Shown: one piece after another, positions 1-64,000 of the stretch
Layout of the letters: each line of letters begins with the position of its first letter
Numbering within the stretch: the first letter of the stretch is position 1
DNA from: an uncultured Aquiluna sp.
GTDB taxonomy: Bacteria; Actinomycetota; Actinomycetes; Actinomycetales; Microbacteriaceae
NCBI GenBank assembly: GCA_913775595.1
Contig: CAJYLB010000001.1
Coordinates: 1 to 64,000, forward strand
DNA length: 64,000 nucleotides
Reading direction: 5' to 3'
The notes under the pieces: generated by a model
What the model was told of the DNA's origin: nothing
What the model saw: the letters and a program-made list of their open reading frames with translations, nothing else
Databases searched by the model: none
Position numbers and translations under genes: made by a program

Positions 1-236
1 AAAAAGCAGAGATCCGCGATGTCCTAGAAAAATCAGATGGGAACACAAAGTTCATCTGCACAGGCATCCGCTATTACGAGCAGCCAATGAGTGTCAACAT
101 CATGGTTCGCAAACGAGCAAAAGAAGCATGCGACTTCGCAAAGAGCATCAACCCTAACTTCAGCTACTGGTATCAAACCAAGCCCACCAAGGCTAGAAGC
201 TATGCCGGCAAGGTGTTCATAGTTAGTAAGGGTTGA
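1..236 (+). CDS. 3' end of a probably secreted protein; visible part is the conserved C-terminal OmpA-like/Cys module (partial)
   Basis: Frame from base 3 reads KAEIRDVLEKSDGNTKFICTGIRYY...SKG, stop TGA 234-236; about 80% identical to the C-terminus of 1361..3112. Confidence 0.85.
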   Translation, partial: KAEIRDVLEKSDGNTKFICTGIRYYEQPMSVNIMVRKRAKEACDFAKSINPNFSYWYQTKPTKARSYAGKVFIVSKG

Positions 237-259
237 ATCTAAATAAAAGGGGGAGAGTA

Positions 260-1351
260 ATGCCAAGAAACAAGAAGACTGCGGGGGCAGTTTTAGTTTT
301 ATTACTTGGTGGATTACTGAGTGGTTGTACGGATCCTTATTCGGGCGCTGAAATCAGGCTCGAAGTTAGGGGTGCTAAGGAGATCTCAGGGGAAACGGTT
401 GACCTGGTAGCGACCGTGGCAACTTTGGGGTCTCCCGCGAGAATTCTGTTTGAAGAGAGGCTAGATGGAGGGGAATGGATGGAAATCTCGACCCTTGCCA
501 TTGCAGCTGGAGAAACAGTCGCTCAATCTACGGACCGAGTGGATCCAGCATCAACAGTTGAGTACCGGGCCGTTTTATTGTCAGATACAGGTCAAGAGCC
601 GATAGTCCAGAGTGTAGCCGGCCCATTCGCCCCAAAAACTTTGGCTGAATTTGTCTCCGAGAACCTCTCTCTTGAACTTTCTGTGGGCGAAACACGTGAT
701 CGGTCCGGATATCTGTTTGACGGGGATGAAGTTACTTTGCGGGCGGAAGCCTCAGGCATTGAAAACCAAAACCTCTCGGGAGAACTAAAACTATTGCTTG
801 TGACCGAGTCCGAGACAGTGGAGCTGACCAGCAACAGCCTAGATACCTTTGAGTTTGCATGGGTGGTCTCATCCGATACCACAACTGCCGAACTCGGCGA
901 GTTGGTGTTAGAGGCTGCTGTAACAACCCAGAGCGATTCAGTGACGGAGTCAACAAACGAGTTCGTTCTAATTGCGAATCCTGTTGCCGCTTTTGAGGCC
1001 TTGGCTGAAGAGACCAATAGCTTGATTGGATCAATCAGGCGAGATGCGGTGCAGGATGCTGCGGGCGAAATATTTCTCGACGCTGAATCTCCGGCCTGGA
1101 AGGCCAGCGAGTCAATTGACTTTATCTTTCGTGAACCTTTTCTAGGGAATGTTTCAAACTACGACTCCGCGTCGATATATCAAGTTCCATGGAGCTGCGC
1201 CCCTGGGGGTCAAGTTGACACGGCCGACTTGCCTGGACGGTCGTTCACCATCGAGGTTGCAGTTGAGGACTCTGAATACGACGAGACAATTTTTGGCTAC
1301 TTTGACGGATCCCGCATGTATTTCTCCGTCGCATGGCGATACTGCATGTAG
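260..1351 (+). CDS. Hypothetical acidic lipoprotein
   Basis: GGGAGAG RBS before ATG 260; basic N-terminus, hydrophobic stretch and lipobox LSG-C. Confidence 0.75.
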   Translation: MPRNKKTAGAVLVLLLGGLLSGCTDPYSGAEIRLEVRGAKEISGETVDLVATVATLGSPARILFEERLDGGEWMEISTLAIAAGETVAQSTDRVDPASTVEYRAVLLSDTGQEPIVQSVAGPFAPKTLAEFVSENLSLELSVGETRDRSGYLFDGDEVTLRAEASGIENQNLSGELKLLLVTESETVELTSNSLDTFEFAWVVSSDTTTAELGELVLEAAVTTQSDSVTESTNEFVLIANPVAAFEALAEETNSLIGSIRRDAVQDAAGEIFLDAESPAWKASESIDFIFREPFLGNVSNYDSASIYQVPWSCAPGGQVDTADLPGRSFTIEVAVEDSEYDETIFGYFDGSRMYFSVAWRYCM

Positions 1352-1360
1352 GGGGATGGG

Positions 1361-3112
1361 ATGAATCGAATAACTAGATCCATTGCAGCCGTTTTAGCAA
1401 TCGGGCTTTTGGCTTCGCAACCTGCGTTTGCAGCGCCTTGGTCTTTTGATTCGTCGACGGCCCGAAATGGAAAGAGCTACGTTCACATTCAAGAGTCCTA
1501 CGACGTTGGCCAACCCTCACGAGTGAAGCTTGGAACACGCTCCGCCGACGGCAGTAGCTCGTCTGCAACCTGCCTGGTCTTTCCAAGTGAGGTTTGCCCT
1601 GAAAGCTTGTTGGGCAACACCTATGGAGACCCTGAGACGGGTGCAAGCTACCCCTATCAAAACCTTTACTTCGAACTCGTCATGCCGGCTTGTGAGGTCG
1701 CTCCCTCGAAGGATTGGTGTATTGATGATTTGAGGATCTATGCCATTGGGGAGACGCCAGCTAGCGCCGAATTTATTGGTTCGGTGGGGCCAGAGACGAC
1801 CCCCGCAGTGCCGAGTCGCGGGATTCCATCCGGGGGACATATTTCCCTTTGGCAAGGTGGAACTGGATCGGGCTTTGAGTCTCTCCGGGTCGCAGCTATT
1901 GCACAGGTGAATCTGGTCTATTATCCATTTTCCGGGTCCAATTATGTTGCGCAAGACTTCAATCTCCAGATTATCCCTTACGAGGAACGGCGGGGATCCA
2001 ACTATTACTCAATTGAACCGACTCAATTACCAGGTGCTCAAGAGGGTCTCGGTGGGACTTTCGACTTAGTTAGTGGCTGCATATGGCAGCGGGAGGGATC
2101 CTGTGGTGAGCGAGTTGACTCTCCCGAGGGGGTCACCTACGGCGTCACGCTTCGTTCCGACATTCCGATCGGTGAGTTTTTCAATGGGAGGCTACAAGAT
2201 CCAAATCTAAGTGTCGATGACTCCAACGGAGTGAGCATCCTGAGCCTTGATGCGGCGCCCGTTCGGGTTGGAGAGTTTGGGATTGTTTACGACAAGACAG
2301 CCCAGCTTGAAAGCGAGATGCCATTCCTAACGGGTGCTCAAATCACCAAGCCATATTTCGACGATGCAATGCAAATGATTGATGGTTTCCGAGAACTTGC
2401 AGGCGACAAGGCGAGTGGTGAGAATACGTCCTGGAGGCTTTCCACGACAAACGTGTCTGGCTTGAATTCTTGCTACTCGAACTATGGGGTAGCTGGGCTG
2501 GTAACGACAAACGCCACCACTTATGAGGGTGACCCACCCACATATGATTCCGGATATCTCAACTACAAAGTCGCAGGCATGCACTTCATGGCCAACGGGC
2601 AAGATCTCTATCTTGGCACTTATGACTTGGTGATTAAGTCCGAGGTTGCCCGATGCCTCTATGGCTTTAGGAACGCCCCAATCTCAGCCACCGTTGCAGT
2701 TGTTGGCGAGCAAGGTGAGGAGAACATTGCAACAACAATCGTTTCTGAAAAAGACGGCTGGCTAAAGCTTGCAGCATACGGGTTCACTTTCTCAGAAAAA
2801 GAGATCCAGGTTCAACTTCGACAGTCGCAAATTAAGACGCTCAGCAACTTCACTTCTTCCTCTCTTTCTGCCAAACAAAAGGCCGAGATCAGAGCAGTGC
2901 TGGCAAAGTCAGATGGCAATACCAAGTTCATCTGCACCGGCATCCGCTATTACCAGCAGCCAATGAGGGAGAACATCAAGGTCAGGGCAAGAGCTAAGGC
3001 CGCTTGCGAATACGCAAAGAGCATCAACCCTAACTTCAGCTATTGGTATCAAACCAAGACCACCCAAGCAAGAAGCTACAACGGCAAGGTGATGGTTGTT
3101 AGCAAGGGTTGA
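1361..3112 (+). CDS. Secreted hypothetical protein with C-terminal OmpA-like/Cys module
   Basis: Signal peptide ending AFA-A; several Cys; C-terminal ~95 aa shared with 1..236 and 10121..11263. Confidence 0.85.
   Translation: MNRITRSIAAVLAIGLLASQPAFAAPWSFDSSTARNGKSYVHIQESYDVGQPSRVKLGTRSADGSSSSATCLVFPSEVCPESLLGNTYGDPETGASYPYQNLYFELVMPACEVAPSKDWCIDDLRIYAIGETPASAEFIGSVGPETTPAVPSRGIPSGGHISLWQGGTGSGFESLRVAAIAQVNLVYYPFSGSNYVAQDFNLQIIPYEERRGSNYYSIEPTQLPGAQEGLGGTFDLVSGCIWQREGSCGERVDSPEGVTYGVTLRSDIPIGEFFNGRLQDPNLSVDDSNGVSILSLDAAPVRVGEFGIVYDKTAQLESEMPFLTGAQITKPYFDDAMQMIDGFRELAGDKASGENTSWRLSTTNVSGLNSCYSNYGVAGLVTTNATTYEGDPPTYDSGYLNYKVAGMHFMANGQDLYLGTYDLVIKSEVARCLYGFRNAPISATVAVVGEQGEENIATTIVSEKDGWLKLAAYGFTFSEKEIQVQLRQSQIKTLSNFTSSSLSAKQKAEIRAVLAKSDGNTKFICTGIRYYQQPMRENIKVRARAKAACEYAKSINPNFSYWYQTKTTQARSYNGKVMVVSKG
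2879..3112 (+). repeat. Dispersed coding repeat, second copy of 3..236
   Basis: Hand alignment 189/234 nt identical (~81%) with no gaps; both copies end GGTTGA followed by ATC. Confidence 0.9.
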
Positions 3113-3116
3113 ATCC

Positions 3117-3221
3117 ATGGGGCTGCAGAAAATGACATTCGGGTTGCTGGTGTCGGTCTCGCTTCTAACCCAATTGGGTTCAGTTTCCCAAGCTTCGCTT
3201 TCCGAAAATAGCGTCTGTTAG
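3117..3221 (+). pseudogene. Possible remnant of a secreted-protein gene (signal peptide only, 34 aa)
   Basis: MGLQKMTFGLLVSVSLLTQLGSVSQASLSENSVC*; starts 4 nt after the previous stop. Confidence 0.3.
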
Positions 3222-3307
3222 CCGGAAGGCGGCAGTATTAGTGCAGCTAGACCAATAGACTTTTAGAGGGCGAAGCCTCATCGCTTTTTTGGTGAAGGTG
3301 ACTAGTT

Positions 3308-8401
<5,094 letters not shown>

Positions 8402-8503
8402 AAGAGACAGAGAAAGTTTTTTAGGCAGACTCTCTAGGAAGAATCTATAGCGACGAGAAAACTAAAGACCCAAGCTATTTGTTTGAGCTCCGGGTAGCAG
8501 GCC

Positions 8504-9988
8504 CTAGGATTTGGAGAACCTCGTGAGTTCGATCTCCGTAACTGCTTTCGGTCCGTTATCGACTGTCACGGTCAGGTGGAAGTGCTCCCCTGAAATTCTC
8601 GAATCCTTAGAAGACGAGCCAAAAACATCTAGCACCTCGTTCGCCACTCCCACAAAGTGGTAGGTGTCTAAAGCGCCTTCGCTAACAACATAGAAATCTC
8701 TTTCCTCAAGCGGTGCAAAGAACTGACTTTGTCCTGCAATGAAACCTAGCTGGACATCGGTGAAAGGGTTGGTTTCACCGGCTTCGAATTTGAAGTCAGC
8801 CCAAACGCCTAGATCAGTTGCAACAGTGTAGAGGCCGAGGCTTTCCGCTGTCGCTGTTGGAATGCTTACAAATTCAGCTTTCATTTCGCGCTCAAAAAGC
8901 GAGTCAATTAGCCAAGGGTCAAATGGACTGTTGTCGACGAGTTCAGCGTTCCCAGCTAAGGCAGCGTTTCCGCTATCAAGAGGAGCTTCTGTTAGTTGCT
9001 CGCTACTTTCTGGCCTTGAGACCGCAGTCTGCTCATCAATGGCGGCTACTGATTCGGTCTCGGTTACTGCCACCTCCACGGACGGTTCTTCACTGATTAC
9101 AGCAGTTTCAGATTCGGCGGGCTCATTGCTACCTGAAACCACGGGAACCTCCTCAGCGGGAATTGCGAGTTCTTCAGGTGCAGGAGCAGAGATGATCTCC
9201 TCTTGGACTGAGGTTGAAAGGTTTGGAAGCACGCCAATCGAGACTGCGAGAACCAGTAGGAAGGCTCCTGCTGCCGAGATGTACTTGCCGCTTTCCTTTG
9301 CTGCTTTTCTGGCTGCGATGGAAAGAATCTCTGAGATGCTCTTGCCCTGGGTCTCTGCCTCTCCGACAAGTGCCTTACGGAATGAAGACCTTGCCCTAAA
9401 TAGCAGCTGCCTGAAGGCGTTTTCGCTGAGCCCCATCTGAGCTGCAACAACATCGGCGCTCTTCTCCTCGTAGAGGGTTGCGATGATGGCCTCGCGGTGG
9501 CGGGGTTGAATCTTTGAAAGTGCTAGTGCGACGATGCCGGCGTCCTCAGCGCGCTCCAAATCTTGGCTGAGCTCTGGGTCATTGGACGCAAGATCCGGGC
9601 TCTCATCAATCGGTGCAAGTGTCACCTTGCTGTTTGCCCTGATCACATCTAGAGCAAGCAGCCTTGTCTTCCACTTCAGGAACTTCAGCACTCCTAGCTC
9701 GCTGTCGAGCTCGGGCAGTGTGGTCATGAGGTAGAGGAAGGCCTCCTGGACTACCTCTTCAACCTGGGAGTGGTTGTTCAGAAACTTTCTGGCATGGCGC
9801 TCTAGGTGAGGGCGGAAGCGAACGTAGATGCTCGCAAAGTCAGCTGCAGTCCAGTCCTTCAGCACCGCTGGGGTTAGCGAATCGGCGAGGTGTACCCGTA
9901 GCTCGGGCATGCCAAACTCTTCGTCAGTCTCCTCTTCTATTTTGAAAAAGTCCTGATCGCGAGGGGAATCACCGATGTTTTGTGCCAT
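8504..9988 (-). CDS. ECF sigma-70 factor with fused transmembrane helix and acidic extracytoplasmic extension
   Basis: Region 2 (FASIYVRFRPHL...VEEVVQEAFL) and region 4 (LSKIQPRHREAI...VAAQMGLSENAFRQLLFRAR), then TM AAGAFLLVLAVSIGVL; ATG 9988 preferred as start. Confidence 0.85.
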   Translation of the reverse strand: MAQNIGDSPRDQDFFKIEEETDEEFGMPELRVHLADSLTPAVLKDWTAADFASIYVRFRPHLERHARKFLNNHSQVEEVVQEAFLYLMTTLPELDSELGVLKFLKWKTRLLALDVIRANSKVTLAPIDESPDLASNDPELSQDLERAEDAGIVALALSKIQPRHREAIIATLYEEKSADVVAAQMGLSENAFRQLLFRARSSFRKALVGEAETQGKSISEILSIAARKAAKESGKYISAAGAFLLVLAVSIGVLPNLSTSVQEEIISAPAPEELAIPAEEVPVVSGSNEPAESETAVISEEPSVEVAVTETESVAAIDEQTAVSRPESSEQLTEAPLDSGNAALAGNAELVDNSPFDPWLIDSLFEREMKAEFVSIPTATAESLGLYTVATDLGVWADFKFEAGETNPFTDVQLGFIAGQSQFFAPLEERDFYVVSEGALDTYHFVGVANEVLDVFGSSSKDSRISGEHFHLTVTVDNGPKAVTEIELTRFSKS

Positions 9989-10120
9989 CAATATCAATAT
10001 ACGCAGGCTGTCAATAGGTATTACGGACAAATTCTTACAAATCTCGCCTCAGTATCTTTCAGCGCCCTTGAGCCCTCATGACTGGGTAGATAGGGTGGAA
10101 GGATACTTTGGGGGGCGGTC

Positions 10121-11263
10121 ATGAAAAAACTACTTACATTCTCTGTGGCTGTGGCATTAGCCGTTACCGGGTTGCAACCAGTCCATGCACTTGAGGGAGG
10201 AGAAGAAGACCCAGGGAATCCTCGAGTTGTTTCGCTCAATGGCTGCACGGGATTTCTCTATTCTCCAAGAATCGTCCTAACGGCAGGGCACTGTGAACGA
10301 GCGTCAACAGCCTTAGAGCCCGGCCTTCGAACAACCTGGAACCTCACAAATGCGAATTCAGCTCAGGTGATCAAGTTTCTGCAGCACCCTGACTACCAAT
10401 ATCGTCAGAGTGGCCAAGTGGACCTAAACGACTTCGGTATCGCAATTCTTGACCGCCCTTTGGCAAAGGTCGATGAGGCAAAACTTGTAGATGAGGAGAC
10501 TTTGCTGGCCATGGCTGAGCGGGGGGACAAGGTTCTATTCACTGGGTATGGGCTGCAAAGCCTTGACGATCGGGAAGATTCCAAGGTGAACCCTCGGGCC
10601 GTGCTTCCCAGGACCGCTGAGTTCGAGCTCATCCCGCGAAGCGAGGGCTTGAGCAGAATTGCCGAGTATGTAGCTCGGGATAGCGGCCTTAACTCCTACC
10701 CACAGGATCTCATCATGGTTTCGCAGCCACTCGATGGGGCACAGACATGCGATGGTGACTCTGGCTCCGGCTATTACTTGAGGGATGGATCTGAATTTAC
10801 CTACTTAGGTGTTACCAATTGGCCACTCGGGATTCGGAACTGCTACTCGAAATCACCTAGCGATAACTGGTGGCAAAAAGATGCAACCGTAGGAATTTTT
10901 CCTGTCTACAGAGGACTCGACCTCATTGATGAAGCCAAGGAATTTGTCGCGGCCAATCCCTATGAGGTGAAAAAGCCCAAGAACATTGTTCTCCCGACAT
11001 TCGGCAGGTCCCTTAGCAGCAGAGTGAAGGCGCGAGTCAAGAGTTATCTTGACGCAAATCCGGGAGTCACGAAGTTCATTTGCACCTCTGTTCGGCTCAG
11101 GACGACGCCTAGAGGTGAGTCAATTGCAAACCGCGCGAAAGCCAAGGCTGTATGCGAATATGCCAAGTCATTGGATCCGACTATTAGCACTTGGTATCAA
11201 TCAAAGTTGTCGACCAAGCGCGCGGCCGTCGGCATGCAACTTGTCACAATCAAGTTCAATTAG
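10121..11263 (+). CDS. Secreted trypsin-like (S1) serine protease with C-terminal OmpA-like/Cys module
   Basis: Signal peptide (VHA-L); catalytic triad motifs LTAGHC, NDFGI, GDSGSG; C-terminal TKFICT...AKAVCEYAKS...WYQ. Confidence 0.88.
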   Translation: MKKLLTFSVAVALAVTGLQPVHALEGGEEDPGNPRVVSLNGCTGFLYSPRIVLTAGHCERASTALEPGLRTTWNLTNANSAQVIKFLQHPDYQYRQSGQVDLNDFGIAILDRPLAKVDEAKLVDEETLLAMAERGDKVLFTGYGLQSLDDREDSKVNPRAVLPRTAEFELIPRSEGLSRIAEYVARDSGLNSYPQDLIMVSQPLDGAQTCDGDSGSGYYLRDGSEFTYLGVTNWPLGIRNCYSKSPSDNWWQKDATVGIFPVYRGLDLIDEAKEFVAANPYEVKKPKNIVLPTFGRSLSSRVKARVKSYLDANPGVTKFICTSVRLRTTPRGESIANRAKAKAVCEYAKSLDPTISTWYQSKLSTKRAAVGMQLVTIKFN

Positions 11264-11346
11264 AGAGCTACTGAGGCCCGTCGCTGCTCTGTCATGTCTT
11301 GACCAACGTCACATGCAACCCGTGACCAACTAGCTAGGATTTCCGC

Positions 11347-11790
11347 GTGGACAGCGAATTCATGAGGGTCGCGCTAGAGAAGGCTAGTCAGTCGGGCAAT
11401 GATGTTCCGGTTGGGGCCATACTTATTAGCCCTGAGGGGGAGATAATCTCTTCCGCCCATAACCAAAAAGAGCTCGGCGATGACCCGACCGCTCACGCTG
11501 AGGTTTTGTCCATTCGGGCTGCGGCTGAGGCTCTTGGATCTTGGAGACTGGACGGCTGCAAATTGGTTGTCACCTTAGAGCCGTGTGTCATGTGTGCGGG
11601 AGCGATTGTTGCCGCGAGGGTCTCCGAGGTTATCTTCGGCAGCTTTGATGAGCGGGTTGGTGCTGGGGGATCTTTGTATGACATTCTCCGAGACCCCAGG
11701 CTCGGCAGCCCGGTGAAGGTCACCGGGGGAGTATTAGAAGCTGAGTGCGCTGAGCTGCTCACAGGCTTCTTTGAGTCCCGCAGGGACTAG
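11347..11790 (+). CDS. tadA: tRNA adenosine(34) deaminase
   Basis: HAE and PCxxC motifs; adjacent to tRNA-Ser. Confidence 0.9.
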   Translation: MDSEFMRVALEKASQSGNDVPVGAILISPEGEIISSAHNQKELGDDPTAHAEVLSIRAAAEALGSWRLDGCKLVVTLEPCVMCAGAIVAARVSEVIFGSFDERVGAGGSLYDILRDPRLGSPVKVTGGVLEAECAELLTGFFESRRD

Positions 11791-11832
11791 AGGCCATTTC
11801 TAGCTAGGCGTTGTTTTGCTAGGCTCTTCCGC

Positions 11833-11922
11833 GGTGACGTGTCCGAGCGGCCGAAGGTGCAACTCTCGAAAAGTTGTGTGGGTGAAAGTCCACCGTGGGT
11901 TCAAATCCCACCGTCACCGCCA
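11833..11922 (+). tRNA. tRNA-Ser(CGA)
   Basis: Acceptor GGTGACG/CGTCACC, anticodon arm CAACT-CTCGAAA-AGTTG, long variable arm, GTTCAAAT T-loop, encoded CCA. Confidence 0.97.
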
Positions 11923-11968
11923 GAAGCTTCTTTAGTTACGCGATCGGTTGGGTCAGGCTGGTAAGTCA

Positions 11969-13075
11969 ATGAGCGAGATGGAACCAGCGGAACTGCTAAA
12001 AGACCTCTCCGAGCGCCTCGAGCAGGTCAGTTCAGTTTTGAATCCTGCAAAGCTCGAGGCAGAGGTTAGTGAGCTCGAGCAACAGGCTGCCGAGCCCGGC
12101 CTTTGGGATGACCAGGAAAAAGCTCAGAAGATTACCTCCTCCCTCTCTCATAAAAAGCTCACGCTCTCAAGGCTTAGCGATCTTGCAGCTGGGGTTGATG
12201 ATGCGCGGGTGCTACTAGAGCTTGCCTCTCAGGAGGCCGATGATGGCGCGCAGGCAGAGGCAGCGGGTGAGCTTGCGAAGCTGAGTGAGTTACTAGCTGC
12301 CCTTGAGACCGAGACCCTTTTGAGCGGCGAATATGACTCCAGGTCTGCGGTAATGAATATCCGCAGCGGAGCTGGCGGAGATGATGCCACTGACTTTGCC
12401 GAGATGCTGATGCGGATGTATTTGCGCTATGCGGAGTCCGAGGGGGTCAAGGCGCAAGTCTTAGATGTCTCCTATGCGGAAGGAGCTGGCATTAAGTCTT
12501 GTTCTATGAAGCTCGAGGGGCCCTACGTCTATGGGAAGCTCTCTGTCGAATCTGGCACCCACCGTCTTGTGAGGATGAGCCCATTTAACTCTGCGGGTAA
12601 GAGGCAGACGTCCTTTGCGGCAGTTGAGGTGGTGCCGCTTATTGAGAGCGACAGTGAGGTTGAGGTTCCAGAGAGTGAGATAAGGGTCGATGTCTTTAGG
12701 TCCTCTGGTCCCGGTGGTCAGTCTGTGAATACAACTGATTCTGCAGTGCGGATCACACACATCCCCACGGGCATCGTGGTCTCCTGCCAAAACGAAAAGT
12801 CGCAGCTACAAAACAAGATCGAGGCGATGCGGGTTTTGCAGTCGAGGCTTTTGGACATTCGCCGCCAAGAAGAAGAGGCGAAGAAGAAGCAGTTGGCAGG
12901 TGATGTCAAAGCAAGCTGGGGAGAGCAGATGCGTAGCTATGTGCTTGCTCCATATCAGATGGTGAAGGACCTCAGGACTGAGTATGAGGAGAACAACCCA
13001 GATGATGTCTTTGCGGGCAAGCTAGCCGGGTTTATCTCCTCGGGCATTAAGTGGCGGGCCCAGCAAACTAGCTAA
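11969..13075 (+). CDS. prfB: Peptide chain release factor 2 (no programmed frameshift)
   Basis: SPF and GGQ motifs; continuous ORF. Confidence 0.96.
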
Positions 13076-13129
13076 CACCCCGCGCTCAAGGGCCTCACAA
13101 AAAGCCTTTCAACCTAGGCTTGGCTCAGC

Positions 13130-13864
13130 ATGATTCGACTAGACAATGTCTCCAAGACCTACCGTGGTGCCGGCTCATCGGCGGTGAGCGATGTGCAGCT
13201 GGATATCTCCCGTGGAGAGTTTGTTTTTCTAGTTGGTTCCTCCGGATCTGGTAAGTCGACACTGCTTCGCCTATTGCTTCGTGAGGAGAAAGCTGACGCC
13301 GGGGAAATCTTTGTTCTAGGGGAGAATCTCGCATCTCTAAGGCAATCCCAGGTTGCCGCCTATCGTAGGAAGCTGGGGGTTGTTTTCCAAGACTTCAGGT
13401 TGCTGCCTAATAAAACCGTCTATCAAAACGTGGCTTTTGCGCTGCAGGTGATTGGCAAGTCGAGGGCCTTCATCGAGACCTCGGTGCCTGATGTGCTGAG
13501 GCTTGTCGGTCTCGAGGAAAAGGCCTCAAGCTACCCATCGGCTCTCTCCGGTGGTGAGCAGCAAAGAGTTGCTATCGCCAGGGCACTGGTCAACAGGCCA
13601 GAGCTTTTGTTGGCCGATGAGCCAACTGGAAACTTAGACCCCGGAAACAGCAAAGAGATCATGGGGCTTTTAGAGCGCATCAACCTCTCGGGGACAACGA
13701 TTGTTATGGCCACGCACGATCGCAGCATTGTCGATCGGATGCAGAAGCGCGTTGTTGAGGTAAGCGATGGCAAGCTCGTGCGCGATGCTCAGACGGCCGG
13801 CTACAAAGAGATCCCCTCGGATGCCATTGATCAGGTTGCAGACCAGGCTGGAGATGGCAAATGA
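13130..13864 (+). CDS. ftsE: Cell division ATP-binding protein
   Basis: Walker A GSSGSGKS, VVFQDFRLL, LSGGEQQR; precedes ftsX. Confidence 0.95.
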   Translation: MIRLDNVSKTYRGAGSSAVSDVQLDISRGEFVFLVGSSGSGKSTLLRLLLREEKADAGEIFVLGENLASLRQSQVAAYRRKLGVVFQDFRLLPNKTVYQNVAFALQVIGKSRAFIETSVPDVLRLVGLEEKASSYPSALSGGEQQRVAIARALVNRPELLLADEPTGNLDPGNSKEIMGLLERINLSGTTIVMATHDRSIVDRMQKRVVEVSDGKLVRDAQTAGYKEIPSDAIDQVADQAGDGK

Positions 13865-14775
13865 ACATCTCCTTTGTGTTGAGAGAGGTCTGGGAGGGTA
13901 TCCGCGGAAACCTCTCGATGGTGCTATCCATTGTTTTGGTCAGCTTTGTGTCCCTTAGCTTTGTGGCGGTTGCTGCGCTCTTGCAGGTGCAGATTGGGAA
14001 CCTAAAGAACTACTGGTATGACAAAGCACAGATCGCAATCTACCTCTGCAACGACTTCGAGAGCGAGCTGGTGTGTCCAGCAGGCGGCATTACCGAGAGC
14101 GAGCAGATCGCAGTTGCTGCGCAGCTAAAGTCAAATGCTCTCGCTCCCTACATTGAGACCTACTACTTTGAAAGCCAAGACGAGGCCTACCAGAGGCTCC
14201 TCGAAGAGAGCTCGGAACTTACGGCCGCACAGTATTTGAACCCGGAGCAGCTCAATGCCACCTACTGGGTCTCGCTAGTTGACCCTCAGTCGGCAGAGCT
14301 GGTGGTGGAGTCATTTGAGTCGCAGCCTGGGGTCGCCTCGGTCTCAGACCAAAGAAGCTACTTTGACCCGATCATTGGGCTTCTCAATGGGGCGACGGTT
14401 GCCGCCAGCTCTATTGCCGCGGTGATGCTCTTCAGCGCCGCGCTACTGACGACAACAACAATCAGGCTCAGCGCGTTTGCAAGGCGCAGGGAGATCGCAA
14501 TCATGCGCCTGGTTGGCGCATCGAGCGCATCGATCCAGCTGCCCTTTATTCTCGAGGGGCTTATTGCTGCCTTGTTAGGTGGCGGTATGGCCATTGGGCT
14601 GAATGTGTTCCTGGTAGAGAACTACCTCACCGAGTCTTTGGCTTTGGAGCTTGCCTTTGCCAACTTCGTCACCGCGGGTGATGTGTATGCGGTGGCACCT
14701 TATGTTTTGGGCCTCGGTGCTATCCTCGCTGTCCTAGCCTCGGGTATTTCCACCTTCAGGCACCTAAGGACCTAG
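13861..14775 (+). CDS. ftsX: Cell division permease
   Basis: 4-TM layout, RRREIAIMRLVGA motif, prfB-ftsEX-smpB synteny. Confidence 0.93.
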   Translation: MNISFVLREVWEGIRGNLSMVLSIVLVSFVSLSFVAVAALLQVQIGNLKNYWYDKAQIAIYLCNDFESELVCPAGGITESEQIAVAAQLKSNALAPYIETYYFESQDEAYQRLLEESSELTAAQYLNPEQLNATYWVSLVDPQSAELVVESFESQPGVASVSDQRSYFDPIIGLLNGATVAASSIAAVMLFSAALLTTTTIRLSAFARRREIAIMRLVGASSASIQLPFILEGLIAALLGGGMAIGLNVFLVENYLTESLALELAFANFVTAGDVYAVAPYVLGLGAILAVLASGISTFRHLRT

Positions 14776-14784
14776 GAGTAACCA

Positions 14785-15261
14785 ATGCCACGCGAGCGTG
14801 GTCAGAAGCTCATTGCCAATAACAAGCGAGCTCGCTACGACTACTTCATAGACGATGTCTATGAGGCTGGCCTTGTGCTATCCGGGACAGAGGTTAAATC
14901 GTTGCGTCAGGGCAAGGCATCGATAGCCGATGCCTATGCGCTTGTTGAGGGTGGCGAGGTATGGCTGGAAAATGCCTACATTCCTGAGTTCACGCAGGGC
15001 TCCTGGACCAACCACGCCACAAGGCGCAAGCGCAAGCTACTTATGGCCAAAAAGGAGATCGCGAAGCTTGCCGGTAAGTCCAAGGAGACCGGCTACACCC
15101 TGATACCAATCAGCCTCTACTTCAAGGACGGCTACGCCAAGGTTGAGATAGGTCTTGCCAGGGGTAAGAAGGACTACGACAAACGCCAGAGCCTAAAAGA
15201 AAAGGACGCCAAGAAAGAGATGAATAAGGCGATCCGAGAGCAAAAAACTAGAGAAATCTAA
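14785..15261 (+). CDS. smpB: SsrA-binding protein
   Basis: [23 protein letters not shown] motifs. Confidence 0.97.
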
Positions 15262-15300
15262 TTAGGTCACAAATTTGTAAAAATCCTGCGGAATTTTTTG

Positions 15301-15330
15301 TTGCGTAGCATAATTCTCCCCCCTTAGAAT
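15301..15330 (+). promoter_or_regulatory. Putative sigma-A promoter of rpoBC
   Basis: TTGCGT-18 bp-TAGAAT. Confidence 0.55.
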
Positions 15331-15352
15331 AGAGGTTTGCTTCCCTAACCCT

Positions 15353-15380
15353 GCCCGGCGATAAATAGCGGTTGTCTGGC
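15353..15380 (+). promoter_or_regulatory. rpoB leader hairpin with AAAUAGCG loop
   Basis: GCCCGGCGAT-AAATAGCG-GTTGTCTGGC; same loop as the rpoA leader hairpin. Confidence 0.55.
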
Positions 15381-15460
15381 GCGATGCAAATTGTGGCTCG
15401 TATCGGTTTAGGTATGCGAATTTCCGCCCAAACCTAACAACTTCCCTAGGGGTATTCACT

Positions 15461-18400
15461 TTGGCTGCTGCGAAAAACGCTAAATCCACCAAGTCCGCAA
15501 ACACATCTAGAACCGCTCAGAGACCTTCCTTTGCAAAGCACTCTGACCCGGTAGAGATCCCAGACCTACTCTCGCTTCAGACCGAGAGCTTTGACTGGCT
15601 AGTAGGAGCTCCTGCCTGGCGCGCAATCGCTGGCAAAGCTGCGAAGACCGGTCTCGACGAGGTCTTCGAAGAGATCAGCCCAATCGAGGACAGCAGCAAT
15701 GCTGCCCAGGACGCGAAGATGGGACTGTCCTTCTCTGACCCAGAACTATTTGACCCTCCCTACACCCCAGACGAGTGCAAGGAGAAGGGTAAGAGCTACA
15801 CTCAGCCGCTCTACATCAAGGCCGAGTTCACCAACTACCTAACCGGTGAGATCAAGAGCCAGACCGTATTCATGGGCGACTTCCCGGTCATGACCGGCAA
15901 GGGCACCTTCATCATCAACGGAACCGAGCGCGTGGTTGTCTCGCAGCTAGTGCGCTCCCCAGGTGTTTACTTCTCGGTATCCACAAACACCACTGGAAAC
16001 CTGGACGTTCGAAACAACAAGGCTCAGATCATTCCAAGCCGCGGAAGCTACCTGGAGTTTTTGACCGAGTGGGTCAAGGACGAGCGAAAGCCAGCAGCCC
16101 GCTTTGGCCAGCCAATTCTTCAGGTTCAGGTTGACCGCAAGACCAAGGTCTCGGCCACCATCTTCTTGAAGGCCCTTGGTTTCACCAAGGACGAGATTCG
16201 TGCTGAGTTCTCAGACATCAAGGCAGCTATAGAGGCAAGCCCGCTTGAGATGAAGTTCGATGAGGACATCATCGAGAGAACTTTGGAGTATGACGAGTCG
16301 AAGGTATTTGCCAACCCAATCTTGACCAAGGAAGAGGCTCTTCGCGAGGTCTACCGCAAGGTTCGCGGTGAGGCTGCAGGTAGTGAGGTAGCAGACGCAT
16401 GGCTGCGCTCCACCTACTTTGAGTCCAAGCGTTACAACCTCGCTCGCGTTGGTCGCCACAAGATCAACAGGAAGCTGCAGATCGAGGAAGACGCAAACAT
16501 TACGACCCTCACCAAGGCCGACATCGTCAGCACGCTGAAGTACCTGCTGCTTTTCGACCTCGTCCTCGCAAACAATGTGTCCTCAAGCTCGCAGAACGCC
16601 GAGTTTGCAATCAAGATGAACGGCAAGAAGGTAAACCTTGCTGTTCGCTCTGATGACATTGATGACTTCTCCAACCGCCGCATCCGCAGCGTTGGTGAGC
16701 TGATCCAGAACCAGGTTCGCATCGGCCTCAGCCGTATGGAGCGTGTGGTTCGCGAGCGTATGTCCACTCAGGACATCGAGGCGATTACCCCGCAGACCCT
16801 GATCAACCTGCGTCCAGTTGTTTCTGCACTGAAGGAGTTCTTCGGTGCCAGCCAGCTGTCACAGTTCATGGACCAGAACAACCCACTTGCCGGCCTCGCT
16901 CACAAGCGTCGTCTTTCTGCTCTGGGTCCTGGTGGTATCGCTCGTGAGCGTGCCCAGATGGAGGTTCGTGACGTTCACCCTTCCCACTACGGAAGGATGT
17001 GCCCGGTTGAGACCCCGGAAGGTCCAAACATTGGTCTGATCGGATCGCTTACCGCGTTTAGCCGCATCAACAGCTTTGGCTTCATCGAGACCCCTTACCG
17101 CGCAGTAAAGAACGGCAAGGTTTCAAAGACCGTTGAGTTCCTAGATGCCGCTGCTGAGGATGGCAAGGTAATCGCAGGTGCTGACACACCTTTGAACACC
17201 GATGGCTCGCTGAAGGGTCCAAAGGCCTTCGCTCGTTTCCGTGGCGACATCGTTGAGGTCGACGCAGCAGATGTTGACTACATCGACGTCTCCCCACGTC
17301 AGCTAGCTTCGGTCTCGACCTCGCTGATTCCATTCCTTGAGCACGATGACTCTTCACGTGCTCTGATGGGTGCGAACATGCAGCGTCAGGCTGTGCCGCT
17401 ACTGCGTGCCGACAGCCCATACGTCGGAACCGGTATGGAGCGCATTGCCGCCATTGACTCGGGTGCCGTAGTGGTTGCCGAGCAGGCCGGTGTTGTCGAG
17501 GAGATTGACGCTGACGAGATCACCGTTCACAACGACAACAAGAAGCGCTCCACCTACCCGCTGCGCAAGTTTGACCGCTCGAACCAGGGAACCGCTATCA
17601 ACCAGCGAGTAATCGTAGAGGTTGGTCAGCGCGTTGAGGCTGGCGACGTTCTTGCCGACGGTCCTTCGACCGAAAACGGTGAGCTAGCCCTTGGAAAGAA
17701 CCTGCTCGTGGCATTCATGCCTTGGGAGGGTTACAACTTCGAGGACGCGATCATCCTCAGCCAGGAGCTTGTGAAGCAAGACACCCTCTCTTCGATTCAC
17801 ATTGAGGAGTATGAGGTGGATGCTCGCGACACCAAGCTTGGTGCTGAGGAGATCACTGCCGACCTACCAAACATCTCGGTTGAGGCGCTTGCCCAGCTAG
17901 ATGAGATGGGTATCGTTCGCATCGGTGCTGAGGTTCGACCTGGAGACATCCTGGTTGGAAAGGTAACCCCTAAGGGTGAGACCGAGCTCTCGGCCGAGGA
18001 GCGACTATTGCGTGCGATCTTCAACGAGAAGAGCCGCGAGGTTCGCGACACCTCCTTGAAGGTCCCACACGGCGAGGGCGGAACCGTAATTGGCGTCAAG
18101 GTATTTGATGCTGAGGACGGCGACGAGCTCGGTGCCGGCGTGAACCGCAGGGTTGTGGTTCACATCGCCCAGAAGCGAAAGATCACCGAGGGTGACAAGC
18201 TTGCTGGCCGCCACGGCAACAAGGGTGTTATCGCCAAGATTCTCCCGGTTGAGGACATGCCGTTTATGGAGGATGGAACTCCTGTTGACATCGTGCTGAA
18301 CCCGCTGGGTATTCCAGGCCGTATGAACTTCGGTCAGGTTCTGGAGACCCACCTAGGTTGGGCATGTAAGCAGGGTTGGGACGTCAAGGGCGTTGCCAAG

Positions 18401-19084
18401 TGGGCTGATGACATGGCCAAGAGCCTGATCAAGAGCGAGCCTGGCACCAAGGTTGCAACTCCTGTGTTTGACGGTGCAACCAAGGACCAGGTAGCTGGCA
18501 TCTTGGACCACACGCTGCCAAACGACGATGGCCAGAGGCTCATCGACGGCAGCGGTAAGGCAAGGCTCTTTGATGGTCGCAGTGGCGAGCCATACCCAGA
18601 GCCAATTGCCGTTGGTGTCAAGTACATGCTCAAGCTCCACCACCTGGTCGACGACAAGATTCACGCTCGTTCGACCGGTCCTTACTCGATGATTACCCAG
18701 CAGCCACTGGGTGGTAAGGCGCAGTTTGGTGGCCAGAGGTTTGGTGAGATGGAGGTATGGGCCCTTCAGGCCTATGGCGCAGCTCACACTCTCCAGGAGC
18801 TGCTAACCATCAAGTCCGATGACATCGCAGGTCGCGTCCGTACCTACGAAGCGATCGTCAAGGGTGACAACATCCAGCCGCCAGGAATCCCCGAGTCATT
18901 CAGGGTTCTGGCAAAGGAGATGCAGTCACTGGGTCTCAACGTCGAGGTAATCGACGACGAGGGCAGGGTTGTAGTGCTGAAGGACGAGGAGTTCGAGTCC
19001 GACCGCGCAGCCGAGGAGCTCGGCATCAACCTAAGCCGCAACGAGAACCTGTCCGCCGAAACCGATTTCAACACCTACCAGTAA
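15461..19084 (+). CDS. rpoB: RNA polymerase beta subunit (divergent)
   Basis: [47 protein letters not shown]. Confidence 0.99.
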
Positions 19085-19106
19085 GACCTAAGAGGAACTA
19101 GAGAAA

Positions 19107-22100
19107 ATGTCAGTAAGAGTAGAAAACTTCAGTGCCCTTCGCGTTGGTCTTGCAACCAGCGAGGACATCCGTTCGTGGTCATCTGGTGAGGTAAAGAAGC
19201 CAGAGACCATCAACTACCGAACCCTCAAGCCGGAAAAGGACGGCCTTTTCTGCGAGAAGATCTTTGGTCCCACAAAGGACTGGGAGTGCTCGTGTGGAAA
19301 GTACAAGCGTGTCCGCTTCAAGGGCATCGTCTGTGAGCGCTGTGGTGTCGAGGTAACCAAGAGCTCGGTTCGTCGTGAGCGCATGGGCCACATCGAGCTT
19401 GCGGCTCCGGTAACCCACATCTGGTACTTCAAGGGTGTTCCATCACGCCTTGGCTACCTGTTGAACATGGCTCCAAAGGATCTCGAGAAGATCATTTACT
19501 TCGCTGCCTACCGCGTCATGGACATCGATCGCGAGCTTCGCGACAGCGAGTATGACCTGGTTCGCGAGGAGTACGTGGACCGTATTCGTGCTCTGGTTGC
19601 AGCTCGTAACGAGGAGTTCGAGGCAGCGGCCTCGGAGGAGATCGCCGAGCTTCGCGAGCTGGGACTTGAGCTTCAGGTTTCCAACAAGTTCTGGGAGCTA
19701 CCTCGCTGGATTGAGAAGCAGTTTGCCAAGAGCGTTGAGCAGCTAATCGACGCCGAGGAGAAGGACCCAGAGGGCTTCTGGTCCGCTAAGTCGCTTGCTA
19801 TCGAGACCGACGAGGAGCAGGAGGACGCAGTCGTCCGCACCTCGGATGAGACCAAGAAGATCAAGAAGCTCACGATGGACTTCAAGAAGAAGACCGACAA
19901 AATCGTGCGCGAGTACGCCCGTCTGGAGCGCCCTGCAAACCTTCACAAGGAGCAGATCGCATGGAGGATGTTCCTAACCGCTGAGGTTGGCCAGCTACTT
20001 CCAAACGACGTGATCTTCGACCACTTCGACTACTACTTCTCCGACTACATCATCACCGAGATTGGTGCCGAGGCAGTTATGCAGGTGCTGGCCGGTTTTG
20101 ACCTAGAGGGTGCTGCGGCTGAGCTTCGTGCTGAGATCGCAACCACCAAGGGCTCAAAGCAAACCCAGGCAATCAAGCGCCTGAAGGTTGTTAGCAGCTT
20201 CGAGCAGTCGGGAACCCCTCCCACCTCGATGGTGCTGTCGGTGCTACCAGTGCTGCCACCTGAGATTCGTCCAATGGTTCAGCTTGATGGTGGCCGCTTT
20301 GCCACCTCAGACCTCAACGACCTCTACCGCAGGGTTATCAACCGTAATAACCGTCTGAAGAGGTTTGTCGACCTGGGTGCTGTTCCAAAGACCATTTTGA
20401 ACAATGAGAAGCGCATGCTTCAGGAGGCTGTTGACGCTCTGTTCGACAACGGTCGCCGTGGTCGTGCTGTTACCGGTACCGGTAACCGCGCCCTGAAGTC
20501 GCTTTCTGACCTTTTGAAGGGTAAGCAGGGTCGTTTCCGCCAGAACCTACTGGGTAAGCGCGTTGACTACTCGGGCCGTTCGGTAATTGTGGTTGGTCCT
20601 CAGCTGAAGCTCCACCAGTGTGGTCTTCCAAAGCTGATGGCACTCGAGCTGTTCAAGCCGTTTGTGATGAAGCGCCTTGTTGATCTTGGTCTTGCTCAGA
20701 ACATCAAGAGCGCTAAGCGCATGGTTGAAAGAAGCCGCCCGCAGGTTTGGGGCGCCTTGGAAGAGGTAATCAAGGAAAGGCCGGTACTTCTAAACCGTGC
20801 ACCGACCCTTCACCGCCTCGGTATTCAGGCATTCGAGCCAGTACTGGTTGAGGGTAAGGCAATTCAGCTGCACCCGCTCGTCTGTGCTGCGTTCAACGCT
20901 GACTTCGATGGTGACCAGATGGCTGTTCACCTGCCGCTCTCCGTGGAGGCTCAGGCTGAGGCCAGGATCTTGATGCTCGCATCAAACAACATCCTGAAGC
21001 CATCCGATGGTCGCCCGGTTGCAACCCCAACCCAGGACATGATCATTGGCCTGTTCCACCTGACCGAAGAGGTTGAGGGTGCTAAGGGTGAGGGCCTAGC
21101 CTTCAGCTCGATGGCTGAGGCTCAGATGGCCTATGACATTCACGAGCTGGCTATCAGTGCAAAGGTTCGAATCCGCATCGATGGAGAGCTACGCGAGACC
21201 ACCTTTGGTCGCGCACTGTTCAACGAGGCGCTGCCTGAGAACTACCCGTTTGTAAACGAGCAGGTTGGCAAGAAGCAGCTCGGACAGATTGTTTCTGATC
21301 TGGTTGAGATGTATTCGAGGACCGAGGTTGCCGCTTCCCTTGACAAGCTCAAGGACGCTGGTTTCCACTGGGCTACCCGCTCGGGTGTTTCAATGGCTAT
21401 CTCGGACGCAAACTTCGACCCGAAGGGAACCTTCGACAAGAAGCGCGCCGAGATGATCACTAAGGCCGAGAAGCAGCACACCAAGATTCAGGAAGCATTC
21501 GACAACGGTCTCAAGTCAGACCTCGAGCGTCGTGATGAGCTGGGTGAGCTTTGGTCTAAGGAGACCAAGGAAATCCAGACCATGCTTCAGGAGTCCATCC
21601 CGCACGACAACGCGATCTACAAGATGGTGACCTCTGGAGCTAGGGGTAACTGGCTGCAGATCCGTTCGATCATGGGTATGCGTGGTCCGGTTGCGACCTC
21701 ATCCGGTGACTTCGCACCGATGCCTGTGAAGGGTAACTACCTGCTCGGTCTAACCGCGCACGAGTACTTCACCAACGCAACCGGTGCTCGAAAGGGTAAC
21801 GCTGACACCGCCATGAAGACTGCGGCCGCCGGTTACCTAACCCGTCGTCTGGTTGACGTGGCGCAGGACGTAATCATTCAGATTGAGGACTGTGGCACAT
21901 CGAAGGGTCTTGAGAAGGACCTGCTGGATGACGAGCAGGTCGAGCTGTCGATTGTTGGCCGCTCCAACCTTGCAGATGTAAAGGTCGGCAAGGATGTGCT
22001 GGTCAAGGCTGGCGAGAACATCGATCACGCCACCGTTCGCAGGCTCAAGGAAGCCGGAGTTGAGACCATCGTGGTCCGCTCGGTTCTTACCTGTGAGGCT

Positions 22101-23285
22101 GAGGCTGGTATTTGTGCCGCATGTTACGGAGTATCTCTTGCTACCAACCAGGAGGTGAACGTCGGTGAGGCCATCGGTATCATCGCCGCTCAGTCCATTG
22201 GTGAGCCAGGTACCCAGCTGACAATGCGTACCTTCCACACCGGAGGTGCTGCTGAGAACACCAAGAAGCAGACCATTCTGAAGTCAATTGGTGGTCAGAA
22301 GGTTCGTGTTGAGCGTCTGATCTCCTACGACATCACTCAGGGTCTAAACGGTGTTACCGACCTCCTCGAGGCTCGTGTTGGTTGGCGTCAGGCTGGCAAG
22401 GTTGCTGTTATGGCCTTCTGGGACGGAAAGGTTGACCTCGTAGAGAAGGTCTCCACAACCGGAACCAAGAGCTATGACGTCTTCGTTCGCCCACAGGGTG
22501 AGAAGGCGGAGAAGGAGGCTGAGGCGCTAGCCATGCAGTACAGCTTCTCCAGAACCGCCTCGAAGACCTTCAAGAAGCTGAGCCCATACCTGCCAATCAC
22601 CACGGTGTCATCCGCCGATGACCTACTGGTTGAGAAGGGCGAGATGGTTGAGGCCGGAGACTACCTGGTTGATGGAACCCCAATTCCACACGAGGTGCTG
22701 ATGATCAAGGGAAGCCGCGAGGCTGCCGCCGAGATCATCCGCGGTGTTCAGGCGATCTACGGCTCCCAGGGTGTGCCGCTGCACGACAAGCACCTTGAGG
22801 TGATTGTTCGTCAGATGCTCTCCAAGGTCACCGTTATTGACTCCGGAGACACCGACATGCTCCCGGGTGAGATCATCGACCGTCAGCGCTTTGCGGCCAA
22901 GAACCGCGAGGCAGTAGGTCAGGGTCTACGTCCAGCCAGCGCGCGTCAAGAGGTTATGGGTATGACCCGTGCCTCATTGGCAGCTCAGTCTTGGCTATCG
23001 GCGGCCTCCTTCCAGGAGACCACCAGGGTGCTAACCCAGGCGGCACTGGACAGGCGAGAGGACAAGCTCGTCGGTCTGAAGGAGAACGTCATCATTGGAA
23101 AGCTAATCCCAGCCGGAACTGGTATGGCTCGCTACCGCAACTTCGAGGTCGATGGCACCGAAGAGGCAAAGGCAGAGCGTTACCCGAACCGAATCTGGTC
23201 GGATGCTTCCTTTGAGGATGCAGACCTGGATTCCCAGGAGCTAAGCCTCTCGGTTGCAGACCCATTTGCAGTCGAAGAGAACTAA
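19107..23285 (+). CDS. rpoC: RNA polymerase beta' subunit (divergent, several insertions)
   Basis: NADFDGD catalytic motif, both Zn sites, [13 protein letters not shown]. Confidence 0.99.
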
Positions 23286-23453
23286 CAACAACATAAAAAG
23301 TATTTGACCGCCTCAAGCGGCTACAGGTATGCTTGGCGAGGTTCATGCGAGAGCGTGTATCGGGCCGAAATCCTCTAGTCGCTGAGGGTGGGTCAAAGAA
23401 AATAACTTCGGTAACAGCTTTTTGCTGTGCCGAGGAACGAATAAGGAGTACTA

Positions 23454-23825
23454 GTGCCAACAATTCAGCAGTTGGTTCGCAAGGGTCGTAGCCCAAAGGT
23501 CTCGAAGACCAAGAGCCCGGCCTTGAAGGCTAACCCGCAGCAGCGTGGCGTATGCACCCGTGTGTACACCACCACACCAAAGAAGCCGAACTCGGCTCTT
23601 CGTAAGGTTGCGCGTGTGAAGCTATCGAACGGCGTTGAGGTAACTGCCTACATCCCAGGCGAGGGCCACAACCTCCAGGAGCACTCGATGGTGCTCGTGC
23701 GTGGAGGACGTGTGAAGGACCTGCCGGGTGTGCGTTACAAGATTGTTCGTGGTGCGCTAGACACCCAGGCCGTGAAAGACCGTCAGCAGGCTCGTAGCCG
23801 CTACGGTGCAAAGAAGGGTAAGTAA
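23454..23825 (+). CDS. rpsL: 30S ribosomal protein S12
   Basis: [21 protein letters not shown]. Confidence 0.99.
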
Positions 23826-24295
23826 TGCCTCGTAAGGGCCCAGTAGCCAAGCGTCCAGTAGCTGTAGACCCTGTTTACGGCTCCCCAGTTGTATCGCAGC
23901 TGGTCAACAAGATTTTGCTAGATGGCAAGAAGTCACTTGCCGAGAAGACCGTCTACGGCGCTCTCGAGGGAACCAACCGCAAGACCGGTGACGACCCAGT
24001 AGTTCTTCTGAAGAAGGCTCTGGACAACGTCCGCCCAACCGTGGAGGTAAAGTCCCGCCGCGTTGGTGGTTCTACCTACCAGGTTCCAGTAGAGGTCAAG
24101 GCACACCGTGCCAACACCCTTGCTATGCGCTGGTTGGTCCAGTACGCACGCCTGCGTCGCGAGAAGACCATGACCGAGCGCCTAATGAACGAGATCTTGG
24201 ATGCCTCCAACGGTCTTGGTGCAGCTGTGAAGCGTCGTGAGGACACTCACAAGATGGCCGAGTCCAACAAGGCATTCGCCCACTACCGCTGGTAA
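23825..24295 (+). CDS. rpsG: 30S ribosomal protein S7
   Basis: [18 protein letters not shown]. Confidence 0.99.
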
Positions 24296-24377
24296 TCCAG
24301 CAACATCCGCAAAGTTTTGCATCGCCAAGACTCTGCGGATGACTTATTTCAACGACTAGTCACTTTCGGAGGACACC

Positions 24378-26480
<2,103 letters not shown>

Positions 26481-26583
26481 GAAATCCTGCTTCAACTAGC
26501 TAAGATAGAAAGACTGTAAACCCCAAATCAGAGTCGGCCTCCGAGGTCGATGATTTACTACGGATCCATCAGGAGGACCCACA

Positions 26584-27774
26584 ATGGCTAAGGCGAAATT
26601 CGAGCGCACAAAGCCGCACGTCAACATCGGAACCATTGGTCACGTCGACCACGGTAAGACCACTCTGACTGCGGCAATTACCAAGGTGCTGCACGACAAG
26701 TTCCCAACACTTAACGACAGCTACGCATTCGATGCAATCGACAACTCCCCAGAGGAGAAGCAGCGTGGTATCACCATCAACATCTCCCACGTGGAGTACC
26801 AGACCGACAAGCGCCACTACGCACACGTAGACGCTCCAGGTCACGCTGACTACATCAAGAACATGATCACTGGTGCCGCACAGATGGACGGCGCAATCCT
26901 CGTGGTTGCTGCTACCGACGGCCCAATGCCTCAGACCAAGGAGCACGTGCTTCTTGCTCGCCAGGTTGGTGTTCCTTACATCGTTGTTGCCCTGAACAAG
27001 GCTGACATGGTCGATGACGAGGAAATCCTTGAACTGGTTGAGGTTGAGGTTCGTGACCTGCTGAACCAGTACGAGTTCCCAGGTGACGACGCTCCTGTAG
27101 TCCGCGTTTCAGGTTTGAAGGCCCTCGAGGGTGACGCAACCTGGGGCGAGGCAGTTGCCAAGCTCATGGAGGCTTGCGACGAGAACATCCCAGAGCCACA
27201 GCGCGACACCGACAAGCCATTCCTTATGCCAGTTGAGGACGTCTTCACGATCACCGGTCGTGGAACCGTTATCACTGGAAAGGTTGAGCGTGGTCAGATC
27301 AACGTAAACGACGAGGTCGAGATCGTTGGTATCCGCGACAAGCAGAAGACCACCGTTACCGGAATCGAGATGTTCCGCAAGCTGCTCGACTACGCAGAGG
27401 CCGGCGAGAACGTAGGTCTACTACTTCGTGGTACCAAGCGTGAGGACGTCGAGCGTGGTCAGGTTGTCTGCAAGCCAGGCTCAATTACCCCACACACCAA
27501 CTTTGACGCCAACGTCTACATCCTTTCCAAGGATGAGGGTGGCCGTCACAACCCGTTCTACACGAACTACCGCCCACAGTTCTATTTCCGTACCACTGAC
27601 GTAACAGGCGTTATCAGCCTGCCATCGGGTACCGAGATGGTTATGCCTGGCGACACCACCGAGATGAGCGTTGAGCTGATTCAGCCAATCGCCATGGAGG
27701 AAGGTCTACGCTTCGCGATCCGTGAGGGTGGCCGCACCGTAGGTGCCGGTACCGTCACCAAGATCAACAAGTAA
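26584..27774 (+). CDS. tuf: Elongation factor Tu
   Basis: [24 protein letters not shown]. Confidence 0.99.
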
Positions 27775-27794
27775 GTTCGTACAACGACTTGCTG

Positions 27795-27821
27795 AAACCC
27801 CCTGGGAAACCAGGGGGTTTT
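27795..27821 (+). terminator. Intrinsic terminator after tuf
   Basis: AAACCCCCTGG-GAAA-CCAGGGGGTTTT. Confidence 0.85.
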
Positions 27822-28178
27822 GCTTTGCCTTGTTGCCTGCATTTTTCTAAGAAAAAACTTGCATTGCAACCTTTGGCTATGGCAGGATTGTCAGGTTCCA
27901 AAGCGCGAGGTAACTCGCCCACTGCAGGATACGTGCACAGATTCTGGGCCGGCCGCAGATAGAGCAAAAACTAAAGCCGAAATCTTGTTTGGGTTTTTCG
28001 CGTGGTCTTTCCATGCGACACGCCCGAGTCAAGGTGTCGGCGAGAGTCCTAGAAATAGGGCGTTGACAGCAAAACAGTGCATCAGCATCACGGTGGTCAA
28101 TAAGATTTGCGTTTTTTGCAAAGCGAGTTGGCCCCTAAAACACGTGACCGAGAGGTCACAAGACGGAAGCGAGTCAAA

Positions 28179-28487
28179 ATGGCGGCTAATAAAATCCGCA
28201 TTCGACTGAAGTCGTATGACCACGAGGTCATCGACGTCTCGGCGAGCAAAATCGTCGACACAGTCACACGCGCCGGTGCGAAGGTTGTAGGCCCTGTGCC
28301 ACTTCCCACCGAGAAGAACGTGGTAACGGTTATCCGTTCCCCACACAAGTACAAGGACAGCCGTGAGCACTTTGAGATGCGTACCCACAAGCGTCTCATT
28401 GACATCGTCGACCCAACCCCAAAGGCCGTCGATTCGCTGATGCGCTTGGACCTTCCAGCAGACGTCAACATCGAGATCAAGCTTTAG
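28179..28487 (+). CDS. rpsJ: 30S ribosomal protein S10
   Basis: [21 protein letters not shown] 28179. Confidence 0.98.
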
Positions 28488-28497
28488 GGATAGACAG

Positions 28498-29151
28498 ATG
28501 GCTGTAGAGACAAGAACAGTTACCGGACTGCTGGGCACCAAGCTGGGAATGACCCAGGCATGGGACGAGAACAACAAGCTCGTGCCGATCACAGTGGTCG
28601 AAGCTGGTGAAAACGTAATTACCCAAATCAAGACTTCAGAGACCGATGGCTACAACGCCATTCAGGTCGCCTATGGCGCAATCGATCCTCGCAAGACCGA
28701 CAAGCCATCCGCCGGACACTTTGAGAAGGCCGGCTCAACCCCTCGCCGTTTCCGTGCAGAGATCCGCACCGCTAATGCATCTGACTTTTCCGTCGGTCAG
28801 GCAATTGGTGTTGATGTCTTCACCCCAGGCAGCAAGGTTGACGTCGTTGGCACCTCGAAGGGTAAGGGCTTTGCAGGTGTTATGAAGCGCCACGGCTTTG
28901 CAGGCGTATCCGCATCGCACGGTGCTCACAAGAACCACCGCAAGCCAGGCTCCATCGGTGCCGGCACCACTCCAGGACGCGTCTTCAAGGGCCTCAAGAT
29001 GGCCGGCCGCATGGGCGGCGAGCGCGTCACCACACTAAACCTCACCCTCCACTCGGTCGACCTTGAAAAGGGTCTGCTGCTTATCAAGGGTGCCGTGCCA
29101 GGACCTAAGGGTCAGCTGGTGTTCGTTCGCAATGCGGTGAAGGAGAGCTAA
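28498..29151 (+). CDS. rplC: 50S ribosomal protein L3
   Basis: [21 protein letters not shown]. Confidence 0.98.
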
Positions 29152-29798
29152 TGCCTACCGTTGACCTAATTGACGTAAAGGGCAAGAAGTCCGGCAGCGT
29201 AGACCTGCCTGAGGCCCTATTTGACGCAACCACAAACGTTCCACTTATCCACCAGGTAGTAGTTGCACAGCTTGCAGCCGCTCGCCAGGGAACCCAGTCC
29301 ACGCTTCGTCGTGGCGAGGTCTCCGGTACCGGTAAGAAGCCGTTCAAGCAGAAGGGAACCGGTCGCGCTCGTCAGGGCTCGATCCGTATGCCTCAGCACC
29401 GCGGTGGTGGAATTGTCCACGGTCCAAAGCCTCGTAGCTACGACCAGAGAACTCCTAAGAAGATGATCGTTGCCGCTCTCCGCGGTGCGCTTTCAGACCG
29501 CGCTCGCAACGGCAAGATTCACGTCATCGACCAGTTCGGTATCAAGGACACCCCATCAACCAAGGCAGCTGGAGCTTTCCTCAGCTCAATCTCGAGTGCA
29601 AACAACGTGCTTGTAGTTCTGCACCGTGATGACGAGGTCAGCTACCTGAGCCTGCGTAACCTTCCAGAGGTTCACGTGATCCCGGTTGACCAGCTAAATG
29701 CTTACGACGTTCTCCACGCGGAGGACATCGTGTTCACCTCAGCTGCTCTCGCAAGCTATGTCGAGTCAGCAGTTGCAAGCGAGGAGGTAAGCGCATGA
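29151..29798 (+). CDS. rplD: 50S ribosomal protein L4
   Basis: [15 protein letters not shown]. Confidence 0.98.
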
Positions 29799-30094
29799 GC
29801 AACCTAAACAAGGACCCACGCGACGTGATTGTGAAGCCAATCATCTCTGAGAAGAGCTACGCACTAATCGACGAGGGTAAGTACACCTTCGAGGTTGACC
29901 CTCGCAGCAACAAGACTGAGATCAAGCAGGCTGTTGAGCAGATCTTCAACGTGAAGGTCGACACCATTAACACCCTCAACCGCCAAGGCAAGACCCGCCG
30001 CACCAGATTTGGCATGGGTAAGCGCAAGGACACCAAGCGTGCGATTGTGACCCTCAAGTCCGGTTCCATCGACATCTTCACCTACATCGGCTAA
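29795..30094 (+). CDS. rplW: 50S ribosomal protein L23
   Basis: [18 protein letters not shown]10 operon order. Confidence 0.97.
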
Positions 30095-30106
30095 GGGGAA
30101 AAGACA

Positions 30107-30940
30107 ATGGCAATTCGCAAATACAAGCCAACGACTCCAGGTCGTCGCGGTTCTTCGGTTTCGGACTTCTCCGAGATCACCCGCTCGACACCTGAGAAGT
30201 CGCTACTGAAGCCACTGCCTAAGACCGGTGGCCGCAACTCCTCTGGCCGCATCACCACCCGCCACATCGGTGGTGGCCACAAGAGGCAGTACCGCGTCAT
30301 TGACTTCCGTCGCCATGACAAAGACGGCGTGCCAGCGAAGGTCGCTCACATCGAGTACGACCCGAACCGTACCGCACGCATCGCTTTGCTTCACTACATC
30401 GACGGCACCAAGCGCTACATCATCGCCCCGAACAAGCTCAAGCAGGGTGACGCTATCGAGCAGGGCCCAAAGGCTGACATCAAGCCAGGCAACAACCTGC
30501 CACTGCGTAACATCCCAGTGGGTACCGTTATCCACGCCATCGAGCTGAAGCCAGGCGGCGGCGCAAAGCTAGGCCGCAGCGCCGGTGCTGCCATCCGTCT
30601 GGTAGCTAAGGAGGGCAGCTGGGCTCAGCTTCGTCTCCCATCGGGCGAGATCCGCAACGTTGATGCAAATTGCCGCGCCACCATTGGTGAGGTCGGCAAT
30701 GCAGAGCAGTCCAACATCAACTGGGGTAAGGCTGGCCGCAAGCGCTGGAAGGGTGTTCGCCCAACCGTGCGTGGTGTCGCCATGAACCCGGTTGACCACC
30801 CACACGGTGGTGGTGAGGGTAAGACCTCCGGTGGTCGTAACCCTGTTACCCCATGGGGTCAGAAGGAAGGCCGTACGCGTAAGCCAAACCTTCCATCAGA
30901 CAAGCAAATCGTTCGTCGTCGTTACGTCGGCAAGAAGTAG
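30107..30940 (+). CDS. rplB: 50S ribosomal protein L2
   Basis: [17 protein letters not shown]. Confidence 0.99.
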
Positions 30941-30949
30941 GAGAGCTAG

Positions 30950-31231
30950 ATGCCAAGAAGCCTAAAGAAGGGCCCCTTCGTCGACGAGCACCTGATGAAG
31001 AAGGTGCGCGTGCAGAACGAGGCCAACACCAAGAATGTGATCAAGACCTGGTCGCGCCGCTCGATGATCGTCCCAGCGATGCTCGGACACACCATCGCGG
31101 TTCACGACGGTCGCAAGCACATCCCAGTTTTCGTCACCGAGACCATGGTTGGTCACAAGCTCGGCGAATTCGCACCAACCAAGACCTTCCGTGGACACGT
31201 GAAGGACGACAAGAAGGGTCGTCGCGGCTAG
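30950..31231 (+). CDS. rpsS: 30S ribosomal protein S19
   Basis: [19 protein letters not shown]. Confidence 0.99.
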
Positions 31232-31258
31232 GGCCGGGGCGAATAAGAGAGGAAAAAG

Positions 31259-31630
31259 ATGGAAGCCATCGCTAAGGTGCGTAACATTCGCATCACCCCT
31301 CAGAAGGCTCGTCGCGTCGTCAACCTGATCCGCGGTAAGCAGGCCAACGAGGCTCTGGGTCTATTGAAGTTCCAGCCACAGGCTGCTTCAGAGCCCATCT
31401 ACAAGGTTGTTGCTTCGGCGGTTGCCAACGCAAAGGTAAAGGGCGAAAGCTCGGGAGCCATTGTGGACGAGGACGACCTAGTTATTTCACAGGCATACGT
31501 TGACGAGGGTGTGACCCTAAAGCGCTTTAGACCACGCGCTCAGGGACGTGCATTCCGCATCAACAAGCGCACCAGCCACATCACCGTTGTGGTTGCAACC
31601 CCAGACGAGCTTAGAAAGGCAGGCAAGTAA
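31259..31630 (+). CDS. rplV: 50S ribosomal protein L22
   Basis: [18 protein letters not shown]. Confidence 0.98.
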
Positions 31631-32373
31631 TGGGTCAGAAAGTAAACCCCTACGGCTTCCGCCTAGGCATCACCACCGACCACCGTTCGCGCTGGTTCGC
31701 AGACTCCACTAAGAAGGGTCAGCGCTACAGCGACTACGTGGTTGAGGACGTCAAGGTTCGCAACTACCTCCAGGAGAAGCTAGACCGCGCAGGCATTGCC
31801 AAGATCGAGCTTGAGAGAACCCGCGACCGTATTCGCGTTGACATCTTTGCCGCTCGCCCAGGATTGGTCATTGGCCGTCGTGGTGCCGAGGCAGAGACTC
31901 TTCGCACCGAGCTTGAGAAGCTCACCGGTAAGCAGGTTCTTCTAAACATCCTTGAGGTGAAGAACCCAGAGGCTGACGCTCAGCTTGTTGCTCAGGGCAT
32001 CGCAGAGCAGCTCTCTGCTCGTGTTGCCTTCCGTCGTGCAATGCGCAAGGGCATCCAGGGTGCACTTCGCTCAGGCGCTAAGGGCATCAGGGTTCAGTGT
32101 GCTGGACGTCTCGGCGGTGCCGAAATGTCTAGAAGTGAGTTCTACCGCGAGGGTCGTGTGCCACTGCACACTCTTCGCTCAAACATCGACTACGGCTTCT
32201 ACGAGGCCAAGACCACCTTTGGTCGCATCGGTGTGAAGGTATGGATCTACAAGGGTGACCTAACCGCCAAGGAGCTTGCTGCTCAGCAGGCTAACCAGCG
32301 CGGACCTCGTCAGGGCGGTGGCCGCCGAGGCCCACGTCAGGAAGCTGCCGTAGCAGCAGGAAGTGAGAGCTAA
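31630..32373 (+). CDS. rpsC: 30S ribosomal protein S3
   Basis: [21 protein letters not shown]. Confidence 0.99.
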
Positions 32374-32375
32374 GA

Positions 32376-32795
32376 ATGCTTATTCCTCGTAAGGTCAAGC
32401 ACCGTAAGCAGCACAGCCCAAAGCGCGGCGGTCACGCTACCGGTGGTACCAAGGTTCACTTCGGTGAGTACGGCATCCAGGCACTAACCAGCGCCTACCT
32501 GACCAACCGTCAGATTGAGGCTGCTCGTATCGCCATGACCCGTCACATCAAGCGTGGTGGAAAGGTGTGGATCAACGTCTTCCCAGACCGCTCGCTAACC
32601 AAGAAGCCAGCCGAAACTCGTATGGGTAGCGGTAAGGGTTCACCAGAGTGGTGGGTAGTAAACGTCAAGCCAGGTCGCGTGCTCTTTGAGCTATCTGGTG
32701 TTTCCGAGACCGTGGCCAGAGAGGCCATGACCCGTGCGATCCACAAGCTGCCGCTCAAGGCTCGCATCATCAAGCGTGAAGAAGGTGACGCATAA
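32376..32795 (+). CDS. rplP: 50S ribosomal protein L16
   Basis: [10 protein letters not shown]. Confidence 0.99.
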
Positions 32796-33082
32796 TGATC
32801 GGTTCAAAGAACCTGAGCCCACAGGATCTCGACAAGATCGAGGACTCCCTGCTGGCTGAAGAACTACGCAAGGCGAAGGAAGAGCTGTTTAACCTGCGCT
32901 TCCAGTCCGCTACCGGTCAGCTTGACAACCACGGTCGTCTGAAGGCCGTCAAGCGCGACATCGCCCGCATCTACACAGTCCTGCGCGAGCGCGAGCTCGG
33001 TATTCGTGCCGTCCCAACTCCGCAGCCTGCCAAGACCACCACGAAGAAGAAGGCTGCTGAGAAGCCAGCCGAGGAGGCATAG
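32795..33082 (+). CDS. rpmC: 50S ribosomal protein L29 with short C-terminal tail
   Basis: [17 protein letters not shown]. Confidence 0.96.
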
Positions 33083-33084
33083 AC

Positions 33085-33492
33085 GTGGCCGAAGAGAAGA
33101 AGACCGCAGCCAAGAAGCCAGCAGCTAAGCCTGCAGCGAAGGCCGCCGCAAAGCCTGCTACCAAGGCAGCTGCAAAGCCTGCGGCTAAGCCAGCTAGCAA
33201 GCCAAAGACCCCGAAGGCTCCTAAGGAGATCAAAGAGGTCAACCGTGGCTACCGCAAGGCACGTCGTGGCTATGTAGTTTCGGACAAGATGGATAAGACC
33301 ATCGTTGTCCTCGTCGAGGAGCGCAAGAAGCACCCTCTTTACGGCAAGGTCATGCGCCTTTCCAAGAAGATCAAGGCTCACGACGAGCAGAACACTGCCG
33401 GCATTGGTGACCTCGTTCTAATCAACGAGACCCGTCCGCTGTCAGCAACCAAGAACTGGCGTCTAGTCGAGATTCTCGAAAAGGCGAAGTAA
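33085..33492 (+). CDS. rpsQ: 30S ribosomal protein S17 with N-terminal Ala/Lys/Pro extension
   Basis: [27 protein letters not shown]. Confidence 0.97.
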
Positions 33493-33545
33493 CCCCCCGC
33501 GAATAACGGTCGGTAATCGTTATTCACTAAGCAAGGAGAACACAA

Positions 33546-33914
33546 GTGATTCAGCAAGAATCAAGGGTGAAGGTAGCCGATAACTCCGGCGCCAAGGAGC
33601 TTCTCGCGATTCGCGTGCTCGGCGGTTCAACCCGTCGCTACGCAGGATTGGGAGATGTCATCGTGGCATCGGTAAAGGACGCCATCCCAGGCGGAAACGT
33701 CAAGAAGGGCGAGGTCGTCAAGGCCGTAATCGTCCGCACCGTAAAGGAGACCCGTCGGGCCGACGGCTCCTACATCAAGTTTGACGAGAACGCAGCCGTC
33801 ATCATCAAGGCTGATGGCGAGCCTCGCGGTACTCGTATCTTCGGCCCCATCGGTAGAGAGCTTCGTGACAAGAGGTTCATGAAGATCATTTCGCTAGCTC
33901 CGGAGGTGCTGTAA
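33546..33914 (+). CDS. rplN: 50S ribosomal protein L14
   Basis: [15 protein letters not shown]. Confidence 0.99.
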
Positions 33915-34258
33915 TGAAGATCAAGAAGGGCGATCTAGTTCAGGTAATCTCGGGCGGCAGCGAGGCTCGAGGTGGGGACAAGGGCAAGCAGGGCCACGTG
34001 CTCGCTGTCCACAAGGAGACCAACCGCGTAATCGTGGAGGGTGTAAACCTAGTCACCAAGCACACCCGCGAGGGACAGAGTGACCGTGGAGCCAAGACCG
34101 GTGGCATCATCACCCAGGAGGCCCCAATCCACGTCTCAAACGTTGCTTTGGTTGACCCAAAGAGCAAGAAGCCAACCAAGGCCGGTTTCAAGATTGAGAC
34201 CACCAAGGACGGCACCAAGAAGACTCGTATTTCACGCAAGAGTGGGGAGGCAATCTAA
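33914..34258 (+). CDS. rplX: 50S ribosomal protein L24
   Basis: [16 protein letters not shown]. Confidence 0.98.
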
Positions 34259-34830
34259 TGGCAACCGCTACTAAGAAGGCAGACGCCAAGGCACTTCCTC
34301 GCCTAAAGGCTGAATACCGCAAGGAGATTGCTCCTGCTCTGCAGAAGGAATTTGGCTTTGCAAACCCAATGCAGGTTCCCGGTCTAACCAAGATTGTCGT
34401 GAACATGGGTGTTGGCCAGGCCGCGAAGGAGAGCAAGCTCATCGAGGGTGCTATCCGCGACCTAACCGCCATCACCGGTCAGAAGCCTCAGGTAAACCTG
34501 GCTAGAAAGTCCATCGCTCAGTTCAAGCTGCGTGAGGGACAGGCAATTGGTGCCCACGTGACAATTCGTGGCGACAGGATGTGGGAGTTCCTAGACAGGC
34601 TCCTGAACCTGGCACTGCCTCGTATCCGCGACTTCCGTGGTCTATCGGCTAAGCAGTTCGATGGTCACGGCAACTACACCTTCGGTCTTTCGGAGCAGTC
34701 CATGTTCCACGAGATCGATCAGGACTCTATTGATAGCGTCCGCGGCATGGACATCACCGTGGTGACCACTGCTAAGAACGACGACGAGGGTAGGGCGCTG
34801 CTTAAAGCGCTCGGCTTCCCGTTCAAATAA
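34258..34830 (+). CDS. rplE: 50S ribosomal protein L5
   Basis: [16 protein letters not shown]. Confidence 0.99.
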
Positions 34831-34842
34831 ACCGATTGAAGT

Positions 34843-34876
34843 AGGTCCGAGGGGCTTGTAAAGCGCCTTAGAAACC
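34843..34876 (+). promoter_or_regulatory. Putative S8-binding autoregulatory hairpin (16S helix 21 mimic) upstream of rpsH
   Basis: AGGTC...GAAACC closing a stem-loop; maps onto 16S positions 595-599/639-644. Confidence 0.6.
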
Positions 34877-34897
34877 GCCTCGAGAAAGAAGACACAA

Positions 34898-35296
34898 ATG
34901 ACAATGACAGATCCGGTGGCAGACTTTCTGACCCGGCTGCGCAACGCGAGCAAGGCTCACCACGAGTCGCTCAGCGTCCCCTACTCAAAGCTGAAGGGCA
35001 CCATCGCCGACATCTTGAAGGCCGAGGGCTACATCGATTCCTACAAGGTCGAGGATGCCAAGGTTGGAAAGAGCCTGGTTGTGAACCTGAAGTACGGCGC
35101 AAACCGCGAGGCCAGCATCGCTGGCATCAAGCGTGTTTCAAAGCCAGGACTGCGTGTTTACGCCAAGAGCACCGAGCTACCTCGCGTTCTCGGAGGACTT
35201 GGTATCGCAATCCTCTCAACCTCCAGCGGTCTGCTAACCGACCGCCAGGCAGCCAAGAAGGGAGTAGGTGGGGAAGTCCTCGCCTACGTCTGGTAA
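34898..35296 (+). CDS. rpsH: 30S ribosomal protein S8
   Basis: [20 protein letters not shown]. Confidence 0.99.
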
Positions 35297-35302
35297 GCGC
35301 AC

Positions 35303-35839
35303 ATGTCAAGAATTGGAAAGCTTCCTATCGCACTACCCCAGGGCGTAACCGCTGAGGTTGCAGGCCAGGATGTGAAGGTGAAGGGCCCTAAGGGCGAGCT
35401 GAACCTGACCATCTCGGAGCCAATCAAGGTAACCCTGGAGGACAACTCAATTTTGGTTTCCAGGCCAGACGACGAGGCAACTAGCAAGTCGCTTCACGGT
35501 CTGTCCAGGACCCTAATTGCCAACAACGTTCAAGGCGTTTCCGAGGGCTTCTCGAAGTCACTCGAGATCGTCGGCACCGGTTACCGCGCTGCTTCCAAGG
35601 GCTCCAACGTGGAGTTGGCCCTGGGTCTTAGCCACCCGGTTGTTGTCACCCCACCAGATGGCGTGACATTGACGGTTGAGGGCAACAACAAGATCATCGT
35701 CTCCGGTATCTCAAAGCAGGCCGTGGGCGAGGTCGCAGCAAACATTCGTAAGCTCCGTAAGCCTGAGCCATACAAGGGCAAGGGAATTCGCTACGAGGGC
35801 GAGAGAGTCCGTCGCAAGGCTGGAAAGGCTGGTAAGTAG
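35303..35839 (+). CDS. rplF: 50S ribosomal protein L6
   Basis: [19 protein letters not shown]. Confidence 0.99.
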
Positions 35840-35841
35840 AA

Positions 35842-36201
35842 ATGGCAACTAAGTCAAACTCAGCAGCGCGGACCCGTCGTCACGCCCGCCTGCGCAAGAA
35901 GATCGAGGGTACTGCCGCGCGTCCGCGCCTGGTGGTTACCCGTTCCGCTCGCCACGTGTTCGTTCAGGTGGTTGATGACGCGAAGGGCCACACCCTTGCA
36001 AGCGCCTCAACCATGGAAGACGACATGCGCAAGGCGACTGGAAACAAGACCGACAAGGCCACCCAGGTTGGCAAGTTGATCGCCGAGAGGGCCAAGAAGG
36101 CTGGCGTCTCGGAGGTTGTCTTTGACCGTGGTGGTAACCGTTACGCAGGTCGTGTTGCAGCAATCGCTGAGGCAGCCCGCGAGGGAGGACTGAAACTGTG
36201 A
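35842..36201 (+). CDS. rplR: 50S ribosomal protein L18
   Basis: VVFDRGG..Y.GRV, AREGGL. Confidence 0.98.
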
Positions 36202-36890
36202 GCGAAGAGAAGAAGGACGAGCAAGTGGTAGAAGCTACCGAAGCTACAGCCGAGACTCAGGCTCCTGGTCAGCCTCCGGTTGACCCGAACGAGCGCGAGC
36301 AGCGTCGTGGTTCCCGCGAGCGTGGCCCACGCACCGAACAGCGCCGTGAGCGCGAGGACAAGTCCAGCCCATTCTTGGAGCGTGTTGTAACAATCAACCG
36401 CGTTTCCAAGGTGGTCAAGGGTGGACGCCGCTTCGCCTTCACCGCACTTGTAGTTGTCGGAGACGGCGACGGCATGGTCGGTGTTGGCTACGGCAAGGCA
36501 AAGGAAGTTCCAGCGGCCATTGCAAAGGGAGTTGAAGAGGCCAAGAAGAGCTTCTTCCGCGTCCCACGCATCGGCTCGACCATCCCACACCCAGTACAGG
36601 GTGAGGCTGCTGCAGGAGTTGTACTACTTCGCCCAGCCGCCGAGGGAACCGGTGTAATCGCCGGAGGTCCTGTTCGTGCTGTTTTGGAGTGTGCAGGAGT
36701 CCACGACGTGCTTTCCAAGTCACTCGGATCTTCAAACACCATCAACATTGTTCACGCCACAGTTGAGGCGCTCCGCCTTCTGGAGGAGCCAAGCGCAGTT
36801 GCAACCCGTCGCGGCAAGACCGTCGCCGAGGTAGCACCAGCGCGTCTTCGTGGCGAGAAGAAAGAGACTGAGAAGGCAGGTGCTAAGTAA
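36198..36890 (+). CDS. rpsE: 30S ribosomal protein S5
   Basis: [20 protein letters not shown]. Confidence 0.98.
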
Positions 36891-37076
36891 ATGGCGGCTC
36901 GTCTGAAAGTAACCCAAGTAAAGAGTTCCAACGGTGGCAAGCAGAACCAGCGCGATTCACTTCGCACGCTCGGTCTCAAGCGCATCGGTGACATCGTCGT
37001 GCGCGAGGACAACAAGAGCGTGCGCGGCCTAGTCCAGACCGTTGCCCACCTCGTAAAAGTTGAGGAGATCGACTAA
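36891..37076 (+). CDS. rpmD: 50S ribosomal protein L30
   Basis: [10 protein letters not shown]; lies between rpsE and rplO. Confidence 0.96.
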
Positions 37077-37852
37077 TGGCTGAAGAGAAGAAGCCAGCCG
37101 CTAAGAAGCCAGCTGCCAAGCCGGCCGCAAAGGCTGCACCTAAGGCTGCTGCCAAGCCAGCTGCCAAGGCTGCCGCTAAGCCAGCTGCAAAGCCAGCTGC
37201 TAAGGCCGCACCTAAGGCTGCACCTAAGGCTGCACCTAAGGCTGCTGCGAAGCCTGCAGCAAAGGCTGCACCCAAGGCTGCCGCAAAGCCTGCTGCTAAG
37301 GCCCCTGCGAAGCCTGCAGCAAAGCCTGCTGCCAAGCCAGCCGCTGAGAAGGCTGCTGCCAAGCCTGCAGCAAAGCCTGCTGCCAAGAAAGCAAGTGAGC
37401 CTAAGGAGAAGTCACAGATCCTGCGTCTTCACCACCTCCGTCCTGCACCCGGTGCGAAGAAGGACAAGACTCGTAAGGGTCGCGGTGAGGGTTCAAAGGG
37501 TAAGACCGCAGGTCGTGGTACCAAGGGAACCGGTGCTCGCACCACAACCCGTCTCGGCTTTGAGGGTGGTGGCGTGAACCTAGTCATGCGCACTCCTAAG
37601 CTGCGTGGATTCAAGAACCCTTTCAGGGTCGAGTACCAGGTAGTGAACCTGGACAAGCTCGGCCAGCTGTATCCAAAGGGCGGTAAGGTCACAATCGATG
37701 ACCTGGTAGCCAAGGGTGCAGTTCGCAAGGGTGAGCCTGTGAAGGTCCTTGGTAACGGTGACGTCTCGGTTAAGCTAGAGGTCGCTGTCGACAAGGTGTC
37801 CGAGTCGGCTAAGACGAAGATTGAGGCTGCCGGAGGCAGCGTCAACGCCTAG
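37076..37852 (+). CDS. rplO: 50S ribosomal protein L15 with ~110-aa N-terminal Ala/Lys/Pro repeat
   Basis: [22 protein letters not shown] after KPAA/KAAP repeats. Confidence 0.97.
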
Positions 37853-37874
37853 TCAAACCTAGGGGAGGTAACAG

Positions 37875-39191
37875 GTGATTCAAGCCATAGTTCGCGCATT
37901 CCGCACGCCGGACCTGCGCAACAAGCTTGCGTTTACGCTGGGCATGATTGCGGTATTCCGTTTGGGATCCTTCATTCCCTCGCCGAATGTTGACTACACA
38001 AACGTTCAGCAGTGTCTTGCGCAGTCTCAGAGCACCTCTGGTCTCTATGAGCTTGTAAACCTGTTCTCCGGTGGGGCATTGCTCCAGCTCTCGATCTTCG
38101 CGCTGGGCATCATGCCGTACATCACGGCATCGATCATCACCCAGCTGCTCAGGGTTGTAATTCCTAGGTTCGAGGCACTGCACAAGGAGGGCCCATCGGG
38201 TCAGTCCAAGCTAACGCAGTACACCCGTTACCTGACCATCGCCCTAGCACTGCTGCAGTCGACCACCTTGATAACCGTTGCCAGACAGGGAGCGTTGTTT
38301 GGTGCTGACTGTACGCTGCCGATCCTGGTAGACACCGGGCCGCTATCGATCACTCTGATGGTCATCACCATGACCGCTGGAACGGGTCTGATTATGTGGA
38401 TTGGTGAGCTAATCACCGAGCGTGGCGTAGGTAATGGAATGTCGCTGCTTATTTTCACCTCGATTGCATCTACCTTCCCGGCTAGCCTGCTGCAGATCCT
38501 GCAGACCAGGACCATCGAAATCTTCGTCATCGTGATGGCGGTTGGATTCTTGATTGTTGGGCTCGTAGTTTTGGTCGAAGAATCGCAGCGCAGGATTCCA
38601 GTGCAGTACGCAAAGCGCATGGTTGGCCGCAAGGCTTATGGTGGTCAGTCCACCTACATCCCAGTGAAGGTGAACACCGCGGGAGTTATCCCGGTAATCT
38701 TCGCCTCGTCGATGCTCTACCTGCCCGCCTTGCTTGCTCAGTTCAACCAGCCCGACCCAACCACGGGTCAGGTTGCTGGCTGGGTTACCTTCATCTCTAC
38801 GTATTTGACCGCAGGTGACAACCCGCTCTACATGGCTGTCTACTTTGCGCTCATTGTCGGATTCACCTACTTCTATGTCGCCATCACCTTGAACCCCGAG
38901 GAGATCAGCGACAACATGAAGCGCTACGGCGGCTTTATCCCTGGAATCAGGGCTGGCCGTCCAACCACCGAGTACCTGCAGTACGTCATCAGCCGCATCA
39001 CCGCTCCAGGTGCTATCTACCTGGGTCTGATTGCACTGATTCCACTCGTGGCCTTCACGGCAATTGGAACCAACCAGAACTTCCCATTCGGTGGAACTTC
39101 GATTCTGATCATTGTGGGTGTTGGACTGCAGACTGTGAAGCAGATCAACGCTCAGATGGAGCAGCGTAACTACGAGGGTCTTCTGAAGTGA
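37875..39191 (+). CDS. secY: Preprotein translocase subunit SecY
   Basis: SIFALGIMPYITASII, GIRAG, FGGTSILI. Confidence 0.99.
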   Translation: MIQAIVRAFRTPDLRNKLAFTLGMIAVFRLGSFIPSPNVDYTNVQQCLAQSQSTSGLYELVNLFSGGALLQLSIFALGIMPYITASIITQLLRVVIPRFEALHKEGPSGQSKLTQYTRYLTIALALLQSTTLITVARQGALFGADCTLPILVDTGPLSITLMVITMTAGTGLIMWIGELITERGVGNGMSLLIFTSIASTFPASLLQILQTRTIEIFVIVMAVGFLIVGLVVLVEESQRRIPVQYAKRMVGRKAYGGQSTYIPVKVNTAGVIPVIFASSMLYLPALLAQFNQPDPTTGQVAGWVTFISTYLTAGDNPLYMAVYFALIVGFTYFYVAITLNPEEISDNMKRYGGFIPGIRAGRPTTEYLQYVISRITAPGAIYLGLIALIPLVAFTAIGTNQNFPFGGTSILIIVGVGLQTVKQINAQMEQRNYEGLLK

Positions 39192-39769
39192 TCCGCATAC
39201 TCTTGATCGGCCCTCCGGGAGCTGGCAAGGGAACCCAGGCAGCACTGCTGGCAAAGCACTTCGGGATCCCCGCCATTTCTACCGGAGACATCTTCCGTGA
39301 GAATGTTCGCAACGAGACGCCTCTGGGTCTCGAGGCGAAAGCCTTTATGGACCGCGGGGAGTATGTCCCGGATTCTCTAACTAATGCTTTGGTGCGTGAC
39401 CGCCTCAACCAGCCCGATGCCGTGGATGGGTTCTTGCTAGATGGCTACCCAAGAACAATCGATCAGGTTGAAGAGCTTGACGACATCTTGGATGAAAGCG
39501 ACAAGAAGCTTGACGTTGTTGTGCAGCTCACCGCGGACTCGGACGAGCTACTTAGGAGACTCTCGGGTCGTGCTGAGGAACAAGGTCGCAGCGATGACAC
39601 CCCTGAGGTAATCAAGAGAAGGCTTAGCGTTTACGAGGAGCAGACTGCTCCCCTGATCGATGTCTACGCAGCGCGGTCGCTTGTCGCCAAGGTAAACGGC
39701 CTCGGAGACATTGCTGGTGTGACGACCAGGATCATTGAGGTCTTGGACGCCCGCGGCTTAGTTTCCTAA
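39188..39769 (+). CDS. adk: Adenylate kinase (short form)
   Basis: GPPGAGKGTQ, GFLLDGYPR. Confidence 0.98.
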   Translation: MIRILLIGPPGAGKGTQAALLAKHFGIPAISTGDIFRENVRNETPLGLEAKAFMDRGEYVPDSLTNALVRDRLNQPDAVDGFLLDGYPRTIDQVEELDDILDESDKKLDVVVQLTADSDELLRRLSGRAEEQGRSDDTPEVIKRRLSVYEEQTAPLIDVYAARSLVAKVNGLGDIAGVTTRIIEVLDARGLVS

Positions 39770-40593
39770 TGCGTAAGCGTTACGAGCTTAAAACAGATGA
39801 AGACATCCGCAAGATGCGGATCGCTGGCCTACTCACCGCTGAGGCGCTAAGGGCCGTCAGAGAAGCGGTAAAGCCAGGCATATCAACCCTGGAGCTTGAT
39901 CAAATTGCCGAGCAGACAATTAGAGCGGGCGGGGGAATTCCGAACTTTCAGCTGGTGCCGGGCTACTTTCACACAATTTGCGCATCGATCAATTCAGCGG
40001 TTGTCCACGGGATTCCTTCCAATCGCAAGCTTGAGGCGGGAGATTTGCTGTCGGTGGATTGCGGCGCAGAGGTGGATGGCTGGAATGGCGATAGTGCCTT
40101 TTCTATTGTCGTGCCGGGGGATGATTCCGATCTTGCAAGGCAGCGCCAAATCCAGTCGGATGTTTGCGAGGCTTCGCTCTGGGCGGGAATTGCGGCATTT
40201 GCTGGTGCCAGCAGGCTGAATGAGGTTGGCATTGCCATCGAGCAGCACATTAGGGCACAGGGCCCCTACGGCATACTTCAGGAGTACATCGGCCACGGCA
40301 TTGGCCGCACCATGCATGAGGACCCTGCCGTATTCAACTACAAGACCCGAGATGCTGGGCCAAAGGTTGAGCCGGGAATGTGTATTGCCATCGAGCCGAT
40401 GATCACCGCCGGTGACCAGCAGACCTTTATTCAGGACGATGACTGGACCGTTGAGACGATGGATGGCTCCGACGGAGCCCACTGGGAGCACAGTGTTGCA
40501 CGTCACTCGAAAGGGATCTGGGTGCTGACCGAACCCGACGGTGGAGTAGAGAGGCTAAAGCCCTTTGGAATTACCCCAATTTCTTTGGATTAG
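39769..40593 (+). CDS. map: Methionine aminopeptidase type I
   Basis: VVHGIP, GHGIG..MHE, IAIEPM, AHWEH. Confidence 0.97.
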   Translation: MRKRYELKTDEDIRKMRIAGLLTAEALRAVREAVKPGISTLELDQIAEQTIRAGGGIPNFQLVPGYFHTICASINSAVVHGIPSNRKLEAGDLLSVDCGAEVDGWNGDSAFSIVVPGDDSDLARQRQIQSDVCEASLWAGIAAFAGASRLNEVGIAIEQHIRAQGPYGILQEYIGHGIGRTMHEDPAVFNYKTRDAGPKVEPGMCIAIEPMITAGDQQTFIQDDDWTVETMDGSDGAHWEHSVARHSKGIWVLTEPDGGVERLKPFGITPISLD

Positions 40594-40713
40594 CCACTAG
40601 CATTCGCCTAATTTTCCCCCTAGTATTGACCCCTGGCGTTTCTTACGTGAAAAACCTTTCTTTTCGTTGGGCTTTCGCGTGTTCGTGACGCTAAAAAGTA
40701 GTGAAGTGAGTGC

Positions 40714-40935
40714 ATGGCCAACAAAGACGGCGTAATCGAGATCGAGGGCACGGTCGTTGAGGCGCTCCCAAACGCAATGTTTCGGGTAGAGCTGACCAAC
40801 GGACACATCGTCCTTGCCCACATCTCGGGAAAAATGCGACAGCACTATATCCGCATCCTCCCGGAGGACCGCGTGATTGTTGAGTTGTCGACCTACGACC
40901 TGACCCGTGGCCGCATCATCTACCGCTACAAGTAG
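40714..40935 (+). CDS. infA: Translation initiation factor IF-1
   Basis: [20 protein letters not shown]. Confidence 0.99.
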
Positions 40936-40946
40936 AAAGAAAGACT

Positions 40947-41060
40947 ATGAAGGTTAACCCCAGCGTTAAGAAGATTTGCGACAAGTGCAAGATCATTCGT
41001 CGCCACGGCCGCGTAATGGTGATTTGCGAGAACCCTCGTCACAAGCAGCGCCAGGGCTAG
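40947..41060 (+). CDS. rpmJ: 50S ribosomal protein L36, Zn-ribbon form (not in ORF track)
   Basis: [37 protein letters not shown]. Confidence 0.98.
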
Positions 41061-41111
41061 GCCAGCCACCACAACTAAATAGCAAAAGGGCACCACAAAG
41101 CGAAAGCTAAC

Positions 41112-41171
41112 CCCCGGAAGAAGGCCGGGGCCCTCTCCGCCAGGGAGGGAGTGTGATGCCGAAGACCTTCT
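41112..41171 (+). promoter_or_regulatory. Structured rpsM leader with potential pseudoknot
   Basis: CCCCGG/CCGGGG stem; loop AGAAGG complementary to CCTTCT at 41166-41171. Confidence 0.55.
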
Positions 41172-41194
41172 AAAACAAAGAGAGCAATCTACAA

Positions 41195-41572
41195 ATGGCA
41201 CGTATAGCAGGAGTCGACATCCCTCGCGAGAAGCGAGTGGTTATCTCACTCACCTACATTTTCGGTATTGGCCGCACTCGCTCAAGCGAGATTCTGAAGG
41301 CGACCAAGATCTCCGAGGACATCAGGGTTAAGGACCTAACAGACGACCAGCTGGTCGCTCTTCGTGATGTCATCGAGAAGGACTACAAGGTGGAGGGTGA
41401 CCTTCGCCGTGAGGTAGCAGCAGATATTCGCCGCAAGGTTGAAATCGGCTCCTACGAAGGAATTCGCCACCGCAAGGGACTTCCGGTCCGCGGTCAGCGC
41501 ACCAAGACCAACGCCAGAACTCGCAAGGGTCCAAAGCGCACGGTCGCAGGTAAGAAGAAGGCAACCCGCTAG
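41195..41572 (+). CDS. rpsM: 30S ribosomal protein S13
   Basis: [22 protein letters not shown]. Confidence 0.99.
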
Positions 41573-41601
41573 TCGCGGCAGAAAGGTTTAGGACTTAGAT
41601 A

Positions 41602-42006
41602 ATGGCAACCCCTAAGACAACCGCGGCAGCTAAGAAGCCTCGTCGCAAGGACAAGAAGAATGTGCCAGCCGGTCAGGCCCACATCCGTTCAACTTTTAAC
41701 AACACCATCATCACCATCACCGACCCAACCGGTGCTGTGATTTCCTGGTCTTCCTCTGGAGACGTCGGATTCAAGGGTTCACGTAAGTCGACCCCGTTCG
41801 CCGCTCAGATGGCAGCCGAGAACGCTGCCCGTAAGGCTCAGGAGCACGGCCTCAAGAAGGTTGACGTGTTCGTCAAAGGCCCAGGTTCAGGTCGTGAGAC
41901 CGCGATCCGTTCCCTACAGGCCGCAGGCCTCGAGGTTGGCTCGATCTCAGACGTAACACCACAAGCTCACAACGGCTGCCGCCCTCCAAAGCGTCGCCGC
42001 GTCTAA
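41602..42006 (+). CDS. rpsK: 30S ribosomal protein S11
   Basis: [22 protein letters not shown]. Confidence 0.99.
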
Positions 42007-42057
42007 CAAAAACTTAACCCCAAAGATTCGGTCAGCCCAACCGGATCAAACCCCGAC

Positions 42058-42079
42058 GAGTATCAAATAGCGGGTACTC
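42058..42079 (+). promoter_or_regulatory. rpoA leader hairpin with AAAUAGCG loop
   Basis: GAGTATC-AAATAGCG-GGTACTC just upstream of the GAAAGGA RBS. Confidence 0.6.
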
Positions 42080-42098
42080 AGACGAAAGGAACCACATA

Positions 42099-43088
42099 GT
42101 GCTAATTGCACAGCGCCCCACCCTTCACGAAGAAGTTATCAGTGACAACCGATCACGATTCATCCTGGATCCACTGGAGCCAGGCTTTGGCTACACCCTA
42201 GGCAACTCCCTGCGCCGCACCCTGCTCTCATCGATCCCAGGTGCTGCAGTGACCAACATCCGCATCCAGGGCGTAAGCCACGAGTTCTCCACCATCCCAG
42301 GTGTCAAAGAAGACGTTGTTGAGGTAATCCTCAACATCAAGAACCTCGTGGTCTCCTCCGAGCACGATGCGCCGGTAGTTGCTCACCTATCGAAGTCCGC
42401 AGCCGGTCCTGTGACTGCAGCAGACATCCAGGTGCCAGCCGGTGTTGAGGTTCACAACCCAGACCTAGTAATTGCGACCTTGAACTCCAAGGGCAAGCTC
42501 GAGATCGAGTTCATCATTGAGCGTGGTCGTGGCTATGTTCAGGCAAGCCAGAACCGCAACCCAGATGCAGAGGCCGGAGTAATTCCAGTTGACTCGATCT
42601 ACTCCCCAGTTCTCAAGGTTTCTTACCGTGTCGAGGCAACCCGTGCCGGTGAGTTCACCAACTTCGACAAGCTTGTTGTTGATGTTGAGACCAAGAGCTC
42701 GATGGCTCCTAAGGATGCAGTTGCATCTGCAGGTGCAACTCTGGTCGAGCTCTTTGGCCTCGCCAAGGAACTGAACGAAGAGGCCGAGGGTATCGAGATT
42801 GGACCTGCTCCAGTTGAGATGGCGGCCTCGAACGAGCTCTCAACCCCGATTGAGGACCTAGACCTCACGGTTCGTTCCTACAACTGCCTCAAGCGTGAGG
42901 GCATCAACACAGTTTCCGAGCTCATTGCCTTGAGCGAGGATCAGCTAATGAACATCCGAAACTTCGGCTCTAAGTCGGTAGACGAGGTGCGCGACAAGCT
43001 CACCAGCATGGGCCTTCGTTTCAAGGATGCCGTCCCAGGCTTCGACTCCGCTTACTTCGGTGGCGGCTTCGACGAAGACCAGATCTAA
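42099..43088 (+). CDS. rpoA: RNA polymerase alpha subunit
   Basis: [27 protein letters not shown]. Confidence 0.99.
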
Positions 43089-43107
43089 GTAGCGCAAGGA
43101 GAAACTA

Positions 43108-43767
43108 ATGCCTACCCCAACAAAGGGCCCACGTCTCGGAGGCGGACCAGCTCACGAGCGCCTAATGCTAAACAACATGGCAACCAGCCTGTTCAAGCAC
43201 GGCAAGATCACCACGACTGAGACTCGTGCGAAGCGTCTTCGCCCGATTGCTGAGCGCCTGGTGACTTTCGCCAAGCGTGGCGATCTGGCATCACGCCGTC
43301 GCGTTATGCAGCAGATCCTCGATAAGGGCGTTGTCCACCAGCTCTTCGCTGAGATCGCACCTCAGGTTCAGGATCGCCCAGGCGGATACACCCGTATCGT
43401 CAAGCTCGGCTACCGCAAGGGAGACAATGCCCCGATGGCCATGATTGAGCTGGTTCTCGAGCCGGTGACGCCAAAGCCAAAGACCAAGAAGGCCAAGCTG
43501 ACCAACAACGTTGCGACTTCGGCACCTGCCGAGGAGCCTGCAGCAGAGGCAGTAGAGGAGCAGGCCGAGGCAGTTGCTGAGGAAGCTCCAGCAGCAGAGG
43601 CACCAGCAGAGGCTGAAGCACCTGCAGAGGAGCCAGCCGCCGAGGAGGCGCCAGCAGCTGAGGAAGCTCCTGCAGAGGAGCCAGCTGCGGAAGCTCCAGC
43701 CGAGGAAGCTCCAGCCGCGGAGGCAGCTGCTGAAGAGGCTGCAGCCGAGGAAGAGCCAAAGGCCTAA
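43108..43767 (+). CDS. rplQ: 50S ribosomal protein L17 with acidic Ala/Glu/Pro C-terminal tail
   Basis: [15 protein letters not shown] followed by [11 protein letters not shown] repeats. Confidence 0.97.
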
Positions 43768-43780
43768 CTAGAATCAAATT

Positions 43781-44644
43781 ATGAGTGTGCCCGCTGGATT
43801 GACCGGCGGGCTTACTCGTTTCCGCATCAATCTTGCCTACGACGGAACTGACTTTGTTGGCTGGGCAAAACAGCCAAACCTGAGAACCGTCCAGGGCGAG
43901 ATTCTTGGGGCTCTGACCACCATCTTTGGAGCAAGCCCAGATGACTTCGGGATGCGTGTTGCGGGTCGAACCGACGCGGGCGTCCACGCAGGCTTTCAGG
44001 TTTGCCATGTTGACATCACCGAGCAGCAAATAGCTCGGCTGGGCAGGGCACCATTTTCGGCAGCGAGGTTGGACGGCTTGCTCCCGGACGACATTGCGAT
44101 CATAGATATTCTCGAGGCGCCGTCGGGCTTTGATGCCAGGTTTAGTGCTGCAGGCAGGACCTACCACTTTGGTATTGCCGATCCGGCCTGCAAGCCTGAT
44201 CCCAAGCAGGCCAGGTATGTATTGTCAGTGGCTAGAGAGCTTGACGCAGGCGCAATGGATGTGGCTGGGAAGAGTCTCGTTGGCCTTAGGGATTTTGGGG
44301 CGTTTTGCAAGCCCCGAGAGGGAGCCACAACCATTCGAGAGCTCAGAGAGCTAGCTGTTGAGCGCGAGCCTGACGGTCGAATTCTCGTGACCTTGAGCGC
44401 GGATGCGTTTTGTCACAACATGGTCCGCTCGATTGTCGGAGCCTTGATCGCAGTGGGTGAGGGGAAGCTGTCTTTGGGCGAATTGGAGCAAATCACCAGG
44501 GCAGCAAAGCGAACCAGTAAGTTCAAGGTGGTCGAGCCCCACGGACTCTCGCTAGATGATGTACAGTACCCGCCGGATGACCAGCTAGCAGCTCAGGCAG
44601 AAAAGGCTAGAAATCTGCGCTCAGACGAGGATATTTCTGTTTGA
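43781..44644 (+). CDS. truA: tRNA pseudouridine(38-40) synthase
   Basis: AYDGT.F.GW, AGRTDAGVHA, FCHNMVR. Confidence 0.96.
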   Translation: MSVPAGLTGGLTRFRINLAYDGTDFVGWAKQPNLRTVQGEILGALTTIFGASPDDFGMRVAGRTDAGVHAGFQVCHVDITEQQIARLGRAPFSAARLDGLLPDDIAIIDILEAPSGFDARFSAAGRTYHFGIADPACKPDPKQARYVLSVARELDAGAMDVAGKSLVGLRDFGAFCKPREGATTIRELRELAVEREPDGRILVTLSADAFCHNMVRSIVGALIAVGEGKLSLGELEQITRAAKRTSKFKVVEPHGLSLDDVQYPPDDQLAAQAEKARNLRSDEDISV

Positions 44645-44669
44645 CCCTAGGGTGCAAAACCCCTAGACT
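44641..44669 (+). promoter_or_regulatory. Putative sigma-A promoter of rplM-rpsI
   Basis: TTGACC-17 bp-TAGACT. Confidence 0.65.
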
Positions 44670-44754
44670 TGCTCCTTGGTTCGGCGTTGCCGAGCGGTTT
44701 GAAACCGCATCAGTCTGCGGAATCACTCAACAAGAAACTACGAGGTAATTTAGC

Positions 44755-45198
44755 GTGCGTACTTATTCGCCAAAGGCCAGCGAGCTGAGCCACGAGTGGT
44801 TTGTCATCGACGCCACCGATGTGGTGCTGGGCCGTCTTGCTACCCAGGCAGCTACTCTGCTGCGCGGTAAGCACAAGCCAACTTTTGCAAACCACATGGA
44901 CAACGGTGACTTCGTGATCATCATCAACGCAGACAAGGTCGCGCTAACCGGCTCAAAGCTGACCCAGAAGATGGCCTACCGCCACTCCGGGTACCAGGGC
45001 GGTCTAACTGCCACCAGCTACGCCGAGCTTCTTGAGAAGAGCCCAGAGAAGGCAGTTGAGAAGGCCATTCGCGGCATGCTTCCAAAGAACTCACTCGGTG
45101 ACCAGATGCTGAAGAAGCTCAAGGTTTACTCAGGCAGCGAGCACCCACATGAGGCGCAGCAGCCAAAGACTTTCGTTATCGATCAGATTGCCCAGTAA
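44755..45198 (+). CDS. rplM: 50S ribosomal protein L13
   Basis: LGRLA, LRGKHKP, HPHEAQ. Confidence 0.99.
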
Positions 45199-45208
45199 GG
45201 AAAAGAAC

Positions 45209-45712
45209 TTGGCTGAAAACGACGTAGTAGAGACTCAGGCAACCGAGGCAGAGGCCGAGGTCACCACCTACAGCACCGAGAGTGCTCCGGTTGAGAAGAA
45301 GGTTCGCTCTCGTGGCGAGCTCACTCAGGCAGGCTCCGGCACCGGTCGCCGCAAGGAGGCCGTGGCTAGGGTGCGCATCGCACCGGGATCCGGCAAAATC
45401 ACCGTCAACGGCCGCACCTTCGAGGACTACTTCCCAAACAAGCTTCACCAGCAGCTGATTACCGACCCGTTCAAGGTCTTGGAGCTGCAGGGTGCATACG
45501 ACGTAACAGCCCGCATTGATGGTGGTGGCATTGCCGGACAGGCAGGCGCCCTTCGCCTAGGTATTTCACGTGCGTTGAACCAGATTGACGCAGACAACAA
45601 CCGTCCAGCCTTGAAGAAGGCCGGATTCCTCAGCCGCGATGCTCGTGTAATTGAGAGCAAGAAGGCTGGACTAAAGAAGGCCCGCAAGGCCTCCCAGTTC
45701 TCCAAGCGTTAG
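45209..45712 (+). CDS. rpsI: 30S ribosomal protein S9
   Basis: [26 protein letters not shown] start after AAGGA. Confidence 0.97.
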
Positions 45713-45722
45713 TCTTTCGGCC

Positions 45723-47066
45723 ATGGCCAGGCTTTTTGGCACCGATGGCGTTCGCGGAACCGCGAACCAAGAAATCACCGCGACTCTTGCGCTAAACCTT
45801 GCCCAGGCAGCCGCAATTGTTCTCGCCGAGGGCGCTCGAGAGCGTGGGGAAAGACCGCGTGCAGTTATAGCCCGTGACCCCAGGGTTTCCTCAGACTTCA
45901 TCGCTGCAGCAGTGTCTGCAGGCCTCGCATCCTCGGGTGTAGACGTATTTGATGCGGGAGTGATCCCAACCCCAGCCTGTGCGTACTTGACCGCAGATCT
46001 TGGCGCGGACTTTGGTGTCATGATCTCTGCAAGCCATAACCCAGCACCGGACAACGGCATCAAGTTCTTCTCTCACGGGGGACACAAGCTTCCCGACTCT
46101 GTTGAGGATGAAATCGAGAGCAATATGGGTGAGTCCTTGACGCCAATTGGCGGTGAGGTTGGCAAGGTAGCTCGATTTGCGGATGCCGAAGATAGGTATC
46201 TTGTTCACCTGCTTGGAACCCTCGAAACCAGGCTCGATGGCCTGAAAGTAGTGGTTGATTGTGCCAACGGCGCGGCGAGTGCGCTCTCCCCTCAAGCTTT
46301 GAGCGATGCCGGGGCAAAGGTAGTGGTGATCGGTGCTGATCCAGATGGCACAAACATCAATTCGGGTTATGGCTCCACTCACCTATCTGCCCTGCAGGCA
46401 GCGGTAGTTGAAAATGGCGCAGCGCTAGGTATCGCCCACGATGGTGATGCTGATAGATGCTTGGCTGTCGATGAGAACGGCAAGGTGATAGACGGCGATC
46501 ACATAATGGCAATTCTTGCTTTGGCAATGAAAGACTCTGGCCGCCTGAGCCGTGACACCCTGGTCGCAACCGTGATGTCCAACCTCGGGTTGAAGGTGGC
46601 GATGAAGGATGCCGGCATAAAGATTATTGAGACTGGAGTGGGCGACCGTTATGTCCTAGAGGAGATGCGCTCTGGGGGTTATGCTCTTGGCGGCGAGCAG
46701 TCGGGGCACATAATTTTTAGCCAGTACGCAACTACCGGTGATGGATTGCTAACCGGTTTGCAGCTGGCAGCTCGAATGGTCGAGACCGGCAAATCGCTCA
46801 GCGAGCTGGCTGCCGTCATGGGCACATACCCGCAGGTTTTGATCAACGTCCCCGATGTCGATAAGTCCGCCCTAGCGCAGCATCCTGATCTGGCCGAGCT
46901 GGTCGACCAGGCGAAAGCTGATCTTGGTGAGGATGGCAGAGTGCTTCTTAGAGCATCCGGGACCGAGGCTCTGGTTCGGGTCATGGTTGAGGCAAAGGAC
47001 CACGGCAGCGCCCAGAGCTGGGCTGATCGAATCGCCAATCTAGTTGCCGAGAAGCTCGCCCTCTAG
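45723..47066 (+). CDS. glmM: Phosphoglucosamine mutase
   Basis: [28 protein letters not shown]. Confidence 0.97.
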
Positions 47067-48010
47067 ATCTTTCTTAGCAGCACCCGCTCAACCCTGTGTT
47101 CGGCACCCTTCTGCATCACAAGGGTTGCCCTCGACCTGGTCGGCTCAATGTTTTCTTTGAGGTTCACAAGATTTATTTCACTCCAAAAGCCCCGGGCCCG
47201 CTCCATCGCCTGTTGCTGAGATAAGTCCTTGGTGAGGTTGTGGAAGTAGGAGCTGGGGTTTGTGAACGCTGTTTTCCAGAGCTGCTCAAAGCGTGAGAGG
47301 TACCACTGCTCAAGGTTTTCGGGATCAGCATCGATGTAGATGCTGAAGTCGAAGTAGTCGCTGAGGGCAACCTCCTGACCCGGGGCCGGGGGCTGCAGCA
47401 GGTTTAGGCCCTCTACGATCAAGACATCAGGCGTAGTGACGGTTGTGAATTCACCGTCGACTATGTCGTAGGTGAGGTGAGAGTAGACCGGGACCTGGAC
47501 CTCACTTTTTCCAGACTTTATGTCTGCAACGAACTCAAGCAGGCGCTTTCGGTCGTAACTCTCAGGGAAACCCTTGCGACCCATGAGTCCGCGCCGCTCT
47601 AGCTCTTTGTTTGGATAGAGAAAACCGTCGGTGGTCACGAGCTCTACGTTGGGCATTCCTTCCCAGCGCTGCATGAGCTCTCTCAGCAACCTTGAGACGG
47701 TGGATTTTCCCGCCGCCACCGATCCTGCAACAGCAATTATGAAGGGGGTTCTTGCAGCCCTCTCCCCAAAAAACTCAACCGCATTGCCGTGAAGCATCTG
47801 GGCCTGCTTGACATAGATGCTAAGAAGCTCGCTTACTGGCAGGTAAACCTCACTGACTTCCTGGAGATCCAGCAGGTCACCGAGTCCACGAATCTTCCGG
47901 AGCTCTGCCTCTGTGAGCGGCATCGAGGTTGAGCCTGCCAGGTCTGACCAATCCGCACGCTCTATGGATACATACGGTGAGCGGCTTTGGGGTCGTTTGG
48001 CTGCACTCAC
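47063..48010 (-). CDS. coaA: Type I pantothenate kinase
   Basis: [26 protein letters not shown]. Confidence 0.96.
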
Positions 48011-48040
48011 AAGGGGCTATTCTGCCGTAGATTAGGGGCC

Positions 48041-49891
48041 ATGTGTGGAATCGTGGGCTACGTGGGCCCGGGGTCAACACTCGATGTTTTACTCGGTGGC
48101 CTAAAGCGCCTGGAATATCGAGGCTATGACTCGGCGGGAATCTCGGTAATCACGAAGGATGCCGGGCTGCAGACTCGTAAGCGAGCTGGAAAGCTCTCGG
48201 TTCTAGTTGAGGACCTCTCTCACTCACCGCTCAGCGAAGCCCAGATTGGTATTGGCCACACCCGCTGGGCCACCCACGGAGCCCCTACCGACACAAACGC
48301 CCACCCGCATCTAGGTGGGGAACACCTAAAGCTATCCCTAATTCACAACGGCATAATCGAGAATTTTGCCGAGCTAAAACAGGAGCTAATTGAAGCCGGA
48401 GTAACTTTCAGCTCAGAGACCGATAGTGAGGTCGCCGCTCACCTAGTTGCAAGAGAGTACGAGAAGACCAAAGACCTAACCGCAGCCTTTAGGGCCGTCG
48501 TGAGAAGACTCATGGGTGCCTTCACTCTGCTGTGTATTCATGAGGAGCAGCCAGACCTGGTTCTTGCCGCGAGGAGAAACTCACCCCTGGTGATTGGGCT
48601 TGGTGATGGAGAAAACTTCCTCGGTAGTGATGTTGCGGCATTCGTGGCACACACCAAGCGAGCGGTTTCCGTGGGTCAGGATCAGATCGTACAATTGCGC
48701 CGGGACTCAGTGGTGGTTTCGACCTTCGAGGGTGAGCCGGTAACTCCTGAGGAGTTCACCGTTGACTGGGATGCTTCGGCTGCCTCAAAGGGTGGCTGGC
48801 CCTCTTTCATGGCCAAGGAGATTGCAGATCAACCGCAGGCCCTTGGCGATACGTTGATGGGGCGGCTTGGTTCAGATGGTTCTGTGAAGCTAAGTGAGTT
48901 TGCTGGTTTCGACGCTCTTTCCAAGATCAACAGCATCACAATCATTGCCTGCGGCACTGCTGCCTATGCGGGTGAAGTCACTAAGTATGCGCTTGAAAAG
49001 TGGGCAAAAATCCGAACCAACGTTGAGCTTGCTCACGAGTTCCGCTATCGCGAGCCAATTATTGACGAGCAAAGCCTTGTAATTGCAATCAGCCAGTCCG
49101 GGGAAACCATGGACACCCTGATGGCGGTGCGTTACGCGAAGGAGCGCGGGGCAAAGGTGCTAGCCATCTGTAATACCCAAGGAGCCACCTTGGCTAGGGA
49201 ATCTGATACCACGATATACACCCATGCAGGACCTGAGGTGGCAGTGGCATCGACAAAGGCCTTCACCGCGCAAATCACTGCGGGACAGCTCGTTGCGCTC
49301 TCTCTTGCCTGGCAGCGTGGCGCAACAGAGCAAGACGAGCTGAGAAAGCTTGGCAGGGAACTACTAAAGCTCCCAAGGCTCTCGAAGAGGGTTCTTGACT
49401 CTGTTGGTCGCATGCGTGAAATCGGCCAGGAGCTGAAGGACGCAAAATCGGTCCTGTTCCTAGGTCGAAATGTCGGGTTCCCAATAGCTATGGAAGGCGC
49501 GCTTAAGCTCAAGGAGCTTGCGTATATTCACGCCGAAGGCTTTGCAGCCGGCGAGCTCAAGCACGGCCCGATTGCGCTGATCGAAGAGGGTCAGCCAGTT
49601 CTTGTGGTGGTGCCATCGCCTCGCGGAGAGGACTCCCTACACCCAAAGGTCGTCTCCAACATCCAGGAGATCAAGGCCAGAGGTGCCAAGGTCATTGCTA
49701 TTGCTGAGGAGGGGGATAGCGAGGTTGGAGAAAGCGCGGACGAGGTCTTCTTTGTGCCTAAGACCCACTCGTTCATGGCGGCCCAGCTCTGCGTTTTGCC
49801 ACTGCAGATTTTTGCCCTAGAGCTTGCGAGTGCCAAGGGTCTAGATGTTGACCAGCCAAGGAACCTGGCCAAGAGCGTGACGGTCGAGTGA
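48041..49891 (+). CDS. glmS: Glutamine-fructose-6-phosphate aminotransferase
   Basis: MCGIVG start, GHTRWATHG, PRNLAKSVTVE. Confidence 0.98.
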   Translation: MCGIVGYVGPGSTLDVLLGGLKRLEYRGYDSAGISVITKDAGLQTRKRAGKLSVLVEDLSHSPLSEAQIGIGHTRWATHGAPTDTNAHPHLGGEHLKLSLIHNGIIENFAELKQELIEAGVTFSSETDSEVAAHLVAREYEKTKDLTAAFRAVVRRLMGAFTLLCIHEEQPDLVLAARRNSPLVIGLGDGENFLGSDVAAFVAHTKRAVSVGQDQIVQLRRDSVVVSTFEGEPVTPEEFTVDWDASAASKGGWPSFMAKEIADQPQALGDTLMGRLGSDGSVKLSEFAGFDALSKINSITIIACGTAAYAGEVTKYALEKWAKIRTNVELAHEFRYREPIIDEQSLVIAISQSGETMDTLMAVRYAKERGAKVLAICNTQGATLARESDTTIYTHAGPEVAVASTKAFTAQITAGQLVALSLAWQRGATEQDELRKLGRELLKLPRLSKRVLDSVGRMREIGQELKDAKSVLFLGRNVGFPIAMEGALKLKELAYIHAEGFAAGELKHGPIALIEEGQPVLVVVPSPRGEDSLHPKVVSNIQEIKARGAKVIAIAEEGDSEVGESADEVFFVPKTHSFMAAQLCVLPLQIFALELASAKGLDVDQPRNLAKSVTVE

Positions 49892-49892
49892 T

Positions 49893-50246
49893 TTGATTTA
49901 TGGCATTGGAGTCGACGTCTGCTCGGTAGAGCGCCTAGAGCAGTCGCTTGGTCGAACCGATAATCTCGCAGCTCGCCTCTTTCACGAGGATGAGCTTACT
50001 CTTTCCGGACAATCTCTGGCCGCGAGGTTTGCAGCCAAGGAGGCTCTTGCCAAGGCTTTAGGCACTCCTTCGATTCTGGCTTGGAATGAGATTGAGGTGG
50101 CCAAGGAAAGAAGCGGCAAGCCTTTCTTTAGATTTCACGGGAAGACCGGCGACAAGATTGAGGAGCTTGGAGATTTGAAATTTCACCTTTCGCTCTCTCA
50201 TGACGGGCCGGTTGCAGTCGCATCGGTTGTGGTGGAGAGTATTTAG
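49893..50246 (+). CDS. acpS: Holo-ACP synthase
   Basis: GIGVD, ARFAAKEA..KA, LSLSHD. Confidence 0.93.
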   Translation: MIYGIGVDVCSVERLEQSLGRTDNLAARLFHEDELTLSGQSLAARFAAKEALAKALGTPSILAWNEIEVAKERSGKPFFRFHGKTGDKIEELGDLKFHLSLSHDGPVAVASVVVESI

Positions 50247-51308
50247 ATGCGTTCAATCGAGGTCAACCTAGACGCCATTAGAAGCAATTACTCTGCGCTG
50301 AGGGAAAAGCTGGCCCCTGCCAAGGTCATGGCCATTGTGAAGGCAAATGCCTACGGACACGGCATGATCGAAGTGGCTCGTGCGCTGGATGGCAATGTGG
50401 ATGCCATGGGGGTGGCGGATCTCTCCGAGGCGATCTCTCTGCGAGAGGCAGGCATCAAGTCTCGAGTAATGGCTTGGCTCATTGGGCCAAGTGACGACCT
50501 TTCAATTGCCGCGGCTAGAAACATCGAGGTTGGCATTTCGACGTTTGATCAGCTTGAGCGCCTCCCTGAGAATGCCAAATTTCACATCAAGATAGACACC
50601 GGACTTGGCCGTAATGGTTTTTCCCGGTTGGACTTCGAGAAACTCTTTGCAGCCCTTGCAGATAAAGACCCGATCGGCATCTTCTCGCACCTTGCTAATA
50701 CGTCTGTCTCGGAAGACCTAAAGCAGAAAAAGATTTTTGATGAGGCCATTGATTTGGCCAAGTCCATGGGTATCAGCTTTCAAGAGCACCACCTTGCCGC
50801 CTCAGCTGGTGCTTTGTCCTACGAAGATTTTCGTTATGACATGGTGCGTTGCGGCATTGCCGTCTACGGACTGAATCCTTTTGAGGATAAAGAGGTTGAG
50901 GGCATTGAGCTTCGTCCCGCAATGCGAGTTTTGAGCGAGCTAATAAATGTCAAGCGGGTCCCCGCGGGTCAGGGCGTTTCATATGGCTACCGCTACATAA
51001 CAGAGCGCGAGACAAATCTTGGGCTGGTGCCATTTGGGTACTCCGAGGGGATGCCCAGGATTTCTGCCAATCACGAGGTGCTGATTGCTGGAAGGCTGTA
51101 TCCGGTTGTTGGTCGAGTTGCCATGGACCAATTCGTTGTCGACCTGGGAAGTTCTGACCTACCCATCGGCTCGGAGGTAGTTATCTTCGGAGATCCAGAG
51201 GGCGGTGAGCCATCGGCCGAGGCCTTGGGAGCATCGGCAGGCACCATAAATTATGAGATTGTCACTCGGATTGGCGGCAGAGCCACGAGAACCTACCTGG
51301 GGCGCTAA
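50247..51308 (+). CDS. alr: Alanine racemase
   Basis: VKANAYGHG, DTGLGR, GRVAMDQ, TINYEIVT. Confidence 0.96.
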   Translation: MRSIEVNLDAIRSNYSALREKLAPAKVMAIVKANAYGHGMIEVARALDGNVDAMGVADLSEAISLREAGIKSRVMAWLIGPSDDLSIAAARNIEVGISTFDQLERLPENAKFHIKIDTGLGRNGFSRLDFEKLFAALADKDPIGIFSHLANTSVSEDLKQKKIFDEAIDLAKSMGISFQEHHLAASAGALSYEDFRYDMVRCGIAVYGLNPFEDKEVEGIELRPAMRVLSELINVKRVPAGQGVSYGYRYITERETNLGLVPFGYSEGMPRISANHEVLIAGRLYPVVGRVAMDQFVVDLGSSDLPIGSEVVIFGDPEGGEPSAEALGASAGTINYEIVTRIGGRATRTYLGR

Positions 51309-51760
51309 TGCAGCTGGAAGTAGCCACCTCCGATCAAATGGAGGAACTTGGAGCCAAGCTTGCCGGTCTGCTAAGGCTCGGAGATCTGGTTTTGCTAAGC
51401 GGTGAGCTGGGGGCTGGAAAAACCACCCTCACCAGGGGGCTCGGAGCTGCTTTGAAGGTTGAAGGGACAATTCAATCGCCAACGTTTGTGTTGGCCAGAG
51501 AGCACAGAATCCCCTCTGGTGGCAAGTTTGTCCACGTGGATGCTTATCGACTCTCAAGCGCGGTGGAGTTAGATGACCTCGACATCAACTTTGCGGGCTC
51601 GATCGTGGTAGTCGAGTGGGCGAGAGATTACCTCGATGGCTTCGCCGAAGACTACCTAAGCATTGAGATTGACAGGGGCTCTGAGGATGAGGTTCGGCAG
51701 GTTAGGGTAGCTGCATTTGGGGAGCGCTGGAGGGAGACGGATCTTGCTGCTCTCAATTGA
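51308..51760 (+). CDS. tsaE: t6A biosynthesis ATPase
   Basis: GELGAGKTT, SPTF, HVDAYRL, VVEW. Confidence 0.95.
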   Translation: MQLEVATSDQMEELGAKLAGLLRLGDLVLLSGELGAGKTTLTRGLGAALKVEGTIQSPTFVLAREHRIPSGGKFVHVDAYRLSSAVELDDLDINFAGSIVVVEWARDYLDGFAEDYLSIEIDRGSEDEVRQVRVAAFGERWRETDLAALN

Positions 51761-52328
51761 CACCTCGGCTGGCACCTCAGCCGCCATCCATGATGGCGCT
51801 GAGCTTCGAGCAGTTATCAGGTTTGAAGATCCATTTGGGCATGCCGAGAACATCGGGAGGGCAATCTCGGGAGCAATGCAAGAGGCCAGGGTTTCCCCGC
51901 AAAAACTCACTGGCATTGCTGTTGGGGTTGGACCGGCCCCTTATACCGGCCTCAGGGTTGGGATCGCGGCAGCTAAGGCGCTGGCGGCACCTTTGGACAT
52001 CGAGCTGCACGGCGTGATGGTCCTTGATGCAATTGCCTTTTCACGGACCGAGGAAAGGCTCTTGGTCACGACCGACGCCAAGCGTGGAGAGCTATTTGTT
52101 GCGGGCTACGTTTCTGGAAAAAGGGAGTTTGGGCCAGAGGTCATTCAGCCAGAAAAGGTGGCCGAAATGACCGACTTCGTAAGGGTCTCAGACCCAGCCG
52201 ATGCGGAGAAGGTCGGAGCTTTCGCGAGCTGGGCAATAGGCCAGGGTGTGGACCTCAGCAACACCAGCGCAATCTATCTGCGCTCACCAGATGTGACCCC
52301 CTCATCCGGAAAGAGGGTGAGCGGCTAG
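51744..52328 (+). CDS. tsaB: t6A biosynthesis protein TsaB
   Basis: [22 protein letters not shown] 51744 preferred start. Confidence 0.93.
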
Positions 52329-53809
52329 TGGAGATCAAACAGCTCACATCAGAGCACTTGCCCGCTGTCATGGACCTGGAGCGAAGGCTTTTTGAAAACG
52401 AGGCTTGGCTTGAGCAGACCATGGAGTCTGAGATAGCTTCGCGCCACACCCTTTACATTGGCGCTTTCGAGCCGCATTTAGTTGGCTATGCCGGCCTAAA
52501 GATTTCGGGCCCAAGCTACTCGAGTGACATACAAACGATTGGCGTCGAGCCCGGCCGCCAAGGAAGAGGCATAGGTCGGCAGCTAATGGAGACGCTACTG
52601 CATGAGGCTAGGCGTCAGGGAAGTGAAGAGGTATTCCTGGAGGTCAAGGCTGGTAATAATCCAGCAATACACCTTTACGAATCCCTTGGCTTTGAGCAGA
52701 TTGATGTAAGAAAGCGCTACTACCAGCCCTCTGGTGAGGATGCGATTGTGATGAGGCTCAAGATTTCCCAGCCCGTTGTTTTGGGCATTGAGTCAACTTG
52801 CGATGAGACCGGGGTTGGAATTGTGCGCGGCAACCGGCTTTTGGCCAATGCTTTGCATTCTTCTATGGACGAGCACGCTAGGTACGGGGGAGTTGTTCCG
52901 GAGGTTGCAGCGAGGGCGCATCTCGAGGCTATTTCCCCAACTTTAGACTCGGCGCTCGCCGAGGCGGGACTTGGTTACGATCAGATCGATGCCATTGCGG
53001 TTGCGAATGGACCAGGGCTGTCCGGCGCTCTAATGGTAGGCATCGGGGCAGCAAAAGGGCTTGCTGTTTCGTTGAATAAACCCATCTATGCGGTCAACCA
53101 CCTAGTCGGGCACGTCGGGGCTGATGTATTGGAGCGAGGTGCGGTTGAAGTTCCAACAATCGCTCTCTTGGTTTCTGGCGGCCATACCTCGCTGCTTCTT
53201 GTTCGTGACCTTCTCAACGACACCCAACTTCTTGGCGAGACCATCGACGATGCCGCAGGTGAGGCTTTTGACAAAGTTGCCAGGGTGCTTGGCCTGCCTT
53301 ATCCGGGGGGTCCTCAGATCGACAAGATTGCAGCCGATGGTGACCCCAAAGCAATTAGGTTCCCCAGAGGCCTCACGCTTCCAAAAGACCTAGATAAGCA
53401 CAAGTACAACTTCTCCTTTTCGGGTCTCAAGACAGCCGTGGCGAGACACGTTGAGAAGCTAGAGGACGCAGGCGAGGACTACTCAAAGCCCGACGTTGCC
53501 GCAAGTTTTAGAGAGGCGGTCATTGATGTGCTTCTAACCAAGTCACTCTGGGCATGCGAGGAGTTTGGCGTTAAGAGGCTGCTTCTCGGCGGCGGAGTGG
53601 TCGCAAATGCCAGGTTGCGCCAGGAAGCTGAGAGGCGCTGCAATGAGGCGGGCATTGAACTTCGAATTCCAAGGTTCTCGCTCTGCACTGACAATGGAGC
53701 GATGATTGCTGCGCTTGGGGCGCAGCTGATTATGGATGGCAGGGAACCAAGTGACTTGAATTTTGGAGCGGAGCCGACCTTGTCAGTAACTCTGGTGCAA
53801 ACTCCATAG
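52328..53809 (+). CDS. tsaD: RimI-like GNAT acetyltransferase fused to TsaD
   Basis: N-terminal QGRGIG..FLEV..N..A..LY...GF..YY; C-terminal [32 protein letters not shown] in one ORF. Confidence 0.93.
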
Positions 53810-53883
53810 CATTTCTCAGTAAATCTCCCACTTGCTCCCAGCTTGCCCTGCTTGCCTAGTGCCACGCCAAAGAAAGGTAATAA

Positions 53884-54261
53884 ATGGCAGCAAGCAAAAA
53901 GAAGGAATCAGATGGAACAGAAGCCTCGAATGAGATCGAGGGAGAAAATAAGGGCTTCGATTTTCGAAGACTCAACACCCTGGCGGTAGTCTCGCTGGCT
54001 TCGGCCTTGACCAGCGTTGGCGCAGTGATGGCAATCATTACTGGCCACATCTCCTTGGCCCAAATCAAGCGTTCGGATGAAAACGGAAAGCCACTAGCCG
54101 TCTCGGGACTCATCATCGGATATTTAACGCTGGCTTTTTGGATTATTTTGTTGGCCTCGGGTGTTCTGCTAAGAGCACGCGTCTTCTCAGACTTCTCTGG
54201 ACTCCAGCCAGATTGGATTGAGATGCATGAATTCCGAAGAGGATTCGGACACGATCGCTAG
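53884..54261 (+). CDS. DUF4190-like small membrane protein
   Basis: NTLAVVSL...GHISLAQIKR..E.G..LA..GLIIGY. Confidence 0.8.
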   Translation: MAASKKKESDGTEASNEIEGENKGFDFRRLNTLAVVSLASALTSVGAVMAIITGHISLAQIKRSDENGKPLAVSGLIIGYLTLAFWIILLASGVLLRARVFSDFSGLQPDWIEMHEFRRGFGHDR

Positions 54262-54270
54262 GAGAGCCAT

Positions 54271-55440
54271 CTAGCTTTCGTGGCAGACAAGTGCCTTACG
54301 GGCGCCGCCCACTTTGGTTGCTATCAGGGTGGCGGCGCCCGAACCTCTAAGCTTCAACTTTTTTCTAAACACCTCAGGATCGATGTCCACGCCTCGTTTC
54401 TTGATCTCCACCCTGCCGATATCGAGCTTGGCCAGATAGGCCTTGATTGCTTTCTCGTGAAGCGGCAATTCCTCAACCACCTTGAAGCCCCTGAGCCAGG
54501 GGCTCGAACACTCTGCGCCCGTGAGATAAGCGATGCCCTGCGATACCGATCCCAAGCCGTGTTCCCTAGCAAATGCCCCAATCAGGTGGGATCGAATCAG
54601 AGCGGGGTCCGGCTCATAGATATATTCGCCAAGTGGGGCTACATCCGCCTCAAAGACATCGCCCGTGAACTCCATTGCTGCGTCCTCGTCGACCATCACG
54701 GCGAAGCGTTTTCCTGCCCGCGAAGAGTCCGTGCTCCACTGCGAGAACTCCACAAGATCACCCTTATTTGAGACCCAAGCTGACTCAAATCTTGGGTCGA
54801 TGAGCTCGTGTGGCATTGCGGGGGAGAGCTTCACCCCTCCAGGGTGCTTTGCAAGCAGTTCGAATACGAAGTCGATTGGAGGCTCAAAGTCATCGGGAGT
54901 CAGCAGCTTGCGTGAGCGGGAAGAAGCTTTCAGGTCTCGCCGAGCAGGATCAAGAAATACGGCCTTTGTTTGTACCGAGTGGTCTCTCGCATCACCCGCC
55001 CTAGCTTTCGCGTTTTCAAACCTGGATAGGTTGCTGGCCGCGAATTCGGCCGTGACCTCATCAATGTCTATTGCCACCACCTCAAGGTCTGCCTCGGCGA
55101 ATGCAAAGGCATCGATACCAAGTCCGCAGCTAAGGTCAGACACCGAACCGCAGTCGCGAAGCCGCATCGCGTGGTAGCGCGCGATGGCCAACCTAGATGC
55201 CTGTTCCAAACCCGCGCGGGTAAACAGAAGGGAATCGGCAAGGGTGCCGAGCTTATGCCTCGCTTTTTGTCTCAGCTCGACCTGGCTGGCTACCTCTACG
55301 CAAGTTGCTGGGTCATAGCCGTGTTTTCTTAGGGCCAGGTTCAGCCGGTCTGGGTCTACCTCGGGCGAGTAGTTCGAGTCAAGTAGCTCCACTACCTCTG
55401 GCGAGGGAAAAGATACCTTGGAGCTCACCCAATAAAACAT
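54271..55440 (-). CDS. Class I SAM methyltransferase with THUMP-like C-terminus
   Basis: DLSCGLGID, FLDPARR, YEPDPALIRS, EIKKRGVD; usual position before groES; start uncertain. Confidence 0.85.
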   Translation of the reverse strand: MFYWVSSKVSFPSPEVVELLDSNYSPEVDPDRLNLALRKHGYDPATCVEVASQVELRQKARHKLGTLADSLLFTRAGLEQASRLAIARYHAMRLRDCGSVSDLSCGLGIDAFAFAEADLEVVAIDIDEVTAEFAASNLSRFENAKARAGDARDHSVQTKAVFLDPARRDLKASSRSRKLLTPDDFEPPIDFVFELLAKHPGGVKLSPAMPHELIDPRFESAWVSNKGDLVEFSQWSTDSSRAGKRFAVMVDEDAAMEFTGDVFEADVAPLGEYIYEPDPALIRSHLIGAFAREHGLGSVSQGIAYLTGAECSSPWLRGFKVVEELPLHEKAIKAYLAKLDIGRVEIKKRGVDIDPEVFRKKLKLRGSGAATLIATKVGGARKALVCHES

Positions 55441-55453
55441 ACTCGCTACACAC

Positions 55454-55480
55454 CTAGCACTCGTCTTGACTGAGTGCTAA
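55454..55480. promoter_or_regulatory. CIRCE element 1 (HrcA operator), overlapping the -35 TTGACT
   Basis: CTAGCACTC-N9-GAGTGCTAA; TTGACT-17 bp-TAAAGT promoter at 55466-55494. Confidence 0.92.
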
Positions 55481-55498
55481 GAAGGCTCTAAAGTTTTA

Positions 55499-55525
55499 TT
55501 AGCACTCGGATACCGAGTCTGCTAA
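55499..55525. promoter_or_regulatory. CIRCE element 2
   Basis: TTAGCACTC-N9-GTCTGCTAA. Confidence 0.85.
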
Positions 55526-55555
55526 TCCAAAATCTTTACTAAAGAAGAGGTCAAA

Positions 55556-55852
55556 GTGTCGGTTTCTATCAAGCCACTCGAAGATCGTATTGTTGTTCGT
55601 CCCCTAGAGGCTGAGCAGGTAACTGCATCGGGTCTGGTCATTCCAGACACCGCAAAGGAGAAGCCTCAGGAGGCCGAGGTTGTAGCAGTTGGCCCAGGCC
55701 GCTTCAGCGACGAGGGCGACCGCATCCCGGTAGACGTAAAGGTCGGCGACATGGTCGTCTTCTCCAAGTATGGCGGGACTGAGCTCAAGTACGACGGCCA
55801 GGAGTTTCTAGTGCTCTCTGCGCGCGACGTTCTGGCAATCATCGAGCGCTAA
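55556..55852 (+). CDS. groES: Co-chaperonin GroES
   Basis: [26 protein letters not shown]. Confidence 0.99.
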
Positions 55853-55862
55853 ATCGCTTAGC

Positions 55863-55897
55863 AAAGACGGCCTCTCGGTAGCGAGGGGCCGTCTTTT
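55863..55897 (+). terminator. Intrinsic terminator after groES
   Basis: AAAGACGGCCTCTCG...CGAGGGGCCGTCTTTT. Confidence 0.85.
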
Positions 55898-55919
55898 ATT
55901 TTGCCCCTAGGATTGCCCC

Positions 55920-56831
55920 GTGAAGAAGCGTTCCGAGGGTGCTAAGGGACTCAGTTTTGGGGTCTCGGCATACCTAATCTGGGGATCGTTTCCACTGATC
56001 ATCACCGCTGCCGCCTTCGCTAATCCATTCGAGGTGGTGGTCTGGCGGGTTGTGTTCGGGTTTCTATTCGCGGCGCTGTTAGTGAGCCTCACCAGGACAT
56101 GGAAGCCCACAGTCGAGCTTGCAAGAAACCCCAGGCGGCTAGGTTGGGTGGCAGTTGCATCGCTTTTTATTTTCGTCAACTGGTCGGTCTATGTTGTTGC
56201 CGTTGCAACGAGCAATGTCCTTGAGACCTCGCTTGGCTATTTCATCAACCCGCTCATCACTGTGCTGTTCGCGGTGGTCTTCCTAAAGGAAAAACTCCGC
56301 ACCGGCCAATGGGTCGCGCTCTCAATTGGGCTAGCTGCCGTGGTGATTCTGACTTTCGATTACGGGCGTCCTCCTTGGATTGCGCTCGCGCTCGCGCTCA
56401 GCTTCGGCACTTACTCACTGGCAAAGAACAGGGTTGGCGGGAAGATCAAGGCACTCCAAAGCTTCACAATCGAGTCCGGACTAGTCTTACCCTTTGCCCT
56501 TGTTCAGCTGTGGATTGTCTCGATGTTCTCCCCGATCATGCTTTTTTCTGGGGTCTATGAGGCGTCCGTACTGATCGCCTTCGGAATCCTCACGGCCATC
56601 CCACTAATTCTTTTCGGTGCCGCTGCCTCGAGAATCAAGCTCTCGACAATCGGATTCATTCAGTACCTAACACCGATCCTCCAGTTCAGTGTCGGCTACT
56701 TCATCCTTGGTGAGCCAATGCCAACGGTTCGATGGATTGGATTTGGGTTGGTTTGGCTTTCGCTAATCGTCCTCACAACGGACGCACTTCGTCGCAGGAA
56801 GCCGGATCTGCCCATCGCAGCCCAGGCCTAG
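55920..56831 (+). CDS. rarD: EamA-family transporter RarD
   Basis: SLGYFINPL, QYLTPILQF, about 10 TM. Confidence 0.9.
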   Translation: MKKRSEGAKGLSFGVSAYLIWGSFPLIITAAAFANPFEVVVWRVVFGFLFAALLVSLTRTWKPTVELARNPRRLGWVAVASLFIFVNWSVYVVAVATSNVLETSLGYFINPLITVLFAVVFLKEKLRTGQWVALSIGLAAVVILTFDYGRPPWIALALALSFGTYSLAKNRVGGKIKALQSFTIESGLVLPFALVQLWIVSMFSPIMLFSGVYEASVLIAFGILTAIPLILFGAAASRIKLSTIGFIQYLTPILQFSVGYFILGEPMPTVRWIGFGLVWLSLIVLTTDALRRRKPDLPIAAQA

Positions 56832-57084
56832 GGATGAAATGTAATTGTTATTCAAAAAGTAACATTGTAAAAAACAACTAATTCCGAAGCATTTACAGAG
56901 ATTTTCATAAGAATTCGAAGCATTTTTGCACAGATTTGAGTAGTTCTTGAACGTTGTTGACCGTTAACGCTTGCAAGAGGCCAAGTCGCTTAGGGATTAC
57001 CGGACCCTTTCACTATGATTTACCTAGCAATGCGGGCACTCAAGCCCGCATTCGCATTACAAATTGCAATTGCAAGGAGCAAGA

Positions 57085-58356
57085 ATGACCGTAAAGAACA
57101 ACAGGTCGCGCTTCGTCAAGACTCTGTCCGCAGCTAGCGCACTCGCGCTGGGTGCTGTGGTTTTGACTGGCTGCGCCCCTGCCACCACTGCTGGCGGTTG
57201 TGAGCTCGGTGCAGAGCAGGACGGTGACCTAACGCTAAAGCTAGGTTCCGCACTACCTCTGACCGGTAACCTCGCATTCCTCGGCCCACCTGAGGAAGCA
57301 GGCGCTTACCTAGCCGTTGACGAGATCAACGCAGCTGGCAAGGGAATCACCATTGACTACACCCCAGGTGACTCAGGTGATACCGACAACAAGGCCTACG
57401 ACACCGAAATCCCACGTCTGCTTAACGCTGGCGTTGAGGCTGTAGTAGGTGCCGCATCATCGGGTGTGTCACTGCAGTTCATTGACCGCCTGACCGCTGA
57501 GTGTGTAATTCACTTCTCACCAGCAAACACCTCCGCAGCATTCACCACCTACGAGGACAAGGGACTGTACTTCCGTACCGCTCCATCTGACGTTCTTCAG
57601 GGTGAGGTGCTTGGAAACCTGATCGCCGAGGACGGACACCAGAGGATCTCCATGATCGTTCTGAACGACTCCTACGGTACCGGTCTAGCTGGCTTCGTAA
57701 CTGAGGCCTTCGAGGCTGCAGGTGGAGAGGTTATCGCTGCACCTACCTACAACACCGGTGACACCAACTTCACCAGCCAGATCTCCGAGGCTCTCGCAGG
57801 CGACCCAGACGCAATCGTGCTGGTCACCTTCGACGAGGCAAAGACGATCGTTCCAGAGCTAACCAGCCAGTTCCCTGGCGAGAACCTCTACTTCGTAGAC
57901 GGTAACCTCACCAACTACTCGGATGACTTTGCTCCAGGAACCCTAGAGGGCGCAAAGGGTACTTACCCAGGTGTTAACGAGAGCAAGATTGCTGACTTCG
58001 TCACCAGGATGAACGACGCATGGGTTGCTCGCGGAAACGCAGACCTCGAGCTGAACGCATACGGTCCTGAGACCTACGACGCAGTTGTGCTTCTAGCACT
58101 TGCTGCTCTAGAGGCTCGCAGCACCGAGGGTGCCAACATGGCTGAGAAGCTCCAGGAAGTTTCTGGTGGTTCCGGCAACGGCACCAAGTGCACCAGCTTC
58201 GCCGAGTGTGCTGACATCATCAACGGCGGCGGAACCGCAGACTATGACGGTCCTTCCGGTGCCATTACCTTCAACGAGGTCGGAGACCCAACTGACGGTA
58301 ACATCCTGATTCAGCAGTTCGACGGAAACAACGTTCCTTCCACCATCCGTGGATAG
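57085..58356 (+). CDS. Liv-type ABC substrate-binding lipoprotein
   Basis: Lipobox LTG-C; LPLTG.LAFLG, GAASSGVS, FRTAPSD, YDAV. Confidence 0.9.
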   Translation: MTVKNNRSRFVKTLSAASALALGAVVLTGCAPATTAGGCELGAEQDGDLTLKLGSALPLTGNLAFLGPPEEAGAYLAVDEINAAGKGITIDYTPGDSGDTDNKAYDTEIPRLLNAGVEAVVGAASSGVSLQFIDRLTAECVIHFSPANTSAAFTTYEDKGLYFRTAPSDVLQGEVLGNLIAEDGHQRISMIVLNDSYGTGLAGFVTEAFEAAGGEVIAAPTYNTGDTNFTSQISEALAGDPDAIVLVTFDEAKTIVPELTSQFPGENLYFVDGNLTNYSDDFAPGTLEGAKGTYPGVNESKIADFVTRMNDAWVARGNADLELNAYGPETYDAVVLLALAALEARSTEGANMAEKLQEVSGGSGNGTKCTSFAECADIINGGGTADYDGPSGAITFNEVGDPTDGNILIQQFDGNNVPSTIRG

Positions 58357-58375
58357 TAACTAGTTCTAAAGAACA

Positions 58376-58413
58376 AAGAATCCCCCCGGCGAAAGCCGGG
58401 GGGATTTCTTTTT
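58376..58413. terminator. Bidirectional intrinsic terminator
   Basis: AAGAATCCCCCCGGC-GAAA-GCCGGGGGGATTTCTTTTT between convergent genes. Confidence 0.9.
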
Positions 58414-58438
58414 GCACCAACTAACGGGGTTGGTAACT

Positions 58439-58600
58439 CTATTTCCGCTTGCGGTTGGTTGTATCGAACGCGGCTCCGAGAGCCACGCCTAGGGCTATCC
58501 AGAGAGCAAGGTTGTCGGTGGCTACGCCTACGGCAACACCAATGCCTATCCCCACTCCAATACCGGAGCCGGTGGGCAGCTTTGGTTTTTTAGGTGCCAA
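58439..58600 (-). CDS. 53-aa glycine-zipper membrane protein (not in ORF track)
   Basis: MAPKKPKLPTGSGIGVGIGIGVAVGVATDNLALWIALGVALGAAFDTTNRKRK*; AGGA upstream of TTG; overlaps livF stop. Confidence 0.7.
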   Translation of the reverse strand: MAPKKPKLPTGSGIGVGIGIGVAVGVATDNLALWIALGVALGAAFDTTNRKRK

Positions 58601-59312
58601 GCGTTCCTAGGTAGAGGCCAATGACCTGAGGGTCGTTCAAAAGTTCGCGGCCTGTGCCAACCACTGCATCCTTACCCTGATCAAGCACGTATCCACGGTC
58701 AGAGATTTGAAGGCAGCGACGGGCATTCTGCTCAACCATGATGCATGTCACGCCAGCCTTGTTGATGTCGGAAACTCTGAGGAATGCCTCGTCCTGGCGG
58801 ACTGGGCTCAGACCCGCAGATGGCTCATCTAGGAGCAATACTGTTGGATCCATCATGAGGGCTCGGCTCATGGCAACCATCTGCCTCTCACCTCCTGAGA
58901 GTGAGCCTGCGCGCTGCTTGAGGCGCTTGCCCAGCTCCTCGAAGATGGAGATTACAAAGTCCAGTCGTTCCGAGTATTTCTCGGGTTCCTGGAAGGCGCC
59001 CATCTGGAGGTTTTCCTCAATGGTTAGGGACGGGAAGACGTTGTTGTTCTGGGGAATGAAGCCAACACCCTTGGTCACGAGCTGGTTGGCCTTGAGGCCA
59101 ACGATGGACTCGCCGTTTAGGGTTATGGAGCCCTCGCGCACCTTTACTAGGCCGAAGATGGCCTTGAGCAACGTTGACTTACCAGCTCCGTTTGGGCCGA
59201 TAATTCCAATTAGCTCGCCCTTATCGGCGTGAAAGTTGGTTCCATTGAGAATGTTTACACCGGGAAGGTAGCCGGCGACGAGGTCTTTGACCTCAATTAC
59301 TGTCTCGCTCAC
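58590..59312 (-). CDS. livF: Liv-type ABC ATP-binding protein
   Basis: GPNGAGKST, LSGGERQM, LLLDEPS, VEQNA. Confidence 0.88.
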   Translation of the reverse strand: MSETVIEVKDLVAGYLPGVNILNGTNFHADKGELIGIIGPNGAGKSTLLKAIFGLVKVREGSITLNGESIVGLKANQLVTKGVGFIPQNNNVFPSLTIEENLQMGAFQEPEKYSERLDFVISIFEELGKRLKQRAGSLSGGERQMVAMSRALMMDPTVLLLDEPSAGLSPVRQDEAFLRVSDINKAGVTCIMVEQNARRCLQISDRGYVLDQGKDAVVGTGRELLNDPQVIGLYLGTLGT

Positions 59313-60199
59313 TTGCCGTCTCCTTTGATGATGTTGATTCTGCCCGTCACTTCACCGAGGTCGGTCTCTTGGTGGGCACCTAGGTAGGCATCGATAACTG
59401 CCTGTTCCTTCATGACTGTCTCTGGAGGACCCTCCGCAACAACCTTGCCCTCTGCCATGACAACTACCCAGTCAGCGATGTGGCGGACCATGTGCATGTC
59501 GTGCTCAACAAACAGCACAGTCATGCCGTCTCCCTTGAGGCTGATCACGTGGTCAAGCAAGGACTGAGTAAGTGCGGGGTTCACACCAGCCATCGGCTCG
59601 TCGAGCATCACAAGGGTTGGATCGGTCATCAGAGCCCTGGCCATCTCCAGCAGCTTGCGCTGTCCACCAGATAGTGATGCCGCGAAGTCATCTTTCTTGG
59701 CATCGAGCTTGAATCGCTTGAGAAGCTCCATGGCCTTTACTTCGATTTCCTCGTCCTGCTTCTTCCAGAAGCCGGGGAACAGTGCCTTGAAGATGCTCTC
59801 TCCGTTTTGACCCTTCGCACCGAGCTTCATGTTGTCGGTCACAGTCAAGAGGCTGAGCGCCTTGGTCAGCTGGAAGGTGCGGACCTGTCCCATCTGGGCC
59901 ACCTTGAATGACGGCACGCCAGACAGGGACTTGCCCATGAAGGACCAGGTTCCGGTGTCGGGGGTATCAAAGCCGGTTAGCAGGTTAAACAGGGTCGTCT
60001 TTCCAGCACCGTTAGGTCCAATCAGAGCGGTGATGACACCCGATGGGATTTCGAGGTGTTCAACGTCGACGGCGGTAAGACCACCGAAGCTCTTCTTGAC
60101 GTGGTCGATGACGACCATCGGGTCCTTCTTCTTGCAGCCTGGCGCTGCATCGCCGATGTGGAGGTCGGTTGTCTTCTGTGGCTTCTTACTACTTGACAA
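59309..60199 (-). CDS. livG: Liv-type ABC ATP-binding protein
   Basis: GPNGAGKTT, RTFQ, LDEPMAGVN, VEHDM. Confidence 0.88.
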   Translation of the reverse strand: MSSSKKPQKTTDLHIGDAAPGCKKKDPMVVIDHVKKSFGGLTAVDVEHLEIPSGVITALIGPNGAGKTTLFNLLTGFDTPDTGTWSFMGKSLSGVPSFKVAQMGQVRTFQLTKALSLLTVTDNMKLGAKGQNGESIFKALFPGFWKKQDEEIEVKAMELLKRFKLDAKKDDFAASLSGGQRKLLEMARALMTDPTLVMLDEPMAGVNPALTQSLLDHVISLKGDGMTVLFVEHDMHMVRHIADWVVVMAEGKVVAEGPPETVMKEQAVIDAYLGAHQETDLGEVTGRINIIKGDGK

Positions 60200-61181
60200 A
60201 GGTCAGCTCCCTCTTGTCTCCGAAGATGCCCTGCGGGCGATAAATGACTAGCAACATCAGACCAATACCTACGAGCACGAATCTCAGGGTTGAGGCCTGT
60301 GTTGTCGAAACCGGAAGGATTCCGGAGGTTGCAAGCTCTGGCAGCACGTTGGAGAGGAACGCCTGGATCACCCAGAAGATCACCGCTCCAATTACGGGGC
60401 CAAAGATGGTCGCAGCGCCACCTAGCAATAGCGAAGTCCAGATGAAGAAGGTTAGCGAGGTGACATAGACACCCGGTGAGATGTTCTGGGCTGCCGTGTA
60501 GACAATTCCACCCATTGCACCGAATACTCCACCAATTACCAGCGCCTGAAGCTTGTAAGCAAAGACGTTCTTACCAAGTGACCTTACGGCCTCCTCGTCC
60601 TCGCGGATTCCCTTGATTACTCTGCCCCAAGGTGAGCGCATTAGGGCCCAGAGGAACCAGACGGCAACTGCTAGCAAGATCAATCCGAAAATCAAGACCC
60701 AGAGCGTTTGCTCGTTGTAGGTGAAAGGTCCAAATCCATAGGTTCCAGCAGGAATCGGATTGGAGTTCTGGAAACCCGTGCCGTCAGGCCGGGTATTGAA
60801 ACCAAATAGACCATCGGCCGAACCTGTGACATCTGTAAATGCAGTGGTTAGGAACAAAAGCCTTGCAATCTCAGCTGCCGCGATTGTCGCGATAGCGAGG
60901 TAGTCACCTCTGAGTCGCAGGGTTGGAATTCCCAGAATCAAGGCAAAAATGACAGATCCTAGAATTCCGACCAGCATTCCAAGCCACCATGGGAAGCCAA
61001 AGGTAAGCACAGAGATTGCGTAGCCGTAGCCACCAATGGCCATGAAGCCCGCAATACCAAAGTTCAGCAGTCCGGCAAATCCGAAGTGCATTGCTAGACC
61101 CAGTGCGGCTAGTGCGAAGGCAATCGTGGTCGGGGTTAGAAAGCCCGCCAGAGTGTTATTGAGAATTGATCCCCAGTCCAT
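60189..61181 (-). CDS. livM: Liv-type ABC permease
   Basis: LRLRGDYLAIAT, SPWGR..KGIREDE. Confidence 0.88.
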   Translation of the reverse strand: MDWGSILNNTLAGFLTPTTIAFALAALGLAMHFGFAGLLNFGIAGFMAIGGYGYAISVLTFGFPWWLGMLVGILGSVIFALILGIPTLRLRGDYLAIATIAAAEIARLLFLTTAFTDVTGSADGLFGFNTRPDGTGFQNSNPIPAGTYGFGPFTYNEQTLWVLIFGLILLAVAVWFLWALMRSPWGRVIKGIREDEEAVRSLGKNVFAYKLQALVIGGVFGAMGGIVYTAAQNISPGVYVTSLTFFIWTSLLLGGAATIFGPVIGAVIFWVIQAFLSNVLPELATSGILPVSTTQASTLRFVLVGIGLMLLVIYRPQGIFGDKRELTFVK

Positions 61182-61191
61182 GGTCTACCTC

Positions 61192-62490
61192 CTACCCAAT
61201 CCTTTGTTTTCGACCCAGCAATCCCTGGGGTCTTACTAGCAGTACAACAATTAGAACAACCAGAGCGCCCACGTACTTGAGGTCGGCCGGGATAACCAGT
61301 CCCGACATCTCAACGAGCACTCCCACAATTAGCGCACCTAGCAGCGCACCGAAAGCCGTTCCCAGTCCACCGAGTGTCACCGCCGCGAAAATAAGGAGCA
61401 GGATCTGCGTTCCCATATCCCACTTGATTCCCGGGCGGAAGTAGGCCCAGAGCACACCAGCCAGACCTGCGAGGGCTGCGGCCAGGATCCAAACAATTCG
61501 AATCACTCGATCCACGTCGATTCCGGAGGCAGCTGCGAGGTCTGGGTTGTCAGAGATTGCCCTTGTCGCCTTACCTGTCTTGGTGCGGAGCAGCCAGTAT
61601 GCAAAGGCGACGATAACCACGATGCTCAATGCCATGGACATCAGGTCGGTCGAGCTCAGGGCCACTGCCCCGAACAGCTGCATCTTCGGTGCATCAAAGC
61701 CTGGAAGCTGCTCTGTGCCACCACCAATTACAAACTGGATCACGTAGCGCATCGTTAGCGAAAGTCCAATGGAAACAATCATCAGCTGGACGATTCCCAG
61801 CCCCTTCTTTCGAAGCGGTCGCCACAATCCGGCATCAAGAGACCATCCCAAGCCGGCAGAGAGTGCTACAGCGATCGGAATTGCAATGAAGAGCGGTAGC
61901 TGCAGTCCGACGCCAAAAATCAATGCGGCAACGGCGCCGAAGGTCACCATCTCACCGTGAGAGAAGTTGGAAAGCCCGGTGGTTCCGAAGACTAGGGAGA
62001 CTCCAACGGCGGCCAGACCCAACATCAGACCAAAGTTGATGCCATAGACGAACCGAGACACGATTTGGTCAAACAGAGAGGTTTCATTTCGCTCACCCTC
62101 ACCGATGAAGAAGTTCTGTGCGACTCGGTCGGTGAGGCCAAACTCAACTTCTTGGGTGGCGCCACCCTCTAGCACCGCAATGCCCTCCGGCAGAGTCGTC
62201 TCGTCGAGGGTTACGTTGTAGTTGCGGACCTCAGGCACGCCGATTGACCAACGGCCGTCGGCATCAGTCACGGTCTCAGCTGTGTAGCCACCGCCATCGA
62301 CAACGATTCGAACGCCTTGGACCGGCTCACCGTCAATCTTGACATTTCCAAAGATTGTCGCCGAATACTCTTCGCCAACACTGTCTCCCAGAGCTGGAGC
62401 CGAGACACTGAGGCCTCCGATAAGCGCCAGTAGGGCTACGAGAATGACGCGAAATACCCCGCGCTTAGTGTCATCCAAGAGGAATTTCAC
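61192..62490 (-). CDS. livH: Liv-type ABC permease with extra N-terminal extracellular beta domain
   Basis: NFSHGE, GKATRAISDNPDLA, LGGLG, RPQGLLG; GTG 62490 after GGAGGAG. Confidence 0.85.
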   Translation of the reverse strand: MKFLLDDTKRGVFRVILVALLALIGGLSVSAPALGDSVGEEYSATIFGNVKIDGEPVQGVRIVVDGGGYTAETVTDADGRWSIGVPEVRNYNVTLDETTLPEGIAVLEGGATQEVEFGLTDRVAQNFFIGEGERNETSLFDQIVSRFVYGINFGLMLGLAAVGVSLVFGTTGLSNFSHGEMVTFGAVAALIFGVGLQLPLFIAIPIAVALSAGLGWSLDAGLWRPLRKKGLGIVQLMIVSIGLSLTMRYVIQFVIGGGTEQLPGFDAPKMQLFGAVALSSTDLMSMALSIVVIVAFAYWLLRTKTGKATRAISDNPDLAAASGIDVDRVIRIVWILAAALAGLAGVLWAYFRPGIKWDMGTQILLLIFAAVTLGGLGTAFGALLGALIVGVLVEMSGLVIPADLKYVGALVVLIVVLLVRPQGLLGRKQRIG

Positions 62491-62620
62491 TTCTCCTCCA
62501 AATCCTTCCGAGCGCCATCGCCCGGTCCTTGCCCCGTGCACGGGGTTTACAAAACCTTACCAGCGTAGCGGGTGGCAGGAACAGCTGGCATAAAACCTCA
62601 GGCCTCCGCACCTTTGATGA

Positions 62621-64000
<1,380 letters not shown>

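Follow-up and report, generated by a model that had tools for sequence, protein, structure and literature searches.

The trigger-loop insert of RpoC and its authenticity

Is the extra segment in the trigger loop of this Aquiluna RNA polymerase real, how did it arise, and what would it do in the enzyme? The window, i.e. the whole stretch of 64,000 nt that was analyzed, contains rpoB (15461–19084), rpoC and a ribosomal-protein cluster, and belongs to a genome of 1.245 Mb in a single contig. The features of the loop were as follows.

19107–23285, + strand: rpoC, RNA polymerase beta-prime, 1392 amino acids, single copy in the genome
22215–22247, + strand: trigger helix 1, 11 residues including the NTP-contacting residues, unchanged
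22248–22262, + strand: first five linker residues, variable and equivalent to the 5-residue loop of the ancestral state; 33% nonsynonymous codon differences
22263–22328, + strand: insert of 22 residues, predicted to form a beta-hairpin of two strands around a Gly-Gly turn; in 12 genomes, all but one of its 22 positions do not vary

Translation of the rpoC frame gave RTFHTGG, a 27-residue linker (22248–22328) and then a 16-residue segment starting with DIT (22329–22376), which bore out the original prediction of 27 residues between GG and DIT. The gene looked like that of the housekeeping enzyme. It was the only copy, lay in the rpoBC-str cluster, had the catalytic motif and trigger helix 1 intact, and grouped with Actinomycetota.

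An assembly artefact or a skipped segment was ruled out by the presence of the same linker across the genus, in sister genera, in database proteins and in independent contigs. An independent seawater DNA run yielded a contig of 740 bases that spanned 21990–22729 with eight differences and crossed the insert without a gap. Contigs from three RNA libraries covered it as well; these indicate presence, not expression level. The sole contig that joined across the insert, with 13 other letters different, was read as the short-linker rpoC of another organism.

Distribution in Microbacteriaceae and Actinomycetota

The 27-residue linker was found in all 14 matched genomes of the genus, the source genome included (11 others, 54–92% complete, gave no match and stand outside this count), and in all eight genomes of two sister genera (5/5 and 3/3). 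It was also present in 119 of 120 close database proteins, a set picked by similarity; the remaining one was missed by the search pattern. All 19 genomes fetched from 14 other Microbacteriaceae genera had a 5-residue linker. Of 301 genomes of the family scanned with a normal query, 289 matched, and only the same three genera had split-type scores. In three other low-scoring genomes (G292, G060 and G255) the score came from a contig end or from a break following the linker, not from an insert; G292 was uninformative. The insert is fixed in three small-genome genera of Microbacteriaceae, between which RpoC identity is 79–81%. The names of the homologues (Aquiluna borgnonia, Aquiluna sp., Ca. Rhodoluna planktonica and Rhodoluna) led us to infer that this clade is the Luna-1 subcluster and that the source genome probably belongs to Aquiluna.

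The linker was 4–8 residues long in all 82 scored loci from other bacteria. A genome scan with the Aquiluna loop served as a background set only, of the best 80 of 598 loci, which were generic rpoC with no Luna-1 locus among the matches listed. The phylum was scanned through 401 Actinomycetota genomes (377 matched; 16 unpublished genomes counted in this tally only). Several families scored low, and 30 genomes were fetched, of which 29 matched. Trigger-loop inserts of 113–134 residues were present in 11/11 genomes of family f35 and 2/2 of f43, and the other fetched genomes were of normal length. A trigger-loop insert is therefore not unique to Luna-1 within Actinomycetota. The premise that all Actinobacteria have 3–5 residues here did not hold for f35 and f43, and most sampled Actinomycetota have 4–8. 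Among the Actinomycetota searched, the short kind of insert was found in Luna-1 only. No intermediate between the short linker and the full set of changes described below was found; every Luna-type sequence had the whole package.

Other RpoC variants came up in these scans. All 13 long-insert genomes of f35 and f43 (L240, L241, L243–L247, L250–L254 and L256) are low in GC (32–43%) and 1.2–2.4 Mb in size; by eye their insert resembles a single SBHM, with no significant profile match. Families f60 and f42, which we take to be Coriobacteriia as a guess, have a 5-residue linker with a rewired bridge helix (Ser at 788) and trigger helix 2 (Thr at 1140) (L242, L249, L255, L257, L258 and L261). L263 (G562, family f77) has an RpoC frame of 2012 residues with S793A and a long repeated expansion after an altered trigger helix 2.

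Constraint and predicted fold

Codon pairs were compared in 23 genomes. In the last 22 linker codons, 26.7% of the pairs had a synonymous difference and 0.4% a nonsynonymous one; trigger helix 1 gave 22.8% and 0%. The first five linker codons gave 36% and 33%. Judged from these codons, the hairpin residues are constrained as strongly as the catalytic helix. Equally invariant 22-residue windows made up 26% of all such windows in RpoC, so that the insert behaves like core rather than surface.

AlphaFold models of residues 717–1326 had, in both of two runs, two strands of 9–10 residues with a Gly-Gly turn and a continuous helix 2. The pLDDT of the hairpin was below 50 in both, and the models gave it no confident position; they establish neither fold nor docking. 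With low confidence, we interpreted the insert as a GG-turn beta-hairpin. Its net charge is +4. The description of the insert as basic was thus correct, and its beta-hairpin-like nature was recovered at the low confidence of the models. Fold searches returned RNA polymerase chains only and were uninformative on the hairpin; the Atlas returned only Rpb1 domain 5 clusters.

Relation to SI3

Alignment to E. coli RpoC placed the insert between the loop and trigger helix 2a of beta-prime, the site of E. coli SI3 (beta-prime i6) and cyanobacterial Si3. As in those enzymes, changes in the jaw come along with it: the jaw insertions co-occur with the insert and are conserved, and the models place the hairpin without confidence. 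A similar role is likely. On the other hand, E. coli SI3 is 188 aa long with two SBHM domains, whereas the Luna-1 insert has 22 added residues, no Pfam match over the cut-off, a two-strand hairpin in the models and no sequence similarity to SI3. BLASTP gave no alignment between the two at E values up to 100, a comparison of little power with a 27-residue query. Position 1136 was Gln in 119/119 Luna-type proteins. Gly at this position correlates with the presence of SI3, and Gln is typical of enzymes that lack it (PMC4756841). Unlike SI3 enzymes, Luna-1 has also lost the hinge Pro-Arg.

On these sequence grounds, the insert is not a member of the SI3 family, and 'mini-SI3' had to be given up as a statement of membership. 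The independent gain on an SI3-less background that the original prediction proposed was supported.

Single substitutions in or near the loop, such as Deinococcus G1136M and E. coli A941T (a suppressor of SI3 loss), are described as retuning catalysis, cleavage or viability. Compared with these, Luna-1 has about 27 conserved positions changed in several elements, along with new insertions. BEAN and HABAS are likewise independent insertions in RNA polymerase subunits, but they are whole domains (PMC11515920). The same source argues that insertions ceased in later bacterial evolution. Unlike BEAN and HABAS, the Luna-1 insert arose inside one family.

The supplements of PMC11515920 and PMC11077087 contained no match to Rhodoluna, Aquiluna or Microbacteri-. 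No paper on the insert was found in a literature search that reached few subscription papers, in line with the earlier statement that no description was known. An earlier listing may exist in Lane and Darst (2010, J Mol Biol). The insert is apparently an undescribed variant at the SI3 site.

Changes in the catalytic module

Twelve Luna-1 sequences were compared, with residue changes given in E. coli numbering. The changed elements were as follows, all on the + strand.

22329–22376: trigger helix 2 and hinge 2; P1139N, R1140G, F1145L; Gln kept at 1136
22374–22421: rebuilt connector from trigger helix to jaw; 4-residue insertion, K1151G; 15/16 invariant
22536–22598: jaw; clade-specific insertion of ~20 residues; 18/21 invariant
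21762–21860: bridge helix; T776A, H777T, L783N, L788M, D792A, S793A
21684–21752: F-loop; P750S, I755A, I759V, R764L and others; 7/20 family-conserved columns changed
21408–21437: start of the rim helices; six-residue insertion, P647D, K650R
22956–22994: segment 1305–1320; I1309M, K1311R, T1316A
15971–16141: rpoB beta-lobe; ~12-residue insertion, W183Y, E187L, R197Q, R202T; 52/57 invariant
16931–16978: rpoB fork loop 2; L538I, S539A, G544Q, V545M; 16/16 invariant in the clade

RpoC has 445 columns that are conserved both within the family and across 71 other bacteria. At 19 of them all 12 Luna-1 sequences carry a different, fixed residue; these changes include L788M, S793A, P1139N, R1140G, F1145L, K1151G and K1311R. 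Pro1139, Arg1140 and Leu788 were invariant in all 90 comparison sequences. Around the loop, in regions picked post hoc (rim helices, F-loop, bridge helix, trigger helices, jaw and 1305–1320), 27/116 family-conserved columns were changed versus 24/546 elsewhere (Fisher p = 1.6e-9). Trigger helix 1 had none of its 14 changed. RpoB had 41/688 conserved columns changed, including W183Y, H447D, L538I, G544Q, V545M and N677S, in addition to the lobe insertion. Taken together, the column comparison indicates that the insert belongs to a wider remodelling of the catalytic module, shared by the whole clade. W183Y, H447D, G449S and L538I in RpoB are presumably at or near the core-recognition-element pocket. 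This suggested that the reading of promoter or pause sequences may differ.

Four more divergent Luna-type RpoC keep the 27-residue linker, and three of them add 200–300 residues in the jaw. Divergent proteins with this extra jaw are P0161, P0164 and P0167 (also P0123–P0125); P0161 gave weak matches to barrel-sandwich hybrids, below the cut-off. The N-terminal clamp insertion of RpoC (~19600–19950) looks longer than and different from that of the family, with 5/17 checked residues conserved.

Short inserts in Chloroflexota

When 1.84 billion representatives were searched with the loop region, two fragments labelled Proteobacteria in NCBI, P0128 and P0131, came up as well. The same 26-residue insert was present in the full-length P0169 (85 members) and P0170 (6) and in three metagenome contigs (L230–L232). 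The carriers nested among Chloroflexota-named proteins, sister to a protein with a 4-residue linker. The Chloroflexota-type RpoC proteins with this insert are P0128, P0131 and P0168–P0170.

The insert is like that of Luna-1 in its site, similar length and hairpin-like pattern, and its lineage has L788M, S793A and a lost hinge proline (P1139K). It differs in having another sequence, three extra residues after DVT, R1140 kept and a canonical beta fork loop 2. L788M was present in 140/140 Luna-type and 4/4 Chloroflexota-insert sequences, 0/204 short-linker and 0/17 long-insert sequences, a count from which the pattern had removed six f60/f42 sequences and any sequence that lacked either region. 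Kin that carry L788M are not independent, so that this counts as two origins.

At 489 conserved sites the Chloroflexota lineage had 15 changes, of which five fell on the 27 Luna-derived sites (p = 7e-4). This overlap was the highest among 76 Chloroflexota-type proteins. The runner-up, P0188, changed four of the 27 sites with a 4-residue linker and no insert, which suggested that some of the sites are simply mutable. Close relatives of the insert carrier were absent among the 378 matched of 401 Chloroflexota genomes (6 unpublished ones counted in this tally only), and searching found no further fragments of it. A third short insert, of 28 residues, was found in Chloroflexota G970 (L271) and P0197, with L788I, A791S and a canonical Pro-Arg.

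From these comparisons, a narrow, unrelated Chloroflexota lineage seems to have reached a similar design independently. In another reading, the hairpin would be what is left of a transferred SBHM insert after collapse to its stalk, or would have been exchanged with Chloroflexota. Luna and Chloroflexota inserts share the turn Gly and a Glu, and their alignments beat shuffles in 4/6 pairs (p = 0.005–0.014), p-values that are inflated because the matches were picked by similarity from 1.8 billion proteins. Against exchange, the Chloroflexota protein was 69–85% identical to its own sisters and 42–62% to Luna-1 in all five tested segments, which argues against a transferred region; the hairpin codons alone might still have been transferred. 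The insert aligned neither to E. coli SI3 nor to the f35/f43 insert, and the Gln at 1136 is typical of SI3-less enzymes (PMC4756841). We consider such an origin highly improbable. More tentatively, with odds that we put a little short of even, the 26–28-residue hairpins may form a second, SBHM-free class of trigger-loop insert with at least two origins, each accompanied by L788M, S793A and loss of the hinge proline.

Stem branches and other proteins of the clade

The Luna-1 stem, divided by the mean outgroup distance, was 1.0 for RpoC, 0.72 for RpoB, 0.91 for EF-Tu, 0.38 for S7, 0.29 for GreA and 0.11 for EF-G, in FastTree trees rooted on G056 with columns of >10% gaps removed and G232 absent from several sets. 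The long RpoB and RpoC stems call for caution in placing Luna-1 with these markers. A 2014 RpoB tree placed R. lacicola outside a nested position (PMC4156110).

Fixed changes at conserved columns numbered 0/455 in EF-G, 1/117 in S7 and 0/49 in GreA, which indicated that there was no general relaxation. This speaks against a non-adaptive ratchet, in which a deleterious insert became fixed while the population was small, neighbouring changes made up for it, and it is now indispensable without benefit. The lack of intermediates and the presence of the whole package in all Luna-type sequences are what such a ratchet would leave, and compensation between loop and bridge helix is documented (PMC5127505, PMC11077087). 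However, invariance residue by residue along the whole hairpin is more than tolerance needs, and three inserts of 26–28 residues suggest a preferred length. We regard the ratchet as very unlikely.

EF-Tu (26584–27774; eight fixed changes in 261 conserved columns) was accelerated together with the polymerase, and EF-G was not. The pressure may therefore not be specific to transcription kinetics. EF-Tu is another antibiotic target, and the module changes might represent escape from inhibitors. The streptolydigin pocket is, we assume, lined by beta 544–545 and beta-prime 788, 793, 1139 and 1140. Among the salinamide-resistance positions reported in PMC4029172, beta-prime 775 and 783 and beta 677 are changed. 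The CBR-resistance position P750 is changed too, and position 792 affects streptolydigin sensitivity (PMC3959191). On the other hand, four of the five positions of high-level salinamide resistance (R738, A779, G782 and D675) are unchanged (PMC4029172). Inhibitor pockets coincide with the moving parts, so that every model would predict such overlap. Continuing variation is the usual mark of an arms race, but the Luna-1 module froze. Escape from inhibitors is therefore an unlikely explanation.

GreA was found in 30/30 genomes and looked ordinary, with its acidic tip intact; a co-evolving Gre factor was rejected on its 0/49 changed columns. Its C-terminal domain has a 9-residue insertion in 4/4 genomes of genus g1 (G000:C1:781194, L142) and a 2-residue one in genus g53. 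CarD, two RbpA paralogues and omega were present as in relatives. The two RbpA copies, considered as a clade trait in five genomes, are the family norm (32/40). Loss of HelD was considered as well: a HelD motif was absent in G000, and two non-Luna small genomes likewise had no match above the HelR cut-off (0/5).

A proposed role in trigger-loop folding

We propose, at a probability of about one half, that the hairpin is docked on the enzyme and works as a lever that shifts the balance of trigger-loop folding. On the Luna-1 stem, the tip of the trigger loop would have been extended by this 22-residue hairpin; the position, length and conservation of the segment are observed, and the fold is predicted. 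Its docking site is probably the secondary-channel mouth, on surfaces of the jaw, rim helices and beta-lobe that arose at the same time; strong constraint on a surface insert suggests a fixed contact. Much as SI3 does in E. coli, the hairpin would then be a lever for loop folding, in minimal form, and the changed bridge-helix, F-loop and hinge-2 residues may adjust the balance between its open and folded states. Elongation rate, pausing pattern or factor access would become specific to the lineage as a result. In favor of this proposal are the clustering of fixed changes around the loop, the long RpoC and RpoB stems beside the short ones of EF-G, S7 and GreA, the constant hairpin length in the four divergent relatives, and the parallel changes in Chloroflexota.

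Several reports bear on this proposal. SI3 interacts with the jaw and inhibits folding, and hinge Gly and Pro destabilize the folded helices (PMC4227799; bioRxiv 2021.01.27.428476). Loss of SI3 is viable only with a loop suppressor, itself inviable alone (PMC11077087). Weaker contacts of the bridge helix with beta give faster catalysis and blunted pausing (PMC3959191). Against the proposal, L783A, N792A and S793A are singly silent in E. coli, while L788A lowers activity (PMC3077646). Yeast T834 corresponds to S793 (PMC5127505, PMC3077646); T834A is a loss-of-function change and a suppressor of overactive loops, and P1099 variants, too, mostly lose function (PMC5127505). The evidence on the hinge proline points both ways, and we claim no direction for the effect. 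In this comparison yeast P1099 is taken to be P1139.

The following also counts against a lever. The bridge helix and helix 2 are rewired without an insert in six f60/f42 genomes, and the 28-residue Chloroflexota insert keeps Pro-Arg and has only L788I.

Alternatively, the basic hairpin and the jaw and beta-lobe insertions might grip the downstream DNA or the non-template strand and stabilize open or elongating complexes with little effect on loop folding. The charge of +4 would suit such a grip, as would the location of changes in the beta-lobe, W183 and the jaw, whose structural role, we presume, is to line the downstream DNA channel. Cyanobacterial SI3 is also described as having a loop-independent role in initiation. 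However, the Chloroflexota insert is not basic, the shared bridge-helix changes are left unexplained, and CarD, the RbpA paralogues and omega are present as in relatives. We consider a DNA grip quite unlikely.

Implications

One review describes all known trigger-loop inserts as SBHM repeats. For the origin and role of such inserts, Luna-1 provides a minimal, recent and phylogenetically bracketed case, with the ancestral state kept in related genera of the family. The natural replacement of Pro1139, Arg1140 and Leu788 offers a ready test of the coupling between bridge helix and trigger loop. Rhodoluna lacicola, of an insert-bearing genus, and Aurantimicrobium photophilum, of the same family, are reported to be genetically editable (PMC11577799). 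The insert-bearing RNA polymerase belongs to tiny aquatic actinobacteria, Aquiluna, Rhodoluna and their kin. If the short-hairpin class holds true, the universal active site of RNA polymerase would have another way of being wired that can evolve repeatedly and that became fixed in an abundant group of small aquatic bacteria.
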